Shown piece after piece: positions 1 through 64,000 of a stretch of DNA of 64,000 bases. How positions within the stretch are numbered: position 1 is the first letter of the stretch; every line of letters begins with the position of its first letter. The DNA comes from a virus. Its lineage: Duplodnaviria; Caudoviricetes. The position numbers and the translations under genes were made by a program. Under the pieces are notes generated by a model, which saw only the letters and a program-made list of their open reading frames with translations, searched no databases and was not told the DNA's origin. The DNA is taken from positions 1 through 64,000 of the IMG/VR virus record IMGVR_UViG_3300033463_004353. The stretch is one strand, 5' to 3'.

Positions 1-556
1 CTTGTGCACCCTTAGCACCTTGTGCACCAACAGCACCTTGTGCGCCCTTAGCACCCGCTGCTCCTGCTGTACCAGCTGCTCCTTGTGCACCCTTAGCACC
101 TGCTGTACCAGCTGCTCCTTGCGCACCAACAGCACCTTGGCTTCCATTAGTGCCATTAGTTCCTTTCAATCCTTGTGCTCCTTGTGTGCCAATAGCGCCT
201 TGTGCGCCAGTTGATCCGGTGTTTCCAGTGTTTCCAGTAGCTCCCTTAGCACCTTGTGCACCTTGCAAGCCCAATGGCCCTTGTATGCCTACAAGTCCTT
301 GTATTCCTTGCAAGCCTTGCAAGCCTTGTATGCCTTGTGCACCTTGTGGTCCTGTTGGGATAGACAATGCATAGCTTGTTGTTCCTATGATGTAAGTCAG
401 AGTAGTTCCTGATGTTGATACTCCTTTAACATATCTAGTGTCATGATTATGATCTGATGATGCTAGCTCAGACAATTCTTTCTCTCCACCGCCGGCAAGC
501 AATATATATTCATTTGAAAAGCCACCAACGAAGTATCCATCTTTAACTTTTGCCAT
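1..556 (-). CDS. Collagen-like (Gly-X-Y) tail/head fibre protein, 3' end runs off the window
   Basis: Not in the ORF track. Manual translation from ATG 556: [17 protein letters not shown]...[18 protein letters not shown]...[15 protein letters not shown], with continuous G-X-Y. TTATTTTTAA motif upstream at 590-599. Confidence 0.85.
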
Positions 557-666
557 AATACTGGAAAATCAAATATAAAGATAAGTTTTTTAAAAATAAA
601 AAGATGGATATTCACATACCCATCTCTAACCAATTAAATCACTTATTGACAATTAATTATTTGCAA

Positions 667-1011
667 TCATGCATTAGATTTGAATTGTATCATAGACTTC
701 CAGTTCCCAAGCTTTATCTCAACATTGTCAAGCCCAATGAACCCATCAAGATACTCAAAGACATATTGTGTCCACTCAGAAGAGAAATGCATCAAGTCTA
801 TAGAGTATTTCATCATCAAGTCATCATAGTTGTTGAAGTCTAGATATTGCTCTCTACTTGGTATGACTGATATCTCTAATGTGCTAGTCAAGTCAGCATG
901 CTCACAATAGAAGTAGAAGTAGTCACCATAGAACTGCAATGGCTGCTTGCGCTCTTTGCTAGAGAGCATGTGGTCTCTCTCTATGTACAGATTCAAGAAT
1001 TCTCTTTCCAT
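667..1011 (-). CDS. Hypothetical protein
   Basis: 114-aa ORF in a co-oriented gene run with typical codon usage. Confidence 0.6.
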   Translation of the reverse strand: MEREFLNLYIERDHMLSSKERKQPLQFYGDYFYFYCEHADLTSTLEISVIPSREQYLDFNNYDDLMMKYSIDLMHFSSEWTQYVFEYLDGFIGLDNVEIKLGNWKSMIQFKSNA

Positions 1012-1049
1012 CTATTATAATTTCTTTTGTTTGTATTTCTTGCTCACCA

Positions 1050-1280
1050 TCATGACAACTCATCATCATCTTCAACCATGAAGCCATCAGGAACAACCTT
1101 AGAGATCATGTTGTATCCAGTGATAGACTTGATCTCATCTTCTGGCATGCTCCTCATCATTGATGCAATAGCAACTATGATAGCTGAAGCACCAATGACA
1201 GACACTAATGATCCAACACATGCAAGGCACACAGCCATTGCCAAACCAACCCAGAACTTGATAGCATTGATAGATTCCAT
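1050..1280 (-). CDS. Small membrane protein
   Basis: Hydrophobic N-terminal half, acidic tail, CTATATT motif 31 nt upstream. Confidence 0.6.
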   Translation of the reverse strand: MESINAIKFWVGLAMAVCLACVGSLVSVIGASAIIVAIASMMRSMPEDEIKSITGYNMISKVVPDGFMVEDDDELS

Positions 1281-1359
1281 AATAGTTTAGTATTTAAGTT
1301 GAACACATATGGAATATAGACAATCTGCGCAAGAATTCAATGATTCCAACACTTTTTTT

Positions 1360-2157
1360 TCACTTCATCTTGTATATCTTCAAGCTGTCATCTATCACCC
1401 ATGCACATCTAGAGTCTAGCATAGCATACCTATCAGTGATCTTTGCCTCATCTATAGATGGCTTGCCTAATGTGTGGCCAAACACTTGATACACTCCATC
1501 AATTGCCATGTCTTCATACTCATGCTCTTCTAGATCTGCCCATATGCAGCTACCAAACTCATCATCACCACCACGAAGCCAAGAGACATTGAACAACATA
1601 GACTGCATAGACCAACTATAGCTCTTGATGTTGTTCAATTGCTCAGCAGTTGGCTCTAGTTCCATCAAGTTGTCTCTCACCCACTCAATAGGGCAATCTT
1701 CTCTCACTTTGCCACGCTTCACATATGATGCTGCATACTTGTGCACTTGCTCAAGCCAGCCACGTGTCACACCAGCATGAGTGTAAAGCACTTCTCTGCC
1801 ATTGATCAATTCACTATATGCTATGTCTATATTGCTGAAGTTAGATTCAAGCAAGCTCCTTATCTCTTGGAAGTTTTCATAGTCAATCCTGCACTTGTCT
1901 AGCCTATACATATAATGCAAGTCATGATTGCCAAGCAGCATCACAACTCTGTCATCTTGCTTTGCATACTCAAGTATTTCCTTGAAGTTATCCAATGCAT
2001 CTGATGGAGTTATCCTCTCAAATGATGTATATGGATCTACATAGTCACCAAGGAATATCACCTTGATGTCTGGGAAGCTTTCACGAGAGAGCTTAGTGAC
2101 AGCACTCTTCCAAAACTTCCTCCCATGCACATCTGGTATAATCAGTGTCTTTATCAT
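1360..2157 (-). CDS. Calcineurin-like metallophosphoesterase
   Basis: Motifs PDVHG, GDYVD, GNHD, THAG and GHT. Confidence 0.9.
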   Translation of the reverse strand: MIKTLIIPDVHGRKFWKSAVTKLSRESFPDIKVIFLGDYVDPYTSFERITPSDALDNFKEILEYAKQDDRVVMLLGNHDLHYMYRLDKCRIDYENFQEIRSLLESNFSNIDIAYSELINGREVLYTHAGVTRGWLEQVHKYAASYVKRGKVREDCPIEWVRDNLMELEPTAEQLNNIKSYSWSMQSMLFNVSWLRGGDDEFGSCIWADLEEHEYEDMAIDGVYQVFGHTLGKPSIDEAKITDRYAMLDSRCAWVIDDSLKIYKMK

Positions 2158-2198
2158 CTTTTTTGCCTAGTTTTTTTGTTTGTAGTATGCCTCTCAAT

Positions 2199-2477
2199 CT
2201 ATCGCACCATCTTCCGATGATACATGCCATTGCTGTCAACAAAGCAGAATGTCCCATATCTGAGCCAGTCTCTCATGAAGCTATCTTCTTCATCCATTGT
2301 CCAGTATCCTCGAATGGTCACTACTTTGTCACCACCAGAGTACACATTTGTTATGAACCTGTCCCATATTGACTCTTCATGCAGCATGCCACTAACAATG
2401 TCTTTGCTCATATCTACACTATCAGTGAAGCAATACTCAAAGCTGAACTCTTTGCCATCTATCTTTCTCAATCCCAT
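2199..2477 (-). CDS. Hypothetical protein
   Basis: 92-aa ORF whose start overlaps the end of the upstream GT2 gene. Confidence 0.55.
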   Translation of the reverse strand: MGLRKIDGKEFSFEYCFTDSVDMSKDIVSGMLHEESIWDRFITNVYSGGDKVVTIRGYWTMDEEDSFMRDWLRYGTFCFVDSNGMYHRKMVR

Positions 2478-3592
2478 ATCTTTGACTTGAAATATTCTCT
2501 GTTCTTCAATGCTATCTCATTCTTTGGGTCACTCTTGAGCACTTGCTCATTCACTTCATTTGCCTTGCCATATTCTTCTATTGTTGTGTATATCAACAAG
2601 AGCTGTGACTTTATGTATAGTGTATCTATGTTCCATGCTATCAGCTCTGTCAAGAACATCTCATTGTTCTTGTGCACCAATGCTTCTTCATAGACTCTTA
2701 TAGCTTTCTTCCATTCATTCTTTGCAAAGTACAAGTCACCAAGGCATGCCAAGAACAAGTCATTCTTGTAGCCATGATTGTAAAGCTTCTCACCTTTTGA
2801 TATGAGATCATCCAAGTTGTTGCGCTTCTCACCAACATTGTAGCACACACACATCTTGACGAAGCAAAGTATCACTTCACCTGGTGACAAGAAATTGTCA
2901 TAGTTTCGCATTGCCTCTTGATACATCAAGTATGCTGACAACAGCATGTCATGGTCAAACAGCTCATTAGCATAGTACATCAAGTTCCTTGAAGTGAACT
3001 TCTTGTGCTCTTTGTCCATTGAGCGGAAGATCTCAATGTTCCTGTTTGCATGTGCTTCATCTCTTGTGTCAAAGTTCCTGTGTATCAGCAATGCATCACT
3101 TGTGAACATCTTCTTCTTTATAGTAGTGTCCTCTTTGTAGTCTATGAACTCATGTATAGGATCATGCCACTCTAAGCCAGCACTCCTCTTCACCAGTGCA
3201 TACATGCCAACAAGCAAGTCATCATACTTGCGTATCACCTCAATCAAGTCTGGCATTGAGTCACTCATCACTTTCCTTTTGAATGCCTTCAATTGCATCA
3301 TCAGCCCTTTGGTGAAGTCATCAGACCCATCACACCAGAATATGTAGTCAGAGTCTTTTGACTGTGAGAATGAGAAGTTCCTAGCAGCTGAGAAGTCATT
3401 CACCCACTTGAAATGAGACACAACAACTTTCTTGTTGTTGCTTGACAGTGTCTCTAGTATCTCTAGTGTCTTGTCAGTAGAGCCAGTGTCAGTTATGTAT
3501 ATAGTGTCACAGAACTCATCCAAGTTCTCTACTAGAGACTTGATGTATGGCTCTTCATTCTTCACTATTATGCAAGCATCTATCTTGAGCAT
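2468..3592 (-). CDS. Glycosyltransferase family 2 with C-terminal TPR-like repeats
   Basis: CIIVKNEE, DTGSTDKT, WVNDFSAARN and WHDPIHE motifs; helical TPR-like C-terminus. Confidence 0.88.
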   Translation of the reverse strand: MLKIDACIIVKNEEPYIKSLVENLDEFCDTIYITDTGSTDKTLEILETLSSNNKKVVVSHFKWVNDFSAARNFSFSQSKDSDYIFWCDGSDDFTKGLMMQLKAFKRKVMSDSMPDLIEVIRKYDDLLVGMYALVKRSAGLEWHDPIHEFIDYKEDTTIKKKMFTSDALLIHRNFDTRDEAHANRNIEIFRSMDKEHKKFTSRNLMYYANELFDHDMLLSAYLMYQEAMRNYDNFLSPGEVILCFVKMCVCYNVGEKRNNLDDLISKGEKLYNHGYKNDLFLACLGDLYFAKNEWKKAIRVYEEALVHKNNEMFLTELIAWNIDTLYIKSQLLLIYTTIEEYGKANEVNEQVLKSDPKNEIALKNREYFKSKIWD

Positions 3593-3597
3593 GTGTG

Positions 3598-3966
3598 TCA
3601 GTCACTAATCAATTTGTCTCTTGCTATCTCAATTGCATCATACACAGCAGACAGTTGTGCCGACATCTGCATCCAGTCACCACGACCACCAATGATGCCA
3701 TCACCAACAGCCATGTGGAGCATCCCATAGTAGTCAGGACATGGATCAACTCTCTCTGGAGAATACTCATCATGATAGTCTTGGATGTGTATCTTGATCT
3801 CACCTAAGCCAAGTGTTGCAAATAGTGTGTTCACATAGTCTAGCTCATCTAGCATAGAGCTGATGCCAATCTTTGTGATTTCCTTGCAATGCTCTCTACT
3901 CCCACCCATGCACAATGGTGTTGCAATCTCAGCACACTCATCTATGTTGTCTCTATTTGCTTCCAT
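3598..3966 (-). CDS. Hypothetical protein
   Basis: 122-aa ORF with TTGACTATTTTA motif upstream. Confidence 0.6.
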   Translation of the reverse strand: MEANRDNIDECAEIATPLCMGGSREHCKEITKIGISSMLDELDYVNTLFATLGLGEIKIHIQDYHDEYSPERVDPCPDYYGMLHMAVGDGIIGGRGDWMQMSAQLSAVYDAIEIARDKLISD

Positions 3967-4010
3967 GATATCTGGATTTGCTTGTATGTGTATATTCTAA
4001 AATAGTCAAA

Positions 4011-4988
4011 TCACCAGGCTTTGCATTCTGTCATTATGAATCTCAAGTGTGTTGCCATCAAGCAAGAGTCTGATGCACACAAGATGCTTCTGCAATACAG
4101 CTTGTGGGTGCCATCTGTGATAGTCATCCTTATGAGCTTTGGGTCACTTGCCACATTGCTGCAATGCATCTTCTCAGCATCTATCTCACGATTCTCAAGG
4201 CGCTTAGCTATGCCATGTATCTCAGCATCTATCTTTGAGTTTGTGTCATTGATTGCCTTTGTGACATACTCATCAAGAGTGTAGTTCTTCTTGATTGACT
4301 CAAGCATGACACGGGTCTTTATGATTGAGTCAACTCTCTGCTTTGCCAGGCTTGCGGCCTTTGTATCATTGGATTTCATTGCATTGCTGAACTCTACCCT
4401 AGCTTCATCTTCTTTCACATGTGACTTGGTGATCTTGCTTGGTATGCTCAAGTACAATGCTCTTGACTTCTCACTAGCTTCATCAACACAGCTCTTACGA
4501 TATCCAGATATCTCATCATCTATCTTAGTGAACATCAATCTCTCATTGTCTGCATGGCTTTGGTCTTGCATCTTCTCAACACAAGCAGCAGCTCTCAAGT
4601 ATTGTGACACTAGATATCTGTCAGCCGCACTAGAGTTGTAAGAGTTCATCTTCACCTTGAGCAAGTGCTCAACTTTCCTCTTCTTCACCCTACCTAGCAA
4701 GAAAGAGCAGACAAGCTTTGCAAACTCAACAGGCTCACTCTCAAGAAGCTTGCCAATCTTGCTTGGCTCACTGCCTTGCAACAAGAATAGCCTTATGTCT
4801 TCACTAGAGAACTCAGATCTGCTAGATCTGTCATCATGTGCAGCAGCAAGTATTGCATTGCATATGTCACTTGACTTGCAAGACTGTATTCCATACTTCT
4901 CTGCAATCTTGGCTTTGTCTTTCTTGGTCAAGCACTCACGAACAAGGCTCAAGTCTCTCAACATCTCTTCACTTGTGATGTTTCCCAT
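4011..4988 (-). CDS. Hypothetical phage protein (helical/coiled-coil)
   Basis: 325-aa ORF with promoter motif at 5022-5033. Confidence 0.7.
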   Translation of the reverse strand: MGNITSEEMLRDLSLVRECLTKKDKAKIAEKYGIQSCKSSDICNAILAAAHDDRSSRSEFSSEDIRLFLLQGSEPSKIGKLLESEPVEFAKLVCSFLLGRVKKRKVEHLLKVKMNSYNSSAADRYLVSQYLRAAACVEKMQDQSHADNERLMFTKIDDEISGYRKSCVDEASEKSRALYLSIPSKITKSHVKEDEARVEFSNAMKSNDTKAASLAKQRVDSIIKTRVMLESIKKNYTLDEYVTKAINDTNSKIDAEIHGIAKRLENREIDAEKMHCSNVASDPKLIRMTITDGTHKLYCRSILCASDSCLMATHLRFIMTECKAW

Positions 4989-5051
4989 GTCACTTTGCTT
5001 TAATTAATATCTTGACAATGTGAACATAGAAACATCTATTAGATAGTTCAA

Positions 5052-6431
5052 TCACTTGAAGTCTTTCTCAAGATCTTTCTTCAATGCATCTAAGTCATTG
5101 ATGTACATTTGCTTCTCTGTTGTCTTCTTGATGTATTCAAGCTCTTTCCTTATCTCTTCATTCTGCTTCAGCAGCTCATCTCTCTCTTCAACAGTCATTC
5201 TAGACATTGGTGTTGACAAGAGCTCAATTGGAAGCTTGAATGAGTCCATGTCTGTTTTCACCTCTGCTCTTGTCCTATTCCTAATCTTCAGCTTGCCTTT
5301 GCAGACTAGATCAATGAACTTCACAAGCTCATCATTCTTCTTCAGCTTCTCTTCTAGTATCTTGACTATCCTCTTCTTCCTATCAGTGTACTTGGTGAGC
5401 CTGAACTTCACAAAGTAGTCTATCAGCTCTTTGATGTGAGTGAAGTGGCGTACTTTCTTGTTCTCATCTAGCACCCACAAGCAGTCATCTGGCAACACTT
5501 TCTTGAGCTTCAGCTTAGACTCAATCTTGCTTGATATTGTCTTGCCTTTGAGTGTTGATGCCCACTTGCCTTTCTTGCAGTCTATCCTATAGTCAATCAT
5601 CCCATCTTCAGAGTAGTTTGACCAGTCGCGAATGTCTTCATTCTCAACCATCTTGTTCAATAGCTTCTCAAAAGATGCATACTCAACATCAAATGGCAAG
5701 TCTGTCACATAGATCATCTTCTTCTTCTCATCCCACTTGAACTCACCATAGTTGACCCATTGTCCATCTTCAACCTTCCAACTCTTCTTCTGCACTCCAC
5801 GAACATATGGGTGTATCACCATGTCATCCAATGGCTTCTGCTTCTTTGAGACAAGCATCTCTCGACAAGCATCTATCACTTCAATAGGGTTATATGACAT
5901 AGTTGAGAACCTGAATCCAGGAGACATCCCTTCTTGGCGGTTGACAATCTGCATTGGGATGATTGGCAAGTAGTACTTTGGCTCAATCCACTGGCCCTCA
6001 TCAAATATCTGCTCTGTCAGCTCAATGTCAGTCTTCCACAAGCTAGCATACTTAGACAGCTTCACATACAAGTATCTTGGGCTAGCAGTTGATGAGTCTC
6101 GCAATGTCCCATTTTGAGAGTCAATGTACAGTGGGTTCAAGTTGAACTTGTGCTCTTGTGACAGTGTTATGCAAGTGCTGTTCAAGCTCTGGTCACCATG
6201 TGGATACAATGACAAGTTCATTGTGTCACCAGCTAAGTTAGGTATCTTCTTCTGTGAGCCATCTCTCAGTGATCCATGGAATGCAGCATGCATTATCTTC
6301 CTAGCACCAGTCTTGAGCCCATCAATGCCAGGCAATGCACGATTCTCTGCAACATACTGTGAGAAGTCTTTGTAGTCAGTCTCAAAGAACTCTGATATAG
6401 TCTTAGTCTTGTTTAGCTTGTTCTCCATCAT
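5052..6431 (-). CDS. Type II DNA topoisomerase, GyrA/T4 gp52-like subunit
   Basis: DGLKTGARK, YPHGDQS and ASPRY (catalytic Tyr) motifs. Confidence 0.93.
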   Translation of the reverse strand: MMENKLNKTKTISEFFETDYKDFSQYVAENRALPGIDGLKTGARKIMHAAFHGSLRDGSQKKIPNLAGDTMNLSLYPHGDQSLNSTCITLSQEHKFNLNPLYIDSQNGTLRDSSTASPRYLYVKLSKYASLWKTDIELTEQIFDEGQWIEPKYYLPIIPMQIVNRQEGMSPGFRFSTMSYNPIEVIDACREMLVSKKQKPLDDMVIHPYVRGVQKKSWKVEDGQWVNYGEFKWDEKKKMIYVTDLPFDVEYASFEKLLNKMVENEDIRDWSNYSEDGMIDYRIDCKKGKWASTLKGKTISSKIESKLKLKKVLPDDCLWVLDENKKVRHFTHIKELIDYFVKFRLTKYTDRKKRIVKILEEKLKKNDELVKFIDLVCKGKLKIRNRTRAEVKTDMDSFKLPIELLSTPMSRMTVEERDELLKQNEEIRKELEYIKKTTEKQMYINDLDALKKDLEKDFK

Positions 6432-6480
6432 CTTTTTTGTCTTTAGATTTTGTCACTAGATATATACATGCCTTGTGGCA

Positions 6481-8403
6481 TCACTTCTCTGCCATCACAG
6501 TGTCTTTCATCATTCCCTTCCTGATCTTTGCACCTTCAGCATCTCTTGAGAACCACTTCTTGAACACCATATCAGCAGCCTCATCTTTTGTGAAGTAGTG
6601 GTAGATAGGGTTCTTGTACATCTCCTTTGACTCTTCTTTGTTGAGAGTGCCAAGGCCTTTGACATGCTTCACCTCATATCCTTTGAGCTTCTTCTCCATT
6701 GCCTTGAACTCTTCTAGTGAGTTGAATGCAATGCTCTCAAACTGCTTGGTCCCACGCTTGCCTTTGTTAGCAACTATGAATGGCGATATCAGCCTGCAGA
6801 TCATCTTCTGCTCAAACAGCTCTTGGAAGTGGTTGAAGAACAGCATCAGCAAGCCAGCGATGTGTGATCCATCAGGGTCCATGTCTGATCCTATCACTAT
6901 CTTGCTGAACTTCAAGTTCTCCATCTTGTTGTACTCTCCCCATTGCAAGCCGATGATGTTCACTATGTCATTGAACACTTGGTTCTTCATCACTTGCGTT
7001 GCTGTCATGCCATACACATTCTCTGGAACTCCTCGCATGAAGTATGCTGCTTGTGTCATTGGGTTTCTGCATGTGCGGAATGCTGATCCAGCGGAGTCTC
7101 CCTCAAACACTATCAGTGTCCTCTCTCTTTGGTTCTTTGAGTTGCAGTTTATGAACTTGTCACTCCTCAAGAGCTTCTTGGCTTCTCTGTTGAGCTTCCT
7201 TATCTTTGCTTGGTCTTCAGCCTCAGCTTTCTTCTTGTACCAGTCAATGACGACATCAACAATCTCTGACTTTAGTATCTTCTTCATGAACTCATCAGGG
7301 ATAGTGAACTTTGTCCCATCTTTGTAGAATGCATCTTCACTTGTTGTCAGCTCTTCCTTTGTCTGGCTTGAGTAAGATGGGTTGCTTATGTCAAACAAGC
7401 CAAATATGCCATACTTGTTGCTGATGTTGTTCACCGTAACATCTATCTTGTGCTTCTTCTTCAAGAGCTCACTTATGCTCTTGCCAACCGGTATCCGTAT
7501 TGACTTCAAGTGTGTGCCACGAGAGCATTCAGCACCATTGACAAAGGTGACATCAATGCCGCAGTCAGGGCATATCCAGACTTGCTTCTTAGCATCTCTC
7601 ATTGAGATGACTGTCTCCCAATCAAAGTAGTCATCATAAAGAGACATGTAGTCTTCAAACTTCTTGAACTTCCACTTGAAAGACATCCCATCACAGTTGA
7701 AGACAACCTTCAGCCCAATGTTGGCAGCCGCTGCATCAATGCACCTCTTCTGCAGCACAGCTATGAAGCCATCAGTCAGCCCATTAGCATCTCGCTGGTC
7801 AAACCTTGAGAAGTCTAGCTTGAACTCTGTCTTTGTGAAATGGGCATTGCACTTCTTCACAATTGGCTGTGACTTCCTCTCCATGTTACTATCCCAGACT
7901 ACCTCAAGCATGTTCTTCTTGTCGGCTGTAGTGACTTTGAACTCACTAGAGAAGACATTAGTCAGTGCACTGCCAACACCATTTGTGCCTATCACATTCC
8001 TATCTTCAGTGTCATCATAGTTAGAGCTTGTCCTCAGCTGCCCAAATATGAATTCTGGCACATACATCCCAGCCTCTTTGTGCTTGACAACTGGGATGCC
8101 ACCATTGTCACAGATTGATATCACATTAGTGTCTTTGTCTATGTCAACAATGATCTCATCTAAGCCCATGTTGTCTTTCCTGCGATACTCATCACATGAG
8201 TTTGAAAGCACTTCATCAACCAGCTTGAGCATTGCTGGCACATATGTGACTTCATGCATAGCCATCTTGCCTGACTCACTGTCATACAAGAACACTTGCC
8301 TAGACTCATCACGGGTTGATCCAACCCACATGCCAGAACGCTCAAGTATGTGCTGTCGCTCTGACATTGACTTGTATTTCTGCTCTATTGTCTTCTTTGC
8401 CAT
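6481..8403 (-). CDS. Type II DNA topoisomerase, GyrB/T4 gp39+60-like subunit (GHKL ATPase + TOPRIM)
   Basis: EVLSNSCD, DNGG, GTNGVGS, EGDSA, DMDPDGSHI and KGLG motifs. Start placed at ATG 8403 (MAKKTIEQ) from promoter spacing; the ORF track start is 8424. Confidence 0.93.
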   Translation of the reverse strand: MAKKTIEQKYKSMSERQHILERSGMWVGSTRDESRQVFLYDSESGKMAMHEVTYVPAMLKLVDEVLSNSCDEYRRKDNMGLDEIIVDIDKDTNVISICDNGGIPVVKHKEAGMYVPEFIFGQLRTSSNYDDTEDRNVIGTNGVGSALTNVFSSEFKVTTADKKNMLEVVWDSNMERKSQPIVKKCNAHFTKTEFKLDFSRFDQRDANGLTDGFIAVLQKRCIDAAAANIGLKVVFNCDGMSFKWKFKKFEDYMSLYDDYFDWETVISMRDAKKQVWICPDCGIDVTFVNGAECSRGTHLKSIRIPVGKSISELLKKKHKIDVTVNNISNKYGIFGLFDISNPSYSSQTKEELTTSEDAFYKDGTKFTIPDEFMKKILKSEIVDVVIDWYKKKAEAEDQAKIRKLNREAKKLLRSDKFINCNSKNQRERTLIVFEGDSAGSAFRTCRNPMTQAAYFMRGVPENVYGMTATQVMKNQVFNDIVNIIGLQWGEYNKMENLKFSKIVIGSDMDPDGSHIAGLLMLFFNHFQELFEQKMICRLISPFIVANKGKRGTKQFESIAFNSLEEFKAMEKKLKGYEVKHVKGLGTLNKEESKEMYKNPIYHYFTKDEAADMVFKKWFSRDAEGAKIRKGMMKDTVMAEK

Positions 8404-8463
8404 ATCAAGTTCAGTCAATAACATGGTTGAAAATAGCCATTAATCTAGATAATTCAAAAAACA

Positions 8464-8482
8464 AGGCTCCTTTGTGGAGCCT
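8464..8482 (-). terminator. Intrinsic terminator
   Basis: AGGCTCC/GGAGCCT stem followed on the - strand by a U-rich run. Confidence 0.7.
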
Positions 8483-8483
8483 C

Positions 8484-9176
8484 TCATGTCAGTTTTGATG
8501 CATTGTTCTCATCACACCATCGATTGAATGCTTGTGTGGCAGTCTCATCCGGTGATGACTCCATGCTTGATGAGTGCTTGTCTCCATTGATTGTGCACTC
8601 AACTTCTAGAGTCATCTTCTTCACTTGCCACTTGTCAATCACTATGCCAAGCAAGCAATGCTTGTATGTCTTTGTCTGTCGCCAATAAGAGCATTCGGCA
8701 ATCTCATGCTTGCCACTGCCAACATCTATTGATATGCTAGCAGTGTTCTTCATTAATGTCTTTGCCTTAGACTGGCTAAGTGACTTGACATGCATCTTGC
8801 TAGCAACTCTTGTCTCATAGCTAGTATCAAACATCCTCAAGTGCCAAGGCATCATGAATGTCTTGCTAGAATTGCCAAGCCATATTGTCAAGCATTCTGG
8901 CAGCCACTGTGGTGCGATGTTGTCATAGAATGAGAATCCATAAGTCTTGCTTCCATGCTGGATTGTTTGTGGATTCTTAGCAAATATTGGGAATGACACA
9001 AACAGCATGATGAAAGACAATGCAATGCAAATGACAGGAGCTCCACTACCATAACCTAGCCCATAAGGGTCATACCTCAATGCAAAGTGCTGCATCTTGC
9101 CAATCCTCAAGTCTATGGTGACCCACTTGCTTGAGAATGAGTAGTCTCTGTTGTAATTGTGATTGTTCCTCTCCAT
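8484..9176 (-). CDS. Hypothetical protein with one TM segment
   Basis: 230-aa ORF containing hydrophobic stretch VICIALSFIMLFVSFPIF. Confidence 0.65.
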   Translation of the reverse strand: MERNNHNYNRDYSFSSKWVTIDLRIGKMQHFALRYDPYGLGYGSGAPVICIALSFIMLFVSFPIFAKNPQTIQHGSKTYGFSFYDNIAPQWLPECLTIWLGNSSKTFMMPWHLRMFDTSYETRVASKMHVKSLSQSKAKTLMKNTASISIDVGSGKHEIAECSYWRQTKTYKHCLLGIVIDKWQVKKMTLEVECTINGDKHSSSMESSPDETATQAFNRWCDENNASKLT

Positions 9177-9182
9177 AGTGTG

Positions 9183-10475
9183 TCACCTCAGCAGCCCTCT
9201 TACCACTTCTTTGTCTATCTCTGGTATTGACTGGTATATCTTCTTCATTGCATTGTTTATTATGTACTTCACCTTGTTGACTGACAAGCTCTCATTCTCT
9301 GATATGTCATTTATTGATAGCTCATATGGGCAGTCTATGCCAAACCTCTTCTTGATCACTCTTCGCTCAATGTTTGACAATGAGTACAATGACTTTGATA
9401 TCAAGTCTTTGAATATGCTCTGCTTCTCCATGTTCTCAAGGTTCTCATCTTCCATTATGAACTCTTCTTCAGTCACCTTAGAAGTCTGGTTGTCATGGTA
9501 GCAGTCATCTGTGTGTGGGTTGATGCTGTCTAGCCTTATTATGTTTGCATACCCAATTCCATTCTTCTGTGCTGACTGTGGGATATGCACAATGCTTGAC
9601 ATCTTGTTCAGCTCTATTATGATGTATGCCTTTATCCACATGAATGCTACAGAAGCAAATGATGCTGGCTTTATGTTGTCACGAATCCAGTTCTCAAACT
9701 CTATCTTAGATGCAAAGCCATCTTTAGGTATCTTGTTTATAGTAGTGTCAAGGTTCTTGCTATATACAAAGGCTTTCCTCACTATCTCTTGTGCATCATC
9801 ATAAGAGAACTTCTTCAGAGGTGACTCTTCAAGTATGCCAAGCATGCTGACTCTCAAGTTAGCCTTGTTCTTCTTGTACTTCTTCAAGCACATCAGCAAG
9901 CCTTCATTGCCAGCTTGTATCAAGTCTTCAAATGGCAAGCCAAGGTTCTGGTATCTCTTAGCACACTCAATGACTAGCTTCAAGTTGTTCTTTATGAACA
10001 CATCATAGTTCTCTTCACAGAACTCAAGGTCATTTGACTCATTGAATGGAGTCTTTATGTACTCACTCTTGACCTCATTGAAGTATATGTCTATGTTGTT
10101 GTCAAATGTCTTGTTGCCAGTGTACTTTGATGCAAGCTTTATCCTGACAGTGCGCTTTGCATTAGCCCACCAGTCACGGTCACAATTCTCAAGGCCTTCT
10201 TGGTTGTTCTCAAGATATTCTAGGTAATAGTCAACAATGCTCTTCTCAGAGCAGTCTTTTATTGAATAAGCATCTTTACGGATGACATCATTGACATAAG
10301 TAGATATCACTAAGAAAGAGTCATCATCTACTTGGTTGTTCTTCTTGTACTTAGCCAACCACTTGTCTACTTTCAACTGGTTTGTCTTGCAAAGGTTGAC
10401 ATTACTGGTCCTACTCACTACTGTTTCCCATATAGATATATTGTGTTGGGAACTATGATATAAGATAGAAACCAA
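9183..10475 (-). CDS. Phage RNA polymerase sigma-70 family factor (true start probably downstream of 10475)
   Basis: Region 2 NLKLVIECAKRYQNLGLPFEDLIQAGNEGL; region 4 LSNIERRVIKKRFGI...SINDISE. A promoter motif at 10461-10472 lies inside the first codons. Confidence 0.88.
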   Translation of the reverse strand: MVSILYHSSQHNISIWETVVSRTSNVNLCKTNQLKVDKWLAKYKKNNQVDDDSFLVISTYVNDVIRKDAYSIKDCSEKSIVDYYLEYLENNQEGLENCDRDWWANAKRTVRIKLASKYTGNKTFDNNIDIYFNEVKSEYIKTPFNESNDLEFCEENYDVFIKNNLKLVIECAKRYQNLGLPFEDLIQAGNEGLLMCLKKYKKNKANLRVSMLGILEESPLKKFSYDDAQEIVRKAFVYSKNLDTTINKIPKDGFASKIEFENWIRDNIKPASFASVAFMWIKAYIIIELNKMSSIVHIPQSAQKNGIGYANIIRLDSINPHTDDCYHDNQTSKVTEEEFIMEDENLENMEKQSIFKDLISKSLYSLSNIERRVIKKRFGIDCPYELSINDISENESLSVNKVKYIINNAMKKIYQSIPEIDKEVVRGLLR

Positions 10476-10517
10476 TCAGCAAAGAGTTAAAGGATCTAGA
10501 GTTTGCTTGCTAGATAT

Positions 10518-11615
10518 TTAACATGATTTAACATTATCCATTGCCATGGCCTCATCTATGAATGTGTTTGCTGCATTCTCCCAAGTGTATTTCTGCATGA
10601 CAATCTCTTTCCTTGCTTCACGAATATCTATGCGATCACTGTCATAGTAGTGCCTCATCAAGTGCACTATCTTGCTAGCCATCTCATTGCATGCTCTAGC
10701 ATATGTGAACCTATTGCTAAAGCTAGATAGCATCTTGTCTTCTATCATGAATCCAAGAGTGGTTGACAACCCATATGTCATTGGTGATACCACTTCATTG
10801 CCAGCCATCACATTCTCTATAGCTGTTATGCAGAAAGTCTCATAGAATGTGCTTGGGTATGCCCATACACGATGCTTCGACATCTCATTATACAGCTCTT
10901 CTTTGTTGAATCCTCCAATCTGCTCAAACCATTGCTTGCTAGCAACAGAGCTGAAGTCAACTCCTTTCTCATATGTGCAATGCTTGACTTTGAACTCTGG
11001 TATCTCTCTCAACACTAGTGGAGCAACATCATTCACTAATATGTCAAGGCCTCTAGACTTGCAACTAGAGAACAGTATTGAGAAGTCACGCTCACCACTA
11101 TTGCAATTCTTGAACTTCGAGAAGTCTATTGCATTGATTGTCAGCCTGATTTTGTATGGATTGACATGCATTTTGTCTATGAGTGTCTTCTTGTGTGCTT
11201 CTGACAAAGCAAACACTCTGTCTACCTCACTTGGTACAACTTCAGAGAAGATTGGCTCACTAGACCACCCTAGCCCTTCAACAAATGCCGGATACAAGTC
11301 ATGGCACATCAAGAATATCTTTGATCCAAGGCTTATGAAGAAGTCCATCACTTCTCTGTATATGACTCTTGATATTATAGTGAAGTTTGGCAAATGTGCT
11401 CTATCAATTGTCCTTGCATATCTGTAGTATCCGATGTATGTGACATTGTTTGAATCAATGTACAACCGGTCATTTGCATTGATGACATATGTCTTGTGGC
11501 CCATCTTTGCAAATTGTGAAGCTATGTACATTGTCCAAGTCTCAGAGCCACCAAGAGGATTCTTGATGGTGTCTTTGCCATACTCACCTATGAAGTCTAC
11601 TATTGCAATGTCCAT
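10518..11615 (-). CDS. Glycosyltransferase family 4 (GT-B fold)
   Basis: LGGSETW, FSSCKSRGL and YPSTFYETFCITAIE (E-x7-E) motifs. Confidence 0.88.
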   Translation of the reverse strand: MDIAIVDFIGEYGKDTIKNPLGGSETWTMYIASQFAKMGHKTYVINANDRLYIDSNNVTYIGYYRYARTIDRAHLPNFTIISRVIYREVMDFFISLGSKIFLMCHDLYPAFVEGLGWSSEPIFSEVVPSEVDRVFALSEAHKKTLIDKMHVNPYKIRLTINAIDFSKFKNCNSGERDFSILFSSCKSRGLDILVNDVAPLVLREIPEFKVKHCTYEKGVDFSSVASKQWFEQIGGFNKEELYNEMSKHRVWAYPSTFYETFCITAIENVMAGNEVVSPMTYGLSTTLGFMIEDKMLSSFSNRFTYARACNEMASKIVHLMRHYYDSDRIDIREARKEIVMQKYTWENAANTFIDEAMAMDNVKSC

Positions 11616-11616
11616 A

Positions 11617-11754
11617 TCAAAACTCTTCTATCAAACCATCAAGTGTGCTGCACACATCTTCTAAGAACAAGCTCTCACCACTACCAAAGTCCACAACTGA
11701 TGGTATCTTGTCTGGCATCATGAAAATCTCACTGTTGTCTACTTCGCTATTCAT
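11617..11754 (-). CDS. Small hypothetical protein
   Basis: MNSEVDNS...; start chosen 23 nt downstream of the CTATTTT motif at 11778-11789. Confidence 0.45.
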   Translation of the reverse strand: MNSEVDNSEIFMMPDKIPSVVDFGSGESLFLEDVCSTLDGLIEEF

Positions 11755-11808
11755 TTGATGTATAATGTCATGTAATTTAAAATAGCTTTGTGATGAATCC
11801 CTAATCAA

Positions 11809-11818
11809 TTATTTTTAA
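11809..11818 (+). promoter_or_regulatory. Putative late promoter TTATT(T/A)TTAA (representative site)
   Basis: Also at 590-599(-), 19118-19127(-), 24742-24751(+), 28975-28984(+), 31256-31265(+), 46239-46248(+), 52033-52042(-), 53164-53173(-) and 55609-55618(+). Confidence 0.75.
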
Positions 11819-11844
11819 TAAAAATAGTTCATAAAGATGCTATC

Positions 11845-12021
11845 ATGGCAAAGGACATAATAATATTCACTGATGATGATGACTACAATGAGTTTGGTGG
11901 TGACTTCTTAGACAACTACATAAATGAGAATTTCCCTTCATCAACTTTCATCATCACTGAAGACAACAAAGGTGTGCTCACTAACGAGGAGAATGATGCA
12001 TATATGACTATGGAGAACTGA
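11845..12021 (+). CDS. Small acidic protein (58 aa), not in ORF track
   Basis: MAKDIIIFTDDDDYNEFGGDFLDNY...MEN; 26 nt downstream of TTATTTTTAA. Confidence 0.6.
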   Translation: MAKDIIIFTDDDDYNEFGGDFLDNYINENFPSSTFIITEDNKGVLTNEENDAYMTMEN

Positions 12022-12116
12022 CCTCACAAGCATGAGGTGACTATAGAGCAGACATACAAGCTGCTCACATTTTTGTTTGTATATCATTCATAAACATATA
12101 TCAAGTTTTATCATAA

Positions 12117-12656
12117 ATGGCAATAAATGGCAGAAAGATATCTAGCTTCAGCACTCTGGGCCAGCTCACTGGCGAAGAGTACTTGATGGTAGCATACAAA
12201 GGAAAGACCTACAAGATACCTACTGAGCTGCTAATCTCCAACATGCTTGAGAGCATGACACAAGTCCGTCGCAATGGTGATGGTGAAGACAACCCTATAA
12301 CTGTGATCACTAATGATGGCACACAGAGAGTGTTCCACGTGTACAATGGCCAGAAGGGAAGTGAAGGTGATGAAGGCAAAGAAGGCCCAAAGGGAGAGCG
12401 TGGTGACTCAGGAATAGCAATATACAACTATTCAGCAGATGACATAAAGAGCTTGATTGTCAACTCTCTTGATGGCTCGCAGTATAGTGATGAAGAGCTG
12501 ACAGAGAGAATGCTCTCAGCTGCTCAAGGCATGATCTTGAACAACCAGATCAAAGACTTGAAAGAAGTGTACTTTGACACACAAGAAGAGTTTGATGCCG
12601 AAGAGAGAGCTGGCAGGATATATGATGACACCAAGTACTACATATTCGAAGAATGA
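12117..12656 (+). CDS. Fibre-associated protein with short collagen repeat
   Basis: GQKGSEGDEGKEGPKGERGDSG plus LSAAQG fibre motif; N-terminus resembles that of 12884..15328. Confidence 0.75.
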   Translation: MAINGRKISSFSTLGQLTGEEYLMVAYKGKTYKIPTELLISNMLESMTQVRRNGDGEDNPITVITNDGTQRVFHVYNGQKGSEGDEGKEGPKGERGDSGIAIYNYSADDIKSLIVNSLDGSQYSDEELTERMLSAAQGMILNNQIKDLKEVYFDTQEEFDAEERAGRIYDDTKYYIFEE

Positions 12657-12681
12657 AAAAAACTGACAACACCTAAAGCAT

Positions 12682-12855
12682 ATGGCACTATATGTAGACA
12701 ACAAGCAGATAACAACAATATACAAAGGCAACAGGCACATTGCTGCTATCTACCAAGGCACTAGGTTGATATGGCAATACATACGCAGCTGCTTTGGTCG
12801 TGGGTATTGGATAAATGACAAGCCATGGTCTGACACGGATGGGTGGAAAAACTAA
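12682..12855 (+). CDS. Small tail-fibre-associated protein (57 aa), not in ORF track
   Basis: MALYVDNKQITTIYKGNRHIAAIYQGTRLIWQYIRSCFGRGYWINDKPWSDTDGWKN; sits between two fibre genes and resembles small fibre-linked proteins of Bacteroidota phages (from recollection). Confidence 0.7.
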   Translation: MALYVDNKQITTIYKGNRHIAAIYQGTRLIWQYIRSCFGRGYWINDKPWSDTDGWKN

Positions 12856-12883
12856 AAAGACACATTGAATCAAGAACACAATC

Positions 12884-15328
12884 ATGATAACAAAAGCAAT
12901 CAGGGTATCTGACTTGCCATTGATGAAGAATCTGTCTACCAATGGCAAGACAATAATAGCTTCAGGAAGGCAAAACTACTCTATCTCATTGAGTCAAGTC
13001 AAGGGAAAGAGGATAATCAGCTTGAGCGAGATTGAGGCAAACCATAGCGATGGTGACAGGACAAACACCATTGTCATGTCATTTGACACCGGTGAGACTA
13101 AGTACTTGACAGTCCTCAATGGCCAAGATGGTGACAAGGGCAAGACTGGCCGTATTGGTGAGAAAGGTGACAAAGGTGATCCATTCTCAATGGCTGAGGT
13201 CCTTAGTCGTGCACAAGATGTGCTAGTTATTGTCAATGACTGTGAGACAGATGACCCGGAGAAAGCTTGGAGTGCATACCAAGGCAAGACTATGCAAGAA
13301 TTCTTGAACAGCATCTCTCAAGTCGTGATGACTGATGAAGAGTACCAGTTGAGGTTCAATGAGCAAGTCTTTGTAGATCTTGAGTTCACCGTTAATAACC
13401 CTAACAAGAGCATAGCAATAGTGCACAATGACAATGTTGCCCACAAGACATATGTGAAGTACTGGACATATGAAGACAGTGATGAGATGAAGTACTTCAT
13501 TCTAGACACTGAGAATGGGCAGTTTGTTGAAGCACCTATGTCATTTGACATCTGGGATGACTTCTACCTTTCTGACACCACAACAAGATACTTCACAAGA
13601 GAGCTTGAGACAACAATAACAAACCAAGACACTGGTGAAGGCATATCTGAGTGGGTATACACTGAAGTCAAGAAGCCAACATGGATGGATCTTGAGTTTG
13701 AGACAAAGGTTGAAGACACTAAGTCAACAATTGTCTACAGTGACACAGAGCTTGGAGATGATGGTGTCATATCAAAAGATCCTAAAGAAGAGGAGATTGT
13801 TGTGTCTCATGTGCCAATCACTTCAATAAGTGTCAATGGAAGTGAAGTGACAATGCCAATCAACAGCATACTGACTAAGACTATAGACATATTGCCAACA
13901 AACTACAAGAACTCACCAATTGGCATCACTTATGATGAGACTAAAGTGCAAGTGTTTGAAGATGGCAGGATAATGGCTCTTGAAGAGAACTGCACTACAG
14001 TGGTGAAGATATTCTCTGTTGAGAATCCTAACATATATGCTGAAGTGACAATCAATGTGATAACTCTTGTTGAGTCTATTGAGTTCAACGTGCAGTATAT
14101 CAAGGCATTCAAGGGATATGAGCAGACTATACAAGCAGAAGTCTATCCACCAACAGCATCAGACAAGACTATTGAGTGGAGCTCTAGTGATGAGTCAATT
14201 GCTACTGTTGACCAAAATGGAAAGATAACACTCATATCTGAAGGCAATGTCACTATATATGCTGCAGCAACAGATGGCAGTGGCAAGATAAGTAGGATTG
14301 ATGTGACTGTTGACACAGCCGTGTCTGAGATCCAGCTTGAAGACAGCTATGAAGTGCTTATTGGCATACCTACAACTATCCATGCAACAGTTCTTCCTGA
14401 GAATGCTTCTAACAAAGCTCTTGAGTGGCTGAGTGACAACCAGCAGATAAGTGCTGGTGCTGCTCCTAATGGAGTTGATGGACAAGTCTACATGGAATCT
14501 AAGGTTGATGGCACAATCAATGTACGAGCAATAGATGGCAGTGGCACTACAAAGGCAATATCAATAATTGGAAAGACACCTGTCAAGAACATAGAAATTG
14601 ACACTAATGCCCTGACGCTTGACATTGGTGACAGCCACCAGCTTGTTGCTGTGGCAAATGATGATGCTGACAACAAGACTATCATATGGGCATCATCAGA
14701 CCCAACAATTGCTTCTGTGACACAAGATGGATTAGTGAGAGCAGTGAATGGAGGATATGCACAGATAACTGCAACAGCTGCAGATGGATCTGGAACAAGT
14801 GTCTCTTGCAATGTTCGCTCTGTGATACTGATAACAGACATTGCATTTGCTAGCAACAGCATAGACATATACACCGGAAACACATACAAGATCAACTACA
14901 CAATCTACCCAGCTGAGATGCAAAGCAGCAACTTGATATGGTACACATCTGATGACACAGTTGCAACAGTTGCTAATGGCACTATAACCGGCTTGAGTGA
15001 AGGCAAGATAAAAGTATATGCTATGGCTGATGACAACAGTGGCACTATAGCATCGGCAGATGTGAATGTGAGCATAGCAACTAGTGAGCTGTTGCTTTCT
15101 GACTATGAAGTTGACTTGCATGTTGATGACAACTACCCACTGATTGCAACAGTCATACCAGACGACACAACCAACCAGAATGTTGAGTTCACATCATTAG
15201 ATCCAACAATAGCATCTGTAGATGTTTCTGGAAACATAACAGCATTGAGAGAAGGCACTACATCAGTGTTTGTCACAACTACTGATGGAAGCAACTTGAG
15301 TGCTGAGTGTGTGATAAATGTTAATTAA
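12884..15328 (+). CDS. Virion fibre/decoration protein with collagen segment and tandem Ig-like (Big_2) domains
   Basis: About 6 repeats of the type P..A..K.I.WSSSD.SIATVD..G.IT....G...I.A...DGSG. Confidence 0.88.
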   Translation: MITKAIRVSDLPLMKNLSTNGKTIIASGRQNYSISLSQVKGKRIISLSEIEANHSDGDRTNTIVMSFDTGETKYLTVLNGQDGDKGKTGRIGEKGDKGDPFSMAEVLSRAQDVLVIVNDCETDDPEKAWSAYQGKTMQEFLNSISQVVMTDEEYQLRFNEQVFVDLEFTVNNPNKSIAIVHNDNVAHKTYVKYWTYEDSDEMKYFILDTENGQFVEAPMSFDIWDDFYLSDTTTRYFTRELETTITNQDTGEGISEWVYTEVKKPTWMDLEFETKVEDTKSTIVYSDTELGDDGVISKDPKEEEIVVSHVPITSISVNGSEVTMPINSILTKTIDILPTNYKNSPIGITYDETKVQVFEDGRIMALEENCTTVVKIFSVENPNIYAEVTINVITLVESIEFNVQYIKAFKGYEQTIQAEVYPPTASDKTIEWSSSDESIATVDQNGKITLISEGNVTIYAAATDGSGKISRIDVTVDTAVSEIQLEDSYEVLIGIPTTIHATVLPENASNKALEWLSDNQQISAGAAPNGVDGQVYMESKVDGTINVRAIDGSGTTKAISIIGKTPVKNIEIDTNALTLDIGDSHQLVAVANDDADNKTIIWASSDPTIASVTQDGLVRAVNGGYAQITATAADGSGTSVSCNVRSVILITDIAFASNSIDIYTGNTYKINYTIYPAEMQSSNLIWYTSDDTVATVANGTITGLSEGKIKVYAMADDNSGTIASADVNVSIATSELLLSDYEVDLHVDDNYPLIATVIPDDTTNQNVEFTSLDPTIASVDVSGNITALREGTTSVFVTTTDGSNLSAECVINVN

Positions 15329-15333
15329 AACTA

Positions 15334-17715
15334 TTGATAGAAGAACAGATGAACACAATAACTGTCTCTAATTTACCTAGCATAACATTCTACACAGGAG
15401 AAGATGCCTATGAGTGTGCATCTGCTGTTGAGAACAGAGAATATGGTTTCCACAGCGACTTCTTTGGAGACCTCACAAAGACACAAGACTACAACAGCAG
15501 ATGGTCTTACATGACATCTAGCACATTCTCAGAGAACAAGACTGAATACTCTAACATTGGTGACATCATCAATAGCACGGTGTCATACTTGAACAAGTTC
15601 AAGAACAATGAGGTGTCTATATCTGTTGACAAGAATGTAGTTGTGTTCAACTATGACTATGAGGATGATCTTGATAGCATGTTTGAGAACACATCTGCAA
15701 TCCCTTCAACTGACTTGATCAACTTGCTCCTCAATGTGAATGACATGACATTCAACAAGCAGAACTACTATCGTGGCAACATTGAGCTTCGTGAGATCAG
15801 CTATGCACACAAGAAGTATCCTTATCGCCCAGATGGGACACAATACACAGTCAATGACCCTAATGATGCATCAATGATAATAAACTATGACTTCAGCAGG
15901 CAATTTGTTGACTACAACTACATAGAGACTTCATATGATGTAGCTTATGTTGGATATGTGATGCGTGAGATAACAACAGCTGATGGCACTATAACATATG
16001 TGCCAACCGAGCAGTCATACACCGGATTCAACACATACTACACTTACCAAATCTCAAACATCAATGACTTCTCTGACAGGATGAGTGTGTTCTTTGACAA
16101 CAACACAAGCAAAGTTGAGAGGATGCACAATGACTTGAAGACTTACTTCATGTCTGACCTTGACACAATGCTCACACTTTCTCTGAACACATACTCACTT
16201 GGTGCAAAGAACTTGTATGCTTACTTCAACTTCTCAAGCAACTTTGACAACTGGTTTGACAATGTCATTGCTGTGAATGCAAACTTGTCTCAACTCTCAA
16301 GTGGTGATGCTATAGCTACAGTGGCCGGGAATGATGGTGCTTGTATTGATGTTGCAATTGGCACAGAAAGCTTGATTGGTGGTGCTATCACAATAAGTGG
16401 TGACACTACAGTGTCATTTGCTAGTGAAGGGCTGACAGAAGATGAATACACAAAGATATCTCTCATCAACCCAATGGAGATGACTAGCATTGACTTGTCA
16501 CCAATAGCTGGCAAGGTGAAGTCTATAGACTTAGCACCTAAGTATGAGAAACGCACTAGTGTCTCAAGCTATGTCACTACTGATTGGACTGCACAGCATA
16601 GCCCAATGATATCTTCACTTAAGGTTGGCTCATTAGAAACACAGTCTCCAATTGAGAAGATCATCGGCATAAACACATTGAGGAACACACTAGAAGAGAT
16701 AGACATAATAAACTGCAATGCACTGAGGAAAGACTTCTCAATATCTAGGATGCCTTGTCTAGAAAAGTTCATTGCTAGTGGATCATCAGTGAAGACATTT
16801 GTCCCTCACCAAGGCAACCACTTCACAAAAGTCAGCTTGCCATCAACGGTGAACACTATAGTGCTGCACAACAATGAGATTGATGACTTTGACTACATAG
16901 TGACAGGATCACTTGTGAATTTGACACTTGACAATGTGTCTGGATTTGACACAAAGGAGTTTGTGAGTGACTGGGTGCATGCTCTTGAGACAACTATAGT
17001 TGAGAGCAATGGTGCCAACATAGACTTGCTGCACCAAGGAATAGTGACAAACACTAACTTGCAAGGCATATCTTGGCAAGAGTATGAAGTAGGTGAGCTC
17101 TTGAAGTTCAAGTGGCTTGGATTGAACAACTTCAGTGGAAGCATATCTGTAGTTGGGAGTGGCAATGATGGATCACTGACAAGGCATGAGTACTTGGCAC
17201 TTCGTGAGACATTTGGTGACACAATGGTGATAGACAAGTCAACTCCAATGCAGCTTGACTACACTATAGATGAGATGGCATTCAAGAAGAAAGTCAACTT
17301 CTTCAGCATTGAAGAAGACACATTTGAAGGTGTGACAACCGAGAGCTTGATACCAGACTTGAGCAAAGAGTTCTACTTTGAGATAAATGACCAGACTGGT
17401 GGGCACTCATTGTTAGACTACTTTGATGGTGTTGACAGGATTGAGCTTGTGAGGAACAAAGAGAACTTTGGATATGAAGTGACATTGCCAACTAAGATAT
17501 ACACTGACAACAATGACAGCTCATCACTCACAAAGCGAATAGAGTCTGGTGATGTCTTGCTTTACAAAGGCGCAAAGCTCATCCTTGTTTCTAACCGTCC
17601 ACAGAACTTGCCTAACAGCCAGAACAATGTTGTCTACAACTATGTCAAAGTTGGCAGATTCTTGTTCAGCCAGCAGAATGCAAAGAAGATACTCATAGAG
17701 ATTGTGAACAGTTGA
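15334..17715 (+). CDS. Large virion-associated protein with LRR-like middle and cyclophilin-like C-terminal domain (ATG start probably 15349)
   Basis: LEEIDIINC...LEKFIASGS...VSLPSTV repeats; C-terminal LPTKIYTD...SGDVLLYKG..LIL...YNYVKVG. Confidence 0.7.
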   Translation: MIEEQMNTITVSNLPSITFYTGEDAYECASAVENREYGFHSDFFGDLTKTQDYNSRWSYMTSSTFSENKTEYSNIGDIINSTVSYLNKFKNNEVSISVDKNVVVFNYDYEDDLDSMFENTSAIPSTDLINLLLNVNDMTFNKQNYYRGNIELREISYAHKKYPYRPDGTQYTVNDPNDASMIINYDFSRQFVDYNYIETSYDVAYVGYVMREITTADGTITYVPTEQSYTGFNTYYTYQISNINDFSDRMSVFFDNNTSKVERMHNDLKTYFMSDLDTMLTLSLNTYSLGAKNLYAYFNFSSNFDNWFDNVIAVNANLSQLSSGDAIATVAGNDGACIDVAIGTESLIGGAITISGDTTVSFASEGLTEDEYTKISLINPMEMTSIDLSPIAGKVKSIDLAPKYEKRTSVSSYVTTDWTAQHSPMISSLKVGSLETQSPIEKIIGINTLRNTLEEIDIINCNALRKDFSISRMPCLEKFIASGSSVKTFVPHQGNHFTKVSLPSTVNTIVLHNNEIDDFDYIVTGSLVNLTLDNVSGFDTKEFVSDWVHALETTIVESNGANIDLLHQGIVTNTNLQGISWQEYEVGELLKFKWLGLNNFSGSISVVGSGNDGSLTRHEYLALRETFGDTMVIDKSTPMQLDYTIDEMAFKKKVNFFSIEEDTFEGVTTESLIPDLSKEFYFEINDQTGGHSLLDYFDGVDRIELVRNKENFGYEVTLPTKIYTDNNDSSSLTKRIESGDVLLYKGAKLILVSNRPQNLPNSQNNVVYNYVKVGRFLFSQQNAKKILIEIVNS

Positions 17716-17726
17716 TTAGCTACAAG

Positions 17727-17757
17727 ACACATATATCTATGTACACATATATCTATG
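17727..17757. repeat. Intergenic tandem direct repeat, 2 x ACACATATATCTATG, 16-bp period
   Basis: Copies at 17727-17741 and 17743-17757. Confidence 0.85.
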
Positions 17758-17764
17758 CATAAGA

Positions 17765-17788
17765 AAAGGAGAGCTTAAGCTCTCCTTT
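17765..17788. terminator. Bidirectional intrinsic terminator
   Basis: AAAGGAGAGC-TTAA-GCTCTCCTTT between convergent genes. Confidence 0.85.
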
Positions 17789-17790
17789 CT

Positions 17791-18045
17791 TCATATCTTG
17801 AGTGATATGCTCTTCTCATCTCGATCATACGAGACAAGCTTGCACCTCATGCTCTTTATGTTCTTGTTGTCAAAGACATACTCATATGCACCATCATCAT
17901 GCAGTATCTGCTCATACTCATACTTGCAATTTGCTAAATTCAAGTCATTGTAGTATAGCTTTCCACTGTCTGTATATCCTTTGTAGAAATAGAGATGCAC
18001 TCTACCATCATCATCTTTGAATATAGTTATGAAACCGGGCAACAT
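17791..18045 (-). CDS. Hypothetical protein
   Basis: 84-aa ORF with TTGACTATTTTA upstream at 18080-18091. Confidence 0.6.
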   Translation of the reverse strand: MLPGFITIFKDDDGRVHLYFYKGYTDSGKLYYNDLNLANCKYEYEQILHDDGAYEYVFDNKNIKSMRCKLVSYDRDEKSISLKI

Positions 18046-18107
18046 AGAAGATATATCTTATGAAAACTCACATTAAATTTAAAATAGTCAAGCCTTTGGT
18101 GATTTTG

Positions 18108-18581
18108 CTATCTACTCCTGCTTGGTTGTGCAACTTGCCTAGATCTAGTAGATGGTTGTGTCTGTCGTATCACATGGCTAGGCTTTGAAGGTGGCCTCAA
18201 GTTGCTTTGGCTCCTCGAAGTGCTCTGTTGTGGAGACTGTGGCCTTGCATTAGGTGTCTTTGCCCTAGTTGCAGAGCTATGCCTATTGGTTGTGCTTGGC
18301 ACATGCCTATAGTGATTGTAGTATGTGTATGGCATTGTACGACGATACAGGTATGTTGCACCACCATAGCGATATGGATACCAGTAGTATCCATTATAAT
18401 AGTAGTACCTCAACCTGCCACCAACATAGTATGGGTTGCCAAATGACACAATTGTCGTCACCTGTGTCCCAGTGACATACACGGTGCTATCATATTGGTA
18501 CATGTCATATGCGCATGAGCTAGATATGAGCATCATAGCTAGCATAGCAAGTATGTGCAATGCATTCTTCAATGTCTTCAT
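18108..18581 (-). CDS. Predicted lipoprotein (signal peptidase II), Tyr-rich with disordered C-terminus
   Basis: MKTLK + hydrophobic core + SSC lipobox; YYYYNGYYWYPY; R/S/P/Q-rich tail. Confidence 0.75.
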   Translation of the reverse strand: MKTLKNALHILAMLAMMLISSSCAYDMYQYDSTVYVTGTQVTTIVSFGNPYYVGGRLRYYYYNGYYWYPYRYGGATYLYRRTMPYTYYNHYRHVPSTTNRHSSATRAKTPNARPQSPQQSTSRSQSNLRPPSKPSHVIRQTQPSTRSRQVAQPSRSR

Positions 18582-18630
18582 GGTGTCTTGCTATGGTGTT
18601 TTTGTATTTTTGCTATTCAATTGAAAAAAA

Positions 18631-18661
18631 TGGCACTTACCAAATGTGATGATAAATGCCA
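18631..18661 (-). terminator. Intrinsic terminator
   Basis: On the - strand, a 12-bp stem (TGGCATTTATCA/TGGTAAGTGCCA, with G-U pairs) followed by T7. Confidence 0.75.
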
Positions 18662-18713
18662 ATCTTTTACTTGTTGTCCAATAGTTGCCCTTTGACTAGA
18701 TATCAAAAGATGC

Positions 18714-19091
18714 TCAAGGCTCTTCTGGAGCTGGAGTTTCTGTATTGTTTGGATCTTGGTTAGTTGGATTGCTTGGATCTGGATCAGTTGGATTGCTTGG
18801 ATCTGGATCAGTTGGATTGCTTGGATCTGGATCAGTTGGAGTGCTTGGATTTTGGTTGTCCTCCTCAATCTCTTCAATCTCACCAGTCAGCAATGATGCT
18901 CTCAACTCGGTGTCAATAGCTTCATACAGAGCTTGATTCTCTTCTGTAGTCATGATTACACCAGCTTTGATGTCCCACATGAGCTTCTCATACAACTTGC
19001 TCTTCTCTGATGCATCGGCATTCTCAATGATGTCTGATATGGTGTAGTTCAAGCCAGTCAATGCTTGCCAGTTTTGGTCTAGTTGTGCCAT
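18714..19091 (-). CDS. Late protein with PSNPTDPD tandem repeats
   Basis: 24-nt tandem repeats at about 18770-18845; TTATTATTAA 26 nt upstream. Confidence 0.75.
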   Translation of the reverse strand: MAQLDQNWQALTGLNYTISDIIENADASEKSKLYEKLMWDIKAGVIMTTEENQALYEAIDTELRASLLTGEIEEIEEDNQNPSTPTDPDPSNPTDPDPSNPTDPDPSNPTNQDPNNTETPAPEEP

Positions 19092-19130
19092 GTCTCAAAT
19101 AAAATCATATTTGTTTTTTAATAATAAACA

Positions 19131-20219
19131 TCAAGATTTCTTGTCACGTATCTTCTTGAGCAATGACTTCTCTTCACTACTAGCCTTTGTTGGCATCTCT
19201 GGCTCTATCACTATGATGTAGTCATTGCCATTTATGCCTTCATGTGGTATCTTCACTTGGTCTCCAGACTTAGAGCATTCTCTCACATCTATTCTAACTG
19301 TCTTCCCATTAGGCAAGCTGTGCTTCTTGGTGCATCCAAGTATGCAGTCATAGTATGGGACTCTAACTTTCTCATAGATAGCTCTTGTGTATTGGTTTAT
19401 CACATACCTTGAATTGTCTATAGCATACTTCACCACTACAATCAAGTCACCATTGGTAGACCCTGGCTCTTTGCCTTCACTGCCCATTCCTGTGAACCTC
19501 AGCATTGCTCCTTCTTCAACAAATGGCTTTATGCTCAACTTTATCTTCCTAGTTGACTTCTCAAACCCAGTGCCATTGCAGTTGTTGCACTTCTTCTTCA
19601 CAACCTTCCCATTACCATGGCAATGTTGGCATATTGTCTGTTGCTTGATTATGCCCATTGGTGTGTAGCTTGTCTCAACATGCATTCCAGTACCATTGCA
19701 ATATGGGCACTTCTCAACTTCTCCACCACTGCCATGGCACTCTTTGCACCTTATGTCAACTGGTATCTCAATCTCTTTAGATACACCATTGAACAGCTCT
19801 TCAACAGTCATGTTGTACTCTATCTTCAAAGTAGTGCCTGGCTCTTTCTCAAACTTTTGTGAGTGGTAGCTATGGCTGAAGAAGCTGTCAAACCCACTGT
19901 GCATGCCATTCATCCTCCTTATGATGTCTTCCAAGTCATCACTAAAGCCATCTTGTTGGGTGTATTGTCCACTCTGGAACTTTTGCCAATCATCACCATA
20001 CTTGTCATACATCTGCCTCTTGCTTTGGTCAGAAAGCACTTCATAAGCCTCTGATATCTCTTTGAACTTCTCTTCAGCAGCCTTCCGATCTTTCTCTGGC
20101 TTATCAGTCCACTTGTCTGGATGGTACTTGACTGCACCCTTTCGATAGCTTCTCTTTATCTCATCTTCAGATGCATCTCTACTAACTCCTAATATGTCAT
20201 AATAGCTCTTACTAGCCAT
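19131..20219 (-). CDS. dnaJ: Chaperone DnaJ
   Basis: J-domain with HPD, four CxxCxGxG zinc-finger motifs, C-terminal domain. Confidence 0.95.
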
Positions 20220-20254
20220 AGTCAAAAAATCATTTTGGTTGTGTCTCTTTTAAA

Positions 20255-20286
20255 GCTGGCCTAGCTACATGAGCAACTAGACCAGC
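20255..20286 (-). other. 14-bp RNA hairpin between dnaK and dnaJ
   Basis: GCTGGTCTAGTTGC-TCAT-GTAGCTAGGCCAGC, fully paired with G-U, then TTT. Confidence 0.7.
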
Positions 20287-20320
20287 ATGATCTAATAATC
20301 CTATTTTGCTTTTGTGCTTG

Positions 20321-22231
20321 TCACTTAGCATTGTTGAACATGTCACCAAATGGCTGAGATCTAGTTGCACCAGCTTGTGGGGTTGTTGAAGCATAGATCT
20401 TCGCAATGACTGGATTCCACACATCTTCAAGTGCTTTCTGTGCTGTCATCACTTTCTCATATGCATCTTCTTTGTCTTCTGCTGTATGGTACTCTTTCAG
20501 CACTTCTGACAAATTGTCTTTAGCAGGAGTGATGTTGCTCTTGTCTTCTTCGGTGAACTTGTCTTTCATTGCTTCATCTTCAAATGCTGAGTCAATAGAG
20601 TTCACAAGCAATTGTGCCATGTTCAGCTTAGACATCTTCTCTTCACGCTTCTTGTCTTCTTCTTTGTGTGCTTCTGCATCTGCTTTCATCTTCTCAATCT
20701 CTTCATCACTCAAGTTATTGTTAGAGATTGTGATCTTCTGCTCTTTGCCTGTAGCTTTATCCTTTGCAGACACATTCAAGACACCATTTGCATCAATGTC
20801 AAATGCAACTTCAATCTGAGGAACACCTGCCTTAGCTGGAGCAATGCCTTCCAAGTTGAATGTCCCAATCACCTTGCAGTCTTTAGCATATGTGCGCTCA
20901 CCTTGCAAGACAACTATTGTCACCGCTGTCTGATTGTCAACCGCAGTAGTGAATATCTGTGACTTCTTGCATGGGATAGTTGTCTGTGCCTCAATGATCT
21001 TTGCAAGTCTGCCTTCTGGGTCAAACTGGTTATGTGCCTCAATTCCCATAGAGATTGGAGTAACATCCAGCAATACTATATCACCAACACCTTCTTCCTT
21101 GTTCAAGATAGCACCTTGGATTGATGCACCAATAGCTACTGCTTCATCTGGGTTGACAGACTTTGATGGCTCTTTGCCAAAGAATGCTTTCACAGCATTC
21201 TGGATAGCCGGGATACGTGTTGATCCACCAACAAGTATGACCTCATCAATGTCACTTACGCCTAAGCCAGCTTGCTCTAGTGCAATGCGGCATGGCTCAA
21301 TTGTCTTCTTGACAATGTGGTCAATCAGCTGGTCAAACTTAGCACGAGTGAGTGTCATCACAAGATGCTTTGGTCCTGTCTGGTCAGCGGTGATGTATGG
21401 CAAGTTGATCTCTGTTGACATAGTAGAAGAGAGCTCAACCTTTGCTTTCTCAGCTGAGTCTTTCAACCTTTGCATAGCTATTGGATCTTTGCTCAAGTCT
21501 ATTGAGTTCTCTTTCTTGAATTCATCAACCATCCAAGATATCAATATGTTGTCAATGTCATCACCACCAAGGTGTGTGTCACCACTTGTGGCAAGGACTT
21601 CAAACACGCCACCACCAAACTCAAGAATAGATACGTCATGAGTACCACCACCGAAATCAAACACAACAATCTTCATGTCTTTGTCAGACTTATCAATGCC
21701 ATAGGCTAATGCAGCTGCGGTTGGCTCATTGACAATACGCTTGACATCAAGGCCAGCAATCTTGCCAGCTTCAATAGTAGCTTGGCGCTGGCGATCATCA
21801 AAGTATGCAGGCACAGTAATGACAGCTTCTTTGACTTCTTGTCCAAGATAGTCTTCAGCGGTCTTCTTCATCTTCTGCAGAACCATTGATGAGATTTCTT
21901 GTGGAGTGTATCTCTTGCCATCTACTTGGACTTTTGGCAAGTTAGAGTCATCAATCAAGTCATAAGGCATATGCTTGTCTTGATCTTTCACCTTGTCGTA
22001 TGTCATGCCGACATATCGCTTGATTGAGTAGATTGTGTTCTTTGGATTTGTGATAGCTTGGCGACGTGCTGCATCACCCACTTTACGCTCACCATCTTTG
22101 GTGAATGCTACGACAGAAGGAGTAGTTCGCTTGCCTTCTGAATTCTCAATGACATGAGGTTGGCCACCTTCAAAGACAGCTACACAGCTGTTAGAGGTAC
22201 CTAAATCGATACCAATAATCTTGTTGCTCAT
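20321..22231 (-). CDS. dnaK: Chaperone DnaK (Hsp70)
   Basis: [28 protein letters not shown] and LVGGSTRIP motifs; start MSNKIIG at 22231. Confidence 0.97.
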
Positions 22232-22343
22232 AATTGAATTATGTTTTGTAAATTTTTTGATGCTCAGAAACAATGCTGTAGAGCACTATTTCTGCTATAA
22301 TAATAGTCTATCTACTATTATTTGTTCAACATTTTAACAACAT

Positions 22344-22949
22344 TTAAACTTCAAGTATATTCTTGTTAGAGTCATTGTAGTACATCAATGTCAATGCTGA
22401 AGTCTTCAATGAACGAATGTCATTTTCTATAAACTTCCTACGATCAAACTTGCTTGTTATCAGATGATATCCGTTGACAGTCTCTAGTGTATACACTACA
22501 TCAGCATTGCAATCACTTGTGAGATACTGCATAGTAGCATTGTAGTCTCCATCTTCTTGTGAGTCAAGATCTATCATCCATAGCTTGTCACGAGACTTAG
22601 ACTTGTCAACAGCCGACTCAAACAACCCACGGGTCTTCTTGCTATTGCACTTGTAGTTGTCAACCAATATGGTTATCAAGTCAAGCTGTATTGTCTTGTT
22701 ATTCTTGCGGCGCAGGTCAATGTAAGCACGGGCATTCAACGCTATGCAAATCATCTTCATGAATGGGACAACCTTGTCAAACTCTTCTAGTGAGAATATG
22801 CAGAATGACCTTATCCTACGAGCACCATCATGAGAGCTTATAGTGTTATTGCCATCTTTCTTGCGTTGTATCAGAGAGATGAAGTAGAACTCATCTGGGT
22901 CTTCAAACTTCATGAAAGACCTTATCTTCTGAATGTTGTCTATTTCCAT
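22344..22949 (-). CDS. Conserved phage protein, possible AEP (primase-polymerase)-like fold
   Basis: WMIDLD and TVNGYHLIT resemble AEP motifs I and II. Confidence 0.55.
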   Translation of the reverse strand: MEIDNIQKIRSFMKFEDPDEFYFISLIQRKKDGNNTISSHDGARRIRSFCIFSLEEFDKVVPFMKMICIALNARAYIDLRRKNNKTIQLDLITILVDNYKCNSKKTRGLFESAVDKSKSRDKLWMIDLDSQEDGDYNATMQYLTSDCNADVVYTLETVNGYHLITSKFDRRKFIENDIRSLKTSALTLMYYNDSNKNILEV

Positions 22950-23563
22950 ATCACAATTGTATCATAGCTGAACAGCCTTGGTATGTTGCATCCAATGAAG
23001 TTACCAACTAGTATTGTCAAGTAAGGGATTGCAAAGCTCTCAACTAAACTGTTGTCTGCCTCAAATATGTAGAATGCATCAGCAATGCTATGGTAGAATC
23101 CTAGAATGATGAATGTAGGAATTCCCATCAATATAAGCAAGTAATTGATCTTGTCTCCTCTGGCTGCAGCAACAACCATTGTCATTATGAATCCACAACC
23201 AATAGCTGACAGCAAGCATCCAATAAGGGTGTCAGATATCCTTGCTTCTATGATTGGTGTTGCATCAATGCCTTTCAATGCAAGCAAAGACAATAGCCAG
23301 CACCCAAACACATTGCCAAGCCATATGATAACTAAGTCAGTCCATGCTAATATCTTCTTGTAGTCAAAGAATCCAGCTTGGCCAGTATACAATGGCAACT
23401 TGAAGCACACAACAGTCAGCAAGCCAAATGCAAACATAATTGCACCAACTATGCCACCAAGCTTTATGAACATGCTACCACCAAGACCAATGCATATGCC
23501 AGCTAATGCACTACGAATGAACATATTGTATTCATATGACAGTCTCTCTCTAAATCTTCTCAT
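22940..23563 (-). CDS. Formate/nitrite transporter (FNT) family channel
   Basis: SALAGICIG, LYTG, GNVFG, GFYHSIAD and GNFIG motifs; about 6 TM helices. Confidence 0.88.
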   Translation of the reverse strand: MRRFRERLSYEYNMFIRSALAGICIGLGGSMFIKLGGIVGAIMFAFGLLTVVCFKLPLYTGQAGFFDYKKILAWTDLVIIWLGNVFGCWLLSLLALKGIDATPIIEARISDTLIGCLLSAIGCGFIMTMVVAAARGDKINYLLILMGIPTFIILGFYHSIADAFYIFEADNSLVESFAIPYLTILVGNFIGCNIPRLFSYDTIVIWK

Positions 23564-23577
23564 ATATCATTATCATT

Positions 23578-24114
23578 TCAAATATATCTCTTGTCAGTCT
23601 CACAGTATATTGGCTTCACATTCTTGATGTTCACCAGTTGACAGAATTTCCCAAATGTGTCATATAGCTTCACTTTAGGCAATATCTGGTTGACAATGAG
23701 CATATAGTACACCTTGCCTTTGTGCTTCACCATCTTGAATTCATTGCCATCATGATCACTAACCGATATCATAGACCCATCTTCCATCTTTGATATCACT
23801 CTATTAGAGTCTCGCACATAGTGTGTTGGCAGCATTGACAGCATAGCAACATGCTCATCTGTTGACATGCTTCTTGAGATAGCTCTAGCCAAGTATTGCT
23901 TGCCATTGTGCTTCCACCCTTCATCTGTCTCAGCAAACTGCTTGTTCACAATCATGCAAGCATTCTGGTAAGTTATCACATCATATTGTACATCAGACAT
24001 CACATGTACCCTACGATCATTGCCATCTTCCCAAGGTGACATCTGCAGCAGGTAGTTGTCCATCACCTTGTACACTATCTCTGTGTTCTTGTCTTGTATG
24101 TACTTGTCACTCAT
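23578..24114 (-). CDS. Hypothetical protein
   Basis: 178-aa ORF coupled to the NUDIX gene. Confidence 0.65.
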   Translation of the reverse strand: MSDKYIQDKNTEIVYKVMDNYLLQMSPWEDGNDRRVHVMSDVQYDVITYQNACMIVNKQFAETDEGWKHNGKQYLARAISRSMSTDEHVAMLSMLPTHYVRDSNRVISKMEDGSMISVSDHDGNEFKMVKHKGKVYYMLIVNQILPKVKLYDTFGKFCQLVNIKNVKPIYCETDKRYI

Positions 24115-24679
24115 CGCTGAACCACTTCTTGTATAGCTTCAAGACAACCTTCTTGTACCATGGGATGTTGATGTACTTGCTATATATCTGCTTGATGATC
24201 TTGTTATGGTTGAATGTCCAGCTATACAAGTCAACATGGTCTACTGGCTTGAATTCAATGCATGACACTTCATTCACTTCTGAGTTAGCATCACTCAGCT
24301 TGCCAACATAGCTCTCAACAGTCTCTGGCAATATGCCATACATCCTCACAGAAACATTCTGTCGTGATGATGCCATTGGATCTGACTCAATGTAGCAGAT
24401 GTTCAAGATGCCTTTGCTGATTTGGAGGCCTGTCTCTTCAAGCACTTCACGGCATGCTGCATCTTTGATGTCTTCATCATAGTCAAGATATCCACAGACA
24501 CAGTTCCAATATCCTTGGTAGTCTGGTGTGCCTTTACCACGCAAGTTTGTAAGGACATACCACAAGCCTTGCTCATCTCTTGCAAACAAGAACACAGATG
24601 CTGCAACACTTCGGCTAATCCATGCAATTCTCTTAAATCCATCTATTGGATCAACATACTCAACTGATTGGTTTCTCAT
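24107..24679 (-). CDS. NUDIX hydrolase
   Basis: Nudix box GYLDYDEDIKDAACREVLEETGL. Confidence 0.92.
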   Translation of the reverse strand: MRNQSVEYVDPIDGFKRIAWISRSVAASVFLFARDEQGLWYVLTNLRGKGTPDYQGYWNCVCGYLDYDEDIKDAACREVLEETGLQISKGILNICYIESDPMASSRQNVSVRMYGILPETVESYVGKLSDANSEVNEVSCIEFKPVDHVDLYSWTFNHNKIIKQIYSKYINIPWYKKVVLKLYKKWFSDE

Positions 24680-24778
24680 AGCTATTTGATTTTTTGCATT
24701 ATGAAAATAGAAACAACATCTAGATCTTTCAAATCACACAATTATTTTTAAATATATTTGTTTAGAGTACGGACGATT

Positions 24779-26932
24779 GTGACAAAGAAAGAGATAAAAC
24801 TAGGAAAGTGGAGCTTCTTGTGTGAGTTCATGAAGAATGGAGGCAAAGACTTCAATGACCCAACCTTGAAGAAGAGCTTTGTAATCATCCGTGACTTTGA
24901 CATGTATGACACCGTCGTGTATGACAAGAGCATACTAGTTGTTGAGAAGAGCTTGTATGAGAAGATGGTCAGCAATGCAGATGGTGACTTTGCTTTCCCA
25001 TTAGGCACAAAGAGCAACATCCACTACACAAACCTAGTTGAGAAATTCTCAACTTACAGCTTCTCTGATGCAAGAGACTTGGCATTCAGCATACTTGATA
25101 GCCAAACTATGGAAGATGCTAGCATACTCTGTGACAAGATAAGAGTGTGGTGGCCAGTCAACAAGAAGAGAGTTGACTTCATTGTCCATGCATACAGCTA
25201 TGTGAATGACATACATTTCCATTGGGTGTGTGAGTCATCTAAGATTGTTGAAAGAGTGTGTGACCATGAAGTGAGAGTTGGAATGAACAAATATCTAGAG
25301 CACATTGACCTAGTTGTGCCAAGCATTGATTGCTTGATGCTGCCTGCTAACAACTATTGCATCAATGATGTGATGAGTGAGATATCCAATGGATTCAACC
25401 CAAAAGAAAGGCAACTAGCTGATTGGCTGGTTGACAACTCACAAGATGAGTCAAGCACAGTGATGATGCTTGCTGACTTCATTCGCCCGTATGCAATCAA
25501 GAAGACAACTGAAGAAGTTGATGATGGCATAGATGGTGATGGGAATGCAAAGAAGAGGAAAGTAGACCACTTGATGAAGGTGTTCATCAGGGAAGACTCT
25601 ACTACAATGGCATCACAGTACATCAACAACTCAATGAACATATCTCTCTTCCCTTATTCTGGGATATCCAGCAATGAGTATGTGCTAGAAGATGGCATGC
25701 TGCCTTCTATGCTCTTCTCTTCACATGAGAACTCACTGAGGCTCAGTGCAAAGCTTGGATTTGACAACAAGAGAGTAGCACTTGTGAATGAGTTCTTGTT
25801 CCCAGGAAAAGAAGAAGACCAGCATGAGTATGATGAGCAGAAGCATGGCCCAATTGCAGACAAGATAGCTAGGCAAGTGACAGAGTACTACAAGATGTTC
25901 TATGTCAAAGATGAGTATGACTATGAGAGTGATGAGATGTTTGGTGATGAGAGTGAAGCGGTCAACAGCATCAAGCAGACAGGGTTTGTGATACAGATTG
26001 CTAATGACACAAAGTTTGATGATCCAATCTATGAGTCAAAGATTGACACCGAGAGCCCTTCTGATTGCTTCATATATGACTTCAGCTTCTCACTTGATGG
26101 GCTGGTGAGCTCACTTGAAGAGATACCAGAGACACTAGTGATGAGATCACTCTTCATTGACAAGTCACTAGGGATAGCCATATCTAGCAACCCTGTTGTG
26201 CTCACCAAAGAGTGGATGAAGCTGATGGTGAATGACACACCAACCCCAGCAATATGGGTTAGCAGACAAAATGACCTTACAAGAGAAAGCTACATGAGAG
26301 TCAAGAATGGATACAACTTCATAGACAAAGTGAACTGTGTGATATCAGAAGATGAAGACACAATGCTCGCAAGGAAGATGAGATCAATAGCTGAGAGCAT
26401 AAGCAGCATGCAGTTAGGTGAGATAAGCAGCATCCCAGAGCTAGACATAGACATAGAAGAAGCTCTAGATGACAACAGCCCTGAGAATGTTGATGTCACC
26501 CTCAAGCTGAATGACATAGTCAAGATCAATGAGAGCATAAAGAAGATGAATGACATGAAAGAGTCACTAGATGCTATTAGCCGCATGATAGTAGAGAATG
26601 ACAAGAAGAACTCTTTTGTTGACAGAGCAAGCTCAGACATGATCACAAAGATAGTGTACAAGCCTATATTCTACAAGACACAAGACTTGCAGAACATCAC
26701 TCTCAGGAAGTCAACATCACAGAACATAGGCATAAACTTGTCACAATACATGAACAAAGTCCAAGTGTTCACAATGAAGATAGGTGAAACAGTTGTCAAA
26801 GAATCTTCAAGGAATGATGCATTTGTCATCTTCAAGATAGATGCAAACACTCTTGACAGTGATGGAGGGACATACACAATAATGGATGAAGACTTTGAGT
26901 ACATATCATCCGGAAACTACAGCATATATTGA
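24779..26932 (+). CDS. Late/structural protein of unknown function (start probably GTG 24779)
   Basis: About 717-aa ORF downstream of TTATTTTTAA (24742-24751), coupled to baseplate genes. Confidence 0.75.
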   Translation: MTKKEIKLGKWSFLCEFMKNGGKDFNDPTLKKSFVIIRDFDMYDTVVYDKSILVVEKSLYEKMVSNADGDFAFPLGTKSNIHYTNLVEKFSTYSFSDARDLAFSILDSQTMEDASILCDKIRVWWPVNKKRVDFIVHAYSYVNDIHFHWVCESSKIVERVCDHEVRVGMNKYLEHIDLVVPSIDCLMLPANNYCINDVMSEISNGFNPKERQLADWLVDNSQDESSTVMMLADFIRPYAIKKTTEEVDDGIDGDGNAKKRKVDHLMKVFIREDSTTMASQYINNSMNISLFPYSGISSNEYVLEDGMLPSMLFSSHENSLRLSAKLGFDNKRVALVNEFLFPGKEEDQHEYDEQKHGPIADKIARQVTEYYKMFYVKDEYDYESDEMFGDESEAVNSIKQTGFVIQIANDTKFDDPIYESKIDTESPSDCFIYDFSFSLDGLVSSLEEIPETLVMRSLFIDKSLGIAISSNPVVLTKEWMKLMVNDTPTPAIWVSRQNDLTRESYMRVKNGYNFIDKVNCVISEDEDTMLARKMRSIAESISSMQLGEISSIPELDIDIEEALDDNSPENVDVTLKLNDIVKINESIKKMNDMKESLDAISRMIVENDKKNSFVDRASSDMITKIVYKPIFYKTQDLQNITLRKSTSQNIGINLSQYMNKVQVFTMKIGETVVKESSRNDAFVIFKIDANTLDSDGGTYTIMDEDFEYISSGNYSIY

Positions 26933-27294
26933 AACAGATGATAATAGACTTAGCACTAGATGACAGAGTAGTCATATCATCAAGCCTAGACATGGCAATA
27001 CAAGAGCTAGACTTGCTATTCAACACAGAGTGCACAGAGCTGATTGGCAACCCATACTTTGGGGTTAGCCTAGACCAGTTCTTGTGGACACTCACACCTA
27101 CTACTAGCTCACTCAAGAAATACTTGAGTGACAAGCTGGCTAAATTGCATTTCTTGAACATGTTCAAGTACAACTTGAATGTTGAGTATGAGAAGTCAGA
27201 AGAGTGGAACTCAGCATACAATGTCACAGTACAGATATGGACAGACAGAGATGACAGCTCTAAGACAATAAAAAGAGAATATAAGTTCAAATGA
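26929..27294 (+). CDS. Baseplate wedge protein, T4 gp25-like
   Basis: QELDLLFNTE...IGNPYFGVSL.QFLW pattern; located before a gp6-like gene. Confidence 0.75.
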   Translation: MKQMIIDLALDDRVVISSSLDMAIQELDLLFNTECTELIGNPYFGVSLDQFLWTLTPTTSSLKKYLSDKLAKLHFLNMFKYNLNVEYEKSEEWNSAYNVTVQIWTDRDDSSKTIKREYKFK

Positions 27295-28973
27295 GATTGT
27301 TTTCATTGATGCAGACAACATTTGACAGGTTTGACTCTACTATAGACTCTTACTTGTCAAAGGCGCTTGGATCTATAGGGTTGCAGTATTCTGACAACCA
27401 GATATTCAAGATAGTCCTCAATGCTATAAAGAGTGTCTTCCAGAATGTGATGCTGTATATTGAAGATGCATTTGTTGAGCAGAACATAGAGACAGCAACA
27501 AGGAAGAAGTCTGTCTACTCACTGGCAAAGCTGTCTGGCTATGAGCCTTACTATGGCAGTGCAGCAACAGGCACTGTCTTGCTCACCATGAAGAGCAGCA
27601 TCAACGATGTTGCAGAGAAGAAGAAGATATACATAGACAACTACTCATACATTGAAGACACAAAGACAGGCATTAGGTACATGCTGTGGCTTGAGAATGA
27701 CAGGCATGTAATTGACTTGTCAAAGCCTCTTGTTTCAACAGAAGTGAGGATCATACAAGGCACACTGCTGAGATCATCTTACACCGCAAAGGGTGAAGAG
27801 TTGGAGACTGTCCATGCAACAACTCAAGGCATGTATGACAAGTCTTATATGAATGTGTATGTCAACAATGTCAAGTATGACATAGTGTCTAACTTGTATG
27901 ACATGACCGAAGATGGTAATGAGTGTGTTGTTTCAACAGGGTTTGACAATGAGATTGATGTCACATTTGGTGATGGTGTGCATGGCAAGACACTCAATCG
28001 TGGTGACAATGTGTCTCTTGAGTATATCTCTCATGAAGGGACAAATGGCAACATATCTAGTGTAGAGTCTTCAAGCTTCAAGTTTGTGACTTCAGGCAGT
28101 GACTGGTCTGGTGACTCTGTGAACCTGAATGACTACATGAAGATAACACAGAACTCTCATGTTAGTGGTGGAACTGACAGTGACACAATAAGTGATGTCC
28201 GTAGGATGGTAGGATACAACTCAAGGAGCAATGTCCTTGCATCTGTCAACAACTATGCTCTGTTCTTGAAGCACTTCTCTTACATTGGCAACTTCAACAT
28301 ATGGCCAGAGAGCAACTCAAACATACTCTGCATAAGTGCTGTGACTGACAAGATAATGGACAGCTCTGACTTAGCTAAGTGGGAGAAGCTTTCAACAAGT
28401 GACATACTCCTGAATGATCGCCAAAAGGATGGGATAATAAAGTCAATAGAGAACTCTGAGATGACATTTGCAGGAACTGTTGTGAAGTTTGTTGATCCAA
28501 TAATATACAAGTATGCTGTCATATGCTATGTCAAGCCAGAAGATGAGTACTACAAAGAGACAATAACTGACACAATAAAGGCTGTTGTTGCAAAGATGTT
28601 TGTCAGCTTGACATTCAACACAAAGTTTGTCTCAAAGTCAGACATAATAAAAGAGATTGTTGAGAATGTGAAGCATGTGAAGTCAGTAGTTGTTGACATC
28701 ATATCAGAAGCCAACGAGATGGCTTACCATGACTCATACTACTACAAGTATGACATACATGCTGTTGGTGACAAGATCTCATATGACAAAGTGAAGTACA
28801 ACTATGAGACTGACTTGATGCTTGGCCTAGACAACATGGGCAACATATCAGTTGAGAGCTCACTGTACATGCCATTGCTGCATGGTGACATACTGTACTA
28901 TCCAAACAAGACAGGGTCATCATTGCAATCTAGCAGCATGAGGCTAGATCCTGTCAATGTCGTGTTCATTTGA
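27291..28973 (+). CDS. Baseplate wedge protein, T4 gp6-like
   Basis: IETATRKKSVYSLAKLSGYEP, VTFGDGVHGK and GGTDSDTISDVR motifs. Confidence 0.85.
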   Translation: MRLFSLMQTTFDRFDSTIDSYLSKALGSIGLQYSDNQIFKIVLNAIKSVFQNVMLYIEDAFVEQNIETATRKKSVYSLAKLSGYEPYYGSAATGTVLLTMKSSINDVAEKKKIYIDNYSYIEDTKTGIRYMLWLENDRHVIDLSKPLVSTEVRIIQGTLLRSSYTAKGEELETVHATTQGMYDKSYMNVYVNNVKYDIVSNLYDMTEDGNECVVSTGFDNEIDVTFGDGVHGKTLNRGDNVSLEYISHEGTNGNISSVESSSFKFVTSGSDWSGDSVNLNDYMKITQNSHVSGGTDSDTISDVRRMVGYNSRSNVLASVNNYALFLKHFSYIGNFNIWPESNSNILCISAVTDKIMDSSDLAKWEKLSTSDILLNDRQKDGIIKSIENSEMTFAGTVVKFVDPIIYKYAVICYVKPEDEYYKETITDTIKAVVAKMFVSLTFNTKFVSKSDIIKEIVENVKHVKSVVVDIISEANEMAYHDSYYYKYDIHAVGDKISYDKVKYNYETDLMLGLDNMGNISVESSLYMPLLHGDILYYPNKTGSSLQSSSMRLDPVNVVFI

Positions 28974-29011
28974 GTTATTATTAAAAAACAATGCAGATGG
29001 CACAGTTAGTG

Positions 29012-29437
29012 ATGGAGCACATATCAGAATTCATATCTGAGAGCAAATCAAAGGAAAGCCTTGTTGAAGAGATACTCAATGCTTTAGATGGTGACATAGT
29101 ACAAGCTATCGTAAAGCGCACAAAGAACTATGATGAGAACAAGATGCCTTGGTCTCGTGAGCCAATGTTCTTGATAGCTGAAAAGGAGCAGCAAAGTGAT
29201 GATGATGCCACAGAGAAAGTCTCAAGGACAATGTCATGGAAGAGAATAAGCTTCATGGACTTGTATGCAGATGGCTCTGAGTATGAGGTGAAAGGCACTA
29301 TTGATGACTATAATATAAAGAGTGATGTTGGTGAGTATCCATGCTCTGTGCTAGGTGTGTATGTTGACAGGCAGTTCTTGCCTATATGCAGCATTGAGTC
29401 TTTCAAGAGAGTTGTCAATATACTGAAGAGAAAATAA
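29012..29437 (+). CDS. Putative internal head protein (N-terminus MEHISEFISE)
   Basis: ATG 29012 is 27 nt after TTATTATTAA; N-terminus resembles the T4 capsid-targeting sequence. Confidence 0.6.
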   Translation: MEHISEFISESKSKESLVEEILNALDGDIVQAIVKRTKNYDENKMPWSREPMFLIAEKEQQSDDDATEKVSRTMSWKRISFMDLYADGSEYEVKGTIDDYNIKSDVGEYPCSVLGVYVDRQFLPICSIESFKRVVNILKRK

Positions 29438-29445
29438 CACTATAT

Positions 29446-30210
29446 ATGAATATACAAAAGATGAGTTGTTTCGTGAGCATACTAGATGACAGTGAATTGT
29501 CAAGCAAGATCAGTGATTGCAATTGCAAAGTAGTCCTTGGCAGCAGCACTGTATATGAAGGCAAAGTTAGTGATCTAAAGGAAGCAATCAATGAGATGGA
29601 TGCCAACATACTAGGAATGTGCATAGTTGAGGTGATGCTCAGCAATGGCACATCCATGGTGACAACACTGGCAGAAAATGAGAACATCTCAAAGATGAGA
29701 GAGATGCTTGATGGCAGAGACATCACAAAGCTGCCAGATGATGCAAAGGCATTCAACAAGCTGATGATAATGGCGACAATGGTGCCAATGATCCCTGGCA
29801 TAGTTGATGAAGAGGCTATAAGTGGCACAATGCTTGGAGACTTAATCAATAGGTATGGTGAGAGCTTCAAGAAGATATGTGCAATATCACAGATAGATGA
29901 GAAGAGACAGCCAAAGTTCTGCATTGATTACATGACAGAAGATGGATACTATGACAAGATGCTGACAGATGACTGGAAGAAGTCTCTCCAAGAGATTGGT
30001 GGAGCAAAGCTGCACTACTGGGCAGTTTCAAGAATGGAGTCTAGCAACTTCTCAGAGCTAGACTCACTAGTTGCATGGCATGCAGATGACAAAGGTACAG
30101 GGTATTGGAAGAATGTGCATGACAACTCAACCAATCCAAATGATCGCCCTAAGTGGGCAACAATCTTGAAGCCAAATGAGTTGAAGAAGCTTGAGTCACT
30201 CAGGAAATGA
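29446..30210 (+). CDS. Late protein of unknown function
   Basis: 254-aa ORF in the late cluster. Confidence 0.7.
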   Translation: MNIQKMSCFVSILDDSELSSKISDCNCKVVLGSSTVYEGKVSDLKEAINEMDANILGMCIVEVMLSNGTSMVTTLAENENISKMREMLDGRDITKLPDDAKAFNKLMIMATMVPMIPGIVDEEAISGTMLGDLINRYGESFKKICAISQIDEKRQPKFCIDYMTEDGYYDKMLTDDWKKSLQEIGGAKLHYWAVSRMESSNFSELDSLVAWHADDKGTGYWKNVHDNSTNPNDRPKWATILKPNELKKLESLRK

Positions 30211-30244
30211 CAACAAGGAAAAAATAAACTAATATAGAATTGAA

Positions 30245-30901
30245 ATGAAAAGCATAGTACAATTCATCAATGAGAACATAGAAGTTGAGCAAGGTCCTGG
30301 AGACTACAAAGTAGTTGTCTTGGCACGCCGTGAAGGCATTGAATTGTCTTCAATAACTGAAGAAGACTTCATAAAGTTCATCAGAGAAGATGTTGACAAA
30401 GCTATCAAAGAGTATTCTGCTATCATAAGCAAGTTCAATGTCAAATATCGTGAATGGCTAATCAAGACTGAAGTGGATGCTGCAGTCAAGTATGCTGAGA
30501 AGAAGTGGAAGACAGACAAGAAGCGCAATGAGTATGTAGAGAACATCAAGAAGAATGCTGAAGAGAAGCCTAGATACACTTACAAGGCAGAAGACATCTA
30601 CTTTGACTTCAAGCCAACACCATCAAATAGCATATCAGGAAGTTGCGTGATAAGCAAGAAGTCTACAACAAGAGACTTGAAGGAAGCTTACAAGATCTTG
30701 ATGCAAGACAAGTACTTCTTGTGTGGCAAAGGCTGGGCACTAAAGTATGAGACTACTGATGAGACAAGGCCTTATTCATTCCGCCCATGGATTGATGTGT
30801 TGCTAGATGAGTCAGACCGTGAAGAGCAGAATCGTGATGAAGAGATGCTCAGAAAGTCTATTGAGGCATTCTACTCAAACACCAACTATTGGGGAGACTA
30901 A
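30245..30901 (+). CDS. Putative internal head protein (N-terminus MKSIVQFINE)
   Basis: Capsid-targeting-like N-terminus. Confidence 0.65.
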   Translation: MKSIVQFINENIEVEQGPGDYKVVVLARREGIELSSITEEDFIKFIREDVDKAIKEYSAIISKFNVKYREWLIKTEVDAAVKYAEKKWKTDKKRNEYVENIKKNAEEKPRYTYKAEDIYFDFKPTPSNSISGSCVISKKSTTRDLKEAYKILMQDKYFLCGKGWALKYETTDETRPYSFRPWIDVLLDESDREEQNRDEEMLRKSIEAFYSNTNYWGD

Positions 30902-30921
30902 AAAAACAGATAGTAGGACAA

Positions 30922-31236
30922 ATGGTAAATCTTGGCAACTACATAAGCAGCATAGATGAAGCACAGAGAGATGTTGCTAAAATCAAGAGATTCAACCCAG
31001 ATGATGAGTGGACAGACAATTGCTTGAAGGCACTAGAAGATGCTTTCTCAAAAGAGTACACTATTGAGAAGAAATGGTCTGGCTCAATATGCTTCTACAA
31101 GAAAGGCAAGAAGCCATCACTCAAGAGCTTGGTATGCTCAATAAATGGCAACTCATACATTGACTTTGGCCCTAACACAAGTCTAGAGAATACACTAGGT
31201 GAAGAGATATTCAATGTGATAGACACCGTTGAGTGA
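30922..31236 (+). CDS. Late protein of unknown function
   Basis: MVNLGNYISSIDE...; ORF track start is 30889. Confidence 0.6.
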   Translation: MVNLGNYISSIDEAQRDVAKIKRFNPDDEWTDNCLKALEDAFSKEYTIEKKWSGSICFYKKGKKPSLKSLVCSINGNSYIDFGPNTSLENTLGEEIFNVIDTVE

Positions 31237-31285
31237 GCATTAGGTTTTGCCTATTTTATTTTTAAAAAATCGACAAATCTTGACG

Positions 31286-31588
31286 ATGAAAACAATCAAA
31301 GAGTTAGTTGACAATGATCTTGCAAGCACAAGCACCCAATTGACAGAAGAACTGACTTATGACAAAATAATTGAGAAGCTAGTTGAAGCACGTGACAACA
31401 ATGTGCCAATTGATGAAGGGCTGTTTGGCTCTATATTTGGCGGCATAGTAGGTGCAACAGCTGGACCAGCTATCATGAAAGCAGTCTGCAAAGCACTAGG
31501 CATTGATGAGCGTGGAGCATTAGGCACTCTAATGACATCAAAGCTGATATTGTCATCTATGGGAATCACATTGGGCTGGAAGATGTGA
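31286..31588 (+). CDS. Late protein with Gly-rich amphipathic C-terminus
   Basis: IDEGLFGSIFGGIVGATAGPAI; TTATTTTTAA at 31256-31265. Confidence 0.7.
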   Translation: MKTIKELVDNDLASTSTQLTEELTYDKIIEKLVEARDNNVPIDEGLFGSIFGGIVGATAGPAIMKAVCKALGIDERGALGTLMTSKLILSSMGITLGWKM

Positions 31589-31702
31589 TCATCACACAAT
31601 AGAAGATTTTTATTATTATATAACAAAAGAAACCACTAGATGTCAATAGATAGCTATTGATGATAGTTCTTTGGATCAAATATACCAAATAAAAAAGCAA
31701 AT

Positions 31703-33004
31703 ATGAACATAAAATTACTTAAAGACCTGGATTTTGCTAGCAAGCTGAATAGTTGCAATGCTGTCACAGAAGCAGGTAAAGAGATTGTGAAAAACTACAA
31801 GGCTTATTTGTTCTCAAATCCAGCAACTTGTGGTATTGTCAATGGCTTCATCCAAGAAGCACAAAAATATAGCTTTGATGCAGGTCTTGTTAGTGTTTTA
31901 GAGTCTGTATTAGGTTTTATCAAAGAAAACAACATATCATGGCAACTTGCAAGTGCATGTGAGTCTATTGAGAGCAGCAAGTCAACATACAGCTACATTG
32001 CTAAGACAGGGATTGAGCAAGTTGGCAAGCTCCTTGAGATGGATGAGTCACAAGTTGTGTCTTACATAAAGTCAGGTGCATTGAAGGGTGTGCAATACAT
32101 ACCAGAGTTCCGCAATGTATGCAAGCAAGTATTCAAGTCAACTATAGTTGAAGCTTCAGCTCCTAACTACACTGTTGTCAACCCAATCTCATATGTGCAT
32201 GAGAATGCAGAGAATGGTGACAAGTACTTCAGCATTGCCAATCGCACTTTCAAGATCACCAAGGACAACCAGAAGGTTGTTGAAGCTATCTGTGACGATG
32301 TGAAGTTCAGGAACATCAATGCTCTCTTAGAGTCATTCGCAAATGATGAAGGCACACTCTCATATGAGTGGAAGTCTGGATTTGACCAGTGCAAAGTCAC
32401 TATCAAGGAGAATGGAGAGTCAGGTGAGTACAGCTTAGAGTTCACACGTGGTGCTAACATTGATGAGAAGTTCGATGAAGCATCTAAGTTCATTGAGTAC
32501 TGCGACACATTGTCTCGTGCTTTGCCAATGAATGAGAAGATGCAGTTCATGAACATAACATCAGCAATATCTCAAGTGTTTGAGGCAATGGATCATGTGT
32601 TTGTGATGGATTGTGCTAAGCTGATGAAGACATCTCTTGGTGTGTCTTGTGTGATCATTGAAGCTAATGATAATGTTGAGGTGTCTGTCCTGAACTCTGT
32701 CCACCATGGCAGCTACACTAAGAGCTTTGACTACATGGTTGAAGGCTTGAAAGAGGTGACAGCTGTGACAGGAATTGACTTGAAGTACTTGTATGAGAAC
32801 CGTATAAATGAGGACTTGAAGAAGCAGAAGCCAGAAGAGTATGAGAAGATACAGCAGCAGCTAAATGAGACAAAGGAAGCTGAGATGAATGCAAGGAAGA
32901 AGAAGATTGCTATGCTTGCAGAGCAATACAAGAATGACCCATCTATCATCGCAGTCCTCAACCAAGCAGCTCGTGACTTAGCTTTGCTAGAAGACAAAGA
33001 ATGA
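31703..33004 (+). CDS. Late protein, possibly head/scaffold-related, with coiled-coil C-terminus
   Basis: 433-aa ORF followed by a terminator; function is inferred from context only. Confidence 0.6.
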   Translation: MNIKLLKDLDFASKLNSCNAVTEAGKEIVKNYKAYLFSNPATCGIVNGFIQEAQKYSFDAGLVSVLESVLGFIKENNISWQLASACESIESSKSTYSYIAKTGIEQVGKLLEMDESQVVSYIKSGALKGVQYIPEFRNVCKQVFKSTIVEASAPNYTVVNPISYVHENAENGDKYFSIANRTFKITKDNQKVVEAICDDVKFRNINALLESFANDEGTLSYEWKSGFDQCKVTIKENGESGEYSLEFTRGANIDEKFDEASKFIEYCDTLSRALPMNEKMQFMNITSAISQVFEAMDHVFVMDCAKLMKTSLGVSCVIIEANDNVEVSVLNSVHHGSYTKSFDYMVEGLKEVTAVTGIDLKYLYENRINEDLKKQKPEEYEKIQQQLNETKEAEMNARKKKIAMLAEQYKNDPSIIAVLNQAARDLALLEDKE

Positions 33005-33026
33005 TACGCTCTATCATATAATGAAC

Positions 33027-33062
33027 AAAAGAGAGACATCTTGAGATGCCTCTCTTTTTTTT
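33027..33062. terminator. Bidirectional intrinsic terminator
   Basis: AAAAGAGAGaCATC-TTGA-GATGcCTCTCTTTT(T) between convergent genes. Confidence 0.85.
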
Positions 33063-33077
33063 GTTGTCTAGCCAAGC

Positions 33078-33485
33078 TTAGTGGATGCTCTTCTCCACCC
33101 AGCTGCAGACTTTGTTGTTCTCTGCATAGTCATTAGTGTCATAGAAGTCTCCATTCTTAGTCACAAGCACATGCCCACACACATGGACAACACACACTTT
33201 GCTCTTGTTAGATCTAGCAAACTGCTTGACTGTTGGCTTCATACCACGGCCAAAGCTTTGCCTAGTGAATCCATGGTCCTCAAGCACCTTGTATATCACA
33301 TCAGTGTCATTCATCACTGTAAACATCTTGAGTCCCTTTTCAGCTAATAGCTTGTATGCATCACTCCAAGATATGCCAAGTGCACAAGACACCGCACGGA
33401 CAGCGCAATCTGGCTTGCGCCAATTCCTTGGTGATCCATCTCTCTTGTTCTTGTACTGAGGGTTTGAGTTGAATTGCTTGAACAT
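33078..33485 (-). CDS. Phage protein with papain/C39-like Cys-His-Asp pattern
   Basis: PDCAVRA...GHVLVTKNGDFYDT; paralog of 40062..40691. Confidence 0.65.
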   Translation of the reverse strand: MFKQFNSNPQYKNKRDGSPRNWRKPDCAVRAVSCALGISWSDAYKLLAEKGLKMFTVMNDTDVIYKVLEDHGFTRQSFGRGMKPTVKQFARSNKSKVCVVHVCGHVLVTKNGDFYDTNDYAENNKVCSWVEKSIH

Positions 33486-33536
33486 AGTTGTCTCTATTTA
33501 ATTACACAGCAAACATAGCAATCCATCTATAGAAAT

Positions 33537-34523
33537 TCAAAGCCAGACTGAGTTCTTGCCAAACTCTTCATCATCATTTGCCTTGTGAGCCACTTGGTAG
33601 TTGAACAGCTTCATCTTGTCACAGCTCTTCCATTCACTGTAGCTCACATACCCAAGTATGCTGCCAATGAACACCGATGGGTCTTCTGAATACTCATGTA
33701 TCTCCTTGCACACTGAGTCAAGCTCTTCTTCTGTTGGGTTGCCAAGCTTCATCGCACCATCAAGCTCATGGTAGTGCTTTGACTCTAGCTCTCTCTCACG
33801 ATACCTCTTCACTTGTATTGTGATGAACTTGCCCATCTTCTCATAAGACTTGTCATGGTTGCCATATGTGCACAGCTTGTGGTTTGTTGGCATGTCTTCT
33901 GGCACACACTTGTACCATCCATGAGTGTAGCTCTTGATGTGAGACAAGTAGTCTTCACCAACAGACATCCAGTATGAGTTGAGTATGTTCCCAATCATCC
34001 AGTCATCACACTTGTCTAAGTACAATGCAACCTTGCCATTGTTGAGCAGCAAGCTGACTACCTTCTTTGGCATCAGCAAGCCATTGCCACGACCATACAA
34101 GTACAATGGGTAAGGGCAGAAGCTGTTGCTTAGTGAGTACAACTCAGATGCCCACAGTGTAGTGTCATCATCTAGTGTCTCAACAAACCTTGACAAGAGC
34201 TTCAAGTTTACATATGTTGATGTGTTTGTGCGAAATACATAGTCATAGTCTCCAAACAGCTTTTCTACGGCATTCAGTGCATACCAAGTCTTCTTGTATG
34301 TGTGGTTGGTGTCATCTTCACACCTCAGCTCTAGGTGGTGCTGGTCTTTAGAGTAAGTGTGCTTCACTGCATCTGGTGATGCATCATAGAAGCACCAGTC
34401 AAACATCTCATATCCATCCTCATGGTCAACCAATGGCTTGAGCCATGTCTCCCTTATGTCTTGCTCTTCTTTCTTGAAGAACTCATCCTTGCAGGACATC
34501 ACCAGGATTATTATTCTTTTCAT
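33537..34523 (-). CDS. Glycosyltransferase, GT31/galactosyltransferase-like (GT-A)
   Basis: IRETW, YDYVFRTNTSTYVNL, GNGLLM and CDDWMIG motifs; the DxD motif is degenerate. Confidence 0.65.
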   Translation of the reverse strand: MKRIIILVMSCKDEFFKKEEQDIRETWLKPLVDHEDGYEMFDWCFYDASPDAVKHTYSKDQHHLELRCEDDTNHTYKKTWYALNAVEKLFGDYDYVFRTNTSTYVNLKLLSRFVETLDDDTTLWASELYSLSNSFCPYPLYLYGRGNGLLMPKKVVSLLLNNGKVALYLDKCDDWMIGNILNSYWMSVGEDYLSHIKSYTHGWYKCVPEDMPTNHKLCTYGNHDKSYEKMGKFITIQVKRYRERELESKHYHELDGAMKLGNPTEEELDSVCKEIHEYSEDPSVFIGSILGYVSYSEWKSCDKMKLFNYQVAHKANDDEEFGKNSVWL

Positions 34524-34554
34524 TTGTATATATCTTTATTCTTTTGTCTTTTTT

Positions 34555-34590
34555 CGCGTCCTGGAGTCACCAGGCGCTCCCTGGCGGCGA
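34555..34590. other. GC/CpG-rich intergenic hairpin containing three CCWGG sites
   Basis: CGCGTCCTGGAGTCACCAGGCGCTCCCTGGCGGCGA. Confidence 0.6.
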
Positions 34591-34592
34591 AT

Positions 34593-35201
34593 TTACAGCA
34601 TGCTTGGTATATGCATTTCCCTTATGTAAGATGCAATCCAAAATGAGTCTGCCAGGTCATCAACTTTCTTTATTGCAGAGAGCTTACTGAAGAGTGACAA
34701 GAACATCTTTGACAGTATTTCCTTTGATGCTGTGCCATTGCCAGAGGCAAACTTCTTGACTTCAGATGGTGTGAGTATGTGCAGTGACATCTTGCCATTG
34801 CTCTTGTCAGCTATCTCTAGTATCTTGCACCTAATGACTGCAGAGAGCATAGCTAAGTCTACTATAGAGTTTGTTGATGTTGATCCAAATGACACCCCTT
34901 CCATTGCTATGTAGGTCTCTTCACCACCCTTAGCACTCTCAGTGACTATGCTAGATATTATGTTTGATATCTCAATGTGATTCTTCAGCTTCTTCATCTC
35001 TGATGTTGTGTAGCTGTCACCATTGTCTCTCTCAAGCTTCTGATACACTATGCATCTCATGCAGCTGATGCTATCTGCTGCTATAGCTTCTCTCTTTGTG
35101 AGTGGCTTTGACTTCACTAAGTAGAATCTTGTATTGTCACCATCTATCACTGTCACACCAGTGCTGTTCACCGACTGGTCAATCCCAATGTATATGCTCA
35201 T
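34593..35201 (-). CDS. ruvC: RuvC-like Holliday junction resolvase
   Basis: IGIDQS, AMEG, PSEVKKFASGNG.ASK and DDLADS motifs. Confidence 0.85.
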   Translation of the reverse strand: MSIYIGIDQSVNSTGVTVIDGDNTRFYLVKSKPLTKREAIAADSISCMRCIVYQKLERDNGDSYTTSEMKKLKNHIEISNIISSIVTESAKGGEETYIAMEGVSFGSTSTNSIVDLAMLSAVIRCKILEIADKSNGKMSLHILTPSEVKKFASGNGTASKEILSKMFLSLFSKLSAIKKVDDLADSFWIASYIREMHIPSML

Positions 35202-35248
35202 TGCAGAGGAATCAATTCATTTTTGCATCTTTATATAAAATAGAAAAT

Positions 35249-35277
35249 CCTAGCAAGCTGGTTCACAATCTGCTAGG
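35249..35277 (-). terminator. Probable terminator hairpin overlapping the next promoter
   Basis: CCTAGCA...TGCTAGG stem, followed by ATTTT on the - strand. Confidence 0.5.
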
Positions 35278-35310
35278 ACTTGTTTGTGGTTGTTGGTGTG
35301 TCAGATATCT

Positions 35311-35676
35311 TCACTGTATCTTTGCACCATATTTCATCATCCACATGTCTGCCGAGTTCCTTGACTTCACTGGGCCAAACCTGTATATGTTGTAGAACAC
35401 TTTCTCAAGCTTCTTGTGGAATGAGTTGTACTTTGACTCAGGCCATGTGTAGGCATCCATCCATCCTCGACGCTTCACTATAGACATCAAGTGCTTCTCT
35501 GAAGTGACATCAACACCAACATCAATGAGCATTGCATACACAAGTGACTTGCACAAGTGTGAGATGACAAAGTCAATCTCCTCATCATTGTACTGTGAGC
35601 TCATCAAGTCTTCTATAGGTATTATCGTGTGCTTGCTAAGCTTCTTCATGATCATTTTGGTCTTGGTAGAAGACAT
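35311..35676 (-). CDS. Hypothetical protein
   Basis: 121-aa ORF, start uncertain. Confidence 0.6.
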   Translation of the reverse strand: MSSTKTKMIMKKLSKHTIIPIEDLMSSQYNDEEIDFVISHLCKSLVYAMLIDVGVDVTSEKHLMSIVKRRGWMDAYTWPESKYNSFHKKLEKVFYNIYRFGPVKSRNSADMWMMKYGAKIQ

Positions 35677-35986
35677 CTAGCCCATATATCTTTGCAGTTG
35701 CTAGCTCACAGTTGCACCCAAGAGATGGATTCCAACCACTAGCCATGAATATAGCATCACACCTAAGCAACTCACGGATGTCTTCACCCATGTACCATGC
35801 ATAGTCATGCTCACGCTCACTTTTGATGCCATTGTCATCAAACTGATCTATGTTGATAGGGCCAACTATCTCATATCCACTAAGCTCTTCTCTTGACTTT
35901 ATAGCATCCATTGTTTCTCGCCATCGCCTAGCAACAGAGTCTTCTGCTATTGCAATAGGCAAGCTCACATACATCTTCTTGCTCAT
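35636..35986 (-). CDS. DUF4406 / nucleoside 2-deoxyribosyltransferase-like protein
   Basis: MYVSLPI, YMGEDIRELLRCDAIFMASGW..S.GC..E pattern. Confidence 0.8.
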   Translation of the reverse strand: MSKKMYVSLPIAIAEDSVARRWRETMDAIKSREELSGYEIVGPINIDQFDDNGIKSEREHDYAWYMGEDIRELLRCDAIFMASGWNPSLGCNCELATAKIYGLDVFYQDQNDHEEA

Positions 35987-36378
35987 AGCTCTTCAATCTC
36001 TTCTGCTTTTGGGACTTCCATGAACCAACCAACATTGCATGGTGCTACTTCAGCACCAGTCTTGTAGTTAGAGAAGCACTCATTCATCTCTTCCCAAGTG
36101 AATGTGCCATTGTATGCATTGCCACTGGCATCAAACAAGAAGCATTCATCCATGTCATTTGGGAAGAATTCACCAAACTTCTTGAAGATCTTCTTAGACA
36201 CCATCCTCTCTGGTATGTGCTTGTACAAGCAAGATGTGCTCATTATGTCATAAGACACATCATCTGGTTGCTCAAAAGTGCCATATTCATCAACGATGTA
36301 CACTTCTCCTGTTGCCTTGATGCCATCACACTCAAACTTGACTGCATCTCCAACATTGAATCTTGGGTTGCCTTTCAT
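35983..36378 (-). CDS. Hypothetical protein with SH3/KOW-like N-terminus
   Basis: PRFNVGDAVKF...GEVYIVD. Confidence 0.6.
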   Translation of the reverse strand: MKGNPRFNVGDAVKFECDGIKATGEVYIVDEYGTFEQPDDVSYDIMSTSCLYKHIPERMVSKKIFKKFGEFFPNDMDECFLFDASGNAYNGTFTWEEMNECFSNYKTGAEVAPCNVGWFMEVPKAEEIEEL

Positions 36379-36401
36379 ATCATCTCATCCAGTTAGTTTT
36401 C

Positions 36402-36563
36402 TCACTTTCCATAAAGCTTGCGCTTGTAGTGCCTTGCAAGGTCTTTGTACTTGCTGATGCTCTCTGCCATCTTCTCATACTCTGCTTCCTCTAAGACAAC
36501 AAAGTTATAATGCTCTAAGATCTTCTTGCAAGCTTTAGCTATTAAGCCCTTCATCTTTTGCAT
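36402..36563 (-). CDS. Small basic protein (53 aa), not in ORF track
   Basis: MQKMKGLIAKACKKILEHYNFVVLEEAEYEKMAESISKYKDLARHYKRKLYGK. Confidence 0.6.
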   Translation of the reverse strand: MQKMKGLIAKACKKILEHYNFVVLEEAEYEKMAESISKYKDLARHYKRKLYGK

Positions 36564-36580
36564 TCTTTTTTCTGAAAATA

Positions 36581-36939
36581 AAGCTAGCTGTGCTGGCTTG
36601 CACTAACAAGTAGCCTTGTATTAGCCAAAGCCAAAGGCAAAGACCTCAATCTTGCCAAAGCCAAAGACAAAGGCATAGACAATACCGTGGTGAAAGAGGA
36701 TTATCCATGCTTTTCAGTAGTGATTCGCTAATCACCAATGCATGTATCCAAAGTCACCAAGTGCTTGCTATGGAAGTAAGTTGTTGTGTCAAGATTGAGC
36801 CAAACTCTCTGTTGTAGATGCACGATTTCCATCATGCATTGATACTTGGTTTGCTATGTTGGCTATTCTCTAGTGCAACTCAAGAGCTCTCTCAGGTAAT
36901 TTCATGCAAGAGCCCACAACCAGCAACAGTCACTAGCTT
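36581..36939 (-). ncRNA. Candidate large structured non-coding RNA (~360 nt) with paired termini
   Basis: 19-bp bulged terminal stem (36917-36939 with 36581-36600); 10-bp long-range helix; GGAA-capped 9-bp hairpin; twin 21-nt repeats; no credible ORF on the - strand. Confidence 0.65.
36624..36674 (-). repeat. Two 21-nt direct repeats of (CTTTGN)x3 separated by a 9-nt spacer
   Basis: - strand: GCCTTTGTCTTTGGCTTTGGC AAGATTGAG GTCTTTGCCTTTGGCTTTGGC. Confidence 0.9.
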
Positions 36940-36946
36940 GTCATTT

Positions 36947-37831
36947 TCATATGCTGTTTATCAAGTCATAAGTTGGCTTGAGCTTGTCTGGTATGATGAT
37001 CCTCAAAGCAATAGCATCTGACTTCTTCTTGCTGAGCTCAGCAAGATACTCATCATACATCTTCTTGTTGTTCATATGGTAGTCATTGACAGCTTTCAAG
37101 TACTTCTCATTGATTTCATTAGTCCTCTTGCTGATTTCTGACTTTATCTCAAACTTCATCTTGTTGAGCTCACTCTCATACTCACGATGCTTGTTGTGCA
37201 GCTTGAAGAAGATTTCATCAAGCTCTTCAATGCGAATAGATGGTGTCATGTCATAGACAACTATTGTGTCATTCATCGTCTCAACACGAGATGGGTAGTA
37301 TTGTGAGTCAATTATCTCTTTCCTTGCTTCTGACAATGGGCTGTTCTGGTGGATAACTTTCCCAATCACTGAGCACTTTGTCTCAAGTGAGTAGTACTTC
37401 AGTCGCTTGTCAGCATCCCACTCTCTTACGATATCTTCTTCAGTTGGTGATTGATCAGCATTTGGATATCCATTGTCTTCATATCCATGCTCTTTCAAGA
37501 ACTTCTCATAAGTGTAGTTCTCTTCAATCTTAGAGTACATCATCTCTTTGGCTTTGATAGCTTCTCTTAGCCAAGCAATCAGAGTCTTCACTTCATAGAT
37601 TGTCTTGATGTGCTTCTCATGTATCTCATGCAAAGAAGCCAAGCTTGAGCCATTCTTCACTTTCTTCTTAGTGCCATTGATTTCAACTGTCTCATCTATG
37701 AAGCTCAGCTTTGAGATCTTCAGCTCAATGTTCGATATGTATTCTTTAGCCTTTGATGCAACAGAGTCAGCACTTGTAGAAGTGAGGCCTTCTTTGCCAA
37801 AGAAAACTAAGTCATTGTAGAAATTTTTCAT
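36947..37831 (-). CDS. Uncharacterised coiled-coil protein directly upstream of the candidate ncRNA
   Basis: 294 aa; motifs FFG.EGLTSTSA and LIAWLREAIKAKE; own promoter motif at 37863-37874. Confidence 0.85.
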   Translation of the reverse strand: MKNFYNDLVFFGKEGLTSTSADSVASKAKEYISNIELKISKLSFIDETVEINGTKKKVKNGSSLASLHEIHEKHIKTIYEVKTLIAWLREAIKAKEMMYSKIEENYTYEKFLKEHGYEDNGYPNADQSPTEEDIVREWDADKRLKYYSLETKCSVIGKVIHQNSPLSEARKEIIDSQYYPSRVETMNDTIVVYDMTPSIRIEELDEIFFKLHNKHREYESELNKMKFEIKSEISKRTNEINEKYLKAVNDYHMNNKKMYDEYLAELSKKKSDAIALRIIIPDKLKPTYDLINSI

Positions 37832-37862
37832 GTTATGTGCAATTCATTCTTTTTTCACTAAT

Positions 37863-37874
37863 TAAAATAGAAAC
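37863..37874 (-). promoter_or_regulatory. Putative early/middle promoter (GTTT|TTGA)CTAT(T/A/G)TT (representative site)
   Basis: Also at 1312, 3998, 5022, 8429, 10461, 11778, 18080, 24703, 33511, 35236, 40048, 41675, 46162, 54491 and 55578 (all - strand). Confidence 0.7.
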
Positions 37875-37919
37875 TGCCATTTATCTGATTCAACATCATG
37901 CCAAGCAGTGTGTGTATGT

Positions 37920-38171
37920 CTAGTCTCTGGAGGATTGGCAACCATATTCATCATTCTCTCTATAGAACTCACAACTTTGGTCTGCAAATTCCTTCATTGC
38001 ACCAACCACTACCCTCTCATTGTATCCTATAGTGACAAGCAACCCAACTATGGCATTGAGTATCTCATCAAGTGAAAAGTCACTATGTGGGATCTCCCAA
38101 GATGACTTCATGTCATAGTTCTCAATGGTTATCTTTGTTATGCTCTTCTCATCATTCTTAAAGTATGCCAT
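37920..38171 (-). CDS. Hypothetical protein
   Basis: 83-aa ORF. Confidence 0.6.
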   Translation of the reverse strand: MAYFKNDEKSITKITIENYDMKSSWEIPHSDFSLDEILNAIVGLLVTIGYNERVVVGAMKEFADQSCEFYRENDEYGCQSSRD

Positions 38172-38177
38172 ATATAG

Positions 38178-40043
38178 TCAAATTATGTTTATCCTCTCTT
38201 GCAGCTCTGTCGGGTATTGCTCTTTTGTAGATTGGTATAGATTCCAGAAGCATGCATCAAATATGTAAGTCACACACCAATCACCATCATACCTAATGCC
38301 ACGCCCAATGCCTTGTATTATCTCATTAGATGTTGTTGAGTTGTACCACAATGGGTAGTGCTTTATCTTCTCTTTGACATACCTGTCTCCAAGGCTTGGA
38401 TATGGCACTTTCATGATGATTATGAACCTGCACTCATCACCTGGCAAGTCAATCCCTTCATTCAATGTTGGTCCTACTAGTATTGTGTTGTCAGACATCT
38501 GGTGTATCTTCACCATAGTGCTTTTCTCATGAGACCCATTGTACATCAGCATGCGCTGCTTCACCTCAAGTGGTGCTTCATCATACAGTCGCTTTGCAAT
38601 GTCATATGATCCAGTCTGTATCAAGCCACGCTGGTCTTTGAACTTTGTCTTGCATATAGAGAATATGATGTTCTTCAAGTGGTTGAATGATATGTCGCGC
38701 TCACGCATAGACATCTTGAACTTGTTCAAGAAGTGCACTGGTGACTGTGAGAAATCAAATGTTGATGGTATCACCTCCATCACAGACTCTTTGTCACTTG
38801 TGTAGCAAAAGCCAATGTTCTCATCAAATGCCTCATGGCCACCAATAGTAGCAGACACCATCACCCTGAACTGTGCTTTGCTCAGCATGTATCTGTACAC
38901 CAAGTAGTCTTCTTTCAAGCATCTGAATATGCATTCTGGTGACTTGTCTCTCTGGTTGCCTGGCACTATCTCTTTCAATTGGTAGTCTTTGCCACAAGCT
39001 TCAATGATTGAGCAATACTCTTTGAACTCAAGAGCATAGTCCCAGAACCAGCTTGATATGGAGAACATGTGCAAGTCTTTCCTTGTGAGTGCTTCTTTGT
39101 CTTTCTTTGCCGCTATTATCTTGTTCCTTATGTCATTGCATGCAGGCACAAACTTCTGTATCAAGCTGTCATACCTTGTGCGATACTCCATGTCTTCATC
39201 TTTCCTAGTCTCAGGGTTGCTTAGCTTCTGCCAGCACTCATTGAACTCTCTTGTTATGTCATCTTTTGTCAAGTCTTCAAAGAAGTCCATTGTGTCATCT
39301 TCTTCAAGATCTTTGAACAGCACTAAGTCTCTTTGCTTGATGTAGTCATATATCTCTACAAGTGTGTCCAAGTCTTTCTCTCTCATGTGTGCATGCACAT
39401 GCTGCTCAACTATCTGTGGGATGTTGTGGCACTCATCACAGAATATCACATCACGCTGCTTGAACTGGTATGGGTTTGTCTCTTCACTAGACACCATCTT
39501 GAATGTCTGTATGAACAATTGGTAAGTCATCAGGCATGCCTTTGACTTCAGTGCCTTCTTCCTTGATGTCACATACTTGCAGTGCTTTGAGCACTCATAC
39601 CCATGCTCTCTCACAACAGATGGGTTGAACATAGATGTCCATGACAAGCCAGACAGTATGCACTCAGCTAGTGTTATGTCTTCACCATTCATCATGCACT
39701 TGTAGTTCCCAGCTTTGCCCTTGAGCATTGCAATGCCAGTCTTCTTGTGCTTCTCTAAGAAGTCTGAGTATTGCTGCCACAAGAAGAGGTCTGAGACTAG
39801 TATGTATGATGTGATATCCCAACAGTCAGCAAGCACACCAGCAGATATTATGTTTATCAGTGACTTGCCACTGCCTGTTGGTGCTTCAACAACATAGTTG
39901 TGTGTCTTGTGTGACAGTATGTTGTCAATTATGCTTATGATGCATTCTAGCTGGTGTTGCCTGAATGTGAAGCTTTGGCTTATCTTGTCATATGCCCAGT
40001 CTCTGACTTCTTGCTCAATTATGTCTCTAGTGATTTGTGCCAT
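38178..40043 (-). CDS. DinG/Rad3-like SF2 helicase
   Basis: EAPTGSGKS, DECH, EGIDLPGDECRFIII.KVPYP and QGIGRGIR motifs. Confidence 0.9.
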   Translation of the reverse strand: MAQITRDIIEQEVRDWAYDKISQSFTFRQHQLECIISIIDNILSHKTHNYVVEAPTGSGKSLINIISAGVLADCWDITSYILVSDLFLWQQYSDFLEKHKKTGIAMLKGKAGNYKCMMNGEDITLAECILSGLSWTSMFNPSVVREHGYECSKHCKYVTSRKKALKSKACLMTYQLFIQTFKMVSSEETNPYQFKQRDVIFCDECHNIPQIVEQHVHAHMREKDLDTLVEIYDYIKQRDLVLFKDLEEDDTMDFFEDLTKDDITREFNECWQKLSNPETRKDEDMEYRTRYDSLIQKFVPACNDIRNKIIAAKKDKEALTRKDLHMFSISSWFWDYALEFKEYCSIIEACGKDYQLKEIVPGNQRDKSPECIFRCLKEDYLVYRYMLSKAQFRVMVSATIGGHEAFDENIGFCYTSDKESVMEVIPSTFDFSQSPVHFLNKFKMSMRERDISFNHLKNIIFSICKTKFKDQRGLIQTGSYDIAKRLYDEAPLEVKQRMLMYNGSHEKSTMVKIHQMSDNTILVGPTLNEGIDLPGDECRFIIIMKVPYPSLGDRYVKEKIKHYPLWYNSTTSNEIIQGIGRGIRYDGDWCVTYIFDACFWNLYQSTKEQYPTELQERINII

Positions 40044-40061
40044 ACATTAATATAGAAACTC

Positions 40062-40691
40062 TCAATTGGCAATCCACACTTTGTCAATCTTCTTTTCACC
40101 GCTATCCCAACTGTCCCAGTACTCTCCATCAATCACAGCTGTCAAGTGCCCAGGTGTGTGGACAAGGTATCTGCCATATGGGTGAGTGATGGCAAACTCA
40201 CTGATAGTCACCCTCTCACTAGCTTTCACTTTCTTGTATTCCTGATCAAGCTCACAATGGAACCCTTCAGTCAAGATCTTGCTCACTGCTGGTCCTGAGT
40301 CTAATATGTACCCATTGCCTTTGGCAATATTAGTTGCCAAGTCATAAGCAGTATCCCAAGATATGTTGAATGCAGCTGAATAAGCTCTGATAGTGCAGTC
40401 TGTAGTGTTCTTTTTCAATGGGTTAGGGTTGAATTTGTGCCAATTGCCTATAGTGTCATCAGTCTTGATTGCAATGAGGCCTCTTTCATTAATCCACTGC
40501 ATAGTATCGCTGACAGACTGCTTGAAGTCAATTGGTGTGGTCTTGTCACGAAAATACATTGTGATCTTCCCATCTCTTATAGACAATGTGCAATGATTCT
40601 CAAGTGTGCTACTGTCAGCTAGTGGTATGAGCCTGTCTCTTGACAAGTCAAATGCCGAGCTTATGTACAGCAAGTCTTCTCTCATTTCCAT
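40062..40691 (-). CDS. Phage protein with papain/C39-like Cys-His-Asp pattern
   Basis: TDCTIRA...GHLTAVIDGEYWDSWD; paralog of 33078..33485 with an extra N-terminal domain. Confidence 0.65.
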   Translation of the reverse strand: MEMREDLLYISSAFDLSRDRLIPLADSSTLENHCTLSIRDGKITMYFRDKTTPIDFKQSVSDTMQWINERGLIAIKTDDTIGNWHKFNPNPLKKNTTDCTIRAYSAAFNISWDTAYDLATNIAKGNGYILDSGPAVSKILTEGFHCELDQEYKKVKASERVTISEFAITHPYGRYLVHTPGHLTAVIDGEYWDSWDSGEKKIDKVWIAN

Positions 40692-40718
40692 ATGTTGTTA
40701 GTTTTTTTGCTATTTTCA

Positions 40719-41651
40719 TTATTGTCCACCATGCCCTAGTGTCTGTATCTTCACTGGCATGCCATGACGCTTGAACTCTGTCTGCATGTGCCTCTTTATG
40801 ACCAACCCAACGGTAGCTTCACCATACTTGTCATTCAGCTCTCCCATCTTAGCTTTTGACAAGATGACTTCTGGCTTGTTTGGCTCTGTCTCCCAAAGCT
40901 TGTGCCATGGCTTTATGCATGAGATGTACTCTTCAAGTATGACATCAACTGCTTGGTATGTTGAGTATGGAGCAATCTGCATCATGTCACCACCATCAGA
41001 CACACCATTGCCATCCGTTGGAGTGATTGCAATAGCATTTTCTAGTGCATTCTGCTCATATCCATTGATCTTGCTTTCTAGCAAGCTCTCATACCACAGC
41101 TTCACTTCTCTAGCAAGATTATACACTTCATGCTTCCACAAGCTTGACAATGGAGCTAAGTCACCAACATCACCATGCAGAGTCCAAAATCCAAGCATGT
41201 TCTCTGACATGTTGCTAGTGTCCATCACAATGCCATTCCTAACACATGCGAGGTTGTACAAGTAGATCATCCTAAGCCTTGCCTTGATGTTCCCTTGTGA
41301 CACCATTGTAGACTCTGCATGCAACTCACAGGTTGACTTCATCAGCATGTATTCCTTTTGGAGGCTCTCTATCCACCACTCATCACAGAATGCATTCATT
41401 GCCAGCCAAGCTGAGTGGTTCTCTTCATCGGTGTTTGAGTCACAAGGCAAGCTGACACCAACCAGCTTGAATCCATGGCTAGGATTGTCCATCACAACAC
41501 GCTTGCAGATAGCTGCAACAACCGTAGAGTCTATGCCGCCACTCATGCCAACTACCATAGTCTTCAAGTTGTAGTGGGCTAAGTAGTCTGCAACTAGACT
41601 GCAAATCTTGTCAAATGCATCCTTGTAGTAAATGTCTCTTCCCATCTTCAA
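40719..41651 (-). CDS. nadE: NH3-dependent NAD+ synthetase
   Basis: SGGIDST, GNIKARLRM, GFWTLHGD and TPTDG motifs. Confidence 0.92.
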   Translation of the reverse strand: MKMGRDIYYKDAFDKICSLVADYLAHYNLKTMVVGMSGGIDSTVVAAICKRVVMDNPSHGFKLVGVSLPCDSNTDEENHSAWLAMNAFCDEWWIESLQKEYMLMKSTCELHAESTMVSQGNIKARLRMIYLYNLACVRNGIVMDTSNMSENMLGFWTLHGDVGDLAPLSSLWKHEVYNLAREVKLWYESLLESKINGYEQNALENAIAITPTDGNGVSDGGDMMQIAPYSTYQAVDVILEEYISCIKPWHKLWETEPNKPEVILSKAKMGELNDKYGEATVGLVIKRHMQTEFKRHGMPVKIQTLGHGGQ

Positions 41652-41687
41652 TGTCTTGTTTGATACACTAGAGAGATAATAGAAACA

Positions 41688-42032
41688 CTATTCATAGATT
41701 TCAATGACATCTGACAAGTATTTGCCACTCTCAGGCATTTTTCACTTTAGTGAATGCCAATTCTTCAGAGTCTATCTCATCAACCCATCTAGTGAAGTTA
41801 GATGCTACAAAGTTGATGAACTCTGGTGAGTTCCCTCTTGACTTGAATCTCTCAATGTATTCATCTCTAGCTATTGCATCACGAACTTCTTTGTGTGTTG
41901 ACACCATGACTACATCTGAATGCTTTGCTGCTTCTCTTATAGATTCTATGTATGAGTCTGGGGTGTCACTACCAAATATCACTTTGCCATCATGATATTC
42001 AATATGCTATATTGTTTTCTGCCTCTATGCAT
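41688..42032 (-). pseudogene. Degraded or frameshifted remnant of a phage P-loop kinase-like gene
   Basis: 83-aa core (YIESI...VMVSTHKEVRDA...EYIERFKSRGN); apparent C-terminus PESGKYLSDVIEIYE is out of frame after an A5 run; no P-loop N-terminus. Confidence 0.5.
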
Positions 42033-42475
42033 CACCATGTAGAGTAATCTGATATATCTGCTTCTTCAAGATCGTTCATCTTCATCACTATTCTGTTGCC
42101 AATCCCAGTAGGTGAGAAGCTGACAACAAGCTTCTCAAGTTGGGTTGTGTCAAGCCACTTTGCAAGCAATTGCCTCATAGTGCAAAGCTCATCCATTGAC
42201 ATCATGAAGTCTAGCTTGTGCTTTTGCGGTGTGTCACTTCTAGCTAGCTTGATTGTCTTGCCAACTCTGTCGCATGTCACCATCTTGCTGACACTCAAGT
42301 CATTTGACACCACTAATGAGATGGTGAATGGTGACTTGCTCATCTTGTTCTCTTCAATGAACTTCTCATACTCAGAGAATTCTATCTCATCTAGCCATGA
42401 ATTACCTGCTACAATGCTAGATATCTCCATCATCTTATTGCTTGTTGTCTCTGCCATCTTGATATCATTGTTCAT
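42032..42475 (-). CDS. Hypothetical protein
   Basis: 147-aa ORF coupled to the primase-helicase gene. Confidence 0.65.
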   Translation of the reverse strand: MNNDIKMAETTSNKMMEISSIVAGNSWLDEIEFSEYEKFIEENKMSKSPFTISLVVSNDLSVSKMVTCDRVGKTIKLARSDTPQKHKLDFMMSMDELCTMRQLLAKWLDTTQLEKLVVSFSPTGIGNRIVMKMNDLEEADISDYSTW

Positions 42476-45400
42476 TTAGTGTCTTGTGATCCAAACATGT
42501 CTTCCATCATGCTCTTACTAGGCGCTTTGTCAGTGCTATCATCCATCTGTGCAAATAGGTCATCTCTGAGTGCATTAGTGTTCTTCTGCTTCAACAAGAA
42601 GCGGTCATTAGACATGTCTCTCTTAGAGTAGTCAAAGTAGTCAAACTGAGAGTGCACTATTGATGGTATCTCATCTATGATGTCTCTCAAGTGTATCTTG
42701 CTTGCTCTATCAAACTCTTGCACTTGCTCTTCATCTTTGGCATTTGCATCACTAGCATCATCTTCTTTCACTTCACCTATCAATTGCTCTAAGAAGAATG
42801 TCTGTGTGTTCATGTCACCATATGCATCACTAAGCTGCTGCTTCGTCTTCCATATCAGCTCAAATGGTGCTATGTCAACCACAGAGTTAGATGGCCTAGA
42901 ATGTATCACTATCACTGACCAGTACTCTTTTACTATCTCAAACATCTCTTCAAGGTATGCCCTGTCTTCTACCACAAGGTCGCTTATAGAGTTTATCCAC
43001 TTGCATGTCCACTCAGCCAAGAATCTGTCAATGTCATGCTGTGTAGTCTTTGGGTGCTCTCTAGCCCATTTCTGGAAGTCAACTACCATCCTCATCACCG
43101 GCATGTCTAAGCGCTTCTTCCTACGGTTAGCATCTATCTTGACGAATGTGTTCACTCGCTTGAGCTTTGCAAAGTTAAGCCTGTTGCTTCGCTTGTCAAT
43201 GCAATACTCATATATGTCTCGTATTGTGTCACAGTCATAGTTCTTGTATAGAGACAGCACTATTGGTGTGTGCTTCTCTAGTATCTCAATGTCTTCAACA
43301 TACAACCCATTCTCTTCACGTATGTGTACACTGTTCTCATCTTTGTCTTTGAATATAGAGTAGTTGCCTCGCAACAGCTCACGATACTGGTCTATGTTGC
43401 CATCATTGACATGGTTCAAGAACATCCTCACCTTTGCCGTGTCATTGTTGAACTTTATGCTACGGCATGATTTCATGAACTCCTCAGTGTCATCTCTCAC
43501 TTTCTCAGTCACTCTCTGGTCACTGTACTTCATCTTCACATCATATCCATAGTATATGAGGCCTTGCTTCATCACCTCAAGCTGCTTAGAGTAGTCTGAG
43601 TACCTCTCTTCAAACACCTTGAGCTTGTATGTAGTCTCATCTATATAGTACTTGCAGTCATTCTCATCATACTTCAGCCATTTCTCTGTGTTGAGGATTG
43701 AGCTTATCAATGGGTTGTACTTTGACTCTTCATTGTTCCTCTCAAGCATGTCATTAGCAGTCTTAGCCAAGTCACGAGCAAACATCAAATCTTCTTGGTT
43801 GAATGACAAGTCTAGTGGCTTCACATACTTGTAGTCAATAGGCATTCCAGAAGAGTCTGTTGCAGGAAGCCATATCCTTATGTAGAGGTCATTGTTCCTC
43901 AAGCGATTTGCAAACTGCTCAATGTCTTGTGGTATGAGTGTCTTTGAGAAGTGCACTGTGAAAGGCAAGTTGTCACATATGTCCACACCAACAGACAAGT
44001 ATGTTGAGCAGAATATGATGTCATTGTCACCAACTGTCTTGTTTGTGTTTATGTCTTCCATTGAGTCTTCACCATACTTAGACTTCTTGTAGTAGAATGT
44101 CTTCAGCTCATGCACATAGTGCCTCTCATCAAGTATCTTCTGTATTATGCCACGTATCTGCTCATAGTATAGCATGCCCTTGTTAGTTGGGAAGAGTATC
44201 TTCACACCGTGCATCACATCATCAGCCATTGACTTGCACATCTCTAGTATCTGCTCAGTCTCTGTTGGCACAATGTTTATGATGCATTCCTTTACACGAA
44301 GGTCTTCTTTCTCAACTTTTATGTACTTTATGTTAGGGAAGAACAGCATCTCACCGGTTGGTGTGCCAGTCATCATCAGCACCTTTGCCTTGCAGTTAGC
44401 CAATCGCTGTATGCATGGTCCCATAACATCACGATAAGAGCTTGTGAACAAGAGATGTGACTCATCTATCACAATGTACTCAAACTGTGCCATGTCAAGC
44501 TCATATACATTGAGCCTAGAGAACTTGTCTATTGTCATTGACATGCTCTTGCTTCCTAGTATGTCTTGCAGCATTGGGCGCTTGTTCCCATAGAAGTACA
44601 TCCAGTCTTTAGTGACTTGTGAAACTTCAACTTTAGCACGTATTGTAGATGTGAATGGCAATATGAGCAATGTCTTTGCTTTCAATGACTTTATCATCTC
44701 AGTCTTGCCATATCCAGCACCGGCTTCAAGCAATGTTATGTGAGACAAGTTATTTATGATGTCATCCTTTATGTCACTCAAGTACTGGTCCTTCTTTATC
44801 TTCAGCACTACTTTGTCAAGGTTGCTGTTGAGTATCTTTATTGGGTCAACCTTCACAGATGAGCTGTTCATCTCTTCAGCAGCTCGCTGTATAGTCTTGT
44901 CAACTTCTTCATCCTTTATCTTTATGCTGAATCCGTGTTGTGAGTTGAGCTCTTTTATAGCCCATATTGACACAGGCTTGTCATGTATCTTTGCCGTCTT
45001 GATGTCACCACGCAACTCTTTCAGTGGCGTGTCTTTGCAGATAGATGACAATATACGAAATGCTTCTTGCTCACCAAACAGTGATGTCAAAGTGTTAGCT
45101 AGTTGCCATCGTTGTGCATGCTTGTAGTGCTTGCTGCCATGAGAGATTGATGGATCAAAGCTTGATGCTTCAATTGACTCTACTTTTATGTTCTGTGTCT
45201 TGTCAAAGTCATCATTCATGAACCAATCTAGCTTTGAGAACACAGCTTTCAAGTCTTGGTGTGATATCCAATCAACAGATTCAACACCATTGTCAAATGC
45301 AGACTCAAAGTTCACATCAAGCCTCAAGTCTTGGAAGTCAGTTGACATCATTGCATCATCACTTGATATGAATATGCCCTGTTGTGGCTTAGCCATAGCC

Positions 45401-46116
45401 ATGTCCATGTAGCTTATGATGTTGTCTTTAGTGTATCCTATCTTATCACAATTCTTGAGCAGCACCATGTACACATAAGAGTACTTGTGTCGGAAGTTGC
45501 ACAAGAACTCTGTCCTCTTGTCTTTAGGGTCAAATGATATTGGGGTTATCTTAGTCCAGACATGCAATGACTTCTTAGAAGCAGACTTGCATATGCCTAA
45601 GAACCAGTGGAACTTAGACAAGTCATTGAACAGCTCAACTTTCAACAATGATGATATCCTCTCATCCTTTATGTCAAGGTCAATTATCTGCAACCCATTC
45701 CACATCTGCCAAGCTATGTTGCCTATAGGGCGTGACATTGATGAAGTTGAGAACACAACTTTACGATTGCCTTTCTCAACTCTTGCATAGTCTGCATCAT
45801 ACACTAAGTTGTATATGTCTCTCCAGTTCCATACTTCACCAACTTTGTCATACACTGAGTTAGTGACTAAGCACTCTATCATCTGCAACTGATCATTGAA
45901 GAATCTCTCTTTCTCTTCTTCAGTGCACTCATTGTATGTCTTGCTAGAATACTTCCCAAACTCAACGTTGTCACTTGCCTCAATGTATCCTTTAGATATG
46001 CAGCTGAAAGACTCAAGTATCTCACTCAAGTTCTGCTTTCCTGCATTCTTGTATATAGAGTTTATCTGTTTTAGCTTCTTTGATAGGTCAACAGAATCAT
46101 TACTCACACTCATCAA
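42472..46116 (-). CDS. Primase (AEP/BT4734-like + PriCT-like) fused to SF2 helicase
   Basis: IIDLDIKD and SASKKSLHVW; RWQLANTL; AGAGYGKT, DESH and MTGTP. Confidence 0.8.
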   Translation of the reverse strand: MMSVSNDSVDLSKKLKQINSIYKNAGKQNLSEILESFSCISKGYIEASDNVEFGKYSSKTYNECTEEEKERFFNDQLQMIECLVTNSVYDKVGEVWNWRDIYNLVYDADYARVEKGNRKVVFSTSSMSRPIGNIAWQMWNGLQIIDLDIKDERISSLLKVELFNDLSKFHWFLGICKSASKKSLHVWTKITPISFDPKDKRTEFLCNFRHKYSYVYMVLLKNCDKIGYTKDNIISYMDMAMAKPQQGIFISSDDAMMSTDFQDLRLDVNFESAFDNGVESVDWISHQDLKAVFSKLDWFMNDDFDKTQNIKVESIEASSFDPSISHGSKHYKHAQRWQLANTLTSLFGEQEAFRILSSICKDTPLKELRGDIKTAKIHDKPVSIWAIKELNSQHGFSIKIKDEEVDKTIQRAAEEMNSSSVKVDPIKILNSNLDKVVLKIKKDQYLSDIKDDIINNLSHITLLEAGAGYGKTEMIKSLKAKTLLILPFTSTIRAKVEVSQVTKDWMYFYGNKRPMLQDILGSKSMSMTIDKFSRLNVYELDMAQFEYIVIDESHLLFTSSYRDVMGPCIQRLANCKAKVLMMTGTPTGEMLFFPNIKYIKVEKEDLRVKECIINIVPTETEQILEMCKSMADDVMHGVKILFPTNKGMLYYEQIRGIIQKILDERHYVHELKTFYYKKSKYGEDSMEDINTNKTVGDNDIIFCSTYLSVGVDICDNLPFTVHFSKTLIPQDIEQFANRLRNNDLYIRIWLPATDSSGMPIDYKYVKPLDLSFNQEDLMFARDLAKTANDMLERNNEESKYNPLISSILNTEKWLKYDENDCKYYIDETTYKLKVFEERYSDYSKQLEVMKQGLIYYGYDVKMKYSDQRVTEKVRDDTEEFMKSCRSIKFNNDTAKVRMFLNHVNDGNIDQYRELLRGNYSIFKDKDENSVHIREENGLYVEDIEILEKHTPIVLSLYKNYDCDTIRDIYEYCIDKRSNRLNFAKLKRVNTFVKIDANRRKKRLDMPVMRMVVDFQKWAREHPKTTQHDIDRFLAEWTCKWINSISDLVVEDRAYLEEMFEIVKEYWSVIVIHSRPSNSVVDIAPFELIWKTKQQLSDAYGDMNTQTFFLEQLIGEVKEDDASDANAKDEEQVQEFDRASKIHLRDIIDEIPSIVHSQFDYFDYSKRDMSNDRFLLKQKNTNALRDDLFAQMDDSTDKAPSKSMMEDMFGSQDTK

Positions 46117-46269
46117 TGTTCATCAAGAGATGTTTTTGTAGCCAAAGCTACTACTTTTAAGAAAAATAGCAAATGGCACAATCATGTTTAACAAAGTTTG
46201 AAGCATTCAATGAAATATATCCATATGTACTGCAAAGGTTATTTTTAATAAATCTACAAGCAGAATGTC

Positions 46270-47169
46270 ATGTCAAACTGTCAGACAACTAACAATATAG
46301 CAAACAGCATAGCAAACAGCATAAAGATAAAGACAACAAATGATGAAGGTGTCCAGCAGACATCAATGGAAGAGTGGATAAAGATGAAGCAACAGCAAGA
46401 AGACAAAGTCGACTATGCATTCATCCAAAGAATCATCCAAGAGCTGACACAGTCATGTGCATTGCCACTCCCTATACCTGCTGCTAGCATCCCTCCATTG
46501 ATCATACAAGCAGCACAATGGTTCTGGCAGAACTGTGACTTCTCTGTTGAGGAGAGATACTTTGTCATCAAGAACAAAGACATCTGCAGGAAATGCAACA
46601 ACTCTATAGTCAAGCTGCCACCACAGATAGTCAGTGTGTTTGGTGTCTACAAGATAAACTCAACTTACTACTATGGGCAAGTTGGTGACTTCACACTAGA
46701 GAGGATGATAGTCAACAACACTATCCTTGCTTCTGGTGCTGGTGGAATTGTATCAGACACATTTGGGACTGGTGCTGGATACAACTTGACAGACATGATG
46801 GGAGCATTGTATGAGATACAGACATTCAAGGCGATGTTTGACTTCCCAATGACATACAACTACAATGAGTTCTCTAATGACTTAGTGTTGCTTGGACAAT
46901 TAGGGAATTCAGACTTAGTCCTGCAGACATTTGTGCGCTGTAAGATACAGGACTTGTACAAGAACTACTACTTCTTCAGGTTCTGTGTGTGTCTTGGCTT
47001 GAGGAGCATGTCAACAATAATGGGAGCATTTGAGTTCAACTTGCCTGGTGGCACTAAAGTGAACTACTCTGTTTTCCGTGAGCAAGCTGATGAAGAGATG
47101 CAAAAGATAGAAGAATGGGTGATAAAGAATCATGCATCAGACTATTTCTTCAACACAAACACTATATGA
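46270..47169 (+). CDS. Neck protein, T4 gp13-like
   Basis: IQRIIQEL...AAQWFW...GGTKVN...A.EE pattern; late motif at 46239-46248. Confidence 0.7.
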   Translation: MSNCQTTNNIANSIANSIKIKTTNDEGVQQTSMEEWIKMKQQQEDKVDYAFIQRIIQELTQSCALPLPIPAASIPPLIIQAAQWFWQNCDFSVEERYFVIKNKDICRKCNNSIVKLPPQIVSVFGVYKINSTYYYGQVGDFTLERMIVNNTILASGAGGIVSDTFGTGAGYNLTDMMGALYEIQTFKAMFDFPMTYNYNEFSNDLVLLGQLGNSDLVLQTFVRCKIQDLYKNYYFFRFCVCLGLRSMSTIMGAFEFNLPGGTKVNYSVFREQADEEMQKIEEWVIKNHASDYFFNTNTI

Positions 47170-47172
47170 CAA

Positions 47173-47194
47173 AGAGGAGCCAATTGGCTCCTCT
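47173..47194. terminator. Bidirectional intrinsic terminator
   Basis: AGAGGAGCC-AATT-GGCTCCTCT between convergent genes. Confidence 0.8.
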
Positions 47195-47221
47195 CTTCTT
47201 CTATTGCCTTCTCTTGTGCAT

Positions 47222-50200
47222 TTAGAATTGAGTATGGAAGTCATAAATACGACCACTATATAGTGACATTCTGTTTACTGGATCTGCTTTATATGATCTA
47301 GCATAGCCTGGCTCAACATATATCCTTGATGGAATTACTGAAAACCAGATAGGTTGTATAGCTGAGTTGTCATTTATTCCATATGGTGGTGTCTCTGATC
47401 TCATGAATACATACTTCAAATTCACTCCATATCTTCTACTAGAGCTAAATTGGTTTGCAAAAGCACTTACATGTATGCGCTTCAAGTTAGTTCCAAAGAC
47501 TATAGTGTTCAAGTCTGTCATGTCTCCAAATGCTTGGATCCCTATATATTCAATGTTGTTGCTGATTTCAATGAATGCCAAGTTCTTTATTGAATAGAAT
47601 GCATAGTCTCCTATCTCATTTATGCTATCTGGGAAGAATGATGTCTGGCTACCATACAATAGTGTTCCTGCACCATATCCACTGTTCTTCGCACCACCAC
47701 TATACCCAATTGTATGCTCTTTGCCAGGATCATCATTTGTCAACACTATAGATCCACAATTCTCTCTTGAGTCAAACACTGGGTTATCTGGATGGACTTT
47801 GAATGACTTTATGCATGAAGAGCCATTTGTTGGATAGTTTAATGTTGTCCCTTCAAACCCAATCAGCTTGTCATTTATCCTTGTTATTGTATGTGATATC
47901 CTAACTTCACAACCTGGATTGGATATCCTACCAGCACCATATATCCCAGCTAATGCTCCTTGTGCTAATTCTTCAACATCTGTGCCAAACTCTATGTATA
48001 TTGTGTTTGCTAGGTTAGTGGTACCACCAACACCATTCTTTATTTGTACATTAGTGACAGTACCGCTCAATTCTAGCTCTACTTCTACAACTTCATTAGA
48101 TTGGTTGATGTACCTCATTGTAGTAGTTGCTTTCTCTTCCCAAGTGTAGACTTCTTCTGCTTGCTTGGTGACTTCAACAAAATACCCATCATTATAGCTT
48201 TCTACATTTTTGTGTGGGTACTCTATCATCACATTCTCTTTGTTGACTCTATATTGTGCAACAGACTTGTATTGGTGATCTGCTAGTCCATTTATAGAGT
48301 AGTTGAGCATTATGTCATAGTATCCTGGATAGTGTGTGCCATCAGCCTTCTCTGTTGGAACAACCATCGTCTGTTGGTTTGACTTCTCTTTCCAACTCTT
48401 TGACTCAGTCTTCTTCACCATCCACTTGCTAGTCAAGTCAATGTTGAATCTATAGTCATTGTTGTTGACAGAAGCTATTATGAGGTCATCTTGGTTGAAG
48501 TGGTTGTTCCCATTAGACATAACTATATCCATCCTATTCACTAAGAACTTGTCTATTGAGTATCCAGTGTATTTCATTGAGTAGTTTTGGTATGAATACT
48601 CTATCTTGTGCATGTCTAGCAATGATTTGTCATTGTACATGCCTATAGGATACTTTGATATGAGGACTATATACCAATATGGTTTTATAGGATCTCCATT
48701 TTGGTCAACATTCCCATCTTTGTCATGCATCAAGTAAGCATCATACTCAACTTTCTCATCTATCTTGAAGACAAAATCATAGCCAGCCATCTTGTTGAAC
48801 AGTGCATAGTACAAGTTGAAGAAAGCAGTATCACTAGAATATGGTATCTCTTGACTAGATCTCTTGCTTGGATATGTGTCTGTCTTGTATAGCTTGAACA
48901 AGTGTATCCTGTTGTAGTATGACTTGTTCTGTGGTATTGATATGCTTCCTCTGTAGTACTTAGAGTAGAACTGCATCATGTTGTACTCTATAGCATTTGA
49001 GTTGCCTATCTCAGCCATCTTGTCAATGAATGTCATCACTTTCTCATTCTCTGTAGTGTCATCATAAAAAAGTGCATCTATTGTCACTAAGTCCGGTTGG
49101 TACATGAAAGAGTTGAAATAGACCTTGTTCTTATCAATTGACTTGATTTGGCTGAACTTTGTCAATCCAGTAGTTATGTTGTATCTGTATTGCAACTTGC
49201 CTAAGTCAATGTACAAGTTTGGTATTGTGACGTTGAAGTCATAGGTGAACCAATTGCCATTCACACCAACTATAACCCTGAAGTCTGTCTTCAACCAATC
49301 TATGTCCTTTGGCAAGCCAAGGAGCCTTGGTATCAGCAATATGCCTTTGTACTCATTGTCGGGTGTCTGGTAGAATGTGAACTTGTTGTCAACTATCAAT
49401 TCACCTGTACGTATTGTATATCTGTCCTTTGGCAATGACAACACATTGTAGTTCTTGACATTGTATTTAGTTTTTCCACCTTCTATGCAGACATAGTTCC
49501 CTAATCTGCGATCTTCTGGTGTGTAGTACCATGATCCATTGTAGTGTGTCCAGTCACCATTAGGGTCTTGTGTCTTCATCACATATGTCAGCATCACTAC
49601 AACTTTGTACAGTGCTGATGACACTTTTGCATATCTGTCTTGTTGTAACTCTACAATGCCAACACTAGGAAGCATGTAGTGTGTAGCTTCTTCTGTAGTT
49701 GTCTTCACATATTCATCATTGCCATCTTCTTGGACAATCTTGTAGAATGATGATATGCTGGTCATGTTGCCATTCTCGCCTATGATCCAATCACCAACAT
49801 CACTCTTTGAGAACTGGCTGTTGATGTTGTATATCTTGATAGGTATCTCTATGCAGTTCTCATTCACATAGTACAAGTCTTCATTTTCATATTCTTCATT
49901 ATAGTTCTTGAAGACATTGAATTTAGAGTCTATCAGAGTTGTTGACTTCTTGTATAGCAAAGTGCTTTCACTTGGGAATTCAACCATAACATCATTGTCG
50001 AACAATGACACATATCTAGCAGATATGCTCTGAGATGCATGGCATTGCAGCTTCATGTCATTAGCATACACTTTCCACTCAACTGATGCTCTTGATATCT
50101 TCATATGGACTGGCAAGAAGTACTTCTCATAGTAGTGTCTCATGCAGTCTAGCTTCAGTGCAAGCTCATTCATGATGAAGTCATAGTAAGGCTTGTAGAA

Positions 50201-51976
50201 TGTCCAGTCATCATGCGTGACCTCTACCATCTTGTTGAAGTAGCTTTCTAGCAATGGCTTGCCTTCACCAATCAGGCCACTTGAATAGTCTTGTCTGCCA
50301 ACTTCACCTGTCTCATGATTTCCTGGCACAGACAATGATATCATGTTTGTTGTCCTGAATGCCCTATATGTCTCTTTCAAGCTAGATCCAATGTCAAATG
50401 AGTCAATTATGAATTGCTTTTGGAACTCATTGTCGGTTCTCAAGAGCTTGTTCAATGACACTTTGTCACCCCATCCAAACCACTCTAGTGATGACTTCAT
50501 CGATTTCATGTTGCCACACTCACCAAATATCTGCATGTAGTTGAGCAACAGCTCTTTGACTTTCTTCTTGAACAGCTTCTCATCTGGCCACTTAGAGTTG
50601 AACCTTGCTTGGTATATTGCTCGTATGATGTCTTTTGGCAATGATATTCCTAGATTCTTGCCATTAATGACAAGCTCTTCACACTCATCTATGAAAGTGC
50701 ACCCAACAGTGATTGGTGTCCACTCATCAACATCTTCAACCATCTTCACAGTGACATATCCACCACTTGTGTTATCAACAACAGCTTTGTTGTCTGTGTC
50801 AAACCATATGTCACGAACATTAGTTGTGAGCATGAAAGTTGACTCGTTCAAGTCAAACGCTCCACCAACACCAACACTACCAAAGCTCACAGATCCATTT
50901 CCTAGATTCCTGAGTGTTGCCCTCTTGAAATCAGAATTCCTGTCTCCATAGAAATACCCATTCTCTGGGTTGTTGCCAATGTACAAGTTGTAGTCATGGT
51001 TTATCCATATCACACCACCACAAGCACGACATGACCTGTATACATGACCAGACATCTGGTAGTAGTGGCCGGCTTGGAGCCACTTGTCTTCTGGGAGCCT
51101 GACAATGTAGTGGTAGACATCAGCCGGCATGCCAGGATTTAAGTTGCTTGTGTTAGAGCTTCTTCCCCAGTTCAATATCCTATACCATTCAGACTCATCA
51201 TCATGCTTTATTATCTCACAAGTGCTTGGATTGTATCCTGATGGGATGGTGTACCACAAGCTACGACCGATGAAGTTCCCATTCTCAACATGCACTTCAT
51301 ATATGTCGATGTCTGAGAAAGTCTGTTGCATCAAGTAGTTGTACATCTGGTCTTGTGTGAGCTCTACTTGCATTGTCTGCCCTTCAATTTCATGCTTGTA
51401 CTTCACATGTATCATCAAGTTTGACAAATATGTGCCTTCAACATCTGACTTGCCAACTATGTAGAATGGGAACATCACATACTTTGTTGACTCACTGTCC
51501 ACAAGAAGAGTGTCTTTTATGAATTGTGATGATGCATTGCCACTCTCAATTGCCTCTTCTATAGCATGCTCATCATAGTAGAAGTCATCATTGCCTAATG
51601 AGTCTTTGAAGTCCATATAGTTTAGCTCAATGTCTCTCTTCAAGTCATCCAATGACTCCATCTTCTCTTGCATGTGCTTTGCACTTATGAGCTTATAGAA
51701 TGATGACTCACTCTCTACAGATATCTTGATCCATGGATCGCCTTCTTCCCAATTCTCAGAATTCCCTTCTTCATATATAGAATGGTGCCCTATCACTTCC
51801 TTGATCTTGTTGTATTCTATCAAGAATCTCACTGGGAGTATGTAGTAGTTGTTGACTGACACTGGTTGCTTGCTTATCCAGAAGACATAGTCGCCTTCTT
51901 TGTACTTCAGAGCTACTGGGTCATCTGAATAAGTCTTCATCGAGAATATGTGCCCTGTATGATCTATGAACTCCAT
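47222..51976 (-). CDS. Large baseplate-wedge-like virion protein with C-terminal BspA-type LRR adhesin domain
   Basis: KELLLNY..IFG..G...S..SSL.WFGW wedge-like segment; C-terminal NPVFDSRENC...PDSINEIGDYAF...IEYIGIQAF. Confidence 0.75.
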   Translation of the reverse strand: MEFIDHTGHIFSMKTYSDDPVALKYKEGDYVFWISKQPVSVNNYYILPVRFLIEYNKIKEVIGHHSIYEEGNSENWEEGDPWIKISVESESSFYKLISAKHMQEKMESLDDLKRDIELNYMDFKDSLGNDDFYYDEHAIEEAIESGNASSQFIKDTLLVDSESTKYVMFPFYIVGKSDVEGTYLSNLMIHVKYKHEIEGQTMQVELTQDQMYNYLMQQTFSDIDIYEVHVENGNFIGRSLWYTIPSGYNPSTCEIIKHDDESEWYRILNWGRSSNTSNLNPGMPADVYHYIVRLPEDKWLQAGHYYQMSGHVYRSCRACGGVIWINHDYNLYIGNNPENGYFYGDRNSDFKRATLRNLGNGSVSFGSVGVGGAFDLNESTFMLTTNVRDIWFDTDNKAVVDNTSGGYVTVKMVEDVDEWTPITVGCTFIDECEELVINGKNLGISLPKDIIRAIYQARFNSKWPDEKLFKKKVKELLLNYMQIFGECGNMKSMKSSLEWFGWGDKVSLNKLLRTDNEFQKQFIIDSFDIGSSLKETYRAFRTTNMISLSVPGNHETGEVGRQDYSSGLIGEGKPLLESYFNKMVEVTHDDWTFYKPYYDFIMNELALKLDCMRHYYEKYFLPVHMKISRASVEWKVYANDMKLQCHASQSISARYVSLFDNDVMVEFPSESTLLYKKSTTLIDSKFNVFKNYNEEYENEDLYYVNENCIEIPIKIYNINSQFSKSDVGDWIIGENGNMTSISSFYKIVQEDGNDEYVKTTTEEATHYMLPSVGIVELQQDRYAKVSSALYKVVVMLTYVMKTQDPNGDWTHYNGSWYYTPEDRRLGNYVCIEGGKTKYNVKNYNVLSLPKDRYTIRTGELIVDNKFTFYQTPDNEYKGILLIPRLLGLPKDIDWLKTDFRVIVGVNGNWFTYDFNVTIPNLYIDLGKLQYRYNITTGLTKFSQIKSIDKNKVYFNSFMYQPDLVTIDALFYDDTTENEKVMTFIDKMAEIGNSNAIEYNMMQFYSKYYRGSISIPQNKSYYNRIHLFKLYKTDTYPSKRSSQEIPYSSDTAFFNLYYALFNKMAGYDFVFKIDEKVEYDAYLMHDKDGNVDQNGDPIKPYWYIVLISKYPIGMYNDKSLLDMHKIEYSYQNYSMKYTGYSIDKFLVNRMDIVMSNGNNHFNQDDLIIASVNNNDYRFNIDLTSKWMVKKTESKSWKEKSNQQTMVVPTEKADGTHYPGYYDIMLNYSINGLADHQYKSVAQYRVNKENVMIEYPHKNVESYNDGYFVEVTKQAEEVYTWEEKATTTMRYINQSNEVVEVELELSGTVTNVQIKNGVGGTTNLANTIYIEFGTDVEELAQGALAGIYGAGRISNPGCEVRISHTITRINDKLIGFEGTTLNYPTNGSSCIKSFKVHPDNPVFDSRENCGSIVLTNDDPGKEHTIGYSGGAKNSGYGAGTLLYGSQTSFFPDSINEIGDYAFYSIKNLAFIEISNNIEYIGIQAFGDMTDLNTIVFGTNLKRIHVSAFANQFSSSRRYGVNLKYVFMRSETPPYGINDNSAIQPIWFSVIPSRIYVEPGYARSYKADPVNRMSLYSGRIYDFHTQF

Positions 51977-52080
51977 TTATCTAGTAGTTTGTGTTGTTGT
52001 ATATATTGCCGCTGCTTGCACAACAGGCTCACTTAAAAATAATCTTGTGAAATCAACTGATTGATTGCCAATTGACAAAA

Positions 52081-52104
52081 AAGAGAGCCAATATTGGCTC
52101 TCTT
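52081..52104 (-). terminator. Intrinsic terminator (perfect 24-bp palindrome)
   Basis: AAGAGAGCCAAT|ATTGGCTCTCTT followed by a U-run on the - strand. Confidence 0.8.
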
Positions 52105-52131
52105 GAAATTGCATTTATAGTTGTCAAGTTG

Positions 52132-53133
52132 TCAGCTCTCAAATTGCTTCTCCAAGTCATACAAGTCTGACAAGTGCTGCTGCTCATCTGCTAAGATCTC
52201 CTTTATCTTTGCATTTGTCACAACATCTTTGTCACGAGTCATCCTCTCAATCTTCTCATAAGTCTCTATAGCTCCTTTCTCAGCTATGATGTTGTTCTTT
52301 ATAGAAGCTAGGCAATCAGTGCTAGGAACTATGTACTTGTGTGTTGCAACATCATCCCACATTGTTGAGCTAATGAGCTTGTGTGGTGCTTCACCAAAGT
52401 TGTTCAATCTCTCCATCAACCAGTATGCATGATCTTCTAGCTCATCTTTAGCAGTGTCACTAAAGAACTTGACAACATCATCTCTGTGCTTGCCTTCTAA
52501 GAATGGCAATATGATCATGTATGCATACCATGCATTGAGCTCTTCTGCCAATGCATCTTCTAGTGCACTCACTAGCATTGACAGCTCTGATGGTGTCATT
52601 TGCAGCTTCAGCTCATCTATTGTCTTAGCTAGCTTAGATGTGCTATCATCTTGCTGTTGTTGAGCAAAGCCATCAGTGTCAGCAAACAATGCTAAGAATG
52701 AGTTGTCTTCAACAACTTTCTTCTCAAAGATAAGCTTTGACTCTCTGTTCACATTGTCTATGCTGTCAGATGAGTGCATTGCATTCTTCATGTCATCTAT
52801 TCCCCAAGCATTCCTCACTTTGTCTTTCAGTTGATCCATGTCTTTGACCGGGTCTTCACAGTCTTTGTAGCACAGGCAACACACACAGTCACTAGAGCTC
52901 ATGTAATCACATAGATTGTTGTAGAACTCTTTGTCTTTGTGCATCTTGTACAATTCCTTTGCTTCATCATTAGTCAATGTGCGCTTAACTTTCTGTATGA
53001 CTTTCCAACCATTGTTGTCAAGCATCTTTAAGAACTCATCTTCATGATCTAAGAATTCTGGCTTCAATATCACAAAGCCATTTATTGTGTTGTTGCTCTC
53101 ATTGAGCATATATGTCTTCTTGAAGCTCTTCAT
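52132..53133 (-). CDS. Nucleoside-diphosphate kinase fused to a ferritin/Dps-like di-iron domain
   Basis: ILKPE...NAMHSSDS (NDK); EELNAWYAY, DELEDH, AEKGAIETY and DEQQH (ferritin-like). Confidence 0.88.
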   Translation of the reverse strand: MKSFKKTYMLNESNNTINGFVILKPEFLDHEDEFLKMLDNNGWKVIQKVKRTLTNDEAKELYKMHKDKEFYNNLCDYMSSSDCVCCLCYKDCEDPVKDMDQLKDKVRNAWGIDDMKNAMHSSDSIDNVNRESKLIFEKKVVEDNSFLALFADTDGFAQQQQDDSTSKLAKTIDELKLQMTPSELSMLVSALEDALAEELNAWYAYMIILPFLEGKHRDDVVKFFSDTAKDELEDHAYWLMERLNNFGEAPHKLISSTMWDDVATHKYIVPSTDCLASIKNNIIAEKGAIETYEKIERMTRDKDVVTNAKIKEILADEQQHLSDLYDLEKQFES

Positions 53134-53187
53134 GTTATGTATAGCTTGTCAGTATATAGTTTGTTAAAAATAAAAGAGAGACAAGCA

Positions 53188-53616
53188 TCAAATCTCATCT
53201 CTCTTAGTCAATTGCACCAAGTCTAGCCCAATTGGCTCTCTGTGGAATGCATATCTTTGTTTTATTCGGTTGTTGATGAAATCTGACTTCTTGCTACTTC
53301 CAGCAAGAGCTGAGAACACAAGCTTTGGGACATCATGGTAGAAGTATCCAAATGGCTGTGCATCTTCACCAAGTGAGAAGCCTTCAACACTATACATGAC
53401 TTCTTTGTATCTTATGACTAGAGTGCTAGTCTCTTCACAATACCCAATCTCATACACATTGGATTCTTCATGCACTCTCATCATTGGGATGATATGGTGA
53501 TTGCTCTCTACATTTCCATCTATCTCTACTTCACTTGATGGATCATACAAAACTAGCTCATCTTCTGCTATTGCTTTGTCACTGTTCTTGCTAGACATCT
53601 CAAACACAACTCTCAT
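53188..53616 (-). CDS. KTSC-domain protein
   Basis: SNVYEIGY.E.TSTLVIRY...Y.YHDVP..VF..L..S..K..F.N..IK..Y. Confidence 0.75.
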   Translation of the reverse strand: MRVVFEMSSKNSDKAIAEDELVLYDPSSEVEIDGNVESNHHIIPMMRVHEESNVYEIGYCEETSTLVIRYKEVMYSVEGFSLGEDAQPFGYFYHDVPKLVFSALAGSSKKSDFINNRIKQRYAFHREPIGLDLVQLTKRDEI

Positions 53617-54459
53617 CTATTTCTGAATGTTAGGATTAGGCACTTGCTCAACTTTATCATATGTGCCATACTTGTTGAAGTACTTCATGAAGTCACAAGT
53701 CTTGATCTTGAATGCAAGCCTGTCACCACATCTATTCAATGCACCAACTGGAGACTTCATGACAATCCCCTCGGCCATCAATGTCTTGTCTTCCGCAATG
53801 CTTGACAAGAATCCTACTTTGGCTTTCTCAACGGCTTCACTGATTGTCATCAACCCTAATGATGGTACCACCATGACACCAAGCTTCTGCATGATGTCAT
53901 CACGAGACTCCTTGAGCAAGTACAAGTCATCAACTTTGACATCAAACCCAATGAATGACACGCCATCTTTGATGTATCTTGATCCACATGCTTGGATTTT
54001 CCTCCCATAGCCTTCTCCATAGATTGTGTACATCTTAGGGATACGCTCATAATCTGGTTGCATGTTCGCATCAACCCACTTGTGCTGAGCAAAGCTATCT
54101 TCAAAGATTGTCTCCTCAAGCCCAAGTGCACTTAGAACTCTCTCCTTAGGCAAATTTGCATGTAGCCAGTCCATCAGCTCTTTAGGCACATTTGCATTGT
54201 CTGTCTTGCCTCGATACTCAACACTGAAGTCCACACCAACATTCTTGTGCTTCAACTCATCAAACAGTATTCTAGAAGACACTTCAATCCTTATGTTTGT
54301 GCCATCAATCTTCTCTGATGCCTCCCACAATGCATCTTTGAGCCACGTGATTGTTGGGTCAACGAACTCATAATGCAACATGATTATGTTGTCAATGTCA
54401 CGCTTGTACAAAGTGTTGATTTTCTGATAAGTGTTAGCACTACGCTTCTGTTTTGCCAT
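53617..54459 (-). CDS. RNA ligase, Rnl2 family
   Basis: Nucleotidyltransferase motifs EKIDGTN, YGE, FDV, EGIV and FKIK. Confidence 0.88.
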   Translation of the reverse strand: MAKQKRSANTYQKINTLYKRDIDNIIMLHYEFVDPTITWLKDALWEASEKIDGTNIRIEVSSRILFDELKHKNVGVDFSVEYRGKTDNANVPKELMDWLHANLPKERVLSALGLEETIFEDSFAQHKWVDANMQPDYERIPKMYTIYGEGYGRKIQACGSRYIKDGVSFIGFDVKVDDLYLLKESRDDIMQKLGVMVVPSLGLMTISEAVEKAKVGFLSSIAEDKTLMAEGIVMKSPVGALNRCGDRLAFKIKTCDFMKYFNKYGTYDKVEQVPNPNIQK

Positions 54460-54498
54460 AATGTCAATTGTAGTTTTTTAATTCATACTTTAAAATAG

Positions 54499-55053
54499 TC
54501 AATACCGCTTGTAGTATTCTTCAAGTATCTCATTTATGTTGCTTGGATATCCATCACAAGCTAGTCGCCACAAGTACTTTAAGTCATAGTTTATCCTCAA
54601 TACCTGCCAAATCTTCTTGTCTTCTAATATGTCTATGCACAAGTCTGCTTCTCGCTTTGTTATCCCGATAGCAAAGTCAGTCTGTACAAACCTAGTCAGC
54701 TGGTGGTCATGATATCCTCCTTCATCATCAAGTATGACATAGTCTTTGATGTTGTTCTCATTGACATACTTCTCAACTTCATCAGCTCTTGACTTGCACA
54801 TGCTGTCTGTCAATCCATGTATGTTAGTAGCAAGCCACTCTATAGTGTTATCCTGCACATTCCATCTCTTGAGATTCTTGTTCACAAACTCTTCAACATC
54901 TCTAGCACCATGCTTCCAAGTTGATGTGACAATAATCTTGCAACCTGTCTTGTCAACAATGTCCTTGATGAGCATGATGTTGTCTAATGACAAGCGCCAA
55001 TGGCTATAGTATGTTGTTATCACACCATCAAAGTCAAGAAATAGTGCTTTCAT
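54499..55053 (-). CDS. HAD-family phosphatase (RNA-repair 'Swiss army knife' type)
   Basis: FLDFDGV, IIVTSTWK and YVILDD motifs. Confidence 0.85.
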   Translation of the reverse strand: MKALFLDFDGVITTYYSHWRLSLDNIMLIKDIVDKTGCKIIVTSTWKHGARDVEEFVNKNLKRWNVQDNTIEWLATNIHGLTDSMCKSRADEVEKYVNENNIKDYVILDDEGGYHDHQLTRFVQTDFAIGITKREADLCIDILEDKKIWQVLRINYDLKYLWRLACDGYPSNINEILEEYYKRY

Positions 55054-55556
55054 CTCTCAATCTCTAATATGTTTCTCTCTATGAAGCTATTGTCAACTAC
55101 ATCAATGTACATTGACTTAGAGCTAGCATCACAATACACTAATAAGCTTTTGCCAGTCGGCAATGTGCTCTTGATCATGTCAATTGCCTTAGCATCATTT
55201 GACAAATAGATGGCATCATCACCAATCAATGAACATGTGCTGGTGTGTTCTTTTGATCGTTTGATTTCACTAACTATAGATTCAACTAATGCTTGTGGTA
55301 TTGCCTTAGGCCTGCCTGTTGGCCGCTTGAGCTTCTTTGGCATGAAAAACCTATGGTCAATCTTCCTAGCTTCAAACTCATATTTGATCTTCATAGTTTT
55401 AGATGTCTTTGCAACATCTCTCTTGTAGTCTCTGATAGCCTCATTTGCTTCTTTCTCTACAGAGAAAGATCTCTCAAGATACTTGAACCACTTTGTGAAT
55501 TGCTTGCCATCTTTAGTCCAATGCTCATATCGACAGTAAATGTAGAACTTATCCAT
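55050..55556 (-). CDS. Basic hypothetical protein, possible DNA-binding
   Basis: Start reassigned to ATG 55556 (MDKFYIYC), 21 nt below TTGACTATGTTA; contains KRPTGRPK. Confidence 0.65.
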   Translation of the reverse strand: MDKFYIYCRYEHWTKDGKQFTKWFKYLERSFSVEKEANEAIRDYKRDVAKTSKTMKIKYEFEARKIDHRFFMPKKLKRPTGRPKAIPQALVESIVSEIKRSKEHTSTCSLIGDDAIYLSNDAKAIDMIKSTLPTGKSLLVYCDASSKSMYIDVVDNSFIERNILEIER

Positions 55557-55668
55557 AAACACAATTTTAACTATCACTAACATAGTCAATAAGTTTAAAA
55601 GTTCAAATTTATTTTTAACTATACCTGCTTTTGGTATGGATACCTGAATAGCTACATACATCACACAT

Positions 55669-58600
55669 ATGGATGGAAAAAACAAGAAACAATTGGTAAA
55701 GAAATCGGTACAAACAGAAAAGAGAGAGCTAGCAACTCCTACCGGACTTGGTTCATTTGACAAATACCTTAGAGGAGAGTCTACAAGAGACTCTCTGTTC
55801 ATAACTAGTGCCATCACCGGAACATCCGGAGACCAAGTCACTAATGCTATAAGTGCTATGAAGAGCAACAAGAGATCAATCTTAGGAGCAAACCAGTCAT
55901 TGTATGCTATGATCTCTGACATAAAAGAAAGCATTGCCAAGATGGATATAGACAATGCTATAAAAGGTATCAAAGATGCTATTGGTGGGATGGCAAAAGC
56001 TACTAATGTGAGTGACAAGCCTAAAGAGTCAATCAACTATTCAGGGATACTAGAATCTATCAATCAAGAGATTTCTGGCATAAGATCTTCAATAGACAAT
56101 AGCATCATCAAGGTAATAGAAGCTATAAATGCTGAAAGAGAGAACATCAACATAATAGAGAAGGTAGATGCAAGAATCTCAAAAGATAGCTTGTCTGAGA
56201 TAAAGAATGCAATAGAGAACAATTTCAAAGAGACTAATGGCAAAATAAAAGTCACGGTTGATGGGTTGAATGAGAAAGACATAGATGCATTGAGGAAGTT
56301 CTCTGAGATGAACATGAATGCACTTGGTGTGAATGCCGAGTGGGTAAGCACACTTGTTGAGATATTGTCAAAGACTAAGCCATTAGATATGTCAAACTCT
56401 AACAAGAACTTAGCTCAAATAGCTGAAATTCTGGACAACACTGCATGGATATTCTCAAAGCCAAGAGTCATGTTGCTAAATGCAATCATGGCTAAAGGTG
56501 GATCGATTGAAAATCTAGTTGGAAAGAATGGGGCAATGTCTGGATTGTTTGAAAAACTTAAGACAATCAAGCTAGATGAGAAGATGGATTTCACTAACAC
56601 AATAGATGCATTGAAAGATGTATCTGGCTTGATGGATAAAGTTATAAAGATGATGCCTTATTTTATTCTAATCAACAAGACATCAATGGCTAAAACTGTG
56701 TTGGATTCAATCAACGGGATAAAGGACATAATAGATGCGTCTGATATATGGAAGGATGGTAGTGAATATCCTAAAATAAAGAAATCTATAAGTGACACTA
56801 ATGAAGCGATAGACATCATAATGTCTACCGTGAAGTCTATTCAAGGATATAGTATAGCAAAGTCATTTTTAGATGATGGAAAAATAAACCAAATAAGAGA
56901 GCTATTTGAACATAACATAAAGTCTCTCTTAAGAGAGATATCAAGCAACAAAAAGGACTACACAGTTGAAAAGAACACTACAACACAAATAAAAAATAGT
57001 ATAGAAGACATCATATCTATTGTTGACAAAATATCAACACAAAAGGGAAATGACATCGATAAAGTAAAGAAAACATTGATTGGCATTGCTTCATTGTTTG
57101 GAATTAGTGTAGATGGCAAGAAAATGGATATCAACATAATGAAAAACTTGTTCCAAAGCTTAGGTTCATTGAAGGATGTCAGCAAGCAACAATCAGCAAA
57201 GATTGATTCTATTGCAAACCAAATGGAGTCAATAAAGACAATATTAGAAAGTATAAACTCCATTAGTGAGCTAAAGAAGATAGACAAAGACAAGATTATC
57301 AGCAATATCTCAAATTATTTTGAAACTATCAATGAGATCTACAAAGAGATAGATAGCAAGATAGACAAGATATATGAAATTTCTTCAAAAGTTGATGGAT
57401 TGAAAGCTGCCAATGAAAAGATAAAGGAAGGCATGGAAAGCATCAATGATGTTGCCGTCAAGACACAATCATCAACAAAAGAGATAGAAGATGCACAAGT
57501 AAACATAGAAGGCATGACAAAGTTCATCATAGCATCAACTATTGTCCTGTCTGTTGGTGCACTATTTGTCATGCTTGGTGGTGGCAAGTTCATAAAGGCA
57601 TCAATAGAATTTGCAGCCACATTGTCATTGTTTGAAGCATTAGTCTTGTTGCCAGTCATTACAACGGGTCCATTGTTGAAGAAGGCAATGCCATTAGGAA
57701 ATCAGATGAATGGCTTCATCCTCACTTGTGTTGGATCTATGATGATTGGTGCATTGTTTGTCATGCTTGGTGGTGGCAAGGCTTTGAAAGCATCATTGAT
57801 GTTTGGGATTGCACTCATGGCCTTTGAGACTCTAGTGATTGCTCCATTTATCTTGTTTGGCAAGTTCATGCCAACAATGAAAGCTAACTTAGAAGGCTTT
57901 GAGTACTTCATGCTAGCTTGTGTCGGCATAATGACAATTGGTGCATTGTTCATGATGCTAGACAATGGCACATTTGTCAAGAATGCTATCAATTTTGGCA
58001 TAACATTAATGATATTTGAAGCTATGGTCTTAGCACCAATATTGCTATTCAGCCATATTAGCAAAGATGCAAAGAATTCATTAGATGAGATGGTAGACTT
58101 CATGATAGCATCAGCAGCAATAATGACAATTGGTGCATTGTTCATGATGATAAAGAATGGTGCATATGCTAAGTATGCACTAGAGTTTGGCCTCACATTG
58201 ATGGCATTTGAAGCATTAGTGCTAGCACCATTCTTAGTCATGTCATTGTTAGCTAAAGATGCATTGAAAGGAGCAAAGCTATTCTCTGGCTTGACCATTG
58301 TGACAACAGCAATAATGACTATTGGCGCATTGTTCATGATGATAAAGAATGGTGCATATGCTAAGTATGCACTAGAGTTTGGTGCTACTCTCATGACATT
58401 TGAAGCATTAGTGCTAGCACCATTCTTAGTGTTTGGGTTGTTTGCTAAGAAAGCAAAAGCAAATGCAATAGAGTTGCTTGGATTGATTGCTGTTAGTGCT
58501 ACTATATTGATTGTTGGAAGTCTTACTTATGAATATCTTGATGGAGTAGAATCTCCTTTAGCATTTACTATCTTGCTTTCCGCATTCATAGCAGGAATGA

Positions 58601-61600
58601 CCCATGTATTCAATTGGGTTAGTGGCAACTTGAGTAGGACAACAATAAATGAATTGAAAGAGTTTAGTCTGCTAGTAGCAATAAGTGCTGCTATATTGGT
58701 TGTTGGAAGCATTTCAATGAAGATAACTGGACCTTTGGCACCATTAGAATTTGCAGGACTATTGTCAGGATTTGTCTTAGTAATGTCTAAGGCAATGGGA
58801 TTGATGAGTAAAGCAATTGGCAAGAATCCAAAAGTCTTAGCTGATGCCGCTGTATTAGGAACTTTTGTGTTGATGACTTCTATATCATTGTCACTAGGTG
58901 CTATGTTTGTTGCTAAGTATGGTTTAGAGCCGGTCATCCAATATGGTGTGATACTACTAGCATTTGTTGGTAGCATGTCATTAGTTCTTGGATTGCTTGG
59001 AGCATTGTCTCCAGCATTGCTACCAGGTGAAGCTGCAGCTATAGGTCTTGGAGTAGCATTGTTGGCTTTGACAACGTCATTGACAATACTTGGCACATTG
59101 TTTGATGGCAAGCTAAACATCGAAGCTATAAACAATAACATATCAGCAATAGAAGAAATAGTATCTGTCGGTTTGCTATGGATGTTTGTCAAACTATCAA
59201 TTGTTGGATTGCAAGCTTCACTTGGAATATATGGTGCATTAGCGATATCTGGTGCTTTATTAGCATTAAGCACAACATTCAAGATAATAGATATCATGTT
59301 AAAAGAAACAGATGTTGAATCTAACTTTGATAAGCTAAATGACATAATTGGCTTATCTATGGCATGGTTCTTTGAAAAACTTATCCTTCTTTTACCATTT
59401 GCCATTCTTGGCGGTACATCTGCATTGCTGATAAGCACTACTTTGCTAGCTCTATCTGGATCATTGAAGATTGTTAGCTTGATTATGGAAGACTATAGTA
59501 GTGTAAAATCTGGTTTAGACAATTTGACAAACTTGATATCAGGCAAAGATTCTAACCTTTGGGCATTATTTGGAAAGATAATAGCATTAGGAGCTGTTTC
59601 TATATTAGCTAGACCGGCAGTAAGGAGCTTCTCTTCAACAATGAAAATACTCTCAAATGCAATGGTGTCTATAGCTGAAGGTGAAGAGGCTATCAACAAG
59701 ATGAACATATCTGACAATTCTGAAGAAGTTATCAAGAATATCAATGCATTCATAAGCATTGGAAATGGAATAGACAAAGATGGATTAGATAAGCTAAAGA
59801 AGAATATTCGTCGTGTAAGATATCCAATTAGTGAGTTGTCAACAGTGATGATGCTAGTTGGAAGCACCGTAAAAGACTTAGCTGACATGAAAGTAGCTAT
59901 AGCATGGGACAAGAATGGAAATGCAATAAGATGGAGGCAGATAAGCCAGTCAGATTTTGATCTAGCGAAGGATAACATAAAAGACATATTGAACAATACA
60001 TTTGAAGGCCTGAGCAAAGCATTAGAAGTGATAGATGATTCTAAGAGGGCAAGCTTGTTGAAGAAAGTCATCAACTCATCATTGAAGATTGGTGATATGA
60101 TATCTAACATTGCATTAGGGATATCTAACATGGCTATCTTGTCAGTTGCCAATTCATTTGACCAAACAACTGGAAAGCCAACATCATTCAAGAGATTGTC
60201 TGAAAGCCATTTCTCAGAAGCAAGACAGAACATAAAGCAAATATTGACAAATACATTTGATGCGTTGAAAGAAGTATACAATGACTTAGACAATTCTAAT
60301 CTGCTAGACAGTGATTTCTTGGGCCTTGGCAGCACACCAATAGACAAGATAGTGAATGCATCAATGAATGTCTCAAACATGATTTCTGCAATTGTTGAAT
60401 CATTGTTCTATATGGCATCTATGGAATTCCCTGTATATGAGAATGGCAAAATTGCTAAATACCAAAAGATTGGTGCTAAAGAGTTTGATGATGCTAATGC
60501 TAATATATTGAAAATAATAACTGACCAATTTGACACATTAGAAAGCCTAGCACAAAGGCCTGATTTGAAGAATGCTTTATCATGGGACACATGGTTCACT
60601 AGGAGTGATGCCGGAAAGATAATAAAGATGGCAATGGACATGTCTTCTATGATATCAAATTTGGCAACTGGAATATCAATGATGGCTACTATGCAAATAG
60701 CTAACAGATGGGATCCAAAGACAGGAAAGCCGATTGGATATGTTAAAGTGACAGACGCTGAAATGATAGAAGCATCCAACAATGTTGTCAAGATAATCAA
60801 TGCATTGCTTGGTGGTGGTGAAAATGGAATAAAGTTCAATAAAATATCTTCTAACAAAGAAACAATAAAGAAAGCTATAGAATCTGTCAACCCAATAAGT
60901 GAGATGATATCATCTTTAGCCGATGGGATTGTCAAGCTAGCATCCGGACAGGTACCTAATAAATGGAACAATGATGGAGTTGCTATTGGATATGACACTA
61001 TCAACAGTGAAACATATGTAAAGATAGGTGAAGTTGTTGGAGACATCATAACAGCTGTTCCAAAAGCTTTGATTGAATTGGCAAATGATAAAAAAAATAA
61101 AAAATTTTTTGATGGTGGTAATAATCCACAGTTGAAAGACATAATAGAATCAGTAAGTGGAGTGACTGAAATAGTTTCAAGCATTGCTGATAGTGTTGTA
61201 AAGTTTGCTCAAGGAAAGATTCCAGTATACAAAGATGGAAAGATAATAAGGTATGATGATATCAACTTTGGTGATGAAAATGGAAAGGGTGGAATAGTAG
61301 AAAAACTATCTACAGTCATTAGCTCTATAATAACAGCAACAAGTGATGCTATAATCAACTGCTATAATGCTAATGACAAGATGTTCTCAACAACAGGTGA
61401 AAACACCCCATTCTCAACAGCTGTAAATGGAATATCATCATCAATATCTATTGTGTCAAATCTAGTGTCTGCAGTAGTGTCATTAGGCAATGCACGACTT
61501 CCGAAGAGAATTGATCCAAAGACAGGCAATGTACTTGAGTATGAAGATTTAGGAAGCAGTGTAGACAAAATACTAGAGAATTTGAAGAAGATTATTGATA

Positions 61601-63267
61601 CAGGAGATGGCAAAAGCTTGTTGATGACTATTCCTACAATGATCAGCACGTTGTATGAAAAAATAAGTACTGGTAATTTAAATAAAAACATTGATGAAGT
61701 AAAAAATTTCATTAATCCGTCTATTGAAATGATTTCATCTGTTGCTAAGACAATTGTAGACATTTCTTCTTACAAGATACCATTAGGGTTTGACAAAGAT
61801 GGCAAAGCAAATGGATATGAGGTATTTAACCAAGCTCATATAGGAAAAATGAAAGAAAATGCATTGAACATGATAAATGCATTATCAGGAATATTCAATG
61901 ATGTAAATTTGAAAACAAATGTAGAAAATGCTTTGAAAAACTCTGATGATATCAACAAGAACATTACAAGTATAATCAACAACTTTGAAATAATAGTAAG
62001 TGGATTGAAAGGATTGCATGAAGACTATTCTGGAACTATTGCTAAGATATTAGAATATAATAGATCTAAAGACAAGAGTCTTGCTAATGACATAGTCACG
62101 GTGATAAACTCATTTAGCAGTGCACTTAGTGATGAGTCAAAGATAAACATGATAAGCAAGAGCATATCAGACAAGATAAGTGATGGGATTCTATCAACTA
62201 ATGATGCTATAAGGAACATCATCTCAACATTGTCTAATGTTGCATCTATGTATTCTGAATATGACTTTGAGTCAATGACAAGTCGTTTGAATGCTCTCGA
62301 CCCAGAAAAGATATTGCAAATGGTTTCTAAGATATCAACTATGATATCTAATGCGGACTCAACATTGCCGGCTTATGCAAGGATAGACAACATACAGAAA
62401 TTTATAAACCAGTCGTATAAAGTAAAGAACTTAATAGAAAGCTATATAGATGTTGCAAACTCTATTGGGAACTTGAGAGATGCTATACAAAAGAACAACA
62501 TAACATTAACAGATGTTGACATGAAGGTAGAAGATCTGCCAATGTCTGTAATGGGAGCGATAAAGTCTAAGATATCTAAGATAAGAGAAGACATAAACTC
62601 AATTGGATACTCTTCTAAAGGCTTAGGCATGATGGCATCTGACTTAGACAGGCTCTCTAGAGCTATAAACAACACACCAGTTGACATCGATAAGAAGATA
62701 AATAGCTTGAAGCAATCATTAGACAACATATCTAAGATAGATGAGACAAACATAGCAGAATTCAACAATCAAGTAGAAAGCATTGACAAGTATGTGAATA
62801 CAGTGAATAGCATTGATATCAAAAAGGCTAACTCAATGGCAGAGATAGCTAGCCAAATGAGATCTTATGTTACACAACTATCTAAGATGGACAGTGTTGC
62901 AGACATGCTATACAAGCTATCTAGAGTGCTAGAAGAAGTGAACTCAAGCTTGCATGAGTCTAAGGACGTTGTAGAAGGAGCTAGAATGATACAAGACAAG
63001 AGAACTGAGAAGATGAATGAGTCTATCAAGACGATAAAGGAGATAATGGATAAAGAGCTCATTGTCAGGGTTTCATCTGACACAACAGAAAACACTGATG
63101 ACTACAATAGCAATTCAATCTCAACTGCAACACCAGAATACAATAATTTAATTGGAACTGAATATGGTAAAGGTGCCACACCAAACAGCAATGACAACAA
63201 TTCATTAAGCAAACAGAAAAACAAAGCAAATGAAGCAAAAGCAAGAGGAGGAAAATCTATAAAATGA
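55669..63267 (+). CDS. Tape-measure-like protein, 2532 aa
   Basis: Very long helical protein with a central hydrophobic region of ~64-aa repeats; late motif at 55609-55618. Confidence 0.8.
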   Translation: MDGKNKKQLVKKSVQTEKRELATPTGLGSFDKYLRGESTRDSLFITSAITGTSGDQVTNAISAMKSNKRSILGANQSLYAMISDIKESIAKMDIDNAIKGIKDAIGGMAKATNVSDKPKESINYSGILESINQEISGIRSSIDNSIIKVIEAINAERENINIIEKVDARISKDSLSEIKNAIENNFKETNGKIKVTVDGLNEKDIDALRKFSEMNMNALGVNAEWVSTLVEILSKTKPLDMSNSNKNLAQIAEILDNTAWIFSKPRVMLLNAIMAKGGSIENLVGKNGAMSGLFEKLKTIKLDEKMDFTNTIDALKDVSGLMDKVIKMMPYFILINKTSMAKTVLDSINGIKDIIDASDIWKDGSEYPKIKKSISDTNEAIDIIMSTVKSIQGYSIAKSFLDDGKINQIRELFEHNIKSLLREISSNKKDYTVEKNTTTQIKNSIEDIISIVDKISTQKGNDIDKVKKTLIGIASLFGISVDGKKMDINIMKNLFQSLGSLKDVSKQQSAKIDSIANQMESIKTILESINSISELKKIDKDKIISNISNYFETINEIYKEIDSKIDKIYEISSKVDGLKAANEKIKEGMESINDVAVKTQSSTKEIEDAQVNIEGMTKFIIASTIVLSVGALFVMLGGGKFIKASIEFAATLSLFEALVLLPVITTGPLLKKAMPLGNQMNGFILTCVGSMMIGALFVMLGGGKALKASLMFGIALMAFETLVIAPFILFGKFMPTMKANLEGFEYFMLACVGIMTIGALFMMLDNGTFVKNAINFGITLMIFEAMVLAPILLFSHISKDAKNSLDEMVDFMIASAAIMTIGALFMMIKNGAYAKYALEFGLTLMAFEALVLAPFLVMSLLAKDALKGAKLFSGLTIVTTAIMTIGALFMMIKNGAYAKYALEFGATLMTFEALVLAPFLVFGLFAKKAKANAIELLGLIAVSATILIVGSLTYEYLDGVESPLAFTILLSAFIAGMTHVFNWVSGNLSRTTINELKEFSLLVAISAAILVVGSISMKITGPLAPLEFAGLLSGFVLVMSKAMGLMSKAIGKNPKVLADAAVLGTFVLMTSISLSLGAMFVAKYGLEPVIQYGVILLAFVGSMSLVLGLLGALSPALLPGEAAAIGLGVALLALTTSLTILGTLFDGKLNIEAINNNISAIEEIVSVGLLWMFVKLSIVGLQASLGIYGALAISGALLALSTTFKIIDIMLKETDVESNFDKLNDIIGLSMAWFFEKLILLLPFAILGGTSALLISTTLLALSGSLKIVSLIMEDYSSVKSGLDNLTNLISGKDSNLWALFGKIIALGAVSILARPAVRSFSSTMKILSNAMVSIAEGEEAINKMNISDNSEEVIKNINAFISIGNGIDKDGLDKLKKNIRRVRYPISELSTVMMLVGSTVKDLADMKVAIAWDKNGNAIRWRQISQSDFDLAKDNIKDILNNTFEGLSKALEVIDDSKRASLLKKVINSSLKIGDMISNIALGISNMAILSVANSFDQTTGKPTSFKRLSESHFSEARQNIKQILTNTFDALKEVYNDLDNSNLLDSDFLGLGSTPIDKIVNASMNVSNMISAIVESLFYMASMEFPVYENGKIAKYQKIGAKEFDDANANILKIITDQFDTLESLAQRPDLKNALSWDTWFTRSDAGKIIKMAMDMSSMISNLATGISMMATMQIANRWDPKTGKPIGYVKVTDAEMIEASNNVVKIINALLGGGENGIKFNKISSNKETIKKAIESVNPISEMISSLADGIVKLASGQVPNKWNNDGVAIGYDTINSETYVKIGEVVGDIITAVPKALIELANDKKNKKFFDGGNNPQLKDIIESVSGVTEIVSSIADSVVKFAQGKIPVYKDGKIIRYDDINFGDENGKGGIVEKLSTVISSIITATSDAIINCYNANDKMFSTTGENTPFSTAVNGISSSISIVSNLVSAVVSLGNARLPKRIDPKTGNVLEYEDLGSSVDKILENLKKIIDTGDGKSLLMTIPTMISTLYEKISTGNLNKNIDEVKNFINPSIEMISSVAKTIVDISSYKIPLGFDKDGKANGYEVFNQAHIGKMKENALNMINALSGIFNDVNLKTNVENALKNSDDINKNITSIINNFEIIVSGLKGLHEDYSGTIAKILEYNRSKDKSLANDIVTVINSFSSALSDESKINMISKSISDKISDGILSTNDAIRNIISTLSNVASMYSEYDFESMTSRLNALDPEKILQMVSKISTMISNADSTLPAYARIDNIQKFINQSYKVKNLIESYIDVANSIGNLRDAIQKNNITLTDVDMKVEDLPMSVMGAIKSKISKIREDINSIGYSSKGLGMMASDLDRLSRAINNTPVDIDKKINSLKQSLDNISKIDETNIAEFNNQVESIDKYVNTVNSIDIKKANSMAEIASQMRSYVTQLSKMDSVADMLYKLSRVLEEVNSSLHESKDVVEGARMIQDKRTEKMNESIKTIKEIMDKELIVRVSSDTTENTDDYNSNSISTATPEYNNLIGTEYGKGATPNSNDNNSLSKQKNKANEAKARGGKSIK
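58115..58430 (+). repeat. Near-identical 124-nt intragenic direct repeats, 192-nt period
   Basis: 58115-58238 versus 58307-58430, both encoding IMTIGALFMMIKNGAYAKYALEFG. Confidence 0.9.
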
Positions 63268-63437
63268 GCAAGCACTACAACATATACTATAAAGGTGAGA
63301 AGATCAACAAGACACCATTAGATGGTGAACACATGAAGAAGATTGATGAAGAGAAATTCATATACAAGAAAGTGAATGACTCAACATTCAAGATTCCAGT
63401 TGATAAGACTAGAAAAATAAAATGCACACTTATTTGA
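63264..63437 (+). CDS. Small basic protein (57 aa), not in ORF track
   Basis: ATGA overlap with the tape-measure stop; MSKHYNIYYKGEKINK... Confidence 0.65.
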   Translation: MSKHYNIYYKGEKINKTPLDGEHMKKIDEEKFIYKKVNDSTFKIPVDKTRKIKCTLI

Positions 63438-63440
63438 CTT

Positions 63441-64000
63441 ATGATGACACTTAATGGAAGACAGGATGGATTTAGGATAAAGCTGCCAGATGACTTCATA
63501 GTTGATGAGATAAAAGAGAAATACACATCAATAATCAAGCGACAGAAAAGCTTCATCACTAAACCTATTGACTTCTTGAATGAGACTATACAATCTGTCC
63601 AAGTGCTTGGATTCGTAAATGCTTCTATGCAACAGCAGCAATCTGCAAATGGGAAGCCATTGATAAACCAGTCAAGGGCAGAGCAAAACAGGTTCCCACA
63701 CACAGCAACAGAGTACTCTTACAGATCACAGAAAAACCCAATTGCATTAGTTGACAAGACTTTGAACATATACTTTAGGCATACTCTTGGTTTTGTGAAC
63801 TACTTCTTGATGTTTGAGAACTTCTTCTACTTGTATTCTAGAGACACAAAGTCAGACAAGCTAATTTCAAACTTCAACATTGACATATTGAATGACATTG
63901 GTGAAGTGTATTCTAGGATAGTGATAATGGACCCAATCATAAATGGCATAGACATGCTAGACTTGTCTTACCAAAACCCTATAGCTAACATGCAGAACTT
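63441..64000 (+). CDS. Tail/baseplate structural protein, partial (runs off the window)
   Basis: Open frame from ATG 63441 to the window end, downstream of the tape-measure gene. Confidence 0.65.
   Translation, partial: MMTLNGRQDGFRIKLPDDFIVDEIKEKYTSIIKRQKSFITKPIDFLNETIQSVQVLGFVNASMQQQQSANGKPLINQSRAEQNRFPHTATEYSYRSQKNPIALVDKTLNIYFRHTLGFVNYFLMFENFFYLYSRDTKSDKLISNFNIDILNDIGEVYSRIVIMDPIINGIDMLDLSYQNPIANMQN

What the first reader, a model, noticed from the sequence alone, without database searches (positions are those of the whole stretch)
36581..37874. Candidate protein + large structured ncRNA system: 294-aa coiled-coil gene followed by a ~360-nt RNA with paired ends and twin hexamer-repeat arms
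Seen in the sequence: this is the only long intergenic stretch in a gene-dense window, and it starts 7 nt after the stop of the 294-aa gene, which has its own promoter motif (37863-37874). On the - strand its 5' end (AAGCUAG uga CUGU u GCUGG UUG, 36917-36939) pairs with its 3' end (36581-36600) in 19 Watson-Crick pairs, followed by a U-rich run. Internal helices are: GGGCUCU/AGAGCUC (36909-36915 with 36884-36890); a 9-bp hairpin capped by a GGAA GNRA loop (36818-36839); ACCAAGU/ACUUGGU (36844-36850 with 36756-36762); a GUGAUU/AAUCAC hairpin (36720-36735); and a perfect 10-bp long-range helix CUCAAUCUUG/CAAGAUUGAG (36790-36799 with 36645-36654). That last helix holds the 9-nt spacer between two 21-nt (CUUUGN)x3 repeats, which would leave the U-rich repeats single-stranded. 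Inference: this is a co-transcribed RNP in which the helical protein, possibly as an oligomer, binds the repeated CUUUG units of a scaffold or decoy RNA. I recall similar GLTSTSA / LIAWLREAIKAK proteins in other Bacteroidota phages, but I have not verified that. I cannot name a characterised system that matches.
Basis: partly seen in the sequence, partly recalled or inferred. Interest (0 to 1): 0.88.

Follow-up and report, generated by a model that had tools for sequence, protein, structure and literature searches.

The report
New phage RNA with UUG-hexamer arms
Right after a conserved phage gene of unknown function lies a real, expressed, folded RNA of about 355 bases that belongs to a widespread, uncatalogued RNA family. 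The family displays two single-stranded rows of six-base repeats and probably forms an undescribed RNA-protein particle.

Summary
In detail: every helix and both repeat arms sit at the stated coordinates, and the region folds better than shuffles (z -3.6).

Conservation: 74 of 82 loci encoding a relative of the 294-aa protein (25-47% identity, phage contigs of 95-350 kb) carry one significant covariance-model hit, always on the gene's strand and just downstream.

Shared architecture:
- a closing stem, in many members followed by a U-run;
- a 5' hairpin and a long helix;
- helix P4, which pairs an upstream strand with the 12-15-nt spacer between two single-stranded arms of N-U-Y-U-U-G hexamers.

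Covariation is strong: 27 of 35 pairs change on both sides, and P4 is 94% paired across 34 loci. G-U pairs favour the sense strand, and no ORF is conserved.

Expression: contigs from four small-RNA libraries of one bovine-gut study cover only 36549-36937 and neither flanking gene.

No Rfam family matches. The protein matches no Pfam, PHROG, NCBIfam or PDB family.

I read it as a new ncRNA family and a likely protein-binding scaffold. Binding to the neighbouring protein is inferred, not shown.

Earlier unchecked AI notes of this scan describe the same kind of gene-plus-RNA module on other phage DNA.

The parts
36947..37831 (-). 294-aa helical protein of unknown family (GLTSTSA and LIAWLREAIKAK motifs); the gene the RNA always follows
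   Evidence: ORF. 579 homologs at E <= 0.001; the 120 listed are 251-314 aa. Invariant motifs. No Pfam, PHROG, NCBIfam, PADLOC or PDB family. AF2 model pLDDT 86.9, with long helices and two beta hairpins.
36581..36939 (-). body of the ncRNA, from the 5' strand to the 3' strand of the closing stem P1 (about 359 nt)
   Evidence: Fold z -3.61. RNA-library contigs cover 36549-36937 only. Best R2 covariance-model hit of the whole window lies inside it.
36575..36580 (-). U-rich tail (UAUUUU) after the closing stem
   Evidence: Sequence. Many relatives have a U-run at the same place.
36917..36939 (-). P1, 5' strand of the closing stem
   Evidence: Sequence and MFE. Equivalent to family helix 1, which covaries.
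36581..36600 (-). P1, 3' strand of the closing stem
   Evidence: Sequence and MFE.
36884..36915 (-). 5' hairpin GGGCUCU...AGAGCUC, in the position of family hairpin P2; its loop holds UGCAUGAAA and CUGAG
   Evidence: Sequence and MFE. The family's ACUGA...GAAA order is not kept here.
36870..36876 (-). candidate 5' strand of P3 (GCACUAG), pairing with 36600-36606 just after arm 2; can alternatively pair with CUAGUG in P1
   Evidence: MFE. Position matches family helix 3. Inferred only, because no close relatives exist to test it.
36790..36799 (-). P4, 5' strand (CUCAAUCUUG)
   Evidence: Duplex -15 kcal/mol. Aligned as P4 by model R2.
36656..36673 (-). arm 1: three hexamers CCUUUG UCUUUG GCUUUG, single-stranded
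   Evidence: The strain variant at 36667 falls on the variable first base of a hexamer.
36645..36654 (-). P4, 3' strand (CAAGAUUGAG), inside the 12-nt spacer between the arms
36626..36643 (-). arm 2: three hexamers UCUUUG CCUUUG GCUUUG, preceded by GG as in the family
36720..36850 (-). lineage-specific helices: ACCAAGU/ACUUGGU (36844-36850 with 36756-36762), the GGAA-capped hairpin 36818-36839 and the hairpin 36720-36735. Of these, only 36720-36735 lies in the 109-nt stretch between P4 5' and arm 1 that replaces the family's compact P5 element.
   Evidence: Sequence. The R2 alignment shows a 109-nt insert in place of 25 consensus positions.

Best explanation
The 36575-36939 stretch (- strand) encodes a stable, highly structured phage non-coding RNA of about 355 nt. 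It is a divergent member of a large, uncatalogued RNA family that always sits just 3' of the gene for a roughly 295-aa helical protein.

Shown:
- The RNA is conserved.
- It folds on the sense strand.
- It is not coding.
- It accumulates as a discrete species.

Inferred mechanism:
- The helices P1, P3 and P4 form a scaffold.
- The scaffold holds two unpaired, G-punctuated pyrimidine tracks, one at each end of helix P4. Each track is 2-5 units of N-U-Y-U-U-G.
- Each six-base unit is one binding register for a protein that reads single-stranded RNA. The RNA would therefore load several protomers, or one elongated protein, side by side.
- The most likely partner is the protein encoded immediately upstream, giving a phage ribonucleoprotein. 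What that particle does is unknown.
For: Fold: z -3.61.

Conserved gap: an ORF-free gap of about 350-460 nt follows the homolog's stop codon in most of 82 loci.

Covariation in 10 loci:
- 35 pairs in 4 helices, 87% paired against 37-47% with slid partners.
- 27 pairs change on both sides; 0 of 500 shuffles reach this.

Helix P4:
- The spacer-to-upstream duplex was found in 32 of 33 lineages, each with a different sequence, the window included. In L040 the top-scoring duplex lay elsewhere and P4 was placed by eye.
- Across 34 loci P4 is 94% paired and all 9 pairs covary (on a model-fitted alignment).

Strand: 304 of 349 cells pair on the sense strand against 262 on the antisense strand, with 51 G-U cells. 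All model hits are on the gene's strand.

Association: model R2 hits 74 of 82 loci at E <= 0.01, once each, 100-700 nt after the stop codon. In the window the top hit of both strands is 36612-36801(-), with P4 and both arms aligned.

Repeats:
- Hexamer logo from 223 units: U or C at positions 2-3, U-U-G at 4-6, G at 10% or less elsewhere.
- The arms are the best conserved unpaired segments among 27 close relatives.

Not coding: spacer lengths of 12-15 nt, no frame open in 23 of 36 loci, and TTG is never replaced by another Leu codon.

Expression: contigs from four small-RNA libraries cover 36549-36937 only and neither flanking gene.

Strain variants: six variant positions all lie outside the listed helices, and one is the variable first base of a hexamer.
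Against: - No experiment or computation here shows that any protein binds the arms.
- The neighbouring protein has no recognisable RNA-binding fold or family.
- Gene adjacency alone is weak evidence for binding.
- The window's RNA scores only 14.6 bits (E 0.39 for the whole window) against the family's 3' domain model. It lacks the family's P5 element and the ACUGA...GAAA form of P2.
- The expression data come from one study, are assembled contigs, and give no strand or exact ends.
- No close relative of the window's own RNA was found, so its lineage-specific helices are untested.
Confidence: 0.5

Rival explanations
1. Decoy or sponge for a host single-stranded-RNA-binding protein. The arms would titrate an abundant host protein, such as a cold-shock-domain, S1 or RRM protein. 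The neighbouring gene would be linked only by shared transcription.
For: - The window's unit G-N-CUUUG matches the preferred site reported for B. subtilis CspB, 5'-GTCTTTG/T-3' (PMC1904285, found).
- The arms are G-poor pyrimidine tracks kept unpaired.
- CSD and RRM_1 genes exist in Bacteroides thetaiotaomicron, one of the tool's control genomes, but not in the held phage fragment.
- The RNA is abundant enough to be assembled when its flanking mRNAs are not.
Against: - It does not explain the strict adjacency to one phage gene across phages whose copies of the protein share only 25-47% identity with the window's.
- The host is unknown.
- The CspB preference was measured for a Gram-positive protein on DNA.
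- Most family members carry UUCUUG or AUAUUG units and not GUCUUUG.
Confidence: 0.2
2. A cis-acting or processing element of the transcript. It could be a structured 3' UTR that stabilises or autoregulates the upstream mRNA. Alternatively it could be a leader or processing platform for the tRNA genes that often follow. In either case the stable RNA would be a by-product.
For: - The RNA starts within 30 nt of the stop codon in most loci inspected; in L038 and L065 an ORF intervenes.
- tRNA genes follow directly in several lineages. In L005-type loci a tRNA-like gene (ARAGORN: unassigned tRNA, two-base anticodon) is called at 2292-2361, right after the RNA's 3' domain (model hit ends at 2265), where a U-run would otherwise be.
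- In L080 a tRNA-Gln lies between the 5' and 3' domains.
Against: - The downstream genes differ between lineages, and many loci have no tRNA.
- An element of four covarying long-range helices plus two conserved repeat arms is far more elaborate than known mRNA stabilisers.
- The accumulating species is the element alone.
Confidence: 0.12
3. Replication origin or primer RNA. The hexamers would be iterons for an origin-binding protein (the 294-aa protein), or the transcript would prime DNA synthesis, since the locus lies among replication genes.
For: - Neighbours are a DNA helicase (phrog_2488, 1e-94), a RuvC-like resolvase and a topoisomerase II subunit.
- Repeats beside a conserved unknown protein are typical of origins (my knowledge).
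Against: - Helices covary with many G-U pairs that would be A-C mismatches on the other strand.
- A 6-bp repeat period does not put sites on one face of duplex DNA (my knowledge).
- rU:dA-rich hybrids are weak primers (my knowledge).
- A discrete RNA with paired ends accumulates.
- In other lineages the locus is not next to a helicase.
Confidence: 0.06
4. A small hydrophobic peptide gene: the hexamers read as X-Leu or Phe-Leu dipeptide repeats.
For: - Two of the three frames through the arms are often open. In the window a 32-aa ORF (36584..36682) runs through the arms.
- GenBank annotates a 58-aa CDS over the element in PQ006092.
Against: - Spacer lengths of 12, 13, 14 and 15 nt shift the frame between arms.
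- 23 of 36 loci have no open frame across the 3' domain.
- The conserved part is always the triplet UUG and never a synonymous Leu codon, while the variable part would be a whole codon.
- Base-paired covariation explains the variation.
Confidence: 0.02

Closest known systems
VIPR systems: Vipr RAMP protein plus vrRNA (bioRxiv 10.64898/2026.04.26.720920; read)
   Same: - Phage-borne.
- A small RNA encoded in the intergenic DNA beside one protein gene.
- The RNA combines a conserved folded part with a single-stranded run of short tandem units, in which a constant triplet alternates with variable bases.
- It is detected by small-RNA sequencing.
   Different: - vrRNAs are about 100 nt with 9-16 YNNGG units (5-nt period) and hypervariable NN. 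Here the RNA is about 355 nt with two arms of 2-5 hexamers.
- The constant part here is UUG, and the variable bases are pyrimidine-biased.
- In the window only one base per unit varies, so the arms carry too little information to be a guide.
- The protein model is mostly long helices, not an RRM-core RAMP.
- No vap gene was recognised.
TRAP with the trp leader, and HutP with the hut leader (Bacillus); my knowledge, not tested here
   Same: Evenly spaced triplets on unpaired RNA are read by the subunits of an oligomeric protein. HutP reads two sets of three triplets separated by a spacer, which resembles the two arms here.
   Different: - Those triplets are GAG/UAG with 2-4-nt spacers in an mRNA leader that controls termination.
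- Here the triplet is UUG (rarely UAG or UCG) at an exact 6-nt period, inside a large free-standing RNA.
- No TRAP or HutP family was found in the neighbouring protein.
Cold-shock-domain binding sites (CspB consensus 5'-GTCTTTG/T-3', PMC1904285)
   Same: The window's unit G-N-CUUUG is nearly that heptamer. The site size of 6-7 nt matches the period. The tracks are pyrimidine-rich and unpaired.
   Different: - No CSD protein is encoded in the held fragment.
- Most family members use UUCUUG or AUAUUG units.
- No natural RNA with tandem CSD sites on a folded scaffold is known to me.
Large phage-associated structured ncRNAs of unknown function (ROOL, GOLLD; Rfam)
   Same: A large, multi-helix RNA with strong covariation, phage-borne and often near tRNA genes.
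   Different: - No match to any of the 4227 Rfam models, in the window or in 20 relatives.
- It is smaller.
- It is defined by hexamer arms and by strict linkage to one protein gene.

Membership tests
Any Rfam 15 family | Score at or above the family's gathering threshold | tested here: not met
   0 hits in the whole window. Only noise at E >= 0.12 in 36300-37100. In 20 related loci only tRNA and one tmRNA were found, none on the element.
The uncatalogued two-arm UUG-hexamer RNA family found here (models R1, R2) | Position: directly 3' of a homolog of the GLTSTSA/LIAWLREAIKAK protein, on the same strand | tested here: met
   The window RNA starts 7 nt after the stop codon. The same arrangement is seen in 74 of 82 loci by model hit.
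The uncatalogued two-arm UUG-hexamer RNA family found here (models R1, R2) | Two single-stranded arms of hexamers ending in U-U-G, separated by a 12-15-nt spacer that pairs with an upstream strand (P4); GG before arm 2 | tested here: met
   Window: arms of 3 + 3 units, a 12-nt spacer, a 10-bp P4 and GAGG before arm 2.
The uncatalogued two-arm UUG-hexamer RNA family found here (models R1, R2) | Closing stem between the 5' and 3' ends, followed by a U-run | tested here: met
   19-bp P1 plus UAUUUU. The family helix covaries.
The uncatalogued two-arm UUG-hexamer RNA family found here (models R1, R2) | P2 hairpin with the ACUGA...GAAA internal loop, and the compact P5 element (YUGA...GGAGG) before arm 1 | tested here: not met
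   The window has a hairpin at the P2 position, but CUGAG and GAAA are in the reverse order. P5 is replaced by a 109-nt insert. The closest protein relatives (L001, L003, L004) also have 79-84 nt there.
The uncatalogued two-arm UUG-hexamer RNA family found here (models R1, R2) | Significant covariance-model score for the 3' domain | tested here: inconclusive
   14.6 bits, E 0.39 over 128 kb searched. It is the best hit of the window and lies at the syntenic place. The window was not in the seed.
VIPR (Vipr + vrRNA) | vrRNA of 9-16 tandem YNNGG units with hypervariable NN | tested here: not met
   The units are hexamers N-U-Y-U-U-G in two arms of 2-5 units. No GGY periodicity.
VIPR (Vipr + vrRNA) | Vipr protein with RAMP features (RRM core, G-loop, thumb) | tested here: inconclusive
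   The AF2 model is long helices plus two beta hairpins. No RAMP or Cas7 chain appears among the Foldseek or VIA-align matches, which does not exclude a missed fold.
DUF6847 / DIP1984 (PF20935) and DUF7873 partner proteins named in earlier scan notes | HMM match of the neighbouring protein | tested here: not met
   PF20935 has no match in the whole held record at E <= 10. hmmscan of five family members at E <= 10 lists neither family. 3kdq appears only at Foldseek rank 16, E 0.6.
TRAP / HutP type regulators | Protein of that family and (G/U)AG triplet sites | tested here: not met
   No such Pfam hit. The triplet is UUG in 71% of units, and UAG in only 14%.

The most novel reading that the evidence does not exclude
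The RNA and the 294-aa protein form a new class of phage ribonucleoprotein. In it, protomers of an all-helical protein bind RNA with a six-base register marked by UUG. The two loaded arms, held by the P1-P4 scaffold, act on a nucleic acid or a host machine. This would be a third solution, beside Cas7/RAMP backbones and VIPR, to building a periodic protein-RNA filament, and it would be widespread in large gut and rumen phages.
Probability: 0.3. Interest if true: 0.9.

Novelty: categorically new. Interest (0 to 1): 0.8.

Why it matters
Large, strongly covarying bacterial and phage RNAs with no assigned function are rare, and past examples have led to new biochemistry. This one has features that make it testable:
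- It occurs in phage contigs of 95-350 kb from human, bovine and rodent gut samples.
- It is already visible in small-RNA libraries.
- It is linked to a single orphan protein.
- It carries a very simple feature, UUG every six bases on two unpaired arms, that can be mutated.

A gene-plus-RNA cassette of about 1.3 kb should be enough to test for a particle, and one GenBank phage genome (PQ006092) carries such a cassette. The finding also corrects annotation, because short ORFs called over the element are probably spurious. Together with similar modules noted elsewhere in this scan, it points to a broader and so far unpublished group of phage RNAs with periodic UUG marks.

Tried and rejected
- DNA similarity of 36400-38000 to GenBank phages: no match. 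tblastn of the protein found only 2 records.
- Single-protein scans of viral and metagenome contigs found no close relative. The alignment-based scan was what worked.
- Pattern scans of IMG/VR returned almost only coding repeats. GGTTCTTG(N3TTG)3 recovered four known family members, and the window-type arm pattern recovered none. I therefore could not test whether the RNA ever occurs without the protein, nor find relatives of the window's own subtype.
MAFFT did not align the P4 5' strand across lineages. I built a 6-sequence seed and iterated from it.
- Protein fold searches (Foldseek PDB, VIA-align wide and second look, BFVD, ESM Atlas) gave only generic coiled-coil matches. The best was Z 8.7 to LipC, below what is meaningful for helical proteins. 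One uncharacterised phage protein also matched.
- The homodimer prediction for the 294-aa protein gave no verdict: score 0.05 against a mark of 0.42.
- NCBIfam and PADLOC: nothing significant.
- The generic promoter and terminator scan was uninformative.
- Literature searches for a crAss-like or phage ncRNA with hexamer repeats found no description. Fremin and Bhatt 2021 name no such motif in the main text; their supplementary tables were not checked.
- I first took the phage for crAss-like. The baseplate wedge, Ig-domain tail protein and topoisomerase II argue otherwise.
- A hammerhead-like reading of CUGA...GAAA in P2 was rejected: the core does not fit and no Rfam model hits.
Full report
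**What is at the locus.** On the - strand a 294-aa ORF (36947..37831) is followed by 383 nt without a credible ORF, down to a 53-aa ORF at 36402..36563.
- the terminal stem (19 Watson-Crick pairs with small bulges), followed by UAUUUU;
- the 7-bp hairpin;
- the 9-bp GGAA-capped hairpin;
- ACCAAGU/ACUUGGU;
- the 6-bp hairpin;
- the perfect 10-bp helix whose 3' strand lies in the 12-nt spacer between two (N-CUUUG)x3 arms.

The segment folds at -116.8 kcal/mol against -98.5 +/- 5.1 for shuffles (z -3.61). No tRNA and no Rfam family is found in the window. A permissive Rfam search of the region gives only noise.

**The genome.**
- The held record is a 74-kb virus fragment that CheckV rates 26% complete, from a bovine gut metagenome.
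- It encodes a baseplate wedge protein, an Ig-domain tail protein, the topoisomerase II large subunit, a DNA helicase just upstream of the locus and a RuvC-like resolvase downstream.
- It is therefore a large tailed phage and not a crAss-like one.

**The protein.**
- It has 579 homologs at E <= 0.001; the 120 listed are 251-314 aa.
- GLTSTSA and LIAWLREAIKAK are invariant in 29 diverse members.
- Pfam, PHROGs, NCBIfam, PADLOC and PDB sequence searches give nothing significant.
- The AlphaFold model (pLDDT 86.9) is two long helices (64-105 and 201-275), shorter helices and two beta hairpins.
- Structure searches return only generic coiled-coil arrangements, best Z 8.7. One uncharacterised phage protein in BFVD also matches. 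Its function cannot be read from sequence or fold.

**The element is a conserved family.** I fetched 82 loci encoding relatives of the protein: 80 from IMG/VR plus 2 from Logan assemblies. The relatives share 25-47% identity, and the longer contigs run from 95 to 350 kb. Most loci have an ORF-free gap of about 350-460 nt right after the stop codon, whatever gene follows. The downstream sequences fall into many clusters that BLAST cannot align, yet they share one architecture:
- P1, a stem between the two ends, in many members followed by a U-run;
- P2, a hairpin with an ACUGA...GAAA internal loop, followed by UGAAUG;
- P3, a long helix between the segment after P2 and the segment after arm 2;
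- a variable region;
- P4, which pairs an upstream strand with the 12-15-nt spacer between the two arms;
- a compact P5 element ending in GGAGG before arm 1;
- arm 1 (2-3 units) and arm 2 (3-5 units) of hexamers.

The hexamer logo from 223 units is N, U/C, U/C/A, U, U(A/C), G, with G at 10% or less at the first five positions. Positions 4 and 6 are partly fixed by how I collected the units.

**Evidence that it folds as a single strand, on the sense strand.**
- In a MAFFT alignment of 10 loci, RNAalifold finds the four helices, and 27 of 36 pairs show compensatory change.
- Counted on 35 pairs, 87.1% of cells pair against 37-47% when partners are slid by 1-3 columns. In addition, 27 pairs change on both sides against 6-13 in the slid controls. 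No shuffle out of 500 reaches any of the five measures.
- The same pairs give 304 of 349 standard pairs on the sense strand and 262 on the antisense strand, with 51 G-U cells.
- RNAduplex finds P4 (9-13 bp, -10 to -23 kcal/mol) in 32 of 33 lineages tested, each with a different sequence, the window included. In L040 the top-scoring duplex lay elsewhere and P4 was placed by eye.

**Covariance models.**
- A model of the 3' domain (P4, P5 and the arms) was seeded with 6 sequences and rebuilt once (R1 and R2).
- At E <= 0.01 it hits 74 of 82 loci. Each locus has one hit, always on the gene's strand, 100-700 nt after the stop codon.
- On the model-fitted alignment of 34 loci, P4 is 94% paired and all nine pairs covary, with up to six pair types at one position. 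Fitted alignments lean towards the structure, but the slid controls give 33-47%.
- Of the eight loci below threshold, seven show weak hits or the architecture by eye: L001-L004, L047, L052 and L082.
- L034 keeps only the 5' motif.
- In L038 and L065 an ORF lies between the gene and the RNA's 3' domain.

**The window's copy.**
- With filters off, the best R2 hit on both strands of the 64-kb window is 36612-36801(-), at 14.6 bits and E 0.39. P4 and both arms align, and a 109-nt insert stands in place of P5. That score is not significant alone, but it is the top hit and lies at the syntenic place.
- The closest protein relatives (L001, L003, L004) likewise have 79-84 nt between P4 and arm 1.
- The order P1, hairpin, UUGAGUU linker, candidate P3, P4, arm 1, P4', arm 2, P3', P1', U-tail is the family order.
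- The window differs in three ways. Its hexamers are N-CUUUG, its 5' hairpin does not have the family's internal loop, and P5 is absent.
- I found no close relative of this subtype. Its lineage-specific helices therefore rest on the single-sequence fold only.

**Not coding.**
- Spacers of 12, 13, 14 and 15 nt change the frame between arms.
- No frame is open across the 3' domain in 23 of 36 loci.
- The invariant part of each unit is the triplet UUG itself and never a synonymous codon.

**Expression.**
- Four size-fractionated RNA-seq runs of bovine gut samples, all from one study and held as Logan contigs, contain five contigs of 162-259 nt at 98-99.6% identity.
- These contigs lie wholly within 36549-36937. 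Nothing covers the 294-aa gene or the genes downstream of 36549.
- Two contigs end at 36935 and 36937, which is 2-4 nt inside the predicted 5' end (36939). One ends at 36584, 3 nt inside the predicted 3' end (36581). One runs on to 36549.
- DNA carry-over would cover the flanks as well, so a discrete, abundant RNA is the simplest reading.
- Contigs give no strand and no exact ends, and this is one study.
- Six strain differences (36667, 36686, 36691, 36773, 36856, 36901) all fall outside the listed helices. 36667, the first base of a hexamer, has three alleles.

**How it probably works.**
- Shown: a conserved, folded, expressed RNA that keeps two G-punctuated pyrimidine tracks unpaired at the two ends of helix P4. 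Among 27 close relatives the arms are the best conserved unpaired segments.
- Inferred: each hexamer is a binding register for a protein that reads single-stranded RNA.
- The strict linkage to one orphan gene, across phages whose copies of the protein share only 25-47% identity with the window's, makes that protein the first candidate. Nothing here shows binding, and the dimer prediction gave no verdict.
- A host-protein sponge is the main rival. The window's unit is close to the CspB preference GTCTTTG/T (PMC1904285).
- A guide-like, VIPR-style role is unlikely for the window, where only one base per unit varies, but it is not excluded for other members.
- Origin, cis-element and peptide readings are weaker, for the reasons given under the rivals.

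**Comparison with what is known.**
- The nearest published concept is VIPR, a phage RAMP protein with vrRNAs of 9-16 YNNGG units and a folded tail (bioRxiv 10.64898/2026.04.26.720920). Period, motif, RNA size and protein fold all differ.
- TRAP and HutP read spaced triplets in leaders (my knowledge).
- No paper found in the library describes this RNA.
- Earlier AI notes of this scan, which are unchecked, report the same kind of module on other phage DNA. e1-5644392 describes UUG triplets on two single strands after a coiled-coil gene. Others describe UUG-heptad RNAs with small helical proteins, and hexamer-bearing RNAs with DUF7873. Those notes gave me the VIPR paper and the DUF6847 and DUF7873 leads.
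- I tested those leads and found no sequence relation to either family.

**Verdict.** This is a new, widespread phage ncRNA family with a defined architecture and expression evidence. Its partner and function remain to be shown.

Noticed in passing
L005:347-730 (IMGVR_UViG_3300045988_003954): A full-length tmRNA gene (Rfam 72 bits; ARAGORN tag peptide GNTSYRVAA) lies about 0.4 kb upstream of the homolog's gene (match 1145-2026) in a 97-kb human-gut phage contig, so the homolog's gene sits between the tmRNA and the hexamer RNA. A tRNA-like gene (unassigned, two-base anticodon, 2292-2361) is called just after the hexamer RNA's 3' domain (model hit ends at 2265).
   Followed up: partly
L080:3799-3890: A tRNA-Gln gene lies between the RNA's 5' domain and its 3' domain (model hit 3941-4052). 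tRNA processing would then split the RNA into two pieces that could still pair through P1 and P3. The L075, L076 and L079 relatives also have about 300 extra nt there.
   Followed up: partly
L083:4939-5115 and 5024-5134 (GenBank PQ006092.1, Bajarodcaudo virus 1): A complete 98.6-kb GenBank phage genome carries the RNA (R2 85.8 bits). The record annotates a 58-aa hypothetical CDS (XHH63432.1) over it, which is probably spurious. This record is a publicly deposited complete genome that carries the module.
   Followed up: partly
L038:3469-3804 and 4033-4129; the same in L065: In two very large contigs (349 and 225 kb) the gene ends in an ordinary terminator hairpin. A 111-aa ORF is inserted before the RNA's 3' domain, so adjacency can be broken by an insertion.
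   Followed up: no
L034:3392-3960: This locus keeps the 5' hairpin motif but has no detectable 3' domain within 2.5 kb. The RNA may be interrupted or decayed here.
   Followed up: no
window, whole: The held record is only about a quarter of the phage genome by CheckV. TTGN3TTGN3TTG occurs 16 times against 1.8 expected, mostly inside genes, which shows a codon-linked periodicity unrelated to the RNA.
   Followed up: no
P0103: One homolog is deposited as a protein of a 'Clostridia bacterium' MAG on a 380-kb contig. This may be a huge phage binned as a bacterium, or a sign that the module is not limited to phages of Bacteroidota.
   Followed up: no
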